Shown here: in pieces, positions 1 to 41,929 of the stretch | Layout of the letters: every line of letters starts with the position of its first letter | Position numbering within the stretch: position 1 is the first letter of the stretch | IMG/VR virus record: IMGVR_UViG_3300038443_000672 | DNA from: a virus | Length of the DNA stretch: 41,929 bases | Direction: 5' to 3' (one strand) | Made by a program: the position numbers and the translations under genes | The notes under the pieces: generated by a model | What the model saw: the letters and a program-made list of their open reading frames with translations, nothing else | Database searches by the model: none | What the model was told of the DNA's origin: nothing

Positions 1-104
1 GCTCATCGGTCAACGGCGCTCGCGCAACGTCCTGCGCATCATCCGCAACCGCCCTTCGAGCTATCTCCAATGCAGGCGCGACGTGCGATTCGAAAACCCC
101 GCAC
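1..104. repeat. Terminal direct repeat, copy 1 (identical to 41826..41929)
   Basis: Direct base-by-base comparison of the two window ends. Confidence 0.95.
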
Positions 105-142
105 TCGATCTCGGATGCTAGGATTGACGCAATTCGATCCAT
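1..142 (-). CDS. 5' end of the hypothetical protein gene that crosses the circular junction (continues at 41929 down to 40858)
   Basis: ATG at 142..140 lies 11 nt after the stop of the 154..351 gene. It reads MDRIASILASEIECGVFESHVAPA in frame into the TTG (70..68 = 41895..41893) used by the ORF track. Confidence 0.5.
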   Translation of the reverse strand, partial: MDRIASILASEIECGVFESHVAPALEIARRAVADDAQDVARAPLTDE

Positions 143-153
143 CAATTCTTCGC

Positions 154-351
154 TCACGATTTCTGCTCTCCCGATTCATTGCCGCCAATATGAATGCTCG
201 CTCTTACCTTGACTGGCGTCTCAAGGCAATCCGTGAACACAAGGGATAGCGCATCCATCACGCCGAGCATGTCGTCGAAGCCAGGATCGTTGTTTTTTAT
301 AAAGGCCTGCACTCGTTCGCCGAGAATTCGTTTGTTGGCGATCAGACTCAT
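154..351 (-). CDS. Hypothetical small protein (65 aa)
   Basis: ORF 154..384. The internal ATG at 351 is preceded by AAGGAG with a 5-nt spacer. Confidence 0.55.
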   Translation of the reverse strand: MSLIANKRILGERVQAFIKNNDPGFDDMLGVMDALSLVFTDCLETPVKVRASIHIGGNESGEQKS

Positions 352-402
352 TTCTGCTCCTTTGCGCGCGCCAGGGCGGCGCACACACAGTCATAAAGCG
401 TC

Positions 403-816
403 TCAGGACGATCCACGCACCACACGGTATCGACGATTGCCGGAGGGGGCTGGGTACTGTTCAAATACGCGCTTCACGTCTTCCAGCGCCTCTACTAGCT
501 CGGCGTTGATGGCGGCGACGGGCGGTGCGGCGTAAAGCTTCGTGTCATGGCCGATCTTTTCCCACGCTACGCATGGCTCGAAATGCCAATACTCGTGCCC
601 ATACGTTCCTTTGCTGACGCGTCCTACCGCCTCCCTCCCCGCATCAGCGGCTTGGGCGGCTTCGAGCGCGACCTTTGCTCTTTCCCGAAAATCCTCGCCA
701 TAGATCATCCAGTTATCGTCTCGATTGACGTTGCAGATGTCAGCGTTGTGATTCGAAAGAGCGCGAGCTGCTGCGGTGATTTGCGCCTCAAACGCGGCTC
801 GTTGGGGGTCGGTCAT
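403..816 (-). CDS. Hypothetical protein (137 aa)
   Basis: ORF 403..1005. The likely start MTDPQ at 816 lies just after the upstream stop at 821..823, giving operon packing. Confidence 0.55.
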   Translation of the reverse strand: MTDPQRAAFEAQITAAARALSNHNADICNVNRDDNWMIYGEDFRERAKVALEAAQAADAGREAVGRVSKGTYGHEYWHFEPCVAWEKIGHDTKLYAAPPVAAINAELVEALEDVKRVFEQYPAPSGNRRYRVVRGSS

Positions 817-820
817 GGCT

Positions 821-1411
821 TCATCCTTTGAGGCTGGCGCGCAGCGATTGAACCCATGCCGTGCGGCTCGCGGCGCGCTCAACTTCCTTGCGATGCTCGT
901 CTTCATATCGGGCGAGATCAGCGCGTGCTCGTTCAAGCTTGTCGGCGATCCACTCTGCGGGTGCCTTGCGATGCGGCGGTTCGTCATAGGACGTATTGCA
1001 ATCAAACCGGATCGACTCCGTGATCTGCTGAATCATGAAGTCCTTTAAGCCTTGGTGATCGCTCGATGGCGGCGTCCAGGCGTTGACCCTCTCGAGCATC
1101 GATTCATACTTGGCTTGCAGGTCGGCCGCTTTCTTCATTCGATCGGCGTGCGCTTCTACCTGAAGCTGATAGTCCGCTTCGGCCTCGCGTTCAACATCGG
1201 CAGCCGTGAAGGCCATCAGGCGGTTTAGCTCGACGTGCTCTCGCTCCAACCACTCCTGATAGTGTGTCGATGGTTCGATCCGATCCGGTATCGGCGCGTC
1301 CGATGGATCGTCGCGCATCGTCACCAACGCACCGAACGCGCGTGCGCACTGCATTGCGAACTGTTCGAACGTGATGCCATCGGCGATGGCGGCTGTGTAT
1401 CCGGTGGGCAT
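821..1411 (-). CDS. Hypothetical protein (196 aa), coiled-coil rich
   Basis: ORF 821..1618. The likely start MPTGY at 1411 is preceded by a GAGAG-type RBS. The N-terminal extension in the track is Arg/Ser/Cys-rich junk. Confidence 0.55.
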   Translation of the reverse strand: MPTGYTAAIADGITFEQFAMQCARAFGALVTMRDDPSDAPIPDRIEPSTHYQEWLEREHVELNRLMAFTAADVEREAEADYQLQVEAHADRMKKAADLQAKYESMLERVNAWTPPSSDHQGLKDFMIQQITESIRFDCNTSYDEPPHRKAPAEWIADKLERARADLARYEDEHRKEVERAASRTAWVQSLRASLKG

Positions 1412-1443
1412 TTCATCTCTCTCTAAAATATGTCCTAGCGGGC

Positions 1444-1475
1444 ATAAAAAGCGCGCATCCGATGGGGCGCGCGGG
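1444..1475 (-). terminator. Candidate intrinsic terminator/attenuator inside the early-left operon
   Basis: On the minus strand: GCGCGC, a 10-nt loop, GCGCGC, then TTTTTAT. It sits in the 70-nt gap between the 1482..1670 and 821..1411 genes. Confidence 0.35.
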
Positions 1476-1481
1476 AGGGGT

Positions 1482-1670
1482 TCACTTCGGCAAACGTTCT
1501 GCGATATCGCGAATGCGCGCGACAAGACGATCGGGCACGTGGACAATTTCGGCGTGCTCGCGCACCGCTGCGATGGCCGGGCGTAGCGACTCGCGGTCGC
1601 GAGGTTCAAGCGTTTCAAGGTGCGGTGCGATGCGTTCTAGCGCGGCTCGCATGGCGTTGTCGGCGGTCAT
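1482..1670 (-). CDS. Hypothetical small protein (62 aa)
   Basis: ORF with an ATGA start/stop overlap with the upstream gene (1667..1670). Confidence 0.6.
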   Translation of the reverse strand: MTADNAMRAALERIAPHLETLEPRDRESLRPAIAAVREHAEIVHVPDRLVARIRDIAERLPK

Positions 1671-2749
1671 TTGGCGTCCCCGCTCAGGTATTGCCGACGC
1701 GCCGAGTAAGCGGCCTCGATGCGATGCATGCCGTCCGCGCCGATCGAATCCGCGTCCATACGAAAACCGTCCATCGCCAGATCGAGCACGTCAACGTCTT
1801 CCGCCTTGTCGATCTGCGACACGATCTCGTCTACCGTCGGCGGCGCGGGCGTTTGATCGAAGGCTTCCTTTTGCTCGGGCTGCTTCTTTGCCTTCGCTGA
1901 CGCCTTCGCCGCCTGCGCCTTGGTCGTAATGTCCTTGAGCGTTGTCGTGTCGCCGGGCGTCGCCACGTCGGCCATCTCGAACCATTCCTCGGGCTTGCTC
2001 ATGCCGTCGCGCAGGCTCGCAAAGATGCGCTTGAGCGATACGACCTGGGCGGGTTGAATCGAGTCGAGGCGGCGCTGAATGCGCTTCTCGATATGCTCCT
2101 TGGTGACGCCGAAGGGCTCGAAAGCGGCGATCATCTTCTCCATCGCCTCGGGGCTCGTATCGGCCTTCGCTTTGAGCGTGGCCGTCGCCTGCTGCATGGC
2201 CGCATCGACCACATCGCCCGGCAACTGCGCGATGATGCAGGCTCGCTTACGGCGCTGGCCCATGTTCGCCATCAACTCGTAAATGTCGCGCTCGTCCTTG
2301 AGCTTGTAGCCGCCCGACTTCGTGTCGCGCCAGTGCCGCACGATGAATTGGATTCGCGAGTTCGTGCGTGCTTCCAGATCGATACAGAACGCCTCCACTT
2401 CGGAGAACGGCACGCCATCCGGGCCGATGCCGCGCGAGCGCTCACGCAGGCCGTGCTCCATGTTTCCCCACTGCTGGGCGATGGCTTCCGCTGCGCGAAT
2501 GCTCGGGCCGCTGATATCGCTGCCGCCTCGACTGAACTGATACTGCGACTGCTCGGCGAGCGTCGGCCGCGTGAACGCGTTGAGAATCTTGTCCATGTTC
2601 GCAACCACATCGCGAGGGAACTGTTGCGCCATGAGGTACTTGACCTGTGTTTCAGCGAGTTCGCGGCTTTGGTCTTGGCGTGCGCCGGCCGTCTCCGTCA
2701 CAGCGGTGGTGGTGCGCGCGCCGAATGGCGAAGCGACTAGATCGTTCAT
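1667..2749 (-). CDS. Putative single-strand annealing recombinase (RecT/Red-beta/Rad52-type role)
   Basis: 360-aa ORF immediately downstream of the RecE-like exonuclease gene (3-nt gap). This is the usual exonuclease plus annealase pairing. The exact family was not resolved by eye. Confidence 0.5.
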   Translation of the reverse strand: MNDLVASPFGARTTTAVTETAGARQDQSRELAETQVKYLMAQQFPRDVVANMDKILNAFTRPTLAEQSQYQFSRGGSDISGPSIRAAEAIAQQWGNMEHGLRERSRGIGPDGVPFSEVEAFCIDLEARTNSRIQFIVRHWRDTKSGGYKLKDERDIYELMANMGQRRKRACIIAQLPGDVVDAAMQQATATLKAKADTSPEAMEKMIAAFEPFGVTKEHIEKRIQRRLDSIQPAQVVSLKRIFASLRDGMSKPEEWFEMADVATPGDTTTLKDITTKAQAAKASAKAKKQPEQKEAFDQTPAPPTVDEIVSQIDKAEDVDVLDLAMDGFRMDADSIGADGMHRIEAAYSARRQYLSGDAK

Positions 2750-2752
2750 GTC

Positions 2753-3586
2753 CTATTCCTGGAAAGCCCAGCCGGGCAAAGTGATAAGGGAAATCTCCTT
2801 CGAGTAGCCGGGCCATTCGCCAGACTCTTGGCAGCGTGCAAACGTCGCGAGATTGCGCGCATAGTCGGCGCGCCCCTGATCGCGCGAGGCGCCGTCGAGC
2901 ATCATCGCGTTGGCCGCATACGGCCATTCTGTTTCCACAGCGACGAAGATGAACGCCAGAACGTCTAGGCCGCTCGCGTGCGCGAAGCCATCGCTGTAGA
3001 ACGCGTCCTGCACGTGATAGCGCTTGCGCGCCGCTTGCCGCGCGAACTCTGACGGGCTCGCATTGCTGTACGTCTTCACGTCGAGCAGCACGACCGACGA
3101 TTCTCCGCATGGATGCGACCAATCGGGCCGGCAGCGGCATTTCACACCCGTCGCCGGGTCAGTCCAGAAGGCCGATACCTCGGGGCGGCCGACTTCGAGC
3201 GCGTCGCGCACGTCCGGTAGGCCGCGCACCGATTCGGCTTGTCGCATCGCGGTGTCGTACTGGTCGGCTTGAATCGCGATACGGTCGGAATTCTTTTCGA
3301 CAAAGTCTTTCCATATCTTCGTGTTCCGGTTGACGGTTGGGCCGACGATGTAACGCTTCTCGAACTCGGCCGGCTCGAGGATCGCGCAGTGCGCGAGGTT
3401 GCCTTCCAACTGCCCTTGCTTGGCAGCAGGCGCCGGGCGCTTCGGATGCAGATGGCGCGCGTAGCAGATCGCGGGCGACAGATTGATGTCGTCGAGCCAC
3501 GTCTTGCTCACCGATTCGGTAATCGCGTGGTACTCATCGATCGACAGCGAATGATCGAGATACGCGGGGGCGGTTAGCTCGCTCAC
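2753..3586 (-). CDS. RecE-like PD-(D/E)XK exonuclease (exodeoxyribonuclease VIII-like domain)
   Basis: 277 aa. Motifs seen: GNLAHCAILEP, EVSAFW, CRCRPDW, LLDVKT (D-x-K), QDAFY and WPGY, as in RecE C-terminal/DUF3799-type nucleases. Confidence 0.75.
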   Translation of the reverse strand: MSELTAPAYLDHSLSIDEYHAITESVSKTWLDDINLSPAICYARHLHPKRPAPAAKQGQLEGNLAHCAILEPAEFEKRYIVGPTVNRNTKIWKDFVEKNSDRIAIQADQYDTAMRQAESVRGLPDVRDALEVGRPEVSAFWTDPATGVKCRCRPDWSHPCGESSVVLLDVKTYSNASPSEFARQAARKRYHVQDAFYSDGFAHASGLDVLAFIFVAVETEWPYAANAMMLDGASRDQGRADYARNLATFARCQESGEWPGYSKEISLITLPGWAFQE

Positions 3587-3601
3587 AACGAATGCTCCAA
3601 G

Positions 3602-3820
3602 TCAGAAGGGCGGCTGATCCTGATCGATCAGGGCGATGCGTTTCATGGCGTCGATGTAGCGAACCTCGGTCGCCTTTAGCACGTAGAACTTTGCGTTCGG
3701 CGCGGAGCGCGCGAGGCGCTCGGCCTCCGCTATTGCTTGGTGTTCGGATGCATGGCGGTGCGATGGCGGTGTTGCGCCTGTGGGGCACCACACCAGCCAG
3801 AACATTTGGTCTTCGCTCAC
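3602..3820 (-). CDS. Hypothetical small protein (72 aa)
   Basis: ORF with a GTG start in a GTGA overlap with the upstream small ORF. Confidence 0.55.
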   Translation of the reverse strand: MSEDQMFWLVWCPTGATPPSHRHASEHQAIAEAERLARSAPNAKFYVLKATEVRYIDAMKRIALIDQDQPPF

Positions 3821-3963
3821 ACGAACCCTCCAACGTGGTGGATGGCCGTCATCCCTTTTAACGGATCAACGGCGGCTAGAAACACGGCTGCGGCGATGAC
3901 GACTCCGATGATCGCGAGCCATAGCAGCAGAAGCTGGGCGGCGGATTTGAGGAAGTGCTTCAT
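3817..3963 (-). CDS. Small membrane protein (48 aa), not in the ORF track
   Basis: ATG at 3963 preceded by GGGAGG. Translation is MKHFLKSAAQLLLLWLAIIGVVIAAAVFLAAVDPLKGMTAIHHVGGFV, with one clear TM helix. The stop overlaps the next start. Confidence 0.5.
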   Translation of the reverse strand: MKHFLKSAAQLLLLWLAIIGVVIAAAVFLAAVDPLKGMTAIHHVGGFV

Positions 3964-3967
3964 CGTG

Positions 3968-4201
3968 CTACCTCCCAAAATCCATGGGGTTCGGCGCAGT
4001 GATCCAGAAACCGGCAGAATTTTTTGCCATCCCAGAGACCTCCATTTCGCTTACCGTTCGACAGCGACGTGTGTGCGTTGCATAAGTGCCGTTGCCGGCC
4101 GGCGACCCAAAGGCGCCAGTGCGATGCTTATCGAATGCTGCTGACGAATTGAAATATTCCTTGCATCCTTGACACTGATTTCGGTCCCCGGTCAATTTCA
4201 C
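3968..4201 (-). CDS. FDXHR-type putative zinc-binding protein
   Basis: Has CQGC ... AFDKHR ... C motifs. The likely GTG start at 4201 is in a GTGA overlap with the upstream stop (ORF track 3968..4270). Confidence 0.55.
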   Translation of the reverse strand: MKLTGDRNQCQGCKEYFNSSAAFDKHRTGAFGSPAGNGTYATHTRRCRTVSEMEVSGMAKNSAGFWITAPNPMDFGR

Positions 4202-4389
4202 GACACCATCCCTCCAAAATTGACTGCACTCCACCCCATCAGCATCCCCAGCGCGATCGCGAACAACCACGCGTGGATCGTTTCGCGACGGCGTGCGGAT
4301 TTGGCGAGCAGCGCGTTGTCGCGATAAGCCCGTCTGAGGCCTTCGCGCGAAAGCGTGACCGTCACGTCGGAGTCGGTGTAGCGGCGCAT
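4198..4389 (-). CDS. Small membrane protein (63 aa)
   Basis: ORF with a C-terminal hydrophobic helix (HAWLFAIALGMLMGWSAVNFGG). Tightly packed. Confidence 0.55.
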   Translation of the reverse strand: MRRYTDSDVTVTLSREGLRRAYRDNALLAKSARRRETIHAWLFAIALGMLMGWSAVNFGGMVS

Positions 4390-4390
4390 G

Positions 4391-4705
4391 TCAAGCTCCC
4401 GTATGCTTTCGGATCGCCATTTCGATCGCTGCGACTTTTTGCTGAGCTTCGTCGATCCACGACGCGTACAACTTCTTCACGCCAAGCATGACCATTTCCG
4501 TCCCGCGAATCGCGATCGACGCATAGGTGCGCTGGTAGTCGATTTGTGTAAGGCATATGTCTCGCTTTGACTCGCCAACTCGGACTGAAATCTGCCTTTG
4601 GTGTCCGTTCAAGTTCAGCAACGACGCTTCGTACTCAAGTTTGTCGAGGGCAGATCGGGCTTTATCCAAGGACTCAAGTAGGTCGGCCACTTTCTTCGTG
4701 TCCAT
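4391..4705 (-). CDS. Hypothetical protein (104 aa)
   Basis: ORF 4391..4942. The likely start MDTKK at 4705 is preceded by GGGAGAG, directly after the upstream stop. Confidence 0.55.
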   Translation of the reverse strand: MDTKKVADLLESLDKARSALDKLEYEASLLNLNGHQRQISVRVGESKRDICLTQIDYQRTYASIAIRGTEMVMLGVKKLYASWIDEAQQKVAAIEMAIRKHTGA

Positions 4706-4706
4706 C

Positions 4707-4997
4707 TCACTCTCCCTTAACCACTTCGTCGATGCTCTGGCCCGTCGCCTTGGCCACAGCCGCCGCGCACAGCACTTGCACGCTCGATTGCAGGCCCGGC
4801 GTCTTGAGCACTTCGCGCAGGGCGGTGAGCATGCTTTGCGAGGCCGCGAACAGGCGGGCGTACTCGCGGCCATGAAGCGAATTCGAGCAATCGGCCACAA
4901 GCACGGCTCGGCGTCCGTCAAGCGGATGAATCGCCAGGACATTCGGTCCGACCGGTTCTAGGGCCGGGGCTTTGTGGATGTGCGGGGCGTCACTCAT
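4707..4997 (-). CDS. Hypothetical protein (96 aa)
   Basis: ORF 4707..5027. The likely start MSDAPH at 4997 is preceded by GAGGAAAAG. Confidence 0.55.
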   Translation of the reverse strand: MSDAPHIHKAPALEPVGPNVLAIHPLDGRRAVLVADCSNSLHGREYARLFAASQSMLTALREVLKTPGLQSSVQVLCAAAVAKATGQSIDEVVKGE

Positions 4998-5100
4998 CTT
5001 TTCCTCGCGTATGGCCAGCGCCAGCAAAGAACGCGATCAGCATCGCGAACACGAACGCCCATACCAGGATGCCGACGACTATTGGGTGGATGTGGGTCAT
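4990..5100 (-). CDS. Small membrane peptide (36 aa), not in the ORF track
   Basis: ATG at 5100 preceded by a GGGGG run (gggggtaagcc, 6-nt spacer). Translation is MTHIHPIVVGILVWAFVFAMLIAFFAGAGHTRGKDE. The stop overlaps the next start by 8 nt. Confidence 0.4.
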   Translation of the reverse strand: MTHIHPIVVGILVWAFVFAMLIAFFAGAGHTRGKDE

Positions 5101-5103
5101 GGC

Positions 5104-5256
5104 TTACCCCCACACCCAGCCGCGTGTTTGCCAGTCGATCGTTTCGATGCGGCACTTGATCCGATGCCCGTTCGCGCACACATACTCGACGAGCAGCAGC
5201 ATTGCGTTTTGAAGCGGGTAGAACGTCGTCACGTAGCCGGTGCGGTTCGATTCCAT
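5104..5256 (-). CDS. Hypothetical small protein (50 aa)
   Basis: ORF 5104..5364. The likely start MESNR at 5256 lies adjacent to the upstream stop at 5258. Confidence 0.45.
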   Translation of the reverse strand: MESNRTGYVTTFYPLQNAMLLLVEYVCANGHRIKCRIETIDWQTRGWVWG

Positions 5257-5257
5257 G

Positions 5258-5551
5258 TCAGGCCTCGATGGCAAGAAGGGATTGGATCTGCGCGTTGATC
5301 TCCGTGACGCGCTTGGTGAACTCGGCCTGCACACGCTCGCGCTCGCGCTCAAGATTGGCAACAAGTCCGGGGCGCGGGTCGAAGTTGTCGGGGATCTCTG
5401 CGACCAGCGTGTGCTCGCACACCTTCACGTACTTCTGAAATGAATCGCTGCGCTCGGTAACGTCCCAGTCATAGAAGCGGTACGTCGGCTCTTCCATCTT
5501 TCCGTACACGTCCGGGCAGGCGAAGATGAAGCCCTTGATCTCGATTCGCAT
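5258..5551 (-). CDS. Hypothetical protein (97 aa)
   Basis: ORF 5258..5650. The likely start MRIEIKG at 5551 lies adjacent to the upstream stop at 5553. Confidence 0.55.
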   Translation of the reverse strand: MRIEIKGFIFACPDVYGKMEEPTYRFYDWDVTERSDSFQKYVKVCEHTLVAEIPDNFDPRPGLVANLERERERVQAEFTKRVTEINAQIQSLLAIEA

Positions 5552-5552
5552 G

Positions 5553-5858
5553 TCATTCCCCTTGCGCCAGCCGGCGCGTGATGATGCGTTCCTTGGCATG
5601 CGAAAGCTCGACGAGGATGCACGAGCACGACGCACGGTCGGCCGATGCAACCCACGTCATGAACTCGCGCTTCTTATCGCCTTCGAGTGCGACGAGCTCT
5701 TCGAGCAGATCGTCGAACGTCACGAAGCGCTCGATCCGCTCGCGGCGCTCGTACTCGGCTTCGGCGGCCTCGTCGGCCATTGCCTGCGCGCGCTCGTTGA
5801 CGAATGCAACGGCGTCGTCGGTTTCGGCGGGGCGGAAGGAGAGGGTTAGGGTGGACAT
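5553..5858 (-). CDS. First gene of the early-left operon, hypothetical acidic protein (101 aa)
   Basis: ORF with GGAGG 7 nt upstream of the ATG at 5858, about 35 nt downstream of the predicted promoter. Confidence 0.6.
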   Translation of the reverse strand: MSTLTLSFRPAETDDAVAFVNERAQAMADEAAEAEYERRERIERFVTFDDLLEELVALEGDKKREFMTWVASADRASCSCILVELSHAKERIITRRLAQGE

Positions 5859-5898
5859 GGCGGGCCTCCGGTTAGCGCGGTGCGCTGTGCATGGAGGT

Positions 5899-5938
5899 AG
5901 TATAGATGCCTAAACTAGAGAGTCAAGTGTTCTAAACC
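5899..5938 (-). promoter_or_regulatory. Early-left promoter (PL-like) with two GTTTAG operator boxes
   Basis: Minus strand reads GGTTTAGA-ACAC-TTGACT-(16 nt containing AGTTTAGG)-TATACT. The -35 is at 5921..5926 and the -10 at 5899..5904. Confidence 0.6.
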
Positions 5939-5946
5939 ATACGACC

Positions 5947-5974
5947 AAAAAAATTCCCGCAACTGAGGCGGGAT
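5947..5974 (-). terminator. Intrinsic terminator downstream of the lipoprotein gene
   Basis: Minus strand: TCCCGC, a 7-nt loop, GCGGGA, then a T7 run. Confidence 0.7.
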
Positions 5975-6001
5975 CGCGTGATGCGGTGACGCGATGAAGC
6001 G

Positions 6002-6295
6002 TCAGGACGGCGGACGGCGGCAAGCAACCAACATCGAGCGTTTCATGACGGGGCCGGTGAAGAAGTTGCCGCCGCTTGCGGCTGCCGTCCGGCCGTTCTC
6101 GGAACCACCGGCGAGCACATCGTAGCCGTCGCCCTTACAAATATCGCCTGCCTTTTCGTAACAGGCGCCCCAACTCATAGCCATCCCGGAGCAGTCAATC
6201 GAATATGCGCGCCGGCCATCGGGCGAATAGGTCTCGTGGGACACCGCGCACCCGGCCAGTAAGGTTGCGAACGACAATGCAATTATTCTCTTCAT
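6002..6295 (-). CDS. Lipoprotein (97 aa), candidate superinfection-exclusion/moron gene
   Basis: MKRIIALSFATLLAGC has a lipobox (LLAG|C). The mature part has 4 further Cys. It sits between the repressor gene and PL. Confidence 0.7.
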   Translation of the reverse strand: MKRIIALSFATLLAGCAVSHETYSPDGRRAYSIDCSGMAMSWGACYEKAGDICKGDGYDVLAGGSENGRTAAASGGNFFTGPVMKRSMLVACRRPPS

Positions 6296-6308
6296 TTGGC
6301 TCGCCCAA

Positions 6309-6336
6309 AGAAAAAAATCCCGCGCTAGGGCGGGAT
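6309..6336 (-). terminator. Intrinsic terminator/attenuator between the repressor and lipoprotein genes
   Basis: Minus strand: ATCCCGC, a 6-nt loop, GCGGGAT, then TTTTTTTCT. The stem is nearly identical to the 5947..5974 terminator. It ends 13 nt before the lipoprotein ATG. Confidence 0.6.
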
Positions 6337-6508
6337 AGGATTGGCTTCCATTCAATGTCTCAGTTGCTTTAAAGCTCGTATGACGATCAGAAGGTGGTGC
6401 GCTATTTCGTCCATGACTTCTCGGTCTCCTTGCTGCTTCCCCGCTCGAGCGTCGCGATCGGGCGGTCGCGCTCGCCTGTACGAATCAAGATCGACTACCT
6501 GCACTGCA

Positions 6509-6982
6509 CTATTTGCTTCCTGCATTTTTTTCCTCTACGGGTCCCTGGCGTTGGCGGGGCACCAGTTCCATTACCTCTCGCTCGGCAAGGTCAAGTAAAT
6601 CGTGCTCCGCTTTTGCATCTTCTACATGGTGCTCAGGGAAGGATAGTAGGAATAAACCCGCATGTAAGACGAAAGACTTGCGCGCGCGGGCGCCAAGCCC
6701 GTCCAGGCGTTCTATGCATTCGATTAAAACGCTCGCCTCTGGGGACAGTGAGGGTTTATCCCTACCCTTCGGCTCTCCGTCGCCCATGACCAGCCATGCT
6801 GTTCGATATCCAAGTTCCTTTTCGATGCATGTGGCGTAGCTCATTTTCATCGACTTTATTTTTCCGTCCAACCACTGGTTGACGGTGCCCTTCGTTACGC
6901 CAGCAATCCTCCCGAGCGCCGCCTGATCTAGTTCAGGGTGCTCTGAAAATATCCGCTGGACGCGCTCGCTGAGTGTCTTCAT
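6509..6982 (-). CDS. cI-like repressor (XRE-family HTH), no S24 peptidase domain
   Basis: HTH LDQAALGRIAGVTKGTVNQWLDG. It is divergent from the cro-like gene. The C-terminal 80 aa lack Ser/Lys autocleavage motifs. Confidence 0.75.
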   Translation of the reverse strand: MKTLSERVQRIFSEHPELDQAALGRIAGVTKGTVNQWLDGKIKSMKMSYATCIEKELGYRTAWLVMGDGEPKGRDKPSLSPEASVLIECIERLDGLGARARKSFVLHAGLFLLSFPEHHVEDAKAEHDLLDLAEREVMELVPRQRQGPVEEKNAGSK

Positions 6983-6991
6983 GTTCAGGAA

Positions 6992-7046
6992 TCTAAACGT
7001 GTTGTGGTTTAGAGTGCTTTCCTTTTTCGGTTTAGCGTCCTATACT
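6992..7046 (+). promoter_or_regulatory. Early-right promoter (PR-like) and operators in the cI/cro intergenic region
   Basis: TCTAAAC-N8-GTTTAGA inverted repeat (6992..7013). Then GTGC-TTTCCT(-35)-(17 nt containing GGTTTAGC)-TATACT (7041..7046). The box layout matches that at PL. Confidence 0.55.
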
Positions 7047-7074
7047 CGCCGTCAGAGCATTTTGGAGCGGACGC

Positions 7075-7302
7075 GTGAACCACCTAACCAAGCAGCAGGC
7101 GGTTGGCATCTTTGGCACCGCGACAGCGCTTGCCGATGCCCTTGGAATCACTAAAGGCGCGGTATCGCAATGGCCTGATGACCTCGATACGCAGCGCACG
7201 GCAGCGGTGATCGGCGCCGCCGTTCAGTCTGGCCGCGCTGATCGCATTCCGGCCGGGTTCGTCTGTCAGCGCCAAATCAAGGAAGAAACCGACAGCACAT
7301 AA
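7075..7302 (+). CDS. Cro-like regulator (YdaS-type HTH)
   Basis: GTG start with GGAG 7 nt upstream. HTH ALADALGITKGAVSQW. Confidence 0.7.
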   Translation: MNHLTKQQAVGIFGTATALADALGITKGAVSQWPDDLDTQRTAAVIGAAVQSGRADRIPAGFVCQRQIKEETDST

Positions 7303-7342
7303 CGCGCCCACTCCCTTCTTCTAACAACACAAAAAGCGCGGA

Positions 7343-7621
7343 GTGGGACCGGTGAGCAAACGCATCAAACACATGAAGGGTGGCGGCATGGGTCGAACAC
7401 GCGGTCGATCGATCGGCAAGCTCACGTCCGAGATCAAGGTTCGAGTGGACGATGAGACGCGCGACGAGTTGGATCGTCTGGCGTCAGACGCCGGGATGGA
7501 TCTGTCGCAGTTCCTTCGGGAACTGGTGCTGATTCGCGTCTACGGCCGAGCCCACATTGCAAGGTTACAAGAGCGACGTTTGGCCATGGTCGCGGGAATA
7601 GGCCACGACGAGGACGACTAA
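7343..7621 (+). CDS. Ribbon-helix-helix (CopG/Arc-like) DNA-binding protein in the cII position
   Basis: KVRVDDETRDELDRLASDAGMDLSQFLRELV fits a beta-strand plus two helices. The real start may be GTG 7352 or ATG 7373/7388. Confidence 0.5.
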   Translation: MGPVSKRIKHMKGGGMGRTRGRSIGKLTSEIKVRVDDETRDELDRLASDAGMDLSQFLRELVLIRVYGRAHIARLQERRLAMVAGIGHDEDD

Positions 7622-7667
7622 GGGGCCGCAACATCGTCGCTCATTCGATATGACGTGGGAGGTGGAA

Positions 7668-7748
7668 GTGGAACTGTTTATCGACCTATTCATGCTGTCG
7701 CTGTGCGCGTTTGCATTTGGCGCGCCGATCGTTTGGCTGGTGTGGTGA
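7668..7748 (+). CDS. Candidate 26-aa hydrophobic peptide, not in the ORF track
   Basis: GGGAGG at 7657..7662, then GTG at 7668. Translation is MELFIDLFMLSLCAFAFGAPIVWLVW. The stop is 3 nt before the next gene. Confidence 0.3.
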   Translation: MELFIDLFMLSLCAFAFGAPIVWLVW

Positions 7749-7751
7749 GCT

Positions 7752-8378
7752 ATGACAGTCGCCGTTCTCTTCGCACGCCACGACAGCATCTATAAGACGC
7801 TGCCCGGCTGCGACGTGTGGGATGAAGCACGCGACGCGCGCAAATGGCCCGGTGGTGCGCCTGTTATCGCGCATCCGCCGTGTCGAGCATGGGGCGGATT
7901 GAGTCACATGGCTAGGCCGAGAGAAGGTGAGCGAGAGCTGGCGATTTGGGCCGTGGATCGCATAAGGGAATGGGGTGGTGTGCTCGAACATCCACGTGCG
8001 TCGCGTCTTTGGAAAGAGTGCGGGCTGCCTGCCCCCGGTAAGAGAGATCGATTCGGCGGATTCACGTGGCCGATTCATCAAAACTGGTTTGGGCACCGCG
8101 CCCGAAAATCCTCTCTGCTTTACATCGTCGGTACTGAGCCGCGCCAATTGCCCTTGATGCCACTCGAGCTCGGAGAACCCGCGTACGTAGTCAGCACGTC
8201 GAGGCGAAATAAGGACGGCTCGCGCGAGGGAAACCGCCCGAACATCACGAAGCAGGAGCGGGAGCATACGCCTAGATTGCTTGCCGAATGGCTCGTCGAG
8301 CTCGCCCGTCAGTGCGAAAGCGCTATTCCATCGCGCCGCGAATCCGCCGCGATTTCCGATCTCTTTGCGGATTGCTGA
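7752..8378 (+). CDS. C5-cytosine-methyltransferase-like protein lacking a recognisable SAM-binding motif I
   Basis: 208 aa. HPPCRAWG (Cys44), VLEHP (Glu79) and GHRARKSSLLYIVG (Arg116/118) have the order and spacing of MTase motifs IV, VI and VIII. The N-terminus reads VLFARHD instead of F-x-G-x-G. Confidence 0.4.
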   Translation: MTVAVLFARHDSIYKTLPGCDVWDEARDARKWPGGAPVIAHPPCRAWGGLSHMARPREGERELAIWAVDRIREWGGVLEHPRASRLWKECGLPAPGKRDRFGGFTWPIHQNWFGHRARKSSLLYIVGTEPRQLPLMPLELGEPAYVVSTSRRNKDGSREGNRPNITKQEREHTPRLLAEWLVELARQCESAIPSRRESAAISDLFADC

Positions 8379-8380
8379 GC

Positions 8381-8902
8381 ATGAGTTCCATACCGCAACG
8401 CATCTTCGATATTCAGATGCTTATCGCATCGATGCGACCGGTGCGAGGCGACTGGCGCCAGCGGTTCCACGTCCTGCGCCACAACTACCGTATGTATGCC
8501 CAGGCGGTCGACGCCGGCGTCGTGAGGTGGGGATACCCATGCGATCCGTACATCGTCGGTGATTGGGCATCTCTGATGACTCCGATCGAGGCCGCCATGT
8601 GGGACGAGTTGCGCTCGGAAGGTTTGCCGTTTTGGCCGCAATTTCCGGTTGGCAAGTACATGGTCGACTTCGGCGATCCAGTGCGCCGCATCGCGATCGA
8701 GTGCGACGGCAAAGAATTTCATCAGGACTACAAGAAGGATGCTCGGCGCGACGCTGAAATCGAAAGTCTGGGTTGGTCCGTACACAGAATTTCCGGGCGC
8801 TCTTGCTTCGAAGACGAAGTGGCGTTCACCGACGAAACCGGGTTTCGGTACGGGCTTGATTTCTTTCGGGCGGGTATGAAGCGAGAGGAATCAGATGCGT
8901 GA
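8381..8902 (+). CDS. DUF559 / Vsr-fold endonuclease-domain protein
   Basis: 173 aa. YMVDFGDPVRRIAIECDGKEFHQ...DARRDAEIESLGWSVHRISG matches the DUF559 pattern. The start is 2 nt after the upstream stop. Confidence 0.7.
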   Translation: MSSIPQRIFDIQMLIASMRPVRGDWRQRFHVLRHNYRMYAQAVDAGVVRWGYPCDPYIVGDWASLMTPIEAAMWDELRSEGLPFWPQFPVGKYMVDFGDPVRRIAIECDGKEFHQDYKKDARRDAEIESLGWSVHRISGRSCFEDEVAFTDETGFRYGLDFFRAGMKREESDA

Positions 8903-9836
8903 TTACGCCAAGATCGCACCGAAGTTTTGGACCGGGCAAACGGGAAAGGACATCCGAAAAGGAGGCTCGGAGGGGGTTGTCGTTGCCCTTTACCTGATGA
9001 GTTCGCCGCATTCAAACATGCTCGGGCTTTTCTATCAGCCAATGCTCTACATGGCCCACGAAACTGGATTGGGCATCGAAGGGGCATCGAAGGGCCTTAA
9101 GGCATGCATTGAAGCTGGTTTATGTGCCTTCGATGAGGCATCGGAGATGGTTTGGGTCTACGAGATGGCCTCCTACCAGATAGCCAATGAACTAAAGCCC
9201 GCAGACCGTCGGTGCATTGGCATCCAGAAAGACTATGAAGCCCTGCCGGCATGCCCTTTCCTTGGGCCATTCTTCGATCGGTACAAAAATGCTTTCAACC
9301 TGACCAAACGCCGTTCTTCTGAACCCCCATCTGTAGCCCCTTCGAACCCCCATCGAAGCCAGGAACAGGAACAGGAACAGGAACAGGAACAGGAACAGGA
9401 ACAGGAACAGGAACAGGAGCAAAACCCACTGTCGAGTTCGCGCTCAAGTTCGCCCGAAGTCGAGCAAATTTTCGCGTACTGGCAAAAGCGGATGGACTCG
9501 CCGCGATCGGTTCTTGACGACAAACGGCGAAAGGCGATCAAGGCCGCACTTCGCATGGGCTACTCGCCAACCGACCTGTGCAAAGCAATCCGAGGCTGTT
9601 CGCTCACGCCGCACAACATGGGCCAGAACGAGCGCGGGCAAAAGTACAACGGCATCACCTTGATCCTTCGCAGTGCCGACCAGATCGATCGATTCATTGC
9701 CAACGACGCGGCACCGCCGCGCGCCAACGGTCATGCGAACGGCGTGCTTGCGCACAACGATGCGGTAATGGCTGCTTTTCTCGCTGGCGACTCGCCGGCG
9801 TCCAGTGACCCGATGACGATCGACATGGAGCAATGA
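8895..9836 (+). CDS. Replication initiator (lambda O-like role; conserved phage C-terminal domain)
   Basis: The C-terminal IFAYWQKRM...LDDKRRKAIKAALRMGYSPTDLCKAIRG...HNMGQNERGQKYNGITLILR is typical of phage replication proteins. There is an internal (EQ)10 linker. Confidence 0.6.
   Translation: MRDYAKIAPKFWTGQTGKDIRKGGSEGVVVALYLMSSPHSNMLGLFYQPMLYMAHETGLGIEGASKGLKACIEAGLCAFDEASEMVWVYEMASYQIANELKPADRRCIGIQKDYEALPACPFLGPFFDRYKNAFNLTKRRSSEPPSVAPSNPHRSQEQEQEQEQEQEQEQEQEQEQNPLSSSRSSSPEVEQIFAYWQKRMDSPRSVLDDKRRKAIKAALRMGYSPTDLCKAIRGCSLTPHNMGQNERGQKYNGITLILRSADQIDRFIANDAAPPRANGHANGVLAHNDAVMAAFLAGDSPASSDPMTIDMEQ
9361..9420 (+). repeat. Hexanucleotide tandem repeat (AGGAAC)x9 plus one AGGAGC
   Basis: Read directly. 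It is in frame and encodes Q(EQ)10 within the replication initiator gene. Confidence 0.95.
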
Positions 9837-9839
9837 GCC

Positions 9840-10586
9840 ATGACGCCGAACGACAAAGCCGAATTCGTGAAGCTGCTGAACCTCTGCTACGCGACGCTGC
9901 TCAAGCAGCTTCCGTCCGTCGAGGGTTTGCAACTTTGGATGACGATTCTCGAGCCGTATTCGATCGAGCAGGTTCGCGCGGCGCTGTCGGCGCACATGCG
10001 CGAGAGCAAGTTCCCACCGGTTCCTGCGGACGTGGTGCAGCGCATGCCCAAGGCAACCGATGATCGGCCCGACGCCAACGAAGCCTGGGCAATCTCGCTG
10101 CGCTCGCGCGACGAACGGGACACGGTCGTGTGGACGCAGGAATGCGCGGAGGCGTTTTCAATCGCATCCAGCGTGCTCGAAGGCGGCGACGAGGTCGGCG
10201 CGCGGATGGCGTTCAAGGCGGCTTACGAACGGCTTGTCGAAGCCTCGCGTGCTGCTGGCAAGCCGGTGCAGTGGATCAAGTCGCTCGGTCACGACCCAGC
10301 GCTGCGCGAAGCGCCAATCACTGAGGCGGTACGCGCCGGCCGTCTAGCCCTTGCTGACGCTCGCGCGGTGCTCCCGATGCTCGCGGCGCCCGATGACGAC
10401 TACGACAGCACCAAGGCAGAGGCGAATCTCGCCGAACTGCGGCGAATGGTCCGATCGATTCCGAGTTCGGCCGAGAAACTCGCGAAGGCCGCAGAACTGC
10501 AAAGCACTGTTGCGCGCGCGGCGGTGGATGCCGCCAAGCGTCGCATGGCGCAGCGCGTCGCCGAGCACGAAGGGAGCCAGCCATGA
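9840..10586 (+). CDS. Putative helicase loader/replication accessory protein (G39P-like N-terminal pattern)
   Basis: LQLWMTILEPYSIEQVRAALSAHMRESKFPPVPADVV resembles the loader N-terminal domain. It sits directly after the initiator gene. Confidence 0.4.
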   Translation: MTPNDKAEFVKLLNLCYATLLKQLPSVEGLQLWMTILEPYSIEQVRAALSAHMRESKFPPVPADVVQRMPKATDDRPDANEAWAISLRSRDERDTVVWTQECAEAFSIASSVLEGGDEVGARMAFKAAYERLVEASRAAGKPVQWIKSLGHDPALREAPITEAVRAGRLALADARAVLPMLAAPDDDYDSTKAEANLAELRRMVRSIPSSAEKLAKAAELQSTVARAAVDAAKRRMAQRVAEHEGSQP

Positions 10587-10915
10587 GCGCCGACGGCAAC
10601 GCCTGGGGTATGTGCGCGGCCTACGGCTGCCCGATGTTCGGCTCGTTCGGGGTGGGTGGGAAGTGGTACTGCTGCTGTCACTTCCGAGCCAATGCCGGGA
10701 CAAACGACGCGATAACGCTCGTGCTGAACATGAATTCGTCGCTCGTCAAGGAATCGCTTTTGATTCGCCGAGAGGGCGGTCGATCAGCCGACCTGCGAGC
10801 GATCGAAGACAAGCTCGTGGAGTTGACCGCTGAGGCCGGGCGGCAAGAAGTCCTGCCGACGGCGCCCATCATCGGCCCCACGCACGCCATGCAGCACTAC
10901 ACCGACGAGCAGTAG
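10583..10915 (+). CDS. Cys-rich hypothetical protein (110 aa)
   Basis: ATGA overlap with the upstream gene. N-terminal C-x4-GC...W-x-CCCH cluster. Confidence 0.6.
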   Translation: MSADGNAWGMCAAYGCPMFGSFGVGGKWYCCCHFRANAGTNDAITLVLNMNSSLVKESLLIRREGGRSADLRAIEDKLVELTAEAGRQEVLPTAPIIGPTHAMQHYTDEQ

Positions 10916-10941
10916 TTTCACGCCCTAAAGGAGACGAGACG

Positions 10942-11337
10942 ATGAGCGGAAAACCAGGATGCGGCGCCACGCAGCGCGCGCCGAAATTGGCAAAAGCGAC
11001 GTATGACGCGATCGAAAAGGCCATCGAGGATCACGGCGAAATGACCGCGTACGAGCTTGTCGAGCGCACGGGACTGTCGCGCTCAACGATCAAGATGGCG
11101 CTGGAACGGCTGCGCAAACTCGGCATCGTGCGCATGCTTGGCAAGAAGCCGGATGCCACAAGAACGGGTATCAAGCCGCGTCTGTACGGCTTGGGCAGCG
11201 AGAAGGAATCGGCGGCCGAGGTGGACGAGGACGACTTCGATAGCCCGTTCAAGCGACCGCCTACGCTCGTTGTGGTGCACCGTCACCCGCAGGATGTGGC
11301 GTTCTTTGGCGAGTACGAGCGGAGGCAAGCAGCGTGA
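10942..11337 (+). CDS. Winged-helix (MarR-like) DNA-binding protein
   Basis: AAGGAG RBS. MTAYELVERTGLSRSTIKMALERLRKLGIVRMLG. Confidence 0.55.
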   Translation: MSGKPGCGATQRAPKLAKATYDAIEKAIEDHGEMTAYELVERTGLSRSTIKMALERLRKLGIVRMLGKKPDATRTGIKPRLYGLGSEKESAAEVDEDDFDSPFKRPPTLVVVHRHPQDVAFFGEYERRQAA

Positions 11338-11822
11338 CCATAATCATCGGCTGCGACCCTGGCCTCACCGGCGCGCTCGCAGCGCTCTACGCCGATGGCT
11401 CGCTTGAAATCATCGACCTGCCGACGTGCGCTATCGAAACGGCGGGCCCCAAGGCCAAGGTCAAGCGCAAGATCGACGCGCGCATGCTGCGCTCCATGCT
11501 GCGCCGGCTCGTTCCCGCCGACGAGCGTGCGATGTTCGCGATGGAAGACATGCAATTGCTCGGCGGCTCGTCCGTGCAAACCATGGGCGCTCTCGCGCAT
11601 ACGCGGGGCATCCTAGAGGCCGTGGCGATCCTGTGTGACATGAGCATGGTCTACGTCACGCCCCAGCGTTGGAAGCGCTTCTACGGCCTGGGCAGCAACA
11701 AGAGCGAATGCTTGCTCAAGGCACGCGAGCTATACCCGAGCGCGCCGCTTACGCTCGCCAAGCACCATAACCGCGCCGAGAGCCTATTGATTGCCCGATG
11801 GGCCCAGCGCACGCTCACATAG
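11334..11822 (+). CDS. RuvC-like Holliday junction resolvase
   Basis: IIIGCDPGLTGA (catalytic Asp), AMED and KHHNRAESLLIA motifs. GTGA overlap with the upstream gene. Confidence 0.7.
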   Translation: MTIIIGCDPGLTGALAALYADGSLEIIDLPTCAIETAGPKAKVKRKIDARMLRSMLRRLVPADERAMFAMEDMQLLGGSSVQTMGALAHTRGILEAVAILCDMSMVYVTPQRWKRFYGLGSNKSECLLKARELYPSAPLTLAKHHNRAESLLIARWAQRTLT

Positions 11823-11876
11823 GAGAGAAGCATGCATTGCCGACGAAAATGGTGGTAACGCATATTCGGGGACTGA

Positions 11877-12302
11877 ATGAACATAGCGACGATTGAGCCA
11901 GCAACAACAACGGGGTGCGCCATGGGGGACGAAGTGGATGAGTTGCTGGTCGAGTGGTACACATGGCAATCCGAATATCGGCCGAAGACCGGGTATGAGC
12001 GCGTTTCATCCGCGTTTCGCGATTACCGGGGGCGCTGGGCCGACTCCGAAGACCTCGCCGACCGCGCGCAGGCCGCAGCACGCAAGGCAGTGTGCCAAGC
12101 CGTCGAGGCGTGTGTTGGGGAGCTCGAACTGCGCGCGCGAATCGCCATCCAGACCGAGATGCGCAACCGCAAGAGCGGCATAACGGTTTGGTCATCGATC
12201 CGCCTGCCGGGACCGCTCGATGAGGAATACGCGCGGGCCAAGCAACTACTGCTGCCGATCATGATCGATCGAGGTTTGATCGACGAGCCCTTGCAAATCT
12301 GA
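11877..12302 (+). CDS. Candidate late-gene regulator (Q-like antiterminator by position)
   Basis: It is the last early-right gene. A near-consensus promoter overlaps its 3' end and a terminator follows. No family motif was recognised. An alternative start is M16. Confidence 0.35.
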   Translation: MNIATIEPATTTGCAMGDEVDELLVEWYTWQSEYRPKTGYERVSSAFRDYRGRWADSEDLADRAQAAARKAVCQAVEACVGELELRARIAIQTEMRNRKSGITVWSSIRLPGPLDEEYARAKQLLLPIMIDRGLIDEPLQI

Positions 12303-12319
12303 AAGGGGGCGCATAGAAT
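12291..12319 (+). promoter_or_regulatory. Late promoter (PR'-like)
   Basis: TTGCAA (12291..12296), a 17-nt spacer, then TAGAAT (12314..12319). Confidence 0.6.
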
Positions 12320-12371
12320 CGCGGTTCGTAGGGTGCCCAAGTTGCGCCCTCACACAATCCGAGCATTTCCC

Positions 12372-12412
12372 GAAGCCCGCCAGGCCCCAAGCCTCGCGGG
12401 CTTTCCGTTTTT
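12372..12412 (+). terminator. tR'-like intrinsic terminator between the late promoter and first late gene
   Basis: GAAGCCCGC/GCGGGCTTT stem with an inner AGGC/GCCT extension, followed by a U-rich TTTCCGTTTTT tail. It lies about 55 nt downstream of the -10. Confidence 0.6.
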
Positions 12413-12424
12413 GGAGTCCCCGAG

Positions 12425-13465
12425 ATGGCAAGTTCGTCGATTACGGCGGGTACCACGCGTACCCAGGCCGGGGCCACCCTTTTGACCGACAGAATCAATC
12501 GGGTGGACGTTTCAACGGCGGTCGTCACGGGGGCGGGCGATGGCGTCATTCTGCCGATCGTGCTGAACGGCACCGATGAGCGCGTCGTCATCAACAACAC
12601 GGCGAACGAAATCCAGCTTTACGCGAGCGGCGCCGACACGATCAACGGCGCGGCCGGATCGACCGGCATCGCCATCGGCCCGGGCGTCGTGTGTCTAGCG
12701 GTGTTAGCGTCGCCCGGCGTGTGGGATGTCATGGGCGGTCTTGCGAGCACCACGCTCAACGGCGGCGGCGGTGGAGGCGGCGGTGGAGGCGGCGGTGGAT
12801 CGGGCAGCGTGACGAGCGTGGGAATCACGAGCACCGACGGCAGCTTGAACGTCACCGGCTCCCCGATCACCGCAGCCGGGACGATCGATCTTTCGCTGCC
12901 TGAGCCGATTCCGGTCGCCAAGGGCGGAACGGGCCTGACGGCACTCGGCACGGCCGGTCAAGTACTCACGACGAGCCCGGACGGTTCTGCTGCGATATGG
13001 TCAACGCCCAACGTTCTCGCGGGCGCGCTAACTGTGCTCGACAAGGTGGGATCGCCGCAGAGCGTCACGAGCACGACAACGGAAACGGCGCTGCATACGA
13101 CGGCGGTTCCTGGCGGCACGATGAGTAACCACGGCGGCTTGATCGTGCTTTCGCGCTGGACGATCACGAACAACGCCGACGTGAAAAATCTGCACGTCCG
13201 TCTAAGCGGCATAAGCGGAACCGACTTCCTGGGCTGGGTGCCCACGACCAACAATACCGTCGAAATCATGACGGTCATTCAGAACCGGGGTGCAACGAAT
13301 CAGCAGATCGGCCCTCGGTTCAACAACAGCTTCGGCTCGAGCACGTCGAATTTCCAGACGGCTAGCGTTGATACGAGCGTGGCGACAAACCTTGTCCTGA
13401 GCGGCCAGTGTACGAGCACGGGCGACACCATCACGCTCGAGTCGGCAATCGTCATGGTGTTCTAG
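12425..13465 (+). CDS. Tail-fibre-like protein with a 13-Gly hinge
   Basis: VTSVGITSTDGSLNVTGSPITAAGTIDLSLP...AKGGTGLTALGTAGQVL is a typical phage fibre repeat. It is the first gene of the late operon. Confidence 0.6.
   Translation: MASSSITAGTTRTQAGATLLTDRINRVDVSTAVVTGAGDGVILPIVLNGTDERVVINNTANEIQLYASGADTINGAAGSTGIAIGPGVVCLAVLASPGVWDVMGGLASTTLNGGGGGGGGGGGGGSGSVTSVGITSTDGSLNVTGSPITAAGTIDLSLPEPIPVAKGGTGLTALGTAGQVLTTSPDGSAAIWSTPNVLAGALTVLDKVGSPQSVTSTTTETALHTTAVPGGTMSNHGGLIVLSRWTITNNADVKNLHVRLSGISGTDFLGWVPTTNNTVEIMTVIQNRGATNQQIGPRFNNSFGSSTSNFQTASVDTSVATNLVLSGQCTSTGDTITLESAIVMVF
12761..12799 (+). repeat. GGC plus (GGCGGCGGTGGA)x3 tandem repeat encoding Gly13
   Basis: Read directly. It is in frame within the fibre-like gene. 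Confidence 0.9.
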
Positions 13466-13466
13466 G

Positions 13467-14540
13467 ATGAGCACCACGATCGGGTTGCACGCCGGTTCGG
13501 ACTCGTCCAAGACGCAGTACGAAGCGTTTTCCACGTGGCTAGGCCAGTCCGTGACGACGCGCATCGTCTTTGCGGACAATTCCAGTTGGGGCGGCATCTC
13601 GTCGCCGTACATGCTCGGTACCACCAAAACATGGCTCGCGAAGGGCTCGCAGTACCGCGACGTCATCACGATCGGTCTATGTCCGACTGCGAACACGCCT
13701 AGCTCGTCAGGCGTTCATCTGTCTGCGGTGGCGGCCGGCAACTACGACTCGTACTTCACGACGCTCGGCCAAAACCTGGCGAACATGGGCAACAACCCAG
13801 CCACCGGCAAACCCTACGCCAATCAGGTCGTGATTCGCCTCGGGCACGAGCTAAACGGCGACTGGTACCAATGGGGCATTGGCGGCACGGCGAGCAACAA
13901 ACCGGGATCGTGGAACACGCCGACCGACTACAAGAACGCCTATGCGCGCGTGGTCGGCCTGATCCGCGCCAAGGCATCGGGCGTTAAGTTCGACTGGAAT
14001 TGGGCGATGAACGGGCGCGCAATTACCGGCACCTACGCCGCCGCATACCCGGGCAACGCCTATGTCGATTACATCACGGCCGACGTGTACGACGACTTCC
14101 ACTCGGGCAGTTGGGCGGCTCTGCTCAATGGCACGGGCGGCATCCTAAACGGCGGCCTCACGGCGTTTCGCGCGTTCGCGCAGAGCAACGGCAAGCCCGA
14201 GTGCTACCCGGAATGGGCGTGTGATACCTCGTCCAACGGATACGGCGATAGCGTAGTTTTCATAGTCGCCATGTCCGCGTGGTTCTTGGCGGCCCCCAAC
14301 GGGATCGGCTATCAGTCCTACTACGACACCTCGGCATGGGCCGGTAACGCAGTGATCCATACCGGCACCGTGACATGCCCGCGCGCCTCGCAGTCGTACC
14401 GCACGCTCATGTCAAAGCCGAATCTCGTGCTGACGAAAATCGCCGGCTCGCTCGTCAACGGCATCTTCACGCCGGTTTCGACGCCGCCCAAGAACCTCGG
14501 CTCGTACTGCGACGGTTCGAACTTCTACTACCTGAGCTAG
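13467..14540 (+). CDS. GH26-like glycoside hydrolase (candidate polysaccharide depolymerase)
   Basis: IRLGHELNGDWYQWG resembles the GH26 acid/base motif. ITADVYDD and YPEWA are candidates for the nucleophile region. The start is 1 nt after the fibre gene stop. Confidence 0.55.
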   Translation: MSTTIGLHAGSDSSKTQYEAFSTWLGQSVTTRIVFADNSSWGGISSPYMLGTTKTWLAKGSQYRDVITIGLCPTANTPSSSGVHLSAVAAGNYDSYFTTLGQNLANMGNNPATGKPYANQVVIRLGHELNGDWYQWGIGGTASNKPGSWNTPTDYKNAYARVVGLIRAKASGVKFDWNWAMNGRAITGTYAAAYPGNAYVDYITADVYDDFHSGSWAALLNGTGGILNGGLTAFRAFAQSNGKPECYPEWACDTSSNGYGDSVVFIVAMSAWFLAAPNGIGYQSYYDTSAWAGNAVIHTGTVTCPRASQSYRTLMSKPNLVLTKIAGSLVNGIFTPVSTPPKNLGSYCDGSNFYYLS

Positions 14541-14544
14541 AGCC

Positions 14545-14811
14545 ATGTCCAAACTCTCGAGCGCCAAGCGCAAAGCCATGCCGAAGTCCGAATTTGGACT
14601 GCCCGGCAAGCGCGCGTATCCGATGCCGGATGCCAGCCATGCGGCAAACGCCAAGGCTCGCGCCTCCCAAGCGGTGAACAGCGGGCGCATGTCGAAATCC
14701 ACTGAGGCCAAGATCGACAGCAAGGCCGATCGTGTCATGGGCAAGAAGTCGCGCGGCGACGCGAAGCACCCGCAGTCGCACGATGAATTCGAAGCGTTGG
14801 GGCGCGACTGA
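14545..14811 (+). CDS. Small basic conserved phage protein (88 aa)
   Basis: Carries the recurrent phage motif FGLPGKRAYPMPDASHAANAKARASQ. Confidence 0.55.
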   Translation: MSKLSSAKRKAMPKSEFGLPGKRAYPMPDASHAANAKARASQAVNSGRMSKSTEAKIDSKADRVMGKKSRGDAKHPQSHDEFEALGRD

Positions 14812-14812
14812 G

Positions 14813-14893
14813 ATGCGAGTGCTGATCGGTCTGCTGATGCTGTGCGCGCTCGTGTACGTGCTCGGGCATTTCGGCGCGATGGGGTGTCACTGA
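14813..14893 (+). CDS. Candidate 26-aa hydrophobic peptide, not in the ORF track
   Basis: MRVLIGLLMLCALVYVLGHFGAMGCH exactly fills the gap between two genes. Confidence 0.3.
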   Translation: MRVLIGLLMLCALVYVLGHFGAMGCH

Positions 14894-14895
14894 AA

Positions 14896-15279
14896 ATGGC
14901 GAACAAAACGCCATACCGCGCCGAATACAGCGAACAGGCGAAGAATTACTGCTTGCTGGGCGCGAAAGACGCTGACCTCGCGGACTTCTTCGGCGTGACG
15001 CAGCGCACGATCATCAACTGGCGCAAAAGTCATCCCGAGTTCGCCGAGGCGTGCGAAGCCGGCAAGACGCGCGCCGATTCGCTCGTGGCTCGAGCTCTCT
15101 ATAACAACGCGCTCGGCGGCGATACGACCGCTTGCATCTTCTGGCTCAAGAATCGGCAGAAGCACGCATGGCGCGATCGGCACGAGATCGACCACAGCGG
15201 CAAGGTGGCCGTCGATCCGATTCAACTGCTGCTCTCGCAAGTCGAGGGCACGCCACTCAAGCCGAAAGACGCCGAGTAA
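14896..15279 (+). CDS. terS: Terminase small subunit
   Basis: The HTH-like LADFFGVTQRTIINWRKSHPEFAEA pattern is common in TerS. It lies immediately upstream of terL. The likely start is MANKT at 14896. Confidence 0.6.
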   Translation: MANKTPYRAEYSEQAKNYCLLGAKDADLADFFGVTQRTIINWRKSHPEFAEACEAGKTRADSLVARALYNNALGGDTTACIFWLKNRQKHAWRDRHEIDHSGKVAVDPIQLLLSQVEGTPLKPKDAE

Positions 15280-15282
15280 GCC

Positions 15283-16776
15283 ATGGATTCGCGGATCAAC
15301 CTCGAAGACTGGAAGAACCCGGTCTGGAGGTTGCACAACCTTTACTGGATCACCGACAAAACGGGCGCCGTCGTCAAGTTCACGCCCAACGCGGAGCAGC
15401 GATCGTTTCTGGAAGCGCTACATTATCGCAACGTCATCCTCAAGGCTCGGCAACTCGGCTTCTCGACACTCATCCAGCTTATTTTCCTGGACGCCGCCGT
15501 GTTCAACTCAAACGTGCGCGCGGGCGTCATCGCCGATTCGCTCGACAACGTGACGGTGATCTTTCGCGATAAGATCAAGTTCGCCTATGACCGGCTGCCA
15601 GAAGGCATTCGCGCCGAGCGACACCCGGTGCAGGACAGCACGAGCGAATTGCTGCTTTCGAACAACTCGAGCGTGCGCGTAGGCACGTCGATGCGCTCCG
15701 GGACGCTGCAATACCTGCACGTGTCCGAGTTCGGGAAGATTTGCGCTAAGCACCCGGAGAAAGCTCGCGAAATCGTGACCGGCGCAATCCCGGCCGTGGC
15801 GCCCGACGGGTTCCTGTTCGTCGAATCGACGGCAGAGGGTCGCGAAGGGCCGTTCTACGACATGGTGGAGCGCGCCCGCAAGCGCATCGGACAGCACCAT
15901 TTGCCGGTCGAGGAACGCTTCCACTTCTTTCCCTGGTATGGGCGCCCCGAATATGAAGCAGATCCGCGCGCCGTCGTCATCTCGGCCAAGGATCACGAAT
16001 ATTTCGATGAGATTCAGCGCAAGGCCGGGTGCGTGCTCAACGAGCGCAAGCGAGCCTGGTACGTGCTCACGCGCGCCGTAATGCGCGAGGACATGAAGCG
16101 CGAATTCCCGAGCACGGCCGATGAGGCGTTCGAATCGTCGAATGAGGGTGCATGGTTCCGCGAGCAATTCGATTTGCTGCGCCGCGATAAGCGTATCTGC
16201 CGAGTGCCGTACGAACGGTCGGTGCCGGTTAACACGTTTTGGGACTTGGGCGCGAACGACACGACAGCCATCTGGTTTCATCAGATCGTGGGCCCCGAGC
16301 ATCGCTTCCTGCGCTTTTACGAGGCCAACGGCCGCACGCTCGACCACTTCGTCACCTATCTGCGCGACACCGGCTACATGTTCGGCGCGCATTACCTGCC
16401 GCATGACGGCGATCACAAGCGCCTGAGCACCGGTTTTCAGAACCGGTCCGTGAAGGAAATGCTGCAAGACCTCGGGGTGCGCGACATCGAGATTGTGCCG
16501 CGCATCGACAACGTGACGGTCGGCATCAATCAAACGCGCTCGGCGCTATCCAGCGCCTTCTTCGACGCCGAACTCTGCAAGGAAGGGCTAGACCACCTCG
16601 AGAAGTATTCGAAGGAGTGGGACGCCAACCGTGGCATGTGGAAAGACCACCCGAAGCACGACATTCACTCGAACGCGGCCGACGCGCTGCGCCAGTGGGG
16701 GCAGAAGCAGAAGAACCTCACGAGCGGCCCGCAGTGGGGCGCCTCCATCAACTACGGAAAACTGGCGATCGCATGA
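15283..16776 (+). CDS. terL: Terminase large subunit
   Basis: 497 aa. Walker-A-like ILKARQLGFST, SEFGK, and a C-terminal nuclease region (WDLGANDTTAIWF). Confidence 0.85.
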   Translation: MDSRINLEDWKNPVWRLHNLYWITDKTGAVVKFTPNAEQRSFLEALHYRNVILKARQLGFSTLIQLIFLDAAVFNSNVRAGVIADSLDNVTVIFRDKIKFAYDRLPEGIRAERHPVQDSTSELLLSNNSSVRVGTSMRSGTLQYLHVSEFGKICAKHPEKAREIVTGAIPAVAPDGFLFVESTAEGREGPFYDMVERARKRIGQHHLPVEERFHFFPWYGRPEYEADPRAVVISAKDHEYFDEIQRKAGCVLNERKRAWYVLTRAVMREDMKREFPSTADEAFESSNEGAWFREQFDLLRRDKRICRVPYERSVPVNTFWDLGANDTTAIWFHQIVGPEHRFLRFYEANGRTLDHFVTYLRDTGYMFGAHYLPHDGDHKRLSTGFQNRSVKEMLQDLGVRDIEIVPRIDNVTVGINQTRSALSSAFFDAELCKEGLDHLEKYSKEWDANRGMWKDHPKHDIHSNAADALRQWGQKQKNLTSGPQWGASINYGKLAIA

Positions 16777-16955
16777 GCATTGCACTCGATATGAAGGTCA
16801 CGCGGATGGAAGAGCAGATCCGCGAAATGACTTCGCTTTGCGCCCAGCTTGCGCGCAACTGCGAGAAAGCATGCGAGGAATTGTCGGAAATGGCGCGCCG
16901 CATCGAACGCCTGGAGGGCAAGCCGCAATCGAAAGCCCGAGGCGTCAATGGCTAA
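16773..16955 (+). CDS. Small coiled-coil protein (60 aa)
   Basis: ATGA overlap with terL. Its stop overlaps the portal start. Confidence 0.5.
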   Translation: MSIALDMKVTRMEEQIREMTSLCAQLARNCEKACEELSEMARRIERLEGKPQSKARGVNG

Positions 16956-19092
16956 GCGCATGACGGACACCGAATTGCTCGGGCTCATCGGCATGTACGA
17001 GAAGTCCGCGCTCGGCTCATCCGTGGCGGCCGGCCCATCGGTGGGCGGCAGCATCAAGCCGGCCAACCAGGACATGACGACGCTCGAAATCGACCGCTAC
17101 AACGCGCTGAACGCCTATTTCGCGCGCCCGCTCGGCAACGAGGTTGAGGACCGCTCGCAGATCGTGCTGCCCGAGCTACGCGATACCGTCGAGTGGATCA
17201 TGCCGACGCTCATGCGCATGTTCGCGAGCGGCAAGCCATGCCAGTTCGACCCGGAATCGCAGGGCGACGAGCAGCAAGCCGAAATCGAGACGGAAGTCGT
17301 GAACTACGTGTTCATGAAGCGCAACGAAGGCTTTTTCATCCTGCACGACTTCTTCAAGGATGCCCTGCTGCTGCGCAACGGCTACATCGATTCGTGGTGG
17401 GAAAAGCGGCGCAAGGCCGTCGTCGAGACGTACTCGGGGCTCACCGAAATCGAACTCGCCATGCTGATGCAGACCGACGACGAAATCGAGGTGTTGGAGC
17501 AATCCGAGAAGATCGATACCATCGTCGGTCCGCTCGGTCGTCAGCAGTACTCGTGCTTCGATGTGAAATTGCGCCGCGTGACGATCGAAAAGCGCCCGCG
17601 CGTCGAATGCGTGCCGCCGGAGGAAGTGCTTGTGTCGCCGCAGGCTCGCCGGGGCCTGGATGACGCCCCATTCGTCGAGCGCAAGCGCACGGTGCTGCGC
17701 TCGGACGTGTTGGAGATGGGCTTCGACAAGGCCGATGTGGATCGCATCGAAGTCGCGCGGCCGGACTGGCTGCAACTCATCAAGATTGCGCGCGACGAGG
17801 TGACGGACGAACTCGGAGAGGAAGAATCGAGCGATCCGGCAAGCCAACAGGTCGAACTTCGCATCGTGTGGATTCGCGTCGATTACGACGGCGACGGCAT
17901 AGCCGAGCTTCGGCGCCTGGTTGTTGCCGGTGACAAGATTCTCGACAACGACGAATGCGAGGAATGCTCGCTCTCGTACTGCTCGCCAATACGCATGCCG
18001 CACCGGCACGTCGGGATCAGCTATTACGACCTGCTGTACGACCTCCAAGTCATCAAAACGACGCTGTTCCGCCAAGCGCTCGACAACCTGTACCTGACGA
18101 ACAACCAGGGCTACGCGGTCGATTGGAAGAACGTGAACATGGGCGACATGCTCGTGAGCCGCCCGGGGCGCATCGTGCGAACCAACGGCGCGCCGGAAGG
18201 CGCAATCATGCCGCTCACGACGCCCTCGAACATGATGGCGCAGGTCGTGCCGGCGCTCGAATACTGCGACTTGCAGCGTGAGATGCGCACCGGTATCGGT
18301 AAGGACACGATGGGCGTCGATGCGGACGCGTTGCAGGACGTGACCAAGGGCGGCCAGCTTGCGGCCATGTCTGCGGCAGCGCTGAAAGTTGAGCTCGTCG
18401 CTCGCCTGCTCGCCGAGGGCGTGAAAGACGTGTTCGGCAAGATTCATCGGCTGCTCATGCGCCATCAGGACAAGCCGCTCACGCTGCAACTCACGGGCCG
18501 CTGGGTCGATGTCGATCCGTCGCAGTGGCGCGAACGCACGCAGGTCAGCGTGAACGTGGGCCTCGGCTCCGGCAACCGCGAGGAATCGCGCGCCAATCTC
18601 ATGTTGCTGGCTCAGGCGCAACAGCAGGTCGGTCAAGCATTCGGGCTTGTGGGGCCGAAGCAAGCCTATGAGACGTTCAAGGCGCTCTCGCACCTGCTTG
18701 GCTTCGAGAATCCCACTCAGTTCGTCATGGACCCGGACTCGCAGGAATACCAGCAGGCGCAAGCGCAAAAGGCGCACATGCCGCCCGATCCGCGCATCGC
18801 GGCCGCGCAGATCAAGACGCAGGGCGATCAGCAGATCGAGCAGATGCGGCTTGCGGCCGCTCAAACGAAGGCGCAGTCCGACGCCGCGCAGGCACAAGCC
18901 GAACTCGTGCACGGCGCGCAGCAGGCGCACACCGAGGCCGCCACGCAGCAGGCTCAAATGCAAAGCGCCGAGTTCCAAACGATCTTCCGCGCGCTCGCGC
19001 AGATTGTTGCGTCGCAGCTTAAACAGGACGCGGCGGCCGATGCCGGCGCGATGATGAACCGAGACATGAGCGAGGTGCGCGGTGGCGCTTGA
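16948..19092 (+). CDS. Portal protein
   Basis: 714 aa, positioned after terL. It has an acidic/Gln-rich C-terminal barrel-like tail. The likely start is MAKRMTD. Confidence 0.8.
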   Translation: MAKRMTDTELLGLIGMYEKSALGSSVAAGPSVGGSIKPANQDMTTLEIDRYNALNAYFARPLGNEVEDRSQIVLPELRDTVEWIMPTLMRMFASGKPCQFDPESQGDEQQAEIETEVVNYVFMKRNEGFFILHDFFKDALLLRNGYIDSWWEKRRKAVVETYSGLTEIELAMLMQTDDEIEVLEQSEKIDTIVGPLGRQQYSCFDVKLRRVTIEKRPRVECVPPEEVLVSPQARRGLDDAPFVERKRTVLRSDVLEMGFDKADVDRIEVARPDWLQLIKIARDEVTDELGEEESSDPASQQVELRIVWIRVDYDGDGIAELRRLVVAGDKILDNDECEECSLSYCSPIRMPHRHVGISYYDLLYDLQVIKTTLFRQALDNLYLTNNQGYAVDWKNVNMGDMLVSRPGRIVRTNGAPEGAIMPLTTPSNMMAQVVPALEYCDLQREMRTGIGKDTMGVDADALQDVTKGGQLAAMSAAALKVELVARLLAEGVKDVFGKIHRLLMRHQDKPLTLQLTGRWVDVDPSQWRERTQVSVNVGLGSGNREESRANLMLLAQAQQQVGQAFGLVGPKQAYETFKALSHLLGFENPTQFVMDPDSQEYQQAQAQKAHMPPDPRIAAAQIKTQGDQQIEQMRLAAAQTKAQSDAAQAQAELVHGAQQAHTEAATQQAQMQSAEFQTIFRALAQIVASQLKQDAAADAGAMMNRDMSEVRGGA

Positions 19093-19363
19093 GGACGAGG
19101 TAAAGCGCGGCGGCGACGCGCGACAGGTGCTCGAATCGACGATCTTCATCGAGGCGCGCAAGCACGTGCTCGATGGGATCGAAACGCAGATGCGGCGCGT
19201 GCCGATGGCCGATCAGACGATGCACACGCGCTTGATTCTCGCGCTGCAATGCTGGGATGCGCTCGAAAAGTACTTGGATCAGATCAAGCAGACGGGCGAA
19301 ATCGCGGACTTCCAACTTGAGCAGCAAGCGGAGCGCAAACGGCGCTTCCAACTGTTCGGCTAG
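19082..19363 (+). CDS. Hypothetical head-assembly associated protein (93 aa)
   Basis: GTG start overlapping the portal 3' end. Confidence 0.5.
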   Translation: MALEDEVKRGGDARQVLESTIFIEARKHVLDGIETQMRRVPMADQTMHTRLILALQCWDALEKYLDQIKQTGEIADFQLEQQAERKRRFQLFG

Positions 19364-19383
19364 ACCACAGCACTTTCGACAAC

Positions 19384-19415
19384 AAAGGCTCGCACTCGCG
19401 GGCCTTTTTCTTTTT
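19384..19415 (+). terminator. Intrinsic terminator inside the late operon (before scaffold)
   Basis: AAAGGCTCGC, loop ACTC, GCGGGCCTTT, then TTCTTTTT. Confidence 0.6.
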
Positions 19416-19426
19416 GAGGCCACGAA

Positions 19427-20536
19427 ATGAGCGACATGCAAGCGACCACCCAAACGGGCGCCGCAGACTTCTCGATGCCTGACGAGTCGGCGTTCCAAAG
19501 TCTCTATGACGGCGGCGCGTTCGAGCCGAGCACGAATGCAAACGCCGCATCTGATGCGGAGGCGCAGCGTCGCGCATCGGAAAGCGCCCAGCAAGCCGCG
19601 CAAACGGGCCGCCAAGACGATCCTGCTGCAAATCAAGGCAGCGAGCAGGACAACGGTGAGCAAGGGCAGCAAGACGGCCAGCAAGCGGCCGGGGAGGGCA
19701 AGGAGGAAGCGCCGGCTTATTCGAGCCTCGACGAATTGCTCACCTCGCTCAAGGTCGATCCCGAGTCGGTGAAGGCGCTCCCGGTGACGGTGAAGATCGA
19801 CGGCGTGGAAAAGGCCGTGCCGCTGGCCGAAGTCATCAAGTCGTATCAGCTTGAGGGCCACGTCAACAACAAGTCGATCGAGGTATCGAATCAGAAGCAG
19901 GCGCTCGAGCAAACGCGCGAGCAGTGGCGTCAGGCCACGCAGCAAGCGTTGCAGCAGCATCAGGCCATGGGTCAGCTTGCGATGCAGATGATCAACCACG
20001 ACTTCCAGAAGGTCGATTGGAACACTCTGCGCGCGAGCAACCCGGCCGAGTTTGCCGCGCTGCAAGCCGAATTCCAGCAGCGCCAGGGCCAGGTTCAGCA
20101 GTTCCTCGGCCAAGTGCAGCAGTACCAGGCGCAGGCCCAGCACGAACAGCAACAAGCCATGCAGCAAAACCTCGCCGCAGAGCGCAAGAAGCTGCATGCG
20201 GCGATTCCCGAATGGCGCGACCCCGCAGCCTTCGAAGCCGCCCTCCAAAAGATTTCGCAGTACGCCCGCAACCTCGGGTTCCAAGACGCCGAGTTGAACC
20301 AGATATACGACCACCGCTACATGCGAATTTTGAATGATGCGGCGCGATATCAGGAACTCCAAGCGAAGGCCCCGCAGGTATTGAGAAAGGTCCGGCAAGC
20401 CCCGCCAGCGGCGGCCCCGGGATCTCGGACGAATGCGAACCCGAGCGACTCGCGCCGTCAGGCCGCGATCGACCGATTCAACCGAAATCCTGGCGACGAG
20501 GACGCGCAAGCAGCCGTCTTCTCGCTGTTCGAATAA
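19427..20536 (+). CDS. Scaffolding protein
   Basis: 369 aa, Gln/Ala/Glu-rich and helical. It lies between the portal and the major capsid gene. Confidence 0.6.
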   Translation: MSDMQATTQTGAADFSMPDESAFQSLYDGGAFEPSTNANAASDAEAQRRASESAQQAAQTGRQDDPAANQGSEQDNGEQGQQDGQQAAGEGKEEAPAYSSLDELLTSLKVDPESVKALPVTVKIDGVEKAVPLAEVIKSYQLEGHVNNKSIEVSNQKQALEQTREQWRQATQQALQQHQAMGQLAMQMINHDFQKVDWNTLRASNPAEFAALQAEFQQRQGQVQQFLGQVQQYQAQAQHEQQQAMQQNLAAERKKLHAAIPEWRDPAAFEAALQKISQYARNLGFQDAELNQIYDHRYMRILNDAARYQELQAKAPQVLRKVRQAPPAAAPGSRTNANPSDSRRQAAIDRFNRNPGDEDAQAAVFSLFE

Positions 20537-20551
20537 GCCTAGGAGTCCAAA

Positions 20552-21532
20552 GTGAGCGTCCCGTCAAACACGTTTCAGACCTTCACGCAAAAGAACATCC
20601 GTGAAGATCTCATCGACGCGATCTACAACGTCGATCCTTTCAAAACCCCGTTCCTGAACATGGCGAAGAAGGCCACGGCCAAGCAAACGAACCATGAATG
20701 GGATACGGATTCGCTGGCGGCTCAAAACCTGAGCAATGCAGCGGTCGAGGGCGACGACCCGACGCCGCAGAACATCACGCCCACGGCGCGCATCGGCAAC
20801 TACACGCAGATCAGCACGAAAACCGTGTCGATTTCGGGCACGTCGGAGGCGGTCATCGCCGCCGGCGGCTCGAACAAGATGGGCTATCAACTGCTCAAGA
20901 AGTCCAAGGAGTTGAAGCGCGACATGGAAGGCATCTTGACCTACAACCAGGCCAAGAACGCCGGTTCCTCGACAACGGCCCGCTTGCTCGCCGGCTTGCC
21001 CGCGTGGTTGCAGCAAAACACGGTGTTCCAGACGGGCGGCTCGCCGTCGGGCGCCAATCCGGCCGTCGCATCGAACGGCTGGACGGACGGCACGAACACG
21101 CGCACTTACAACAGCGTGACGCAGACCGTGACCGAGAATCAGGTGAAGCAAGTGCTTCAAAAGTGCTTCAACTCGTCGGGCGACTGCCCCGAGTACGCGC
21201 TCATGTCCTCGGTGAACAAGCAGAATTTCAGCGCGTTCTCCGGCAACGGCACCCGCTTCAACGAGGTGCAGGACAAGACGCTGCGCACCGTGGTCGATGT
21301 GTACGAGAGCGATTTCGGAGACGTAAAGCTCGTCCCCGACATTTTCCTCGCGCACTCGGGCGACATTTTCTTCATCAATCAAAACTTCGTGCGCGTGGCG
21401 TATCTGCGCCCCTTCCAGACGATTCCGCTCGCCAAGACGGGCGATTCGACGAAGAAGGAATTGCTCGTCGAGTACACGCTACAGATGGGCAACGAGCACG
21501 CGCATGGCGCGATCTTCGACACGGACGGCTAA
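20552..21532 (+). CDS. Major capsid protein (DUF5309/SU10-type, HK97 fold)
   Basis: NIREDLIDAIYNVDPFKTPFLNM...NHEWDTDSL is the characteristic N-terminal pattern. GTG start after AGGAG. Confidence 0.8.
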   Translation: MSVPSNTFQTFTQKNIREDLIDAIYNVDPFKTPFLNMAKKATAKQTNHEWDTDSLAAQNLSNAAVEGDDPTPQNITPTARIGNYTQISTKTVSISGTSEAVIAAGGSNKMGYQLLKKSKELKRDMEGILTYNQAKNAGSSTTARLLAGLPAWLQQNTVFQTGGSPSGANPAVASNGWTDGTNTRTYNSVTQTVTENQVKQVLQKCFNSSGDCPEYALMSSVNKQNFSAFSGNGTRFNEVQDKTLRTVVDVYESDFGDVKLVPDIFLAHSGDIFFINQNFVRVAYLRPFQTIPLAKTGDSTKKELLVEYTLQMGNEHAHGAIFDTDG

Positions 21533-21578
21533 TCGCCACGCGTCACAACTGAGTCTCCTCCACGTTTCAGTGTGGGTT

Positions 21579-21609
21579 TGGGGCGGTCTTCGGATCGCCC
21601 CATTTTTTT
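21579..21609 (+). terminator. Strong intrinsic terminator after the major capsid gene
   Basis: TGGGGCGGTC, TTCG loop, GATCGCCCCA, then a T7 run. Confidence 0.8.
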
Positions 21610-21621
21610 GGGGTTCCGAAA

Positions 21622-22506
21622 ATGTCGATGCTGAAAAAGATTCTGGCTGCGCTTCTGATGGCGCCGCTTCTCGCGCTCGCCTCTCCCGTGCGCGATCATG
21701 GGCTGCCGTTCGATACGGACGGGCTGCCGTCTCCGACGCTCGGCATGGCCGGCGATGTCGCAATCGATCCGTCTACCGGCGTGCTGTACACAAAGGATGC
21801 TGCGCTGGGTTGGCAGGCCAGTTACACGCCGAGCGGATCGAGCAGCACGCCGACTTTTACGAGCGTGACAGTGAGCGGGCTTACCGCCAACTCGATGATG
21901 TATCCGGGTGCGAGCGGCCTGCTGACCTCGACTGCTGCCGCGACGAACGGGCAATTGCTCATCGGCTCGACGGGCGCCGCGCCGGCTCTCGGCACGCTCA
22001 CGGGCACCGCCAATCAAATCAGCGTCGGCAACGGCGCGGGATCGATTACGCTCAGCCTGCCGAACACGTTGGCGATTCCGGGGACGATTTCGAGCATCAA
22101 TGGCACCGCGACGGTCGGCAGTGGGGTGGCGATTGAGGTAGCCACGGCGAACTTCTTGACGCAAGGTGCCAACATCAGCACCACGCCGATTTACACCGTA
22201 CCTTCCGGCAAAGGTGGGCGCTATCGCGTGACGATGAATACCGTGCTGGTCACGCCTGACGGCGCTTCATCGACGCTGCCAAACACTCTTGTTTCGTGGA
22301 CCGACTCGGACAGCAACGGCACGCCGAGCGCCAATATCGGCGCTACTTCGACGGGGAATAACACCAATTCCGCATCGCTTGGGCAAATCGTCGTCTACGC
22401 CAAGGCCGGCACCGCGATCAACATTGCCACGAATGGCTACACCTCCGGTACCGCTGGCGCGATGAAGTACAACGCGCGGTATCAGGTCGATTACCTCGGC
22501 CAGTAA
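21622..22506 (+). CDS. Fibre-repeat protein with an N-terminal Sec-type signal peptide (head fibre or secreted paralogue)
   Basis: MSMLKKILAALLMAPLLALA|SP. Later, TNGQLLIGSTGAAPALGTLTGTANQISVGNGAGSITLSLP fibre-type repeats. Confidence 0.6.
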   Translation: MSMLKKILAALLMAPLLALASPVRDHGLPFDTDGLPSPTLGMAGDVAIDPSTGVLYTKDAALGWQASYTPSGSSSTPTFTSVTVSGLTANSMMYPGASGLLTSTAAATNGQLLIGSTGAAPALGTLTGTANQISVGNGAGSITLSLPNTLAIPGTISSINGTATVGSGVAIEVATANFLTQGANISTTPIYTVPSGKGGRYRVTMNTVLVTPDGASSTLPNTLVSWTDSDSNGTPSANIGATSTGNNTNSASLGQIVVYAKAGTAINIATNGYTSGTAGAMKYNARYQVDYLGQ

Positions 22507-22517
22507 GGAGACACGCC

Positions 22518-22829
22518 ATGTCCAAATGGGCTCCTATCTCGCCCTGGCGGCCGATTGCCGGCGTCGGCCAAAACCTGACGATCGGCGGCGCCTCCGTTGC
22601 CTCGACGGCCTTCGATCCGAACAGCGAGGGCTATCAGGCCGTGTTCCTGTCGGCGACCGGCAACTGCCATATCGCGGTGGGCACCGCGCCTACCGCGACG
22701 GGCACCGACATGCTCGTCAAGGCGAGCGATCCCCCGCTGCTCGTGCGCATCGGCAAGGGCGACAAGATCGCCGTGATTCAGGACGGCGCGGCCACGGGCA
22801 CCCTCAATATCGTTCCGGCGACGCACTGA
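22518..22829 (+). CDS. Beta-rich small virion-module protein (possible decoration/cement protein)
   Basis: AAGGAG RBS, 103 aa. The function is inferred from position only. Confidence 0.5.
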   Translation: MSKWAPISPWRPIAGVGQNLTIGGASVASTAFDPNSEGYQAVFLSATGNCHIAVGTAPTATGTDMLVKASDPPLLVRIGKGDKIAVIQDGAATGTLNIVPATH

Positions 22830-22831
22830 CC

Positions 22832-23179
22832 ATGAGCGATACCACGACGGCAACGGCGGCCCACGGCGCGCCGCTGCAACCGCAGCAGGACGACGGCAAG
22901 CGCATCACGTACCACGAGGAAGACGGAAAGATTCATCTCCGTTACGAGCAGGACGTGGAGGCGGTGCTCAAGGTCAACCACGAACAGCGCGCGGCCGAGG
23001 GTTCGTGCAGTCGTATCGGCGAATTTCACCAGACTTTCCGCGTGCCCGAAGTCGTCATGCTTGAGATCAAGTTCAAGTACGGCTGGGACTACATGAACCG
23101 CGATCACTGGCCATTCGTGAAAGCGATTCTCAAGGGCCCGGAATACGCCAAGTTCCGCACCACCAATCGGAAGATTTGA
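22832..23179 (+). CDS. Hypothetical virion-module protein (115 aa)
   Basis: The likely start MSDTTT lies 2 nt after the upstream stop (ORF track 22526..23179). Confidence 0.55.
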   Translation: MSDTTTATAAHGAPLQPQQDDGKRITYHEEDGKIHLRYEQDVEAVLKVNHEQRAAEGSCSRIGEFHQTFRVPEVVMLEIKFKYGWDYMNRDHWPFVKAILKGPEYAKFRTTNRKI

Positions 23180-23182
23180 GCC

Positions 23183-23821
23183 ATGACGATCGTTGCCGAT
23201 TACGCCTCGCTCAAGCAAGCGGTGCAGGACTGGAACGCGCGCACCGAGGCGGGCGACAACATCGATTACTTCATTCAGCGCGCCGAACAGGCCATCTACC
23301 GCGACGTGTTCTCTATGAATGACGGCGTGGGCGTACGGCCGATGGAGGCGAGCCTCAATGCGACGATTTCGAGCAGCGTCGTCGCGTTGCCGGCGGGATA
23401 CCTCGGGCTCAAATACGCGCTCATCAGCATGAGCGGAAACGTCTACCAGCTTGAGCGCCGCAACGCCGAATTCATCTACACGCAATATCCGAACCGGCAG
23501 GCGAGCGGCGTGCCGCAGTACATCGCGCGCGACGGCCAGAACTTCGTTTTCGGGCCGTGCCCAGACAGCGCCTACACGATCAGCGGCATTTACTGGCAGC
23601 AGTCGGCCGCGCTTTCCTCGACGAACACCACCACGTGGATGACGAGCGCAATCCCGATGATTCTGCTCGCGGCCTGCAACAAGGCGATTGCCGCGTTCAA
23701 CAAGGATGCCGAGGCGGCGCAGTGGTGGGACGCCGACTATCGCGATCAGATGGGCGCCTTTTTACTGGCTGACCGCGCCGAGGAACAAAGCGGCTCGGCC
23801 TTCGCGATGGTGGCTGCCTGA
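23183..23821 (+). CDS. Putative head-tail adaptor (T7 gp11-like position)
   Basis: 212 aa. The YASLKQAVQDWNAR...FIQRAEQAIYRD pattern is typical of connector/adaptor proteins. Confidence 0.4.
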   Translation: MTIVADYASLKQAVQDWNARTEAGDNIDYFIQRAEQAIYRDVFSMNDGVGVRPMEASLNATISSSVVALPAGYLGLKYALISMSGNVYQLERRNAEFIYTQYPNRQASGVPQYIARDGQNFVFGPCPDSAYTISGIYWQQSAALSSTNTTTWMTSAIPMILLAACNKAIAAFNKDAEAAQWWDADYRDQMGAFLLADRAEEQSGSAFAMVAA

Positions 23822-25338
23822 TGCTACTGCCCATCGCCGATTACGCGCCGGACCTACCGCCGAACAACTCGCGCGGCGCGTCGAGCAATATCGTCAATCT
23901 CTTTCCGCGCACGAAAGAATCGTGGGGCCCGGTCGGCACGCTCTCGACCTACAGTTCGAGCGCGCTCACCTCGCAGTGCCTCGGCGCGCTGATGGCGATC
24001 GACACGGGCGCGAACAACTACCTCTTTTGCGGCGATGCCGGCAAGCTCTATCTGATGAGCCCGGGCAATGCTTCGTTCACGAACGTCAGCAAGAGCGGCG
24101 GCTATTCGCTTGCGAGCATCGAGAAGTGGTACTTCACGCAGTACGGGCAAACGATCATCGGCGCGGGACAGGGGCAAAACCTACAGGCCTATACGCTCGG
24201 CTCGAGCACGGCCTTCGCCGATCTGGCCGGCTCCCCGCCGCAGGCGCGCTACATCGCGACGATCAAGGATTTCGTCATGGTGGCGAACACGTTCGATGGC
24301 ACGAACGGCGAGCAGCCGCAGCGCGTGCAGTGGTGCGCGGTGGATACGCCGACGCTCTGGCCGGCTGCCGGCAGCACGCAGGAAGCGCAGACGCTCGCGG
24401 GTTCGCAGATCATTCCGGGCGATCAGGGCTGGATTACGGGACTTGTCGGGAACCTGGGCACCGCAGACGGCGCCGTGTTCTTCGAACGCGCGATATGGCG
24501 CATCGTCTATCAGGGCTCGCCCACGGTATTCGGCTTCTATCCGGCCGAGGGTGTGCGCGGCACGCCCGCGCCCAAGAGCATCGCGCAGCTTGGCGCGCTC
24601 GTCTATTACCTGGGCGAAGACGGCTTTTATGCATTCGACGGCTCAAGCTCGACGCCGATCGGAGTGGATCGCGTGGACAAGACGTTTTGGGCGACCGTCA
24701 ACCCGTCCTATCTGTACAACGTGATTGGCGCGGTCGATCCGCTCAACCGCCTTGTCATGTGGCTGTACCCGTCCAACGCGGCATCCAATGGGGTGCCCGA
24801 TTCCCTGCTCGTTTTCAATTGGGCGCTGGGTAAGTGGGGATTTGCGCAGATCAACGCCGAGTACATCTTCCGCGCGATCACGCAGGGCTATTCACTCGAC
24901 TCGCTCGACAGCTATGCGGGCGGCGCGTACAACCTCGACACGCTGCCGTTCTCGCTCGATTCGCGGGTATGGACCGGCGGCCAAGTGCTGATGGGTGCAT
25001 TCAACCCGTCACACCAGCTTTCGTACTTCACCGGGTCGCCGGCAAACGCAACGGCCGACACGGTGGAAGTGCAACCGATCGCAGGCCGGCGCGGTTTCAT
25101 CCGCTCGGCGCGGCCGATGATTGACGGCGGCTCGCCCTCCGTGCAGATCGGCTACCGCAATCGCTTGATCGACGCTGCGGCCTTCACAAGCCAGAGCGCG
25201 ATCAACGCCAACGGCGAGTGTCCGCTGCGCGTCGATGCGCGCTACGTGCGCGGACGGATCACGACAAGCGGCGCGTTCACGCATCTGCAAGGCATCGAGA
25301 TACCGGACGATGCCGTGACGCCATCGGGGCGCAAATGA
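23821..25338 (+). CDS. Putative tail nozzle/tubular protein (beta-propeller-like)
   Basis: 505 aa, overlapping the adaptor stop. It has repeated beta-strand-rich blades. The call is by position. Confidence 0.4.
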   Translation: MLLPIADYAPDLPPNNSRGASSNIVNLFPRTKESWGPVGTLSTYSSSALTSQCLGALMAIDTGANNYLFCGDAGKLYLMSPGNASFTNVSKSGGYSLASIEKWYFTQYGQTIIGAGQGQNLQAYTLGSSTAFADLAGSPPQARYIATIKDFVMVANTFDGTNGEQPQRVQWCAVDTPTLWPAAGSTQEAQTLAGSQIIPGDQGWITGLVGNLGTADGAVFFERAIWRIVYQGSPTVFGFYPAEGVRGTPAPKSIAQLGALVYYLGEDGFYAFDGSSSTPIGVDRVDKTFWATVNPSYLYNVIGAVDPLNRLVMWLYPSNAASNGVPDSLLVFNWALGKWGFAQINAEYIFRAITQGYSLDSLDSYAGGAYNLDTLPFSLDSRVWTGGQVLMGAFNPSHQLSYFTGSPANATADTVEVQPIAGRRGFIRSARPMIDGGSPSVQIGYRNRLIDAAAFTSQSAINANGECPLRVDARYVRGRITTSGAFTHLQGIEIPDDAVTPSGRK

Positions 25339-25664
25339 CCACGCCAAGCTACCCGGTTCCCCCCGTCATGATGCCCGACGAAAAGGAGCACCGCCGGCAG
25401 ATCGCCCAAGCGCTGGCGAACGCCATGGGCGGCAAGTTGAACGCGGTGAACGAAATCACGCTTGTAGCCGGTGCGACGACCACGACGATTACCGACGCGC
25501 GCATCGGCGCCAACACGTTTTTCGGCTTCCAACCGATGACCGCCAACGCGGCCGGCGCGCTCGGGAGCCTGTACGTGTCATCGCAGGCGAACGGCACCGC
25601 GACGCTCACGCACGCGAACACGGCGACGGTCGATCGCACGTTTCGCCTTCTGCTCATAGGTTGA
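25335..25664 (+). CDS. Hypothetical tail-module protein (109 aa)
   Basis: ATGA overlap with the upstream gene. Confidence 0.55.
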   Translation: MTTPSYPVPPVMMPDEKEHRRQIAQALANAMGGKLNAVNEITLVAGATTTTITDARIGANTFFGFQPMTANAAGALGSLYVSSQANGTATLTHANTATVDRTFRLLLIG

Positions 25665-25668
25665 CACC

Positions 25669-26073
25669 ATGCTTTATGGCATCCAACGCGACGAAATCGA
25701 CGCCGTGTGGCCCGAGGTGCGCCCATGGATCGAAGCGGCAGCCGAGACGACGCGAGGCAAATGGGATGCAGAAGACATTCGAGCCGGCCTCTTGACGGGA
25801 GAGGATCAGCTTTGGATTTGGAAGACCGACACCGCGTTCGCGGTGGGCGTCACCCGTCTCGCGAACTACCCGAAACAACGCGTCTGCAATCTTCGTATCG
25901 TCACGGGCACGAACATGGCCGAGTGGGCCCAGCCGTGCATCGAGACGATCGAGGCGTGGGCGAGGGCAAATGGATGTCACGCGATGGAGTTTCAGGCTCG
26001 GCCCGGCTGGGAGCGATTCCTTAAAGGCCGTGGCTACGACAAAACGCATGTATACATGGAACGTGCGCTATGA
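25669..26073 (+). CDS. GNAT-fold-like protein in the tail module
   Basis: CNLRIVTGTNMAEWAQPCIETIEAWARANGCHAMEFQARPGWERFLKGRGY resembles the GNAT C-terminal half. A canonical R-x-x-G-x-G/A is not evident. Confidence 0.35.
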   Translation: MLYGIQRDEIDAVWPEVRPWIEAAAETTRGKWDAEDIRAGLLTGEDQLWIWKTDTAFAVGVTRLANYPKQRVCNLRIVTGTNMAEWAQPCIETIEAWARANGCHAMEFQARPGWERFLKGRGYDKTHVYMERAL

Positions 26074-27434
26074 AACTGATTCGCAATTCCCGCGAGGTCG
26101 CGCTGATGCGGCTCGCGCTGCCGATTGTGCCGGCCAACGGGGGCGGCGGTGGCAATACGACGAGCAACACGGTCGCGACGCCCTGGACGGGCCAGCAACC
26201 CTATCTGAGCAACGTCTTTCAGGGTGCGCAGAACACGTACGATCAGTACGCCGCCAATCCTGCATCATCTGTCGCCGGCTTTACGCCGATGCAGGGTCAG
26301 GCGATGGGCGTCACGCAGAACGTCGCGAACGGCACGAATTTCGCCTACTCGCCGGTGCTGAACAACACGGCGGGCAACTATACGACCAACCTGCTGGGCG
26401 GCGCGTATCTGAACGCCAACCCGGCGAATGGTCAACTGACCGCGCTCGGTGGCAACAATACGGGCGCGGCCGCGCTCACTCGACTCAGCGATAACAGCGC
26501 CGGGACTCAGAGCCTATCGAATTTCGCCAATGGCGACCTGCTGAGCAATCCGTATCAATCGGGCACGCTCAACGCGGCAAACGACGCCATCACGCGGGCC
26601 TATCAGACCGCGACGGCGCCGCAAACGGCGAGCGCGTTCGAGGGCTCGGGGCGCTTTGGCTCCGGTGCCTACAATCAGGCCGTCAGCCAGAATCAGCAAG
26701 ACCTCGCGACGCAATTGGGCAATACCGATTCGAGCCTGCTCGCCAACCTGTATCAGCAGAACATGGGCAACATGCTGTCGGCGGCCAACGCGCAGGCCGG
26801 CCAACAGCTATCCGCAGCGGGCACGCAGGCCGGTCAGGAACTCGGCGCGCTCGGCGGCCTGGGGCAAAACTACAGCACCGCCGCGCAGCAGCAGCTTGCG
26901 GGGTCGCTCAACGCGCCGAACCTCGTCAATTCGATCAACGGCGCCGCGACGAATCTGTACAACATGGGCGGCAATCAGCAGGCGCTCGAGCAATCCCAGA
27001 TCAACGCGCCGTGGCAGTTGCTCAACAACTACTCGAACCTCATCCAAGGCCAATACGGCGGCAATACGAGCACGACGACGCCGTACTACCAGAACCAACT
27101 CGCGGGCGGCTTGGGCGGCGCGGCGAGCGGCGCAGCGATGGGCAGCATGTTCGGGCCGTGGGGCACCGCAATCGGCGCTGTCGGCGGCGGCCTGTTGGGG
27201 GCCTTCTCCGATCGCAGATTGAAGGCTGACATCCGTGCAACCGGCAAGCGCTTGCCAAACGGCTTGCCCCTCTACGCCTTCCGCTACGTGTGGGAAGAGC
27301 CAGGCACCGAGCACATCGGCGTCATGGTGGACGAAGCGCGCGAGGTCGCGCCGCACGCCGTCTTCCGGGACATCAGCGGCTTCGACAAGGTGAACTATGC
27401 GGCGCTCGGGGGTGAACATGTCTTCTTCCATTGA
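26070..27434 (+). CDS. Fibre/spike-like protein with a C-terminal S74 intramolecular chaperone domain
   Basis: The body is Asn/Gln/Gly-rich. SDRRLKADI...IGVMVDEAREVAPHAV at the C-terminus. Confidence 0.6.
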   Translation: MKLIRNSREVALMRLALPIVPANGGGGGNTTSNTVATPWTGQQPYLSNVFQGAQNTYDQYAANPASSVAGFTPMQGQAMGVTQNVANGTNFAYSPVLNNTAGNYTTNLLGGAYLNANPANGQLTALGGNNTGAAALTRLSDNSAGTQSLSNFANGDLLSNPYQSGTLNAANDAITRAYQTATAPQTASAFEGSGRFGSGAYNQAVSQNQQDLATQLGNTDSSLLANLYQQNMGNMLSAANAQAGQQLSAAGTQAGQELGALGGLGQNYSTAAQQQLAGSLNAPNLVNSINGAATNLYNMGGNQQALEQSQINAPWQLLNNYSNLIQGQYGGNTSTTTPYYQNQLAGGLGGAASGAAMGSMFGPWGTAIGAVGGGLLGAFSDRRLKADIRATGKRLPNGLPLYAFRYVWEEPGTEHIGVMVDEAREVAPHAVFRDISGFDKVNYAALGGEHVFFH

Positions 27435-27888
27435 TAGCCTGCTTCCTTTGCTCGCGCGCCTTGCGCCGGCCGCGATGATGAGCGGCGCGTTTGGCGGCTT
27501 GATGGGCGGCGGCGGCGACAGCGCGGCGGCTGGCGCGTCGCTTGGGCCAAGCGGGATGCCAGGCAGCGCGTCGCTGTTCGGCGCCGGCGCGGGGATGGGA
27601 TCGCCGCAGCTTCCGGGTGCGCCGGTCGCGCCCAGCGGCATGCCGTCGCAGTTCTCGATGCCGGCCGGTGTCGGACCGTCCGCCATGTCCCCGCAGATGA
27701 TGCAGGCGGCGATGATGGCGATGCAGCAGGGCCAACCGCAGCAGCAAGGGCAAGCCGCCCCGATGCCGCAGCAAGTCGCCTTCGGCAACCCCGCCGTGCG
27801 CGCGCCTAACATCGGCCCCGCAATGCCCTATCTGAGCGTGCCGGGCTCTCAACCTTTCGGGTTCGGCGGCGGGGTGCGCTATGTCTGA
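27418..27888 (+). CDS. Internal virion/ejection protein (Gly/Met/Pro/Gln low complexity)
   Basis: Composition and position before the transglycosylase protein. An alternative start is 27397. Confidence 0.5.
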   Translation: MSSSIDSLLPLLARLAPAAMMSGAFGGLMGGGGDSAAAGASLGPSGMPGSASLFGAGAGMGSPQLPGAPVAPSGMPSQFSMPAGVGPSAMSPQMMQAAMMAMQQGQPQQQGQAAPMPQQVAFGNPAVRAPNIGPAMPYLSVPGSQPFGFGGGVRYV

Positions 27889-29806
27889 CCTCTTTGGCGT
27901 GCCGCTGCAAAACGGCGGCTTGATGGGCCTGATGACAAACCCGCAATCGGCCGGCCTGCTCGGCATGGCGAGCGGTCTGCTGCAAGCGTCGGGGCCCTCG
28001 CGGCTTCCTGTCAGCATGGGGCAGGCCATGGGCGCGGGCCTGCAAGGCATGCAGCAAGGCAGCATCAACGCGCTCAATACGCAGCGGCAGATGATGCAGA
28101 TGCAGGCGCTCCAAGGGCTGATGGGGATGCAGGCGCCCGGCTCAGGATCGGCGGGGCAAGCGAGCGGCGGCGGCGCGCCGTCGTATTCTTCGTTCTTCGG
28201 CACCTCGACTCCCACGGCGGCGCAGATGCCGCCCGCTCCCGCACCGAGCGCCGCGCCACAATCGGGCGCATCGATTTTCGGCCGCTCGCCGCAGCAGCTT
28301 TGGAATCAGGGCCTTTTGATGAACATGGCCGGCATCCAGGGCGGCTCGGAACTGATGAGCGAAGCGCTCAAGTACGATCCGACGCTCGCCGCGCAGATGC
28401 CGACCGACATTACAAAGATGGGCGTGCAGGGCGGCATGACACCCGAGCAGATACAAGCGGCGAACGCGGCCGGCGTCGCGAAGGCCAACTACATCGCACC
28501 GGTCAATGCGCGCCCCGGCTCCATCCTGCGCGACCCGCTGACGATGCAGCCAATGGCGTTCAATCCGAACATGCCGGCCGGCACAACGCCGATGTTCGAC
28601 GCCTCGGGCAACGTGGTGGGGGCCAACCTTATTCCGGGTGTGACCGGCGCTGTGGGCGCCACCGCAGCAGCGAAAGCGGCCGGCGAGGGTTCGATGCTGC
28701 CTTACGCTGGCGTCGATGCGCAGGGCAATCCCTTGCCGGTCACGAACCGCACGGCGGCGGCCACGCAGGGCGGGGGCGTGCCAACGCTGCAAGGCATCTT
28801 TCAGCAGCAGGAATCGAGCGGCGGCCGCACCGCGCCCGACAATCCATATCAGATTCAGCAGGACACGTTCAACCAGTATGCGCAGCAGGGCGAGTCGTGG
28901 AGCAACCCAAGTGATCGGAGCGCCGTCGCGCAGCGCGTCCTCGCCATGTACAACCAGAAGTATGGCGGCGACTTGGGCCGCATCGCGACCGCCTATTTCT
29001 CCGGCGAGGGCAATGTCGCGCCGGCCGGTAGCCCGACGCCGTTCATCAAGAATCTGTCCGACAGTAGCGGCAAGACTGTTGCCGCATATGTTGGCGATAT
29101 CCTCGGGCGCGCCGGTGGCTCGGGGTTCGGTCGCGAGCCTCAATCGGGCGGGTCGGGCGGCGGTCCTATCTATGCAGCGCCGCCGCTGGGCGCAACGAAC
29201 GCCGCGAACGCTTCGCAAGGTGCCCCGAGCAAGCAGATGGCCGATTCGCAAGACGCGCTTGCGTCGCAGGACGCCAACTATCAGCAGTCGCGCGCCTCGC
29301 TGCTCAAAATGCTGTCGATCACGCAAAACGGCGGCCTCGGCGATACGGTCGCGCGCCTGTTGCCCGAAAACCTCGCGACCCGGGTGAGCAACGATGCCGC
29401 CGAGTATCAGAAGGCTCACGCCAATTACGTCAGCCTGCAAGGTAAGGCACTCGGCTCGGGCGGCACCGATGCGTCGCGCGCCATGCTCGACGAGGCGGTA
29501 CCGACGTTCGAGAAGCCCCAGGCTGCGAAGATTTCGGGCCTGACGGATCAACTCAATCAACTCGACCTCGCGCATCTCAAGCGCCAAACGCTCACGCCGA
29601 CGTATCAGCAGGGCAACGAGAAGGCCTACACCGATCTGAGTGCGCAGTTCGATAAGGCAGTGACGCCGGCCATGATGCCCAAGCTCATGCCGATCCTGTC
29701 GATGCCGGCGAGCCCGGCGCGCACGCAAGCGTTGCAGCAGGCGATTCGAGATCCGCAGATGAAGGCCGCGCTCGACCTGATGGTGCGCACGGGGCAACTC
29801 AAATGA
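27881..29806 (+). CDS. Internal virion protein with a lytic transglycosylase (SLT-like) domain
   Basis: FQQQESSGG...YQIQQDTF...ATAYFSGEGN resembles SLT catalytic Glu-Ser and AYN-G motifs. Analogous to T7 gp16. Confidence 0.6.
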   Translation: MSDLFGVPLQNGGLMGLMTNPQSAGLLGMASGLLQASGPSRLPVSMGQAMGAGLQGMQQGSINALNTQRQMMQMQALQGLMGMQAPGSGSAGQASGGGAPSYSSFFGTSTPTAAQMPPAPAPSAAPQSGASIFGRSPQQLWNQGLLMNMAGIQGGSELMSEALKYDPTLAAQMPTDITKMGVQGGMTPEQIQAANAAGVAKANYIAPVNARPGSILRDPLTMQPMAFNPNMPAGTTPMFDASGNVVGANLIPGVTGAVGATAAAKAAGEGSMLPYAGVDAQGNPLPVTNRTAAATQGGGVPTLQGIFQQQESSGGRTAPDNPYQIQQDTFNQYAQQGESWSNPSDRSAVAQRVLAMYNQKYGGDLGRIATAYFSGEGNVAPAGSPTPFIKNLSDSSGKTVAAYVGDILGRAGGSGFGREPQSGGSGGGPIYAAPPLGATNAANASQGAPSKQMADSQDALASQDANYQQSRASLLKMLSITQNGGLGDTVARLLPENLATRVSNDAAEYQKAHANYVSLQGKALGSGGTDASRAMLDEAVPTFEKPQAAKISGLTDQLNQLDLAHLKRQTLTPTYQQGNEKAYTDLSAQFDKAVTPAMMPKLMPILSMPASPARTQALQQAIRDPQMKAALDLMVRTGQLK

Positions 29807-31710
29807 GCGCGATCGACGATTTTCTCGCGACGCAGCCCGGCGCGGGGCAGGCGGCACCGCCGGCCGCCGCGAGCGCGCCGCAAGACGTGAACGCGTTGCT
29901 CGCTCGGGATGCGACGGCGCAATCCGTTCCGCCCGCGCTGCGCGCGCCGCAAGTGACGCAGGCTCAGCCGGGAATGCTCGCGTCGCTCGGCGCGGGGCTC
30001 GGCCATGGCTTCGGCTCGACGATGCTGGGCGCTCAGCAGCTTGTTGGACGCGGCCTTACCGCGCTGGGCTCCGATCACGTCGGCCCGTGGCTCACGCAGG
30101 ACGCGCAGCACGGCCTTGCGAACCTCGACGCGCAGTACGCTCCGTACTCGGCGGCTCATTCGATCGCGGCCGGAGCGGGCAGCATCGGCGGACAGATCGC
30201 GGGCACGTTGCCGACGATGGCTGTCGGGCCGGAATACGCCGGCCTGTCGCTGGCCGGAAAGTTGTGGCTTGGGGCGGCGCAGGGTGCGGCCGGCGCGGCG
30301 ATGCTGCCCGTGCAGAACCCCGGAAACGACTATTGGTCGCAGAAGGCGCAACAAGTCGGGTTGGGCGGCTTACTTGGCGGCGCGACGCCGTTGGTCGCGG
30401 AAGGCGCGCGCGCGGCGGGTCAGGGTCTATGGAACGCGGTGCGGCCGGTCGTGCAGCCAACGCAGTATGTCGGCGAGGGTTTGGCTGGCGCCATGGAGCC
30501 GGCCGAAGCGGGGCTCGCGGCATCTAACATTCGCGGCGCACAGCAGTTCGTGCCGGGCTCCCTGCCGACGACGGCGCAGGTCGCGCAAACACCTGTCATG
30601 GTGCAGACCGAGAAGGCCGCCGGCAACATTCCCGCGTTCAAGACGGCGATGGCGCAGCGCGCGATCGACAACAACGATGCGCGCTGGCAAGCGCTGATGG
30701 GAGTGGCGCAGTCACCGGAAGCCCTGCAAGCGGCGCAGGATGCCCGCGCAGTGGCCACGCAACCGCTCTACGACGCCGCGCATCAGGCAACCGCCAATGT
30801 CGGCAAGGGCTTCATCAATTTCGCACAGCGCCCAGCGGTTCAGCAGGCGATGCAGCAGGCTGATCAACTTGCCCGCAATGAAGGCGTCACGCTCACGTGG
30901 CCGCAGCCGGGAGGCAGTCGAGCAATCAGCGGGCAAGCGCTCGACTACACGAACCGCGCGCTCGGCGACATGATCGACGCGGCAAAGCGCGCGGGCAACA
31001 GTCAGCAGGCGCGCGCGCTGACCGAAGCGCAGTCGTATCTCAAGAGTTGGACGCAAACCTACGTGCCAGGCGTGCGGCAAGCCGCGCAGGCCTATGCGCA
31101 GGCGAGCGTGCCGATCAACACGATGGAAGTCGGTCAGCAGATCGCGAACGGCCTTGGCACACGTGCGATGAATGCCGGCGGCGCGCCCGAGATTCAACTC
31201 ATGCCGTTCCGCTCGGCGCTCACGAGCGCGATGAAGGGCGCTCAGTTTGGCATCGACCCGAACGCCCTGGGCACCTTGCAGGGCATCGGCCAGGACTTGC
31301 AGCGCGCGACGGTATCGAACGCGATCCGCTCGCCCGGCAGCGACACCGCGTACAACCTCGCAGCGAACGGCTGGCTCGCGCGGCAACTCTACGGCCCGAC
31401 GTTCGGCGGCGCTGGCAATCTCGGAAAGGCGGTCGGGGCGATCGGCGCGACGGCGCTCGGTCATCCGATGGTCGGGCTAGGGATTCTCGGCGGGGGCAAC
31501 AAGATCGGGCAGATGGTCGGCAGCCGATTGCAGGACCGGTTAGCGGGGCTTTTGATGGACCCGAACGCGATCCTGCCTTTCCTCGATGCTCGTGCTGCCG
31601 CGTCGGCGCAGTCGGTTCCAGGCCCGTTGATGCAAGGGCTGCTTAATTACGGGCGCCCATCCCTGGTGAACGGGCTTCTTGGCGGCCTGAACAATGCCGG
31701 CAACAAATGA
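29803..31710 (+). CDS. Internal virion/ejection protein (635 aa, Ala/Gly/Gln-rich)
   Basis: ATGA overlap with the upstream gene. Called from composition and position. Confidence 0.55.
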   Translation: MSAIDDFLATQPGAGQAAPPAAASAPQDVNALLARDATAQSVPPALRAPQVTQAQPGMLASLGAGLGHGFGSTMLGAQQLVGRGLTALGSDHVGPWLTQDAQHGLANLDAQYAPYSAAHSIAAGAGSIGGQIAGTLPTMAVGPEYAGLSLAGKLWLGAAQGAAGAAMLPVQNPGNDYWSQKAQQVGLGGLLGGATPLVAEGARAAGQGLWNAVRPVVQPTQYVGEGLAGAMEPAEAGLAASNIRGAQQFVPGSLPTTAQVAQTPVMVQTEKAAGNIPAFKTAMAQRAIDNNDARWQALMGVAQSPEALQAAQDARAVATQPLYDAAHQATANVGKGFINFAQRPAVQQAMQQADQLARNEGVTLTWPQPGGSRAISGQALDYTNRALGDMIDAAKRAGNSQQARALTEAQSYLKSWTQTYVPGVRQAAQAYAQASVPINTMEVGQQIANGLGTRAMNAGGAPEIQLMPFRSALTSAMKGAQFGIDPNALGTLQGIGQDLQRATVSNAIRSPGSDTAYNLAANGWLARQLYGPTFGGAGNLGKAVGAIGATALGHPMVGLGILGGGNKIGQMVGSRLQDRLAGLLMDPNAILPFLDARAAASAQSVPGPLMQGLLNYGRPSLVNGLLGGLNNAGNK

Positions 31711-31764
31711 CACGAGCGCCACGATGCCGAGTTTGACCAAGCCGAACATAAGCACGTCGTGCAT
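31540..31764 (-). CDS. Candidate antisense small membrane protein (74 aa)
   Basis: GGAGG, a 5-nt spacer, then ATG at 31764. Translation begins MHDVLMFGLVKLGIVALVSFVAGIV, followed by a basic tail. TATAAT lies at 31811..31806. It overlaps 171 nt of the plus-strand gene, so it may be a shadow ORF. Confidence 0.25.
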   Translation of the reverse strand: MHDVLMFGLVKLGIVALVSFVAGIVQAAKKPVHQGWAPVIKQPLHQRAWNRLRRRGSTSIEERQDRVRVHQKPR

Positions 31765-31775
31765 TGAATCCTCCG

Positions 31776-31796
31776 AACCCGGCCGCGCGCCGGGTT
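31776..31796. other. Perfect 8-bp hairpin in the 107-nt gap before the tail fibre gene
   Basis: AACCCGGC, loop CGCGC, GCCGGGTT. It is followed on the plus strand by a weakly U-rich GTTCATTAT. Confidence 0.6.
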
Positions 31797-31817
31797 GTTC
31801 ATTATAGGTGAGCCGAA

Positions 31818-32927
31818 ATGACACTCGCGCAATGGTCAACGGTGGCCGCGAATAACGCGACGGCCGATCCCTCCATCAACTGGCAGGAAGGGCAGGCGCC
31901 GAGCACGGTCAACGACTCCGCGCGCGCGATGATGGCAGCTATCGCGACGTGGTATCAGGCCCCGGAATGGCTCAATCTGGGCGACACGCCGACGTACGCC
32001 AGCGCCACGCAATTCACGGTGCCAACCAACCGCACGAGCGCCTATACGGTTGGCCGCCGCATGCGCGCGAAGGTCACGGCGGGCACGATCTACGGCACGA
32101 TTACGGAGTCGGCGTTCGCCTCGGTCACGACCGTTACCGTTCAGTGGGATGCTGGCTCGCTAGACGGCGGGTTGTCCGAAGTCGATGTCGGGATTTCCAA
32201 TCCTGCTTATCCTTCAATCACGAACCTCGGCGCCCTGACTGTTTCGTCGCTCCAAGCCGATTCGCAGATCGTTCTCGCGCAATTGGCTTCACCCAATATC
32301 GCGCCGATCAAATTCGGCGACGGCTCGGGATGGAAGCTTAATTTCGAAACCCTTAACGGATCGTCCGTATTCGCAACGCTCCAGGACTCGGGAAACTTTG
32401 CGATATCTGGCACGTTCACGGGCGCCGACATTGCGATCAACGGGGGAGCCGTTTCAACTCCGGCCACCATTTCGACGACGACAGGCTCTGCGTATCAAAA
32501 GTTTTCAGGGAGCGGGGGCGCCAAGTATGTTGGAGTAGGCGCCAATGATTTCATCGTGCTCAATTCGTCCGGCAATACGGTTTTGCTGCAACTCGACGAA
32601 TCAGGCAACGAAACGATCCCGGGAACGTTGACCGCCGGCAACCTCACCGCATCCTCCGACGAGCGCTACAAGCGCGATTGGAGCCCGGTAAGCGGTGACT
32701 TCGTGGATCAACTCGCGGGACTCCTGAGCGGCACGTATGAGGACGTTGCCAGCGGCGAGCGACGCGTCGGTGTCGGCGCGCAGTCGTTGCAGCGCTTTTT
32801 GCCGGAAGCCGTCGTCGAGGTCAACGAGCGGTTGACCGTGGCCTATGGGCACGCGGCCCTTGTCGCGTGCGTCGAACTCGCCAAAGAGGTTCGGCGCCTG
32901 CGCGCGCTCTTGGAGACCGTGAAATGA
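31818..32927 (+). CDS. Tail fibre with a C-terminal S74 intramolecular chaperone domain
   Basis: The N-terminal WSTVAANNATADPSINWQEGQAPSTVNDSARAMMA motif is common in fibre N-termini. SSDERYKRDW...VGVGAQSL at the C-terminus. Confidence 0.75.
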   Translation: MTLAQWSTVAANNATADPSINWQEGQAPSTVNDSARAMMAAIATWYQAPEWLNLGDTPTYASATQFTVPTNRTSAYTVGRRMRAKVTAGTIYGTITESAFASVTTVTVQWDAGSLDGGLSEVDVGISNPAYPSITNLGALTVSSLQADSQIVLAQLASPNIAPIKFGDGSGWKLNFETLNGSSVFATLQDSGNFAISGTFTGADIAINGGAVSTPATISTTTGSAYQKFSGSGGAKYVGVGANDFIVLNSSGNTVLLQLDESGNETIPGTLTAGNLTASSDERYKRDWSPVSGDFVDQLAGLLSGTYEDVASGERRVGVGAQSLQRFLPEAVVEVNERLTVAYGHAALVACVELAKEVRRLRALLETVK

Positions 32928-33367
32928 CGCTCCCCGCCGGGTATCCCGTCACAGCGCTTGAAATTGCCAACGAACTGAGCCTGAGTTTCCCCCTGTCGCT
33001 CAATCATCCATGGGTCATCGCGCTTGCGGGCAAATCCGGCTTGCCGGTCAGCTTTTCGGACCTGCTCGGCAAGTCCGGTCACTTCGGGGGGAATGTAACA
33101 GGCAACGGCAGCGGCACGCTTCTTTCCGTCACGTTCGGAAACGCGCCGTTTTTTGGGGGCGCCCTTAGCTCGCTGACTCAGCAATTCAATTCGCTCACGC
33201 TTTCGTTTTCGTCGGCTCCAAATTGGAACGGCAACATTTTAGTTTCCGCGCCGGCCGGGAGCGCTGTATTGACCAAGGCCAACAGCACTACTTGGACAGG
33301 AACAACCGCCAGCGGCATCCTGCCCGCCAATGGGCAAGTCGTCTATATGACGCTTTATCCGAACTAA
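32924..33367 (+). CDS. Fibre-associated hypothetical protein (147 aa)
   Basis: ATGA overlap with the fibre gene. Confidence 0.55.
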   Translation: MTLPAGYPVTALEIANELSLSFPLSLNHPWVIALAGKSGLPVSFSDLLGKSGHFGGNVTGNGSGTLLSVTFGNAPFFGGALSSLTQQFNSLTLSFSSAPNWNGNILVSAPAGSAVLTKANSTTWTGTTASGILPANGQVVYMTLYPN

Positions 33368-33384
33368 GAAAGGGGTGAACAAAA

Positions 33385-33690
33385 ATGGATGCTGACATCG
33401 AGCGCATCAAGGAACGCCTGGACGGTCACGACGACGATATTGCGCGGCACGATGAAGCGATCCGGCGGCACGACGAGCTTATCGCGGGCCTGCGCGAAGC
33501 CGTTGCCACGGTCGCGACAAAAGACGACGTTCACGCGCTCAGTTCGGCTATCAGCGAGACGCATGCGAAGCAGATGGCCGACGCGCTCAATTCGGTGCCC
33601 GGCAAGATCGCGCTCTTTTTCACCGGCGGCGGATTCATCGTGGCGCTCGTGGCGCTCGTTCTCGATTGGGCTACGCGCAGCCATGGATGA
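33385..33690 (+). CDS. Tail-anchored coiled-coil membrane protein (XhlA-like architecture)
   Basis: N-terminal IKERLDGHDDDIARHDEAIRRHDELI heptads with a single C-terminal TM (IALFFTGGGFIVALVALVL). Confidence 0.45.
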   Translation: MDADIERIKERLDGHDDDIARHDEAIRRHDELIAGLREAVATVATKDDVHALSSAISETHAKQMADALNSVPGKIALFFTGGGFIVALVALVLDWATRSHG

Positions 33691-33880
33691 TGAAACGATC
33701 GAAGGGCGCTTTGCGCTCGTCGATGACCGTCTCGATCATTTCGGCGAGCGGATCGACGCGATCGAGGATGGGCGCGAAGCGAAGCACGCGCGCGTCATCA
33801 ATTGGGCGATGCTCCTTCTGTTCGTGGCCGAGGTCGCAATTGGCGTCGCGGAATTTTGGTGGATGGTGCGCCATGCTTAG
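33683..33880 (+). CDS. Second tail-anchored coiled-coil membrane protein (65 aa)
   Basis: VDDRLDHFGERIDAIEDG plus a C-terminal TM (WAMLLLFVAEVAIGVAEFWWM). It overlaps both neighbours. Confidence 0.45.
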   Translation: MDDETIEGRFALVDDRLDHFGERIDAIEDGREAKHARVINWAMLLLFVAEVAIGVAEFWWMVRHA

Positions 33881-34214
33881 ACGCATCTATCTCAAGTTCC
33901 GCGACGAGGAAACGTTCCTCCGCGCTCTCTGCGTGTTCGTCGTGACGATGCTCACCCTCCATTTTGCGCGCGGGGCAGATAGCGATTGGGGCGGCACGAA
34001 CTTGACGCTATCGATCGAAGCGGCCATTGCAAGCGCCGTCATTATGAAAGAGCAGAAGCGCCAGGGCGAAGTCCAGCAGAAGCAAATGCTGGCGCTCCTT
34101 ACCCTCGCCGAGACGCAGCGCGACATGCTGGTTGACCACGCGGCGCTCCTTCGCGTGCTGCGTGACGGCGACGCCAGGATTCTGGAAACACTCACCACAC
34201 TCAAGGAGGAATGA
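33873..34214 (+). CDS. Membrane protein with a C-terminal coiled coil (holin or i-spanin candidate)
   Basis: Hydrophobic segments LRALCVFVVTMLTLHF and LTLSIEAAIASAVIM, then a helical Gln/Leu-rich tail. Confidence 0.4.
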   Translation: MLRRIYLKFRDEETFLRALCVFVVTMLTLHFARGADSDWGGTNLTLSIEAAIASAVIMKEQKRQGEVQQKQMLALLTLAETQRDMLVDHAALLRVLRDGDARILETLTTLKEE

Positions 34215-34216
34215 CG

Positions 34217-34705
34217 ATGCAAGCATGGCTCGAAAAGGCGATCGCTCTCGCCAAACAGTACGAGGGTTGCTGCCTGGAAGCGTATGCCGATCCCGTCTAC
34301 GGCTGGCGCCGCGCGACCGTGGGCTATGGGGCGACTGGCCCCTCGATCATCGAGGGGACCGTGTGGACGCAGGAACAGGCCGACGCCGACCTCCTGTACC
34401 GCATGGAAGGCATCGGCAACCACATCGACGTGCTAGTCACGGTGCCGATCAGCGACGAGCAAAAGGCGGCGCTGTGCGACCTCGCCTACAACATCGGCCT
34501 TGGCGCGCTCGCGCACTCGATGCTGCTCGCCTGCGTGAACGCGAACCACATGCAGGGCGCCGCCGATCAATTCCTGGCCTGGACTCATGCCGGCGGCGTT
34601 CAATTGCGCGGCCTGGTGGATCGACGCGCCGCCGAACGCGCGCTTTTCATGCTCGGGGCCAACCTATTGGGGGAGCCTCAGCAACAAGCGGAGGTGCAAT
34701 CGTGA
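34217..34705 (+). CDS. Endolysin, GH24 (T4-lysozyme-like) muramidase
   Basis: LAKQYEGCCLEAYADP...ATVGYG catalytic Glu/Asp/Thr pattern. AAGGAGGA lies 7 nt upstream of the ATG at 34217 (alternative ATG 34211). Confidence 0.85.
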   Translation: MQAWLEKAIALAKQYEGCCLEAYADPVYGWRRATVGYGATGPSIIEGTVWTQEQADADLLYRMEGIGNHIDVLVTVPISDEQKAALCDLAYNIGLGALAHSMLLACVNANHMQGAADQFLAWTHAGGVQLRGLVDRRAAERALFMLGANLLGEPQQQAEVQS

Positions 34706-34947
34706 ATCAAAGTTCTCCGGTCACCACCGGGGCCGCAGCCGTGAGCGGGGCGATGATCGGCGGCGTCATTGTGTGGGCGTGCGGAGCGCTCAAGATCGCC
34801 GCGCCCCCGGCAGATGTAGCCGGCACCATGGGCGCGCTCGTGCTTGCCGGCCTACACGTCGTGTGCAACGCCATCGCAAACCGCTCGAGCAAGCCCGCTC
34901 AGCCGCCCGCAGCCGCCCCGGCTCCCGCAGCACCCACCCAGCAGTAA
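34702..34947 (+). CDS. Two-TM small membrane protein with a Pro/Ala tail (holin-like)
   Basis: GTGA overlap with the endolysin. TMs are AAAVSGAMIGGVIVWACGAL and GTMGALVLAGLHVVCNAI. Confidence 0.45.
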   Translation: MNQSSPVTTGAAAVSGAMIGGVIVWACGALKIAAPPADVAGTMGALVLAGLHVVCNAIANRSSKPAQPPAAAPAPAAPTQQ

Positions 34948-34970
34948 CCACTCTCCCGAGGAATCTCACC

Positions 34971-35327
34971 ATGAAGATGCTGCTCATTGCGGCAGGGTTG
35001 TCCCTGGCCGCTCTTTCCGCTTGCTCGACGACGCAACAGGACAATCTGAACGCGTCACTAGCCAACCTGAACAAGACGAATCTGCTCGCGCTACAGGCGA
35101 TCAAGAATGGGTGCTCGGTCGTGCAGCCCACGCTCATCGCGGCCGGCGCAGCAAGCCCGCAAGTGGCCGCTGCTGCGGCTGCAAACGGCGTCGTGTGCGC
35201 AACGGCCAATGTCGCCGCTGATGCGGCGGCGCAGGCGGTCGCGGCGCAGGCAGCCAGCGCACCGGCCGTTCCTGCCGCGACACCCGCAGCGGCCACGCCG
35301 GCCACGAGCGCGGCGCCGGCAAAATGA
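34971..35327 (+). CDS. Lipoprotein (118 aa, Ala/Pro-rich), o-spanin-like position
   Basis: MKMLLIAAGLSLAALSAC lipobox with a GAGGAA RBS. There is no C-terminal TM. Confidence 0.65.
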   Translation: MKMLLIAAGLSLAALSACSTTQQDNLNASLANLNKTNLLALQAIKNGCSVVQPTLIAAGAASPQVAAAAAANGVVCATANVAADAAAQAVAAQAASAPAVPAATPAAATPATSAAPAK

Positions 35328-35938
35328 CACCGCTCAGTGCGCACGACTACGCTTTGATCGCGCAAGAGGCGTACACAGCGGCGCCGGATATTGGCGTCGA
35401 AAGCAGCGCCTCGCGCGCGATCGTGCGTGACACACCCGGGGGGCTCGTCGTGGCCTTCCCGGGCACTGACAACGCCGCGTGCTTCATTGCGGATATGGAC
35501 GCCATACCAATGGCGGTACCGGGCGTCGGAGAGGTGCACAGGGGCTTCTGGCTGGCTTGGCAGACAATCTCGGTGCCGGTGCTCGCCGCCGTCAACGGAC
35601 GCCCCGTGACGTTCGTTGGGCACTCGCTGGGCGCTGCTATTGCGATCATGGCGGCCGTCGAGTCGCAGCTATCGGGCATTCCGCCCGCTTCAATCTATGG
35701 CTTTGGACCGCCGCGCGTCGCGCCGTCGTGCGCCGTGCGCGCGCTGCTCGCGCCGGTTCCGACGCGGCTATTTCGGAACGGCAACGACCTAGTGCCGAAC
35801 GTGCCGCTCGCGTGGAAGCATGCCGGTGTGCTCGAGCAGATCGGCACCCAACTCTATCCCTTCCCGAACGTCGAAGATCATCGGATGGCGCGCTATGTCG
35901 CAGCCGCGCCCACCAGTTCGGCCTTAACGATAGCCTAG
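35324..35938 (+). CDS. Class-3 lipase family alpha/beta hydrolase
   Basis: VVAFPGTDN, GEVHRGF, FVGHSLGAA nucleophile elbow, FGPPRV, NGNDLVPNVP and EDHRM. ATGA overlap with the lipoprotein gene. Confidence 0.8.
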   Translation: MTPLSAHDYALIAQEAYTAAPDIGVESSASRAIVRDTPGGLVVAFPGTDNAACFIADMDAIPMAVPGVGEVHRGFWLAWQTISVPVLAAVNGRPVTFVGHSLGAAIAIMAAVESQLSGIPPASIYGFGPPRVAPSCAVRALLAPVPTRLFRNGNDLVPNVPLAWKHAGVLEQIGTQLYPFPNVEDHRMARYVAAAPTSSALTIA

Positions 35939-36411
35939 AACGCGATCCTGCCGAAGATCGCCACGCAGTTGTACCCTTCCTTCGCCGCCGGCGGAATGTA
36001 CGTCGCCTCGATCGACAGGCGTTTGTAGGTCACGCCGATGCTCGGCAATGCCCCCGGGCCATGGTGCCCGCTCCCGTTCAAATACCCCGCGCGCACGGTC
36101 GCGAAGACCGCGACATTGCTCGATACCGGCACCGTGAACTGATAGCCGCCGTAGACGGTATAGGCCTGCTGCCGAAACGTGTCGCGGTAGGTCAATCCGC
36201 CGACGAGCCATTGTCCGTGCCATGCGTTGCCCCGGTATTCAAGGCCCCCGCCCCAATTGTATTGATTCACGTCATAGCCGCGCCGGCCGGGCGCCAGTTG
36301 ATGGCCGAAATGCCACGACTTGCCCATGAGCAATAGGTCGGTTTCGGCGTGCGCGGGGAGGGTGACAGCGAGAATCGCGGCGGCCGAGAGCAGTGCGCGA
36401 AAGAGGTGCAA
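35935..36411 (-). CDS. PagP-like outer-membrane beta-barrel protein (lipid A palmitoyltransferase family candidate)
   Basis: TTG start. Signal peptide MHLFRALLSAAAILAVTLPAHA|E. KSWHF, NWGGGLEY, GNAWHG, YRDT, TYIP and the terminal RIAF align in order with E. coli PagP TWHARF, PWGGGFG, GNWHG, FKDS, TYIPG and RFQF (from memory). Confidence 0.5.
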   Translation of the reverse strand: MHLFRALLSAAAILAVTLPAHAETDLLLMGKSWHFGHQLAPGRRGYDVNQYNWGGGLEYRGNAWHGQWLVGGLTYRDTFRQQAYTVYGGYQFTVPVSSNVAVFATVRAGYLNGSGHHGPGALPSIGVTYKRLSIEATYIPPAAKEGYNCVAIFGRIAF

Positions 36412-36423
36412 GCTAGATGCGCC

Positions 36424-36640
36424 ATTCCCGTTTTGGGAATTTCGACCTGTGTTTACGAACAGGCCTGGAAGCGCGGAGCCTTGTCTGTATTGGGGTGGCT
36501 GATGGGACTCGAACCCACGACAACAGGAATCACAATCCGAGCCGCCAATCCCAGCCAAGCGCGCGTTAGCGCCGAAACGTGGGAATTTTAGTGACGAAAC
36601 AATGCTTGATTCGTAAGCGTTTTTCATAACGGATTCCCAC
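36424..36640. other. attP region
   Basis: tRNA-His-derived core flanked by four (T)GGGAAT/ATTCCC(A) boxes at 36424..36429, 36435..36440, 36581..36586 and 36633..36638, with AT-rich spacers. It is directly downstream of int. Confidence 0.6.
36491..36538 (-). other. 3' 48 nt of a tRNA-His gene (attP core), not an intact tRNA
   Basis: Minus strand reads GGATTGTGATTCCTGTTGTCGTGGGTTCGAGTCCCATCAGCCACCCCA: GTG anticodon loop, T-arm and acceptor 3' end with CCA. No D-arm or 5' acceptor lies upstream. Confidence 0.8.
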
Positions 36641-36643
36641 GGT

Positions 36644-37660
36644 TTACAGTGCCTTGCGGCGAACGATTTTGGTGCGGTCGTAGACGCGCGCCGTTGTCGC
36701 CGGATTGGCGTGCAGATCGGGTAGTGCGCCACGCTGGGCCTTGTATTGCGTGACGTGATAGGCCCGCAGATCGTGGAAAGTGAAGCGCTTGGCGATCACC
36801 TTCTCGGCGAGTGCGCGCGTCATCAGTTTCGCCCACATGGCTTTGAATCCCTCGGGCGTGTAGTGCGTCCCGTACCGATTCGAGAACACGTACAGGCAGT
36901 CGTCCTTGCGCGCCGCGCGCAGCCTTTGCAGCAGTTCGGCAATCGCCGGGGTGATTTCGACATGCTCGATCACCTCGCCGCGCTTCCTGCCGCGCTGCTT
37001 GGCTCGCTTGGTGCGGATGACGCCGGCCGCCTCGTCGATCTGCGGCCATGCCAGATCGATGAATTCTGCCTTCCGGTTGCCCGCCAGGGCCGCGTATTCG
37101 GCCGCCATGCCGATCATGGCGCGCTGCCCACCTAACGCCGCGATCCACGTCGCGAACGCCTTGAAATCGGCCGGATCGGGTGCCTCGGTGCGCGGCTGCT
37201 CCTCGTTGCGCCGGACCTCGCGGCAGGGGTTATGCTTGGCCTCGCCGCGCTCGATCGCAAGGCCGATCAGGTTCGAAAGCAGGGCGATTTCGCGGTTGGC
37301 GCGCACCGGCGCCTCGGCGCGCTCCACGCGCAGGTAGCGGGCCACGTCCGGCGCTTCGATGATCGACGCTCGAGCCGCGCCAAACGCTCGCAGCAGCGGG
37401 CCGGCGCATTGCTCGTAATCCCTGCGCGTGGCGTCGGCGAGACGCTTCCAATAGATCGACGCTTTGTACTGCTCCCATAGGCGCTCGATCGTGCCGATAT
37501 TGTCGCCCTGGCCGGTCAGGTCTAGCACGCGGCGCACGGCCTCGTTCTTGTCGCTGCCCAGCTTGATCGGCTTGCCGCCCACCGGGTGATAGCGGTAGGT
37601 GAAGCCCTTCTTTGTCGGGCGTGCTTCCATGCGCGGAAGCAGGCCATCGCGCGGTTTCAT
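36644..37660 (-). CDS. int: Tyrosine integrase
   Basis: LAGNRKAEF (Arg), FHDLRAYH (H-x-x-R) and TTARVYDR (Tyr). The likely start MKPRDG is in an ATGA overlap with xis. Confidence 0.85.
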   Translation of the reverse strand: MKPRDGLLPRMEARPTKKGFTYRYHPVGGKPIKLGSDKNEAVRRVLDLTGQGDNIGTIERLWEQYKASIYWKRLADATRRDYEQCAGPLLRAFGAARASIIEAPDVARYLRVERAEAPVRANREIALLSNLIGLAIERGEAKHNPCREVRRNEEQPRTEAPDPADFKAFATWIAALGGQRAMIGMAAEYAALAGNRKAEFIDLAWPQIDEAAGVIRTKRAKQRGRKRGEVIEHVEITPAIAELLQRLRAARKDDCLYVFSNRYGTHYTPEGFKAMWAKLMTRALAEKVIAKRFTFHDLRAYHVTQYKAQRGALPDLHANPATTARVYDRTKIVRRKAL

Positions 37661-37860
37661 GCTGCCTTCGTCCAGTTGATGCCGCTCTTGCGCTGCTCGG
37701 CTCGCGGCGCGTTGATCTGCTCCCAGGTCAGAAGCGGATGGCCGTCGGCTTTGCGCGGCGGTTTGAACCCAAGATTGCGCTCGATCCAACGGATTTGCGC
37801 GGCGCCTTGCTTGAGGCCGCCCGTTAGCTGCACAAGCTCGTCATTGGTTACGATGCTCAT
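37657..37860 (-). CDS. xis: Excisionase-like protein (DUF4224-type)
   Basis: MSIVTNDELVQLTGGLKQGAAQIRWIERNL. It lies immediately upstream of int. Confidence 0.6.
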   Translation of the reverse strand: MSIVTNDELVQLTGGLKQGAAQIRWIERNLGFKPPRKADGHPLLTWEQINAPRAEQRKSGINWTKAA

Positions 37861-38405
37861 CGCCCCTCCTTCGATCCAGCCTGAGCGGCGATAGCGTCCA
37901 CAGCATCGTCTAACGTTCGCGCTTTGACCTCGTAGAAGCCTATTGGAGTATCTGGATACCAGTAGATGCGAACCTCTTCGCCCTGCGTGGGTTGTTCGTA
38001 GAAGAGCTTCGCGTCATTTACCTCGACTCCGCCCGCAATGCCTTGCGTCAGTGTCTCGCGCATCAGACGCCACTTCCCCGCGTCCTGCGTATCTTCGCTC
38101 GCCGCTGCGGCTGGCGGGTGGGCGAATAGCGGTCTCTTCTCGCATTTAAGGCCCGACTGCTTGCAGTAGAAATCTGCGTCCGACTCGCTGTCAGCATATG
38201 ACCAAGTATCGCTATCGCCGACGCGAATCGCCCATGCGACCGGCTTTTGGTTCGCGAGCTCGGCGAGTTCGTCCTCTGCCTTGATCCGCGCCTCCGATTC
38301 CTTCGTGAGACTGTCTAGCGACGAAGCGATGTCGTGTTTGAGCGCGGCGAGTTCGGATTCGAGGGCGGCGACTTTTGCTTTTAAAGCTTCGACTGTTTCA
38401 TCCAT
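37857..38405 (-). CDS. Hypothetical coiled-coil protein (Ead/Ea22-like style)
   Basis: N-terminal heptads, then KPVAWAI...LFAHPP. The start is 38405 or 38423, both overlapping the HNH gene 3' end. Confidence 0.5.
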   Translation of the reverse strand: MDETVEALKAKVAALESELAALKHDIASSLDSLTKESEARIKAEDELAELANQKPVAWAIRVGDSDTWSYADSESDADFYCKQSGLKCEKRPLFAHPPAAAASEDTQDAGKWRLMRETLTQGIAGGVEVNDAKLFYEQPTQGEEVRIYWYPDTPIGFYEVKARTLDDAVDAIAAQAGSKEGR

Positions 38406-38889
38406 GATTTGCAAAATCACCATGAAGCTCCTCCCTTTTTGCTCTCACAACTTCAGCTGCTTTTTGAGGTGTCTCGTGTATGCCTAAATAAATTTGTCGT
38501 CCGTCTTTGTTTATAAATGCACTCCATTTATTGGATGCCTTATGAAATGAAACTACTTTTATTCCGCTAGTGTTAGTGATTCCTATAGAGGTATTGCAGT
38601 TGTTTTGTCCAATAGTGGCTTCTCGCAAATTTGAAATCCGATTGTTTGATTTACATAAATCGATATGGTCTATCTGGCATTTTGGCCAAACCCCAAAAAC
38701 AAGAAGCCATGCAATCCTGTGAGCAGGATATTTTTTTCCACATATTTCAACTTGTAAGTATCCTATCGTGTTTATGGATCCAGCCAAATCTCCCGCCTTC
38801 ACTTTCCCCCTGTCTTCCTTCCAATATAGATTCCCGGTTTCTTTGTCGTATCTAAGTAGCCGCGCGATTAGGTTTGCTGTGTCGGTCAC
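38398..38889 (-). CDS. HNH homing endonuclease with a C-terminal AP2 DNA-binding domain
   Basis: YPAHRIAWLLVFGVWPKCQIDHIDLCKSNNRISNLREAT..QN (HNH_3 pattern) and KWSAFINKDGRQIYLGIHETPQKAAEVVRAKREELHGDFA (AP2). The gene is conspicuously AT-rich. Confidence 0.85.
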   Translation of the reverse strand: MTDTANLIARLLRYDKETGNLYWKEDRGKVKAGDLAGSINTIGYLQVEICGKKYPAHRIAWLLVFGVWPKCQIDHIDLCKSNNRISNLREATIGQNNCNTSIGITNTSGIKVVSFHKASNKWSAFINKDGRQIYLGIHETPQKAAEVVRAKREELHGDFANHG

Positions 38890-39131
38890 TTATGGTTCTC
38901 CAATGCCTCAACGAAGTTTCGTTCCTGGCGAGTCCACGTGTCAGGCTTGTGCTCGCCGATCTTTAACAAACGGTCGCGAAGCTCGTTCGTCTTATGCTGC
39001 GGGCAAAAATGGACGGTCTTCGGCAGGTAGCCTGTGAACCAATCCCACCCTTGCGACTCCGGCCGCGTCTTTTCCGGGCATACCTTTCCGCAGACAAGAC
39101 ATCTTCCGAGCCGGTTAAGTAAGACGTTCAC
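38886..39131 (-). CDS. Cys/His-rich hypothetical protein (81 aa)
   Basis: CLVCGKVC...FCPQH zinc-finger-like spacing. GTG start in a GTGA overlap. Confidence 0.55.
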   Translation of the reverse strand: MNVLLNRLGRCLVCGKVCPEKTRPESQGWDWFTGYLPKTVHFCPQHKTNELRDRLLKIGEHKPDTWTRQERNFVEALENHK

Positions 39132-39307
39132 GATTTCTCCTTAGCGATAGCGCGGATGGCGTCAGCTACGTCACCTTCATCCATTAGCCAGCCTTTCGAT
39201 GCATACCATTGCGCAACCCGCTCTATCGTCGCGGCTTCGAGGGCGGCGGCGAAGTCGTAAAGACTGCTGTTGGACTTGAAAAGTCGATCGATCTCTTTCG
39301 GCGTCAT
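39128..39307 (-). CDS. Hypothetical small protein (59 aa), below the ORF-track cutoff
   Basis: ATG at 39307 preceded by GGGAGAAGGGAA. Translation begins MTPKEIDRLFKSNSSLYDFAAALEAATIERVAQWYASKGW. The stop overlaps the next GTG start. Confidence 0.5.
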   Translation of the reverse strand: MTPKEIDRLFKSNSSLYDFAAALEAATIERVAQWYASKGWLMDEGDVADAIRAIAKEKS

Positions 39308-39319
39308 TTCCCTTCTCCC

Positions 39320-39520
39320 TCAAGGCAAACAGAACGGCCCACAGCACAGACCTTTGCCCGAATCTGGGTCTTCGCTGTACCAGCGCGTATCACCGTTTTC
39401 ATAGGCCTTGCGCGATACCCATTCAGACATACCGCACCCGCATTCGAAGTGAATCTCGTCATCGACTACCTCGGGCTCCTTTCCCTGCTCCGAGAACCAC
39501 GCGCCGAAGTCTCTAGGCAT
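39320..39520 (-). CDS. Cys-rich hypothetical protein (66 aa)
   Basis: ORF with ECGCG...CCGPFC. It overlaps the upstream Lar-like gene by 8 nt. Confidence 0.55.
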   Translation of the reverse strand: MPRDFGAWFSEQGKEPEVVDDEIHFECGCGMSEWVSRKAYENGDTRWYSEDPDSGKGLCCGPFCLP

Positions 39521-39746
39521 GCTCGTCTCCTAATGCTGCGCGCCGGTTCCAGTCGCTCTTGATGTGGCCTCTGAGCCAATCGAAGTCGTGCGCGATGGAT
39601 GCATGGGTCAGTTGCATGCGGCAGCCGGTGCACTTGATCGTGAGCTTCCGGGACCTCGTGAAGTTGTTTCCTTGCGGATGCAGGCTCGGGCGCGCGCCAC
39701 AAAACGGGCAGTCGGATAGATCGGATACGTCTCGATGATCGATCAC
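39513..39746 (-). CDS. Lar-family restriction alleviation protein
   Basis: CPFCG ... CTGC ... SDWNRRA is the Lar-family zinc-ribbon pattern. Confidence 0.6.
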   Translation of the reverse strand: MIDHRDVSDLSDCPFCGARPSLHPQGNNFTRSRKLTIKCTGCRMQLTHASIAHDFDWLRGHIKSDWNRRAALGDEHA

Positions 39747-40861
39747 GACTTCTCTCCCTCTGCGTTGGCACGGTCGATGCCCAGGATTTCACGGGCATCA
39801 TCTAATGCTTTCCGAAGCAAAGCTTGGGCGGCACATCTGTCCGTGAAACTGGCGCTATTCGCTAGAATGGTGTCGGCGTTGACCAGATTCAGTAGCACCG
39901 TAAGTAAGATCGGGCTTCCCTCGCTCAGCGTCGGAGCAGTAGATGGTTTTCCGAATGCCTTTGACAGTGCTTTAAACAAGTTGCATTGCGGGTCGAAAGA
40001 AATGTGGTTCTCCGTTACCCAGTTCGTCACAGCTTCGAAAACCGCATTGCGCACAGGATCATATTTCGTCGGGGAAGTGGCGAGCGCATGACAGGCATCG
40101 CATTGATGCAGATGCTTGCGCTTCGTGTCGCTCGTGTGCCACGGATCATCAGTCGGGGCACCGCAGAAGTCACAAGTCAACGGCTCATCCGGTAGCGTCG
40201 AGGCAGTGGCGAGTGCGGCGCGGGCTTCATCGCCCCATTTCGGGAGCGACTGCCAGGCGATGATTTTGTCCCCGTTATCGCAGATGTTTTCGTAGACGTA
40301 TGCGTACTCGCCACTCATATCCATGCCGTGCATGAACCAGCCGGTGCGCGGTTTCGCTTCGTCGTCTTCGTTGTCATCGACATACGCGTTAGCGTAATGG
40401 GCTGAGAACACGAATATTTTGCTCGGGTTGTGCGCGCGACGGCATGCCACGATGAACTCGTCGGCATCTCCGTGCTTAACTGGCGGCTCGCCGGTTTGCC
40501 ACGCCGCCCGCTCGTCCACCGCCTCCCGCCCCTCAGCAGGCATTACGCCATGCGGACACAACCTGCCGCCCACATGCTGAATGAGCGGATAGCCGCACCT
40601 TGCGCATCCAGAGCCCGAATCTTTTGCCCTGTAGTGAGGTAGTCCCTCAGCAGGCGCAGCGCTGGCTGCCAGCATCCCGTGCCGTTCATGCCACTCGCGC
40701 CACGCCTGATCGCTGCGGATGCCCATCCACTCATTCCAAGCCTTGCGACGCTCGTTCATGTCGCTCGGCATCGCATCGTCTTTGCCCGGTGCCATCATGC
40801 CGGTTTCCTGCCGAAACCGCTCGGCGAACCATTCGAAGCTGGCGTTCCAATCGAAGCTCAT
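39743..40861 (-). CDS. Hypothetical multidomain protein with a DUF551-like central region
   Basis: The likely start MSFDW is in an ATGA overlap with the upstream stop. EFIVACRR...FVFSAHY...IIAWQSLPKW resembles DUF551. Several Cys pairs. Confidence 0.5.
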   Translation of the reverse strand: MSFDWNASFEWFAERFRQETGMMAPGKDDAMPSDMNERRKAWNEWMGIRSDQAWREWHERHGMLAASAAPAEGLPHYRAKDSGSGCARCGYPLIQHVGGRLCPHGVMPAEGREAVDERAAWQTGEPPVKHGDADEFIVACRRAHNPSKIFVFSAHYANAYVDDNEDDEAKPRTGWFMHGMDMSGEYAYVYENICDNGDKIIAWQSLPKWGDEARAALATASTLPDEPLTCDFCGAPTDDPWHTSDTKRKHLHQCDACHALATSPTKYDPVRNAVFEAVTNWVTENHISFDPQCNLFKALSKAFGKPSTAPTLSEGSPILLTVLLNLVNADTILANSASFTDRCAAQALLRKALDDAREILGIDRANAEGEKS

Positions 40862-41929
40862 TTCGATTCCCCCGTCTGTGCCGCATGGGCGGCTAGAATG
40901 TTTTGCGCTTCTCGCATGAACGTGTAGAACGAATGCTTGTTCGCGGAATCGAACAGTGCCATTGCGATTACATCGCTCAACTCGACGCGCGCCGATGGTT
41001 GCCCCATGTACTTGTGGACAAAATGAAGCAGCGAGCGCTCGGACGGCTCGGCAAAGCAGTTCGAGTATTCCCGGCTGCGGCCAAACGCTTCGGCGGCGTC
41101 TTCCAAGATTTGTTCGTCTGTTACCGGCGCCCCGCCGTCGCCTTGCTGCTCGGCTCGATAACATGGCCCATCAGTTCTATGCACGGTGTTCAGGGCTTTC
41201 GTGTCACCACATATGCATTCATGCTTCGCGCCGTCGCCTTGCTGCTCGGCCTTCGGATGATGGCATTTGCCTTCGCCGCGACACTGGCCCGGCAAATCGC
41301 AGATGCGGAACGAGCAGTTCGCGAACGGAGGGTTGGTGTCTTGCTGCTCGGCTTGTGCGGGCGCGGGTGGCTTCGCATTCTTGATCCAATCCGGCAGGTC
41401 GAGCGCCTCGCAGTCGGCAGGTTCGTGCGACGGCGCGTTCTCGCGCAGCGCATCGGCCGCTCGATTGAACGCGCGCTGCATCTGCGGCGCTTGAAGCGCC
41501 TGCTTCTCGGGATCGCCTTCGACACAGTATTCGACCATTGCCCACGAGAGCGGCGAGGATGCTATCTGCGCGAACGGCCGCAGGCGGCGGCGCAGGTAGT
41601 CGTTCTCTGCCGCTAGCTGGTGATTCGCAGCGCGCAGCATTTGCGCGTCGGCCGGCGTGCATCCTTCGGGCGCTACAGCCGGTGCAGCGGGGGCGGCGAG
41701 TATCAAGCGCAGCGTACGAATGCACCGCGCGTGCTTCGAATCGCCCATGCGTGGTAGGCCGAGGTCGGAGAACTCCTTCGCGGCCGGCGTGAGGTAGTCG
41801 ATGCATTCCTGAATAGCGATGCGCTGCTCATCGGTCAACGGCGCTCGCGCAACGTCCTGCGCATCATCCGCAACCGCCCTTCGAGCTATCTCCAATGCAG
41901 GCGCGACGTGCGATTCGAAAACCCCGCAC
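40858..41929 (-). CDS. Hypothetical Cys-rich protein with three AEQQ(G)D-linked modules (5' end wraps to 142..105)
   Basis: ORF 40858..41895 starts on TTG in the track. The frame stays open to the window end and on the circle reaches the ATG at 142. Confidence 0.55.
   Translation of the reverse strand, partial: CGVFESHVAPALEIARRAVADDAQDVARAPLTDEQRIAIQECIDYLTPAAKEFSDLGLPRMGDSKHARCIRTLRLILAAPAAPAVAPEGCTPADAQMLRAANHQLAAENDYLRRRLRPFAQIASSPLSWAMVEYCVEGDPEKQALQAPQMQRAFNRAADALRENAPSHEPADCEALDLPDWIKNAKPPAPAQAEQQDTNPPFANCSFRICDLPGQCRGEGKCHHPKAEQQGDGAKHECICGDTKALNTVHRTDGPCYRAEQQGDGGAPVTDEQILEDAAEAFGRSREYSNCFAEPSERSLLHFVHKYMGQPSARVELSDVIAMALFDSANKHSFYTFMREAQNILAAHAAQTGESK
41826..41929. repeat. Terminal direct repeat, copy 2 (identical to 1..104)
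   Basis: Direct comparison of the two ends. Confidence 0.95.

Follow-up and report, generated by a model that had tools for sequence, protein, structure and literature searches.

A 208-amino-acid (aa) protein encoded by a viral DNA of 41,929 nucleotides (nt) (IMG/VR record IMGVR_UViG_3300038443_000672; "the window" denotes this whole stretch) is, more likely than not, a free-standing and much reduced homologue of the DNA cytosine-5 (C5) methyltransferase catalytic domain. Its gene, termed here the MT-like gene, belongs to a large phage family, phrog_12600. A preliminary description had treated this gene and the DUF559 nuclease gene behind it as a dcm/vsr-like couple, but their adjacency is incidental and unique to this phage lineage, and the pairing is refuted. 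The genes concerned are as follows.

7343..7621, + strand: ribbon-helix-helix protein in the cII position, preceding the insertion (sub-threshold Pfam matches)
7650..7748, + strand: small hydrophobic open reading frame (ORF) of 32 aa, MTWEVEVELFIDLFMLSLCAFAFGAPIVWLVW, the left synteny anchor (read from the sequence)
7752..8378, + strand: MT-like gene (ORF), predicted to encode a compact C5-methyltransferase-like protein of 208 aa, phrog_12600 family
8381..8902, + strand: DUF559/MTES_1575 nuclease gene, 173 aa, predicted Vsr-like PD-(D/E)xK fold (Pfam, Foldseek)
8895..9836, + strand: DnaD-like replication initiation/helicase-loader gene (PHROG: DnaD-like helicase loader, replication initiation protein)

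The AlphaFold (AF2) model of the 208-aa protein has a pLDDT of 88 and a pTM of 0.84. When this model was compared with the PDB in Foldseek, all of the best 50 matches were C5 DNA methyltransferases, including DNMT3A/B/C, M.HaeIII, M.HhaI, DNMT1, and plant MET1/ZMET2, with probabilities mostly between 0.9 and 1.0 (lowest, 0.72) and TMq values of 0.30 to 0.51. Matches in BFVD were mostly to cytosine or SAM-dependent methyltransferases, the best of them reaching E values down to 1.4e-5 and TMq values of ~0.5, and several of these proteins are just 210 to 250 aa long. The structural comparison proposed in the preliminary description therefore returned C5 methyltransferases and not an unrelated fold; the predicted fold is that of a C5-cytosine-methyltransferase-like catalytic domain, at TM-scores that are modest overall (0.30 to 0.55), and secondary-structure elements and motifs follow one another as in the C5-methyltransferase core. 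As modelled, the likeness is beyond chance at the level of the fold. Residue equivalences to C5 methyltransferases outside motif IV are putative.

At the level of sequence, no method in this analysis places the 208-aa protein in the C5-methyltransferase family. Scans against Pfam, NCBIfam, and PADLOC returned no match, PF00145 was not matched at E <= 1 by this protein or by six divergent family members (Pfam), and phmmer and hmmsearch runs against PDB sequences, started from the protein or from its profile, were likewise empty. Profiles of the family built from 59 and 127 sequences were aligned with hhalign to M.HhaI and to a 9-sequence C5-methyltransferase alignment, in local, global, and low-mact modes; the E values of 0.32, 0.085, and 0.022 are not significant, and hmmsearch with filters off likewise yielded nothing significant. 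The sole stretch reproducibly aligned by hhalign and hmmsearch was motif IV, which fell on the methyltransferase PCQ motif; the best local hhalign alignment places HPPCRxW on GFPCQxx. A low-confidence hhalign MAC alignment agrees with an equivalence of motif I and LFAGxGG that is itself putative. A search for PF00145-bearing intermediates from the divergent subfamily added at least 8,000 members to the family, none with a Pfam annotation.

Both ORFs and every motif quoted in the preliminary description were located where it had put them: HPPCRAWG, with Cys44 encoded by TGT at 7881..7883; VLEHP, with Glu79 encoded by GAA at 7986..7988; and both GHRARKSSLLYIVG and the N-terminal VLFARHD. The M.HhaI residues that it gave (C81, E119, R163, and R165) are also right, judged by a sequence that matches PDB 10mh exactly. 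The motif map of the 208-aa protein is as follows.

7767..7796, + strand: degenerate motif I, L6-F-A-R-H-D-S-I-Y-K15, predicted strand 1 and loop (FxGxG replaced)
7821..7838, + strand: motif II-like D24-E-A-R27-D28-A29, end of predicted strand 2 (putative equivalence)
7872..7892, + strand: motif IV, H41-P-P-C44-R-A-W47, with the predicted catalytic cysteine (after predicted strand 38-40)
7974..7994, + strand: motif VI-like G75-G-V-L-E79-H-P81, closing predicted strand 76-81 (cf. ENV)
8079..8123, + strand: motif VIII region, Q110-N-W-F-G114-H115-R-A-R-K119-S-S-L-L-Y124 (from conservation)
8133..8252, + strand: variable segment, residues 128-167, at the place of the target-recognition domain (TRD) of C5 methyltransferases (from length, entropy, and pLDDT)
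8259..8294, + strand: motif X-like R170-E-H-T173-P174-...-L181, starting predicted helix 175-189 (putative equivalence)

Conservation was assessed in an alignment of 127 diverse homologues from two subfamilies, with overall identities of 31 to 70%. The predicted catalytic cysteine and glutamate are near-invariant at their expected positions. In motif IV, P42 and P43 are present in 127/127 sequences and C44 in 125/127 (the other two have Ser), giving the predicted Pro-Cys nucleophile and bearing out the conservation of Cys44 that had been proposed as a check. In the motif VI-like element, G76 and P81 are kept in 127/127, E79 in 125/127, and H80 in 123/127; the motif reads EHP instead of ENV, and the spacing from Cys to Glu is 35 residues, versus 38 in M.HhaI. 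Besides this cysteine and glutamate, some 40 other positions are kept at >=85%. Because the structural matches coincide with retention of Cys44 and Glu79 in 125 of the 127 sequences, the C5-methyltransferase-like reading is valid at the level of the fold.

The remaining motifs depart from the canonical forms. The protein had been described as lacking a SAM motif, and the FxGxG loop is indeed missing, with VLFARHD in its place; a degenerate motif I nevertheless persists, reading L-[FY]-x4-[SG]-x-Y in the family (LFARHDSIY in the 208-aa protein; ALYVETDGxYF in this region of subfamily 2). Both L6 and Y14 are kept in 125/127 and position 12 is S or G, an aromatic and this one small residue being all that remains of motif I. 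Motif II, which had been taken as replaced, has a conserved putative counterpart in D24 (121/127), R27 (122/127), D28 (113/127), and A29 (122/127), with a family consensus of DIERDA against EIDKxA in the C5-methyltransferase alignment. Motif III appears to have been deleted from proteins of the family. In the motif VIII region, Q110 and G114 (127/127 each), H115 (122/127), K119 (126/127), T/S121, and Y124 (122/127) are conserved, but a QxRxR motif is absent: R116 varies among R, P, and K and R118 among R, E, and Q, so these arginines are not supported as the motif VIII equivalents for which they had been taken. The C-terminal portion is not an unrelated 80-aa tail. It comprises a variable segment, 26 to 49 aa long across the 127 sequences and shortest among microvirus members, where column entropy is highest (2.39, versus 1.65 in the core) and pLDDT lowest (66 to 86), followed by a strongly conserved helix element with R170 in 120/127, T173 and P174 in 125/127 each, and L181 in 126/127. 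The places of the TRD and motif X are thus occupied by a variable insert and an R-E-x-T-P...L helix of non-canonical sequence. Because FxGxG, motif III, QxRxR, and GN(A/S)V are all absent in canonical form, SAM binding by the 208-aa protein is putative and unproven.

The 208-aa protein matches phrog_12600 with an E value of 6e-72 (PHROG). Clustered at 90% identity, this family numbers more than 12,000 clusters (more than 4,700 in one subfamily and at least 8,000 in the other). It has no name in Pfam or NCBIfam and is unannotated in several deposited phage genomes; a search of the literature found no functional study of it. The dcm genes described for Pf phages were not taken as members. Family members occur in microviruses, inovirus-like elements, and Mu-like and lambdoid phages, where they stand alone and lack a constant partner, and prophages of many bacterial phyla carry homologues at 52 to 64% identity. 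None was found among 72,556 plasmid records, an absence that one would not expect of a generic anti-restriction methylase. Two members (P0138 and P0170) are fused to complete Dam-type methyltransferases with FAGTAA and DPPY motifs, and another (P0157) is fused to ParB_N. In MW202476 a family gene adjoins a Dam gene, in Persinger one adjoins a ParB-like gene, and N6_N4_Mtase, Mom, NinB/NinG, and Rep are among the neighbours of family members. The position of the gene in the window, which had been considered odd for accessory cargo, is not unusual for the family, whose members elsewhere also adjoin Rep, primase, helicase, or DNA-modification genes.

The analysis shows the predicted fold, conservation, distribution, fusions, and synteny; SAM use, methyl transfer, a DNA substrate, and an anti-restriction role are inferred. 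The protein is most likely an orphan DNA cytosine methyltransferase of compact size, or an enzyme with cytosine chemistry of a related kind, serving to protect phage DNA. If it works like M.HhaI and the DNMT enzymes, the protein would flip the target cytosine out of the helix, Cys44 of the PPC loop would attack C6, Glu79 of the EHP motif would protonate N3, and a one-carbon group, most probably a methyl from SAM, would be moved to C5. The cofactor would sit in a remodelled pocket that keeps the motif I aromatic, the strand-2 acidic residue, and the motif X-like helix, and in which the glycine loop is degenerate, helix A truncated, and motif III deleted. The variable segment (residues 128-167) may serve as a minimal target-recognition element. 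The gene would then be a self-sufficient early-operon cargo marking phage DNA during replication, most plausibly shielding it from host restriction or other DNA-sensing defences.

The departures from canonical motifs raise the possibility, unlikely but the best surviving alternative, that the same fold and covalent Cys-C6 chemistry serve another outcome or cofactor: non-methyl transfer from a SAM analogue or other donor, cofactor-independent deamination or exchange, or a step in hypermodification. When SAM is withheld, C5 methyltransferases promote the deamination of cytosine and are able to add exogenous aldehydes, and in this family the FxGxG loop is replaced and motif III seemingly deleted, with motifs VIII and X non-canonical yet strongly conserved. 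Moreover, Mom or PAPS-reductase-like genes adjoin some family members. However, no constant partner gene accompanies the family that could supply an unusual donor or further steps, and the gene is present in 5- to 6-kb microviruses that carry no other enzyme of such kind. The motif I aromatic (a positional match), the strand-2 acidic residue, and the motif X-like helix fit an adenosyl cofactor, and a DNA deaminase would be mutagenic for its own prophage. A broader version, which we consider rather improbable, is that phrog_12600 represents a new class of minimal cytosine-attacking enzymes with no classical SAM use, or with an anti-defence role other than protection by methylation. Such enzymes might combine a remodelled cofactor pocket with another alkyl donor or with cofactor-free chemistry, which would explain the strong conservation, the carriage by 5- to 6-kb single-stranded DNA (ssDNA) phages, and the absence from plasmids.

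The substrate could also be RNA (e.g., tRNA, as for DNMT2) or a free nucleotide instead of DNA, with tRNAs, for example, being protected from defence nucleases. The very small TRD-like segment (26 to 49 aa) and the restriction of the family to phages, with its absence from plasmids, would suit this reading, and DNMT2 structures are sequence relatives of M.HhaI with the same fold. We regard it as quite improbable, given that the best 50 PDB matches in Foldseek were all DNA methyltransferases, with no DNMT2 or RNA m5C enzyme among them, and that the family's fusion partners and neighbours serve DNA modification or DNA binding (Dam, ParB, N6_N4 methyltransferase, Mom).

The enzyme activity of the 208-aa protein being putative, and the loss of its canonical SAM loop resembling DNMT3L, the protein might instead be a catalytically inert, DNA-binding or base-flipping pseudo-methyltransferase that, like DNMT3L, regulates or blocks another factor. 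Pseudoenzymes lose catalytic residues, however, and here the PC cysteine, the glutamate, and ~40 positions kept at >=85% persist at 31 to 70% identity and across many phyla, which makes an inert protein very improbable.

The gene downstream of the MT-like gene begins 2 nt past its stop codon (TGA at 8376..8378, ATG at 8381) and, as the preliminary description held, encodes a DUF559 nuclease of Vsr fold. The longest ORF of this gene starts at 8288, but the N termini of homologues favour the start at 8381. The protein matches PF04480 at 49.0 bits (cut-off, 20.6) and PF18741 at 51.2 bits (cut-off, 38.2), domains that are present in 120/120 and 119/120, respectively, of its homologues among the matches listed, and D96, E107, D109, H114, and D120 are invariant. 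Its AF2 model (pLDDT, 93) matches 3r3p (I-Bth0305I), 3hrl (NGO0050), 1cw0, and 1vsr in Foldseek, with Vsr structures matching less well than I-Bth0305I and NGO0050, and the Vsr profile PF03852 gave no match at E <= 1 (Pfam). The most fitting reading is that of a free-standing nuclease, either of homing type or associated with replication. In IMG/VR, a pattern scan for close DUF559 relatives came up empty. A defence-system reading was discarded, with no PADLOC match for the MT-like protein and just weak, domain-level matches for the nuclease.

Synteny ties the nuclease gene to replication genes. The DnaD-like gene and the DUF559 stop share an 8-nt overlap (ATGCGTGA), and the same junction (GTGCGTGA, with a protein starting MRDY) occurs at 3488-3495 of L090, a locus carrying a DUF559 homologue, the xTGCGTGA junction between nuclease and replication gene being conserved. 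DUF559 homologues at 50 to 56% identity sit directly upstream of DnaD-like and loader genes, and in all six contexts examined, which cover four of the nearest homologues, the DUF559 gene occupies one site directly upstream of replication genes. No MT-like gene occurs within 3 kb of these homologues, nor is there a methylase Pfam match among the called genes at the six loci. In L090 and two further loci (L092 and L093), equivalent hydrophobic ORFs of 27 aa directly abut the DUF559 start; in the window, the small hydrophobic ORF abuts the MT-like gene rather than the DUF559 gene. Because the 27-aa ORFs abut DUF559 in these relatives, the MT-like gene lies between genes that are adjacent there, and it is an insertion between the small hydrophobic ORF and the DUF559 gene.

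The converse comparison covered 160 loci of close MT-like homologues (80 viral and 80 genomic), with flanks of up to 5 kb on each side. The DUF559 protein of the window found no tblastn match in the 80 viral loci (0/80), DUF559 was absent from the immediate downstream neighbours of MT-like homologues (0/65), and the DUF559 HMM gave one weak match, 2.3 kb away, over the 160 loci. The coupling suggested earlier is therefore real as an adjacency in the window but is not conserved elsewhere, the genes co-occurring within 5 kb in at most 1 of 160 loci. A type II restriction-modification pair was rejected on the occurrence of DUF559 homologues with no MT-like gene within 3 kb. That the two proteins form a dcm/vsr-like or restriction-modification-like marking-plus-nicking pair is scarcely tenable: in the window a gap of 2 nt separates the two genes, which share a strand and an operon, and the nuclease has the Vsr fold, but the co-occurrence counts, the insertion of the MT-like gene between genes adjacent elsewhere, its absence from all six contexts examined for four of the nearest DUF559 homologues, the conserved 8-nt overlap with the replication gene, and Pfam matches to DUF559 and MTES_1575 and not to Vsr (PF03852) all stand against it. 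The DUF559 nuclease being an unrelated neighbour, this is not a dcm/vsr-type pair.

Upstream of the insertion, the ribbon-helix-helix protein scores 25.8 bits against NikA-like (cut-off, 27) and 20.3 bits against RHH_1 (cut-off, 20.5). G+C content is lower across the whole early region (6200-9600), within which the gene pair is not distinct, and there is therefore no compositional evidence of recent acquisition. A promoter and terminator scan found nothing above shuffled sequences.

If active, these proteins of ~160 to 210 aa would be some of the smallest enzymes in the DNA cytosine-5 methyltransferase class, and their non-canonical cofactor loop and near-absence of a recognition domain would be useful for defining a minimal C5 methyltransferase and as a compact tool enzyme. 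Because the family is huge and unnamed, a functional assignment would annotate many thousands of genes, and it would explain a cargo that is carried even by genome-limited microviruses and inovirus-like elements. The analysis also removes a tempting but wrong annotation as a dcm/vsr-like module; that the genes adjoin in a single genome was no sign that they are coupled.

The dcm-vsr locus of E. coli likewise has a C5-methyltransferase-like gene closely followed by a gene for a Vsr-fold nuclease. That pairing is conserved and functional, with Vsr repairing the T:G mismatches that arise from 5mC deamination at Dcm sites. In contrast, the nuclease in the window is DUF559/EDxHD-like, not Vsr, and belongs with the replication module. 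The best matches of its C-terminal domain are the EDxHD homing endonuclease I-Bth0305I (3r3p) and NGO0050 (3hrl), at a TMt of 0.65 and an rmsd of 2.5 to 3.0 A. I-Bth0305I is intron encoded and has a different DNA-binding region, whereas the DUF559 protein is free-standing, has its own two-helix N-terminal region, and overlaps a replication gene.

A named relative of the 208-aa protein is Gp8 of the Rhodobacter microvirus Ebor, with 44% identity over 89% of its length; both match phrog_12600. Ebor Gp8 is shorter (163 aa), has an even smaller variable segment, and is encoded next to the Rep gene of an ssDNA phage. It was named a "putative DNA methylase" on publication, with an HHpred match to the "probable DNA methylase" Q67472 (E value, 2.3e-8), and the sole experimental clue, nanopore calls on Ebor DNA of 1.58% 5mC in any context, is uninformative, the authors being unable to assign methylation to Gp8 (PMC11980548). 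The published HHpred link agrees with the fold result for the 208-aa protein. Similar in size are the small cytosine-methyltransferase-like viral proteins of BFVD (210 to 250 aa, e.g., from Tetraselmis virus 1), which are its best structural matches, with TMq and TMt of ~0.5 at an identity of just 13 to 18%.

The catalytic domains of classical C5 methyltransferases (M.HhaI, M.HaeIII, DNMT3A/B, and DNMT1; PF00145) occupy 280 to 330 aa or more, as opposed to ~190 aa in the phrog_12600 family. The latter has a TRD cut to 26 to 49 variable residues, a truncated helix A, and, it appears, no motif III; ENV is replaced by EHP, QxRxR by Q-x3-G-H-x-A-x-K-x-T, and GN(A/S)V by R-E-x-T-P, with the helix element of the family putatively equivalent to the GN(A/S)VPPxLA of motif X. 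Shared by both groups are the predicted Rossmann-like fold and the Pro-Cys loop after strand 4, and putatively also the Glu ending strand 5, a variable insert separating the regions of motifs VIII and X, and a C-terminal helix predicted to pack like motif X.

The window is the entire 41.9-kb contig of a temperate phage whose genes include those for an SU10-type portal, capsid, and adaptor, along with an integrase and a lysozyme. At the DNA level it is closest to phages of Ralstonia, Burkholderia, and Xanthomonas. Its structural and lysis region (12400-36000) also carries Lipase_3, Glyco_hydro_26, and Peptidase_S74 (endosialidase chaperone) domains, in what are probably tail-fibre or depolymerase proteins, as well as genes for an HNH_3 endonuclease and for a PDDEXK protein with DUF3799. 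No second recognizable methyltransferase occurs in the 41.9 kb besides the methyltransferase-like (MT-like) protein, which lies among the following features.

7650..7748, small hydrophobic ORF
7752..8378, + strand, ORF of the MT-like protein (208 aa), stop codon at 8376..8378
7881..7883, Cys44 codon, TGT
7986..7988, Glu79 codon, GAA
8381..8902, DUF559 nuclease gene (173 aa), starting at the next ATG
8895..8902, 8-nt overlap of the DUF559 gene stop and the DnaD-like replication gene start

The protein and the strings VLFARHD, HPPCRAWG, VLEHP, and GHRARKSSLLYIVG quoted in the preliminary description are all present in this ORF, with Cys44 at the codon assigned to it. The DUF559 reading frame opens at 8288 in the mechanical ORF list, and its homologues begin near 8381. 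The MT-like protein is probably, though far from certainly, a compact stand-alone homologue of DNA cytosine-5 (C5) methyltransferases that would use Cys44 and Glu79 with a remodelled cofactor pocket, putatively employing SAM for methyl transfer, and with which phages carrying the gene would mark their own DNA early in infection.

The MT-like protein has no match in Pfam, NCBIfam, PADLOC, or the PDB sequences, and matches phrog_12600 (E = 6e-72), a family of "unknown function." Its subfamily comprises 4,751 clusters at 90% identity and 2,138 representatives at 50% identity, and a second, divergent subfamily (proteins P0390-P0509; motif-I region ALYVETDGxYF, additional insert after the PC loop) comprises at least 8,000 clusters at 90% identity. 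Pfam annotation is lacking throughout the listed members of both, and "hypothetical protein" is the only source name given. Deposited phage genomes also contain clear homologues, in gaps that are unannotated or annotated only in part (MW202476, locus L177, 2501-3097; PQ43W, L179, 2501-3085; Persinger, L180, 2501-3103). When family profiles were compared by hhalign with M.HhaI (sequence identical to PDB 10mh) and eight phage C5 methyltransferases, E values were not significant (0.32, 0.085, and 0.022), and the only reproducible alignment set HPPCRxW on GFPCQxx, with which hmmsearch concurs. With these profile tests not significant, membership in the sequence family PF00145 is unsupported; membership in the C5 fold class is supported. 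In independent, published work on the Rhodobacter microvirus homologue Ebor Gp8, 44% identical to the MT-like protein, HHpred matched it with a "probable DNA methylase" at E = 2.3e-8 (PMC11980548).

The AlphaFold2 model of the MT-like protein, built with 27 homologues, is confident (pLDDT 88, pTM 0.84), and its best 50 Foldseek matches in the PDB are exclusively DNA C5 methyltransferases (DNMT3A/B/C, M.HaeIII, M.HhaI, DNMT1, and plant MET1/ZMET2), with probabilities mostly of 0.9-1.0 (lowest, 0.72), E values from 8e-4 upward, and TMq of 0.30-0.51. Ordinary Rossmann-fold methyltransferases far outnumber the C5 class. Because none of these numerous enzymes appears among the best 50 PDB matches, the C5 class alone accounts for the match of the predicted structure, albeit with modest TM-scores. 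In BFVD, the majority of matches are cytosine or SAM-dependent methyltransferases, among them several of just 210-250 aa; E values reach 1.4e-5, with TMq of about 0.5.

The protein had been described as lacking a SAM motif; the LFAGxGG-type loop is indeed degenerate, but the region itself is conserved as L-[FY]-x4-[SG]-x-Y, and the PQ43W homologue has GG exactly at the last two glycines of LFAGxGG. After predicted strand 2, the protein reads D24-x-x-R27-D28-A29 (family consensus DIERDA), resembling the motif II consensus EIDKxA of C5 methyltransferases, and D24 would sit at the position of the ribose-binding acidic residue of Rossmann methyltransferases. Only 20 residues separate D24 from C44, compared with 41 in M.HhaI, so about 20 residues matching motif III are missing. 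Of the rival readings, the same covalent attack with a different cofactor or a different outcome is the most likely, though still unlikely.

The genomic settings of the family vary. The MT-like gene adjoins the Rep gene in the microviruses Ebor, Tortoise microvirus 37, and a Ciona-associated microvirus, and in phages of Caulobacter and Ralstonia it adjoins genes for a primase or helicase; it lies in nin regions of lambdoid phages and a few genes upstream of Mu-type portal/morphogenesis genes in Mu-like Pseudomonas phages, and occurs in an 11-kb Xanthomonas phage, in inovirus-like prophages, and in prophages (52-64% identity) of Proteobacteria, Acidobacteriota, Bacteroidota, Planctomycetota, and other phyla. 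Two homologues (P0138 and P0170) are fused to a complete N-terminal Dam-type adenine methyltransferase (FAGTAA, DPPY) and another (P0157) to a C-terminal ParB_N domain, and the gene directly follows a Dam gene in MW202476 and a ParB-like gene in Persinger. Such fusions and neighborhoods are typical of phage orphan DNA methyltransferases, and we regard action on an RNA or nucleotide substrate as quite improbable. No homologue was found in 72,556 plasmid records, as against 14 phage records and many prophages, an absence unexpected for a generic anti-restriction methylase.

Conservation was assessed in 127 sequences covering both subfamilies and phage isolates.

Conserved residues of the MT-like family (sequences of 127)
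P42, P43: 127
C44: 125 (Ser in the other two)
G76, P81: 127
E79: 125
H80: 123
Q110, G114: 127
H115: 122
K119: 126
T173, P174: 125
L181: 126

The preliminary description would have been refuted by a Cys44 that varies among homologues; Cys44 is conserved, which supports a catalytic protein. That it is a pseudoenzyme is slightly more improbable than an RNA or nucleotide substrate. Arg116 and Arg118, proposed as motif VIII arginines, vary among homologues (R/P/K and R/E/Q), and so are not equivalents of M.HhaI R163/R165. Nor is the C terminus an unrelated 80-aa tail: residues 128-167, the most variable part (highest column entropy, lowest pLDDT; 26-49 aa across the alignment, shortest in microviruses), stand where C5 methyltransferases have the target-recognition domain, and the conserved R-E-x-T-P...L helix that follows stands in the place of motif X, suggesting a mini-target-recognition domain plus a motif X-like helix.

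The proposed functional coupling of the MT-like and DUF559 proteins is scarcely credible, since the two do not co-occur in relatives in either direction. By tblastn, the DUF559 protein was found in 0 of 80 IMG/VR loci encoding MT-like proteins 49-65% identical (with flanks reaching up to 5 kb either way), and 0 of 65 immediate downstream neighbors of MT-like genes contain the domain (they include NinG, NinB, Rep_trans, N6_N4_Mtase, Mom, DUF1376, DnaT, and integrases). A DUF559 HMM built from 120 homologues was applied to every six-frame ORF in 160 loci, 80 of them viral and 80 from GTDB genomes; its one match was weak (E = 4e-4) and lay at a distance of 2.3 kb. When the flanking ORFs were all clustered without bias, no constant partner emerged; the commonest neighbors point to inovirus-like elements, being a rolling-circle Rep (in 24 loci), repressors, integrases, and a Zot-like ATPase. 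In those 24 loci (cluster 5, L010-L176; e.g., L030, 2763-4598), the Rep-like ORF is about 600 aa and in 12 overlaps the MT-like gene on the same strand; Rep/MT-like fusions are possible.

Conversely, four DUF559 proteins among the nearest homologues (identity 50-56%; six loci in related phages) are encoded directly upstream of DnaD-like and helicase-loader genes, and an MT-like gene is absent from the surrounding 3 kb. The junction is conserved between the window (ATGCGTGA) and the related locus L090 (GTGCGTGA): both replication proteins begin MRDY, and the 8-nt overlap xTGCGTGA (window, 8895-8902; L090, 3488-3495) is kept although the two DUF559 proteins share no more than about 55% identity, which suggests translational coupling of nuclease and replication initiator. 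Within the DnaD-like gene, a perfect (CAGGAA)x9.8 tandem repeat (9360-9418) encodes an alternating Glu-Gln run (EQEQ...) between the N- and C-terminal halves, probably a flexible linker of variable length.

In three relatives, the DUF559 start is directly preceded by a hydrophobic ORF of 27 aa.

L090, 2921-3004
L092, 2918-3001
L093, 2921-3004

This ORF (27-32 aa, e.g., ...LFMLSL...W) is a conserved feature of the phage group, immediately ahead of the DUF559/replication block, and is missing from the called genes of these three contigs. Its counterpart in the window abuts the MT-like gene instead, so insertion of the MT-like gene between two otherwise adjacent genes is the most economical explanation. 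There is no compositional mark of insertion, and no promoter or terminator signal between the MT-like and DUF559 genes. The sequence TGAGC(T)ATG, a stop and a start separated by 2-3 nt, occurs at both junctions of the MT-like gene (7746-7754 and 8376-8383); it may be microhomology left by insertion or chance. The DUF559 gene is an unrelated neighbor.

The assignment of a Vsr-fold DUF559 nuclease was correct (Pfam DUF559, 49 bits, cutoff 20.6; REase_MTES_1575, 51 bits, cutoff 38.2), and D96, E107, D109, H114, and D120 are invariant in homologues. It does not belong to the Vsr family, and the replication module is its conserved partner. In the very confident AlphaFold2 model (pLDDT 93), the C-terminal domain has as its three closest structures the catalytic domain of the homing endonuclease I-Bth0305I (3r3p; TMt 0.65, rmsd 2.5 Å), the DUF559 protein NGO0050 (3hrl), and, as a weaker match, Vsr (1cw0, 1vsr).

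Follow-up and report, generated by a model that had tools for sequence, protein, structure and literature searches.

The window analysed here, the whole 41,929-nucleotide stretch of IMG/VR virus record IMGVR_UViG_3300038443_000672, comes from a temperate phage of a Burkholderia-like bacterium. Behind the tail fibre gene it carries seven tightly packed plus-strand genes (33385-35938), which an earlier note, made from the sequence alone, had described as a lysis cassette and which we confirm in position and orientation (Table 1). The product of g1 is a candidate holin or holin partner that matches XhlA weakly (E 0.009, under the Pfam cut-off) and has homologues upstream of the endolysin in type-A cassettes. 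Its neighbour g2, kept beside g1 and g3 in relatives, had looked paralogous to it; the two share architecture only (BLASTP E = 2.0). The third gene had been taken to encode a membrane protein with a coiled-coil tail. We find a conserved, DUF1003-like second hydrophobic segment (motif FGxTNLxLSIEA) beside a weak Pfam match to DUF1003 (2.4e-5), and a 2-TM topology, in which the coiled coil of g3 would be cytoplasmic, is more likely than a single TMD followed by a periplasmic tail. The protein is probably of the holin class, not an i-spanin. The endolysin gene g4 has a better-spaced start at 34217, its product carries neither a SAR nor a signal sequence, and its stop codon overlaps the GTG start of g5 (GTGA).

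Table 1. Features of the lysis cassette and of the window around it
Feature	Position	Strand	Product or context	Evidence and details
g1	33385-33690	+	101 aa; tail-anchored coiled coil, C-terminal TMD, XhlA-like layout	ORF with Shine-Dalgarno sequence
g2	33683-33880	+	65 aa; tail-anchored, C-terminal TMD	8-nt overlap with g1
g3	33873-34214	+	113 aa; two hydrophobic segments, charged coiled-coil C-terminus	8-nt overlap with g2
g4	34211-34705	+	GH24 endolysin	Pfam Phage_lysozyme 8.5e-34; phrog_7 endolysin 1e-41
g5 (TM2)	34702-34947	+	81 aa; small membrane protein, two hydrophobic segments	
g6 (LPP)	34971-35327	+	118-aa lipoprotein precursor	Lipobox LSAC; Cys18 at 35022-35024
g7	35324-35938	+	204-aa signal-less class-3 lipase	Triad S101 (35624-35626), D155 (35786-35788), H186 (35879-35881)
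PagP-like outer-membrane protein gene	35935-36411	-	Outside module	Pfam PagP 6.7e-7; phrog_3600 7e-20
tRNA-His 3' fragment	36488-36542	-	Outside module	blastn
Tyrosine integrase	36644-37660	-	Outside module	phrog_1 integrase 3.5e-38
Unrelated lipoprotein	6002-6295	-	Adjoins repressor	Lipobox scan

With g5 begins a conserved module of three genes, composed of a small membrane protein (TM2), a lipoprotein (LPP) and a lipolytic enzyme. Alignment of 48 distinct TM2 homologues (64-120 aa long, no more than ~40 residues of them extramembrane) shows a weakly hydrophobic first segment of Gly/Ala/Thr character and a second segment with a conserved (A/G)H..xN, followed by a short basic tail. The layout would fit a holin of pinholin-like type (1-3 TMDs, charged C-terminal tail); no family in Pfam, PHROG or NCBIfam was matched. 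A 23-nt gap holding a Shine-Dalgarno sequence leads to g6, whose lipobox cysteine is followed by Ser at +2 and which by its lipobox is predicted to be, as an o-spanin is, a small outer-membrane lipoprotein. Two conserved cysteines (C48 and C76) precede an Ala/Pro-rich tail, and the AlphaFold model, of pLDDT only 64, suggests a disulfide-compatible helical hairpin with a disordered tail. No Pfam, PHROG or NCBIfam family was matched by g6.

The g6 stop and the g7 start overlap as ATGA. The class-3 lipase landmarks claimed for g7 are borne out by the motifs GHSLG, FGPPRV, NGNDLVP and DH, by the Pfam match to Lipase_3 (PF01764; 1.2e-13, 51.6 bits where the cut-off is 22) and by the match to phrog_21992 esterase/lipase (1e-59). 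Its catalytic triad is invariant in 61 homologues and also in 5 distant phage lipases, which supports a catalytically intact enzyme. As had been noted, there is no N-terminal signal; homologues begin at residue 1 with MTPRD(F/Y)ALLAQE. The AlphaFold model (pLDDT 94) predicts an alpha/beta-hydrolase fold of the type seen in fungal lipases, feruloyl esterase A and PLA1; the best Foldseek matches are feruloyl esterase A and lipases from fungi, together with plant PLA1 (TM 0.6-0.73, E down to 6.5e-11; 1uwc, 4tgl and 7x0d among them). A class-3 lipase fold does not reveal substrate specificity; one of the best structural matches is a feruloyl esterase.

On its far side the lipase gene converges with the PagP-like gene, the stop codons of the two overlapping; only some relatives carry this sporadic neighbour. 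The tRNA-His 3' fragment (88-96% identical, across ~50 nt, to both Burkholderia phage Magia and annotated tRNA-His genes) is the probable attP core, and it goes uncalled by ARAGORN and Rfam because it is only a fragment. Consensus scans, which are weak evidence, turned up nothing promoter-like between 32800 and 36800, nor did they show a terminator behind g7.

The comparison comprised about 150 related phage loci. The arrangement seen in the window recurs in well over 100 independent loci, so that it is not due to chance; the lipoprotein-lipase pair, proposed as a translationally coupled unit, is real. TM2-LPP-lipase forms a conserved module in the phages of Burkholderiaceae and Ralstonia. In nearly all of 70 loci whose lipase shares ~40% identity or more with that of the window, the lipoprotein reading frame ends at the lipase start, with an overlap of 4, 1 or 0 nt; a GH19 or GH24 endolysin gene lies upstream at no more than 3 kb in 43 of the loci, a number that rises to 49 at 6.5 kb. 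Three different holin sets precede the module, and relatives of the lipase adjoin endolysins from five families of Pfam (Phage_lysozyme, GH19, GH108, Glucosaminidase and Hydrolase_2), a mosaic mixing of partners that is typical of lysis genes. Far more distant lipases, 29-31% identical, occur in low-GC aquatic viral contigs within a 7-gene cassette of the order small lipoprotein, lipase, membrane protein, GH24 endolysin.

Three samplings made without the lipase as query show that lipolytic enzymes of unrelated families take the place of one another. A scan with the LPP DNA motif gave 26 informative loci, that is, loci with enough DNA downstream of LPP, and in all 26 a lipolytic gene starts 4 nt before the LPP stop; the enzymes are Lipase_3 (13), divergent Lipase_3 (2), Patatin (4; 2.2e-28) and DUF1353 (7; 3e-29). 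With the gp47-like protein of BgManors32 as anchor, a lipolytic gene follows LPP in 18/18 loci, and with g3 as anchor it is present in 24 of 29 cassettes. The other five g3-type cassettes, without a recognisable lipolytic gene, are also without spanins, which implies that neither is obligatory in this backbone. Swapping between enzyme families appears to be recent: three prophage loci, each with a GH19 gene and a protein 98-99% identical to the holin-like gp47 query, have a patatin (L232), a Lipase_3 (L233) and a DUF1353 enzyme (L234), and the first two share one genome. The LPPs that accompany different enzyme families are full-length homologues of 60-84% identity. Pairing of one LPP type with Lipase_3, divergent Lipase_3, Patatin and DUF1353 alike argues against a specific complex of LPP and enzyme.

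Consistent with the earlier note, no Rz/Rz1-type spanin was recognised in the window, and neither an embedded nor an overlapping Rz1 was found by the lipobox scan, which over both strands of the whole window returned only g6 and the unrelated lipoprotein. Searches of g3, g5 and g6 against PHROG, Pfam and NCBIfam gave no spanin match, and the same profile method does pick up Rz and Rz1 in another locus, L072. Three individual candidates were rejected: TM2 as i-spanin, being too short and having no long extramembrane domain; g3 as i-spanin, in view of its second conserved hydrophobic segment and its position upstream of the endolysin; and g6 as u-spanin, its Ala/Pro tail being hydrophilic and a C-terminal TMD missing. 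Replacement of spanins by the lipase is unproven. In L072 the lipase gene lies directly behind, and overlaps, a PHROG-confirmed Rz/Rz1 pair, showing that lipase and spanins can coexist and that the enzyme need not replace them.

Based on these findings, the module is best understood as a holin-gated lipid hydrolase that acts at the outer membrane together with a lipoprotein, an interpretation to which we assign a probability of about one half. The seven genes would be co-transcribed late, as we infer from reading frames that overlap or are spaced by 23 nt. The lipoprotein, exported by Sec and Lol, would wait in the inner leaflet of the outer membrane. Given that g7 has no export signal, it would share the cytoplasm with the GH24 endolysin up to the moment at which a holin (g1-g3 and/or g5) permeabilises the inner membrane. 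Once in the periplasm, it would hydrolyse acyl esters of the envelope glycerophospholipids and, with the lipoprotein, destabilise the outer membrane and so complete lysis, a step that Rz/Rz1 spanins carry out in other phages and for which the module would here be necessary. Against this reading, a phospholipase kept in the cytoplasm ought to threaten the inner membrane even before the holin triggers, and the sequence offers no explanation of how it is restrained.

The same genes could be read with the lipoprotein, with or without TM2, as the real disruptor of the outer membrane, either a non-canonical spanin half or a protein like the colicin lysis proteins, and with the lipase as a non-essential aid, which would accelerate lysis or clear away membrane debris and vesicles in which progeny would be trapped. 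In L072 the lipoprotein before the lipase is indeed the Rz1-like o-spanin overlapping an Rz-like i-spanin; g6 occupies the o-spanin position with lipobox, cysteines and Pro/Ala tail; and LPP is constant where the enzyme varies. We nonetheless consider this reading unlikely, although to be taken seriously. An i-spanin partner is missing, TM2 having so little outside the membrane and g3 being 2-TM-like; g6 has neither a spanin PHROG match nor the C-terminal TMD of a u-spanin, and its low-confidence AlphaFold model is helical, not extended and Pro-rich. LPP never occurs without a lipolytic gene in the motif and gp47 samplings, which would be unexpected if the enzyme were optional. The pairing of a lipoprotein with a phospholipase also recalls the T6SS, in which Tle phospholipases adjoin periplasmic Tli lipoproteins and are toxic only from the periplasmic side. 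That g6 might analogously inhibit g7 in the periplasm, as in a toxin-immunity unit, seems highly improbable: homologous LPPs accompanying four unrelated enzyme families are incompatible with a specific inhibitor, inhibition of the enzyme would have no obvious use in a lysis cassette, and no T6SS genes lie nearby.

Position in the prophage invites a different view, already raised in the earlier note, in which a phospholipase beside att serves lysogenic conversion. Prophages of Burkholderiaceae have the module as their final late gene set ahead of att/int, often with the last gene of the predicted prophage in it, and this is the classical moron position. Moreover, g7 abuts the PagP-like moron, what stands behind LPP varies and at times includes other genes (DUF6527 insertions; a phrog_1128 protein in L197), and patatins and PLA2 enzymes are classical virulence factors. 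Cargo for virulence, competition or nutrient scavenging, released at lysis without a part in it, is nevertheless disfavoured and in our judgement improbable: g6-g7 appear to have neither room nor signal for a promoter of their own, translational coupling holds in essentially all loci, the lipolytic gene is conserved across the samplings and not sporadic, the aquatic contigs have the lipase mid-cassette, ahead of the endolysin gene and a long way from any att, and without a signal peptide g7 cannot act from a living lysogen. Late production and release with the progeny, as gene order suggests, would likewise suit an enzyme that destroys receptors or modifies debris, for example by deacylating LPS or lipoproteins against re-adsorption of progeny. 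The presence of a lipoprotein partner (compare the Llp lipoprotein of T5) and of SGNH/GDSL esterases among the tail or lysis genes in related phages (QDWS gene 18, Raharianne gp51) lends this some appeal, but exchange with patatin and with DUF1353, the TtaP family, points to glycerophospholipid and not to a specific receptor, and a link to receptor-binding genes is lacking; we regard such a role as very doubtful.

Regarding known systems, the comparison with mycobacteriophage LysB, a mycolyl-arabinogalactan esterase, proves apt as a way of working: both LysB and g7 are signal-less lipolytic serine hydrolases encoded beside the endolysin in a lysis cassette, and both presumably attack the outer lipid layer once holin and endolysin have done their part (PMC5707550, PMC6116114). 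The alpha/beta-hydrolase lineages differ, g7 belonging to Pfam Lipase_3 and LysB being absent from its 50 best PDB structural matches, which are fungal and plant class-3 enzymes. LysB, unlike g7, has no obligatory lipoprotein partner, and mycolate is absent from the host envelope here, so that the substrate must differ. By analogy, g7 is best read as functionally like LysB and not as a member of its family. With Rz/Rz1 the module shares its place downstream of the endolysin and the succession of a small inner-membrane protein gene and an outer-membrane lipoprotein gene, but it has no long periplasmic coiled-coil i-spanin, shows neither the embedded nor the overlapped gene architecture, and invariably includes an enzyme gene as its third member. 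Colicin lysis proteins (BRPs) permeabilise the outer membrane as small lipoproteins in conjunction with phospholipase A activity (OMPLA/PldA). Here the phage would supply both lipoprotein and phospholipase, whereas the BRPs, much shorter (~30 residues mature), rely on the outer-membrane phospholipase of the host; no sequence relationship was found between BRPs and the module.

Lipolytic enzymes beside phage-type muramidases have precedents. TtaP of Salmonella Typhi, a signal-less DUF1353 protein experimentally proven to be a phospholipase A2, shares a five-gene islet with the phage-type muramidase TtsA; its authors suggest outer-membrane perturbation and found no secretion or lysis phenotype (PMC11525133). 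DUF1353 genes fill exactly the g7 slot in sister cassettes, but the TtaP islet is a chromosomal toxin locus, not a phage, and no lipoprotein partner is described. The earlier note knew of no such enzyme as an established route through the Gram-negative outer membrane; comparable roles have in fact been suggested, without proof, in two phages of Gram-negative hosts. In phage WO a patatin is proposed as part of the lytic cassette together with an ankyrin protein and a holin-like protein, and is thought to be a stand-in for an endolysin, host peptidoglycan never having been detected (PMC9203015). In a Pseudomonas syringae siphophage a GDSL lipase (an SGNH/GDSL hydrolase with a carbohydrate-binding domain) lies beside holin and endolysin and is suggested as lysis partner (PMC12173070). 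Both are bioinformatic or partly experimental proposals of lipolytic lysis partners, and both cassettes are without the TM2-lipoprotein-enzyme arrangement.

To our knowledge, outer-membrane breakage by spanin-less phages is unexplained apart from one cationic peptide, and the module offers a concrete and widespread candidate for this step. No spanin can be recognised in about 15% of the phages that infect Gram-negative bacteria (bioRxiv 10.1101/515445). In a broader and more tentative extension, which we rate at somewhat less than an even chance, holin-gated phospholipid hydrolysis with a dedicated lipoprotein might be a third general solution to the outer membrane after the spanins and the cationic-peptide "disruptin", used by whole spanin-less Burkholderiaceae and Ralstonia lineages with an enzyme exchangeable among at least three unrelated folds (class-3 lipase, patatin and DUF1353 PLA2), and TtsA-TtaP might be its domesticated remnant. 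If the module does carry out the outer-membrane step, this would account for the recurrence of unrelated lipolytic enzymes beside phage muramidases (TtaP/TtsA, WO patatin), would change the annotation of lysis cassettes and would provide natural outer-membrane-breaching partners for endolysin antibacterials against Burkholderia and Ralstonia. Among cultured phages, the module is found in Burkholderia phage BgManors32 (gp44-gp42) and Ralstonia phage Raharianne (gp56-gp58), and inducible Burkholderia prophages carry it as well. Module genes are now annotated as "hypothetical", "lipase", "alpha/beta hydrolase" or even "glycerol dehydrogenase".

Comparison of the lysis genes with their relatives suggests, at about even odds (a probability near 0.5), that the class-3 lipase encoded by g7, acting with the lipoprotein LPP encoded by g6, is a holin-released step that breaks the outer membrane. 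What is observed is the gene order and coupling, the domain identities, an intact active site, the absence of a canonical spanin from the window, and conservation of a module composed of TM2 (the small membrane protein of g5), LPP and a lipolytic enzyme, with interchange of the enzyme. To proceed as proposed, the seven genes would form one late transcript, LPP would reach the outer membrane via Sec/Lol, and the signal-less enzyme would, like the endolysin, stay in the cytoplasm up to holin triggering. After its release into the periplasm, the enzyme could hydrolyze phospholipids of the inner leaflet of the outer membrane and, together with LPP, break that membrane. That the lipase would replace spanins is unproven.

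All seven genes lie where the earlier note had placed them. Overlaps of 8 nt join g1 to g2 and g2 to g3; ATGA joins g3 to g4 (for which a better-spaced start exists at 34217), GTGA joins g4 to g5, and the 23-nt gap between g5 and g6 contains GAGGA, a packing so tight that it leaves no room for internal promoters. The coupling of lipoprotein and lipase described in that note is found in the ATGA shared by g6 and g7, and overlap of LPP with lipase recurs in the relatives. The GH24 endolysin (g4; Pfam 8.5e-34) has neither a SAR nor a signal sequence. Paralogy of g1 and g2, suspected from their appearance, did not hold (BLASTP E = 2.0), the two having architecture alone in common. Nor did the reading of g3 as a membrane protein with a periplasmic coiled-coil tail, given that its second hydrophobic segment is conserved; it is better read, from its sequence, as a 2-TM protein of the holin class. 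The conserved segment together with a DUF1003-like match also ruled out g3 as an i-spanin. An NCBIfam search with g1–g7 and their relatives returned no meaningful family.

The noted lack of a recognizable Rz/Rz1 pair was confirmed by a lipobox scan of both strands, in which g6 was the sole lipoprotein gene of the lysis region and no embedded Rz1 appeared. The module fails the defining tests of two-component spanins and of u-spanins. Whatever the topology of TM2, its extramembrane sequence is too short to reach across the periplasm, and TM2 thus fails the i-spanin test; g6, without a C-terminal TMD, is ruled out as a u-spanin. Alignment of 48 distinct TM2 sequences reveals a three-part layout that recalls the pinholins: a weakly hydrophobic first segment rich in Gly, Ala and Thr, with a conserved Trp and often an Asp or Glu; a second segment, hydrophobic, in which an (A/G)H..xN motif is conserved; and a short basic tail. 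LPP is made as a lipoprotein precursor (lipobox LSAC, Cys18) and has no match to any known family in Pfam, PHROG or NCBIfam. Its structure model, of modest confidence (pLDDT 64), predicts a helical hairpin, across which two conserved cysteines are opposed, followed by a disordered Ala/Pro tail. Conservation in that tail (e.g., ...PLAGAPLQ and the stop codon) is probably due in part to the embedded Shine-Dalgarno sequence of the lipase.

The lipase itself is a 204-aa class-3 enzyme (Pfam 1.2e-13; phrog_21992 1e-59) whose AlphaFold model (pLDDT 94) superposes on fungal feruloyl esterase A, Rhizomucor lipase and plant PLA1. Its landmarks, recognized earlier by motif, include S101, D155 and H186, invariant in 61 homologues. 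The absence of a signal peptide is likewise upheld: g7 carries no N-terminal extension, and its profile relatives in a library of 1.84 billion proteins are mostly 185–215 aa long, most of them aligning from or near the first residue. Lipases of the same short type occur in cyanophages (H30–H33, from Prochlorococcus phages P-SSM2 and P-SSM5, and L004, from Cylindrospermopsis phage Cr-LKS4). Their contexts contain no evident lysis genes, the neighbor in Cr-LKS4 being a dCTP deaminase; not every phage class-3 lipase is linked to a lysis cassette.

The trio of TM2, LPP and a lipase that starts over the LPP stop is present in the cultured phages Burkholderia phage BgManors32 (gp44-43-42), Ralstonia phage Raharianne and its kin (gp56-57-58) and 'Shewanella' phage vB_Sb_QDWS (genes 16-15-14). 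A set of 70 loci with lipase identity of ~40% or more was drawn from IMG/VR contigs, four bacterial genomes, three cultured phages and the window; nearly all of them have a lipoprotein ORF that runs up to the start of the lipase. Upstream, a gene for a GH19 or GH24 endolysin is present within 3 kb in 43 of these loci and, with the limit set at 6.5 kb, in 49; at further loci the endolysin is of the GH108, glucosaminidase or Hydrolase_2 kind. Three holin sets precede the trio: type A, as in the window, with g1-like, g2-like and g3-like genes and GH24; type B, with a gp47-like tail-anchored coiled-coil protein and GH19; and type C, with a multi-TM protein like Raharianne gp53 and either GH24 or GH19. 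Mixing with varied holins and endolysins is the usual behavior of lysis-cassette components, and the trio, which recombines freely with different ones, behaves like such a component. Insertions are also seen, frequently an HNH endonuclease gene (phrog_8048) between endolysin and TM2, and in six loci (L025, L034, L046, L215, L244, L253) a DUF6527 gene (~103 aa, CxxC motifs; Pfam 9.3e-14) between lipoprotein and lipase, which itself overlaps the lipase start.

To avoid circularity, the slot downstream of LPP was sampled with the LPP motif, the gp47-like protein and g3 as anchors, the lipase not serving as query. A search with the LPP alignment yielded 2 loci only; a DNA pattern encoding the conserved motif C-x-[VI]-V-Q-P-T-L matched 32 stretches, 31 of them with LPP. 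Wherever enough downstream DNA was available (26/26 loci), the start of a further gene lies 4 nt ahead of the LPP stop, and that gene encodes a Lipase_3 protein in 13 loci, a divergent 239-aa Lipase_3 in 2 (Pfam 9.6e-6), a patatin in 4 (2.2e-28) and a DUF1353 protein in 7 (~3e-29). The gp47-like anchor gave LPP with a lipolytic gene in 18/18 informative loci (13 Lipase_3, 4 patatin, 1 DUF1353). Three loci matched by the BgManors32 gp47-like query at 98–99%, all with GH19, carry three different enzyme families: a patatin (L232) and a class-3 lipase (L233) in two prophages of one genome (IMG 2582580716; both 99%), and DUF1353 in another genome (L234; 98%), which points to recent exchange of the module. 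LPPs whose partner enzymes belong to different families are homologous over their full length, at 60–84% identity; at least three unrelated lipolytic folds hence fill the same slot next to a TM2-LPP scaffold that stays constant. On these comparisons, the exchange is non-orthologous displacement, and selection would act on the cleavage of acyl esters in lipids, with glycerophospholipids as the simplest candidates.

With g3 as anchor, the module was found in 24/29 loci, and five g3-type cassettes lack both a lipolytic gene and spanins. Four cassettes of this type without the module and without a spanin (L173, L174, L193, L195) encode, ~500–1500 nt past the endolysin, a ~190-aa protein (phrog_1544) with hydrophobic segments in its C-terminal half and a ~80-aa Cys-containing protein (phrog_34710 / phrog_3342), a pair that may be another solution to the outer-membrane step. 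At a further locus (L197, 6219-6893), a TM2 near-identical to g5 and a short LPP precede a 156-aa protein that is not a lipase and contains an FCSELC motif; a PagP-like gene comes after it. The protein's sole match is phrog_1128, labelled "enoyl-CoA hydratase-like", with no match in Pfam and no significant sequence match in PDB; a permuted papain-like fold, considered for this protein, was unconfirmed and dropped.

More distant lipases (29–31% identity) are encoded on aquatic viral contigs of low GC content (L075, L077, L079–L081, L083, L084) within a conserved block of seven genes. These encode, in order, an XhlA-like tail-anchored protein of 54–60 aa, a tail-anchored coiled-coil protein of ~150 aa, a 72-aa protein with an N-terminal TMD, a 63–65-aa lipoprotein whose end overlaps the lipase start, the lipase, a ~110-aa protein with two TMDs and a DxDGDG motif, and a GH24 endolysin. 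The ~110-aa protein (L077 8573-8902; homologues in L072, L075, L079–L084) has no family match; its EF-hand-like DxDGDGxxxxxE and two C-terminal TMDs suggest a possible holin or regulator that senses calcium. In every clade, coupling joins the lipase to the cassette's lipoprotein gene. At locus L072 that gene encodes an Rz1-like o-spanin (phrog_812, 6.2e-13), which overlaps a preceding Rz-like i-spanin gene (phrog_739, 1.5e-10) and whose end is overlapped by the lipase start; lipase and canonical spanins coexist in at least one clade. A Hydrolase_2 endolysin is the direct coupling partner of the lipase in L067, L070 and L071.

That coexistence gives some room to the main rival, a possible though doubtful one, in which disruption of the outer membrane falls to LPP, possibly together with TM2, and the enzyme is a helper; against it, LPP is never seen without an enzyme in the informative loci of either the motif scan or the gp47-like sampling. 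The lysis role put forward in the earlier note is retained as far as membership in the lysis cassette and a probable LysB-like way of working are concerned. Its alternative, cargo for lysogenic conversion or virulence beside att, is disfavored and appears unlikely: the aquatic contigs place the lipase upstream of the endolysin and nowhere near att, which is hard to reconcile with a moron. Interchange of the enzyme makes a tight, specific complex with LPP (as inhibitor or activator) less likely, and we regard a toxin–immunity pair of the Tle/Tli kind as very improbable, just as we do a function in modifying receptors or debris.

Among known systems, mycobacteriophage LysB is closest to the module in way of working; g7, by membership a class-3 lipase, is not its relative, with no LysB among the 50 best structural matches in PDB. 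The working also resembles the colicin lysis-lipoprotein/OMPLA route. Partial precedent in a Gram-negative system comes from the hypothesized patatin lysis cassette of phage WO (PMC9203015). In a Pseudomonas syringae siphophage a GDSL lipase adjoins holin and endolysin, and an endolysin fused to its domain is aided in killing from outside (PMC12173070). TtaP, of the DUF1353 family, was shown to be a phospholipase A2 without signal sequence, and its gene shares a five-gene islet with the phage-type muramidase TtsA (PMC11525133). A full-text literature search found no description of the TM2-lipoprotein-enzyme module and no class-3 lipase described in phage lysis of Gram-negative hosts. There is a strong comparative case that the module belongs among lipolytic lysis accessories, a known kind. 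Outer-membrane breach by spanin-less phages is now approachable by simple knock-out and complementation in cultured Burkholderia and Ralstonia phages.

Features of the phage genome around the lysis cassette
Feature	Position	Strand	Remarks
Early and regulatory genes	left part of window	-	gene layout
Second lipoprotein gene, 97 aa	6002-6295	-	lipobox LLAGC, Cys-rich mature part
CI-like repressor gene	6509-6982	-	
Terminase	15283-16776	+	in the long late operon
Portal, major head protein, ejection proteins	late operon	+	
Tail fiber with S74 chaperone domain	31818-32927	+	before the cassette
Lysis cassette g1–g7	33385-35938	+	
PagP-like outer-membrane protein gene	35935-36411	-	Pfam 6.7e-7; phrog_3600 7e-20
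tRNA-His 3' fragment, ~55 nt	36488-36542	-	blastn only; between PagP-like gene and integrase
Tyrosine integrase	36644-37660	-	

The window (41,929 bp) is a complete-looking temperate phage genome. Its tRNA-His fragment, the probable attP core, has a ~96% identical counterpart in Burkholderia phage Magia; an Rfam search of 35900-36700 detected no tRNA. Phage genes flank the fragment on both sides, and the window thus reads as a phage genome rather than a prophage with host flanks. A tRNA-Arg(gcg) called by ARAGORN (35164-35258, +, 95 nt) lies inside the Ala-rich coding sequence of g6 and is almost certainly a false positive. The PagP-like gene, of the lipid A palmitoyltransferase family, starts with TTG and encodes a signal peptide (MHLFRALLSAAAILAVTLPAHA); this gene and g7 converge, and their stop codons overlap. 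Because only a subset of related phages has it, it is likely a lysogenic-conversion moron. At the DNA level no cultured relative of the whole phage was found except for a 560-nt match to Ralstonia phage RSK1. The closest lipase relatives are in Trinickia, Paraburkholderia and Burkholderia genomes, which makes one of the Burkholderiaceae the most likely host; among the matches listed, a search of genome contigs with the lipase-alignment profile gave at least four close loci, one in Trinickia, two in Paraburkholderia and one in Rhodanobacter.

Lastly, 'Shewanella phage vB_Sb_QDWS' (L002, OK094664.1) and 'Hujiaoplasma phage zrk29-1' (OP650936.1) are both 47,902 bp long and give identical matches, and their gene content is of the Burkholderiales-phage type (GH19 endolysin, HNH, TM2, LPP, lipase). 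The host assignment of one or both may be wrong, possibly via contamination. A 'minor tail protein' of QDWS (L002 3507-4580), encoded near the lysis cassette, has a GDSL-lipase domain (5.8e-6). Raharianne gp51 (L003 3718-4524, - strand) carries the annotation of a GDSL-type esterase; its gene lies shortly upstream of the holin gene and on the other strand, and the N-terminal region of the protein (…LVMVCSGCGGGG…) looks by eye like a lipoprotein signal. The second lipoprotein gene of the window, directly downstream of the CI-like repressor gene, encodes a protein without a family match and is a candidate for superinfection exclusion or a lysogen-expressed moron.
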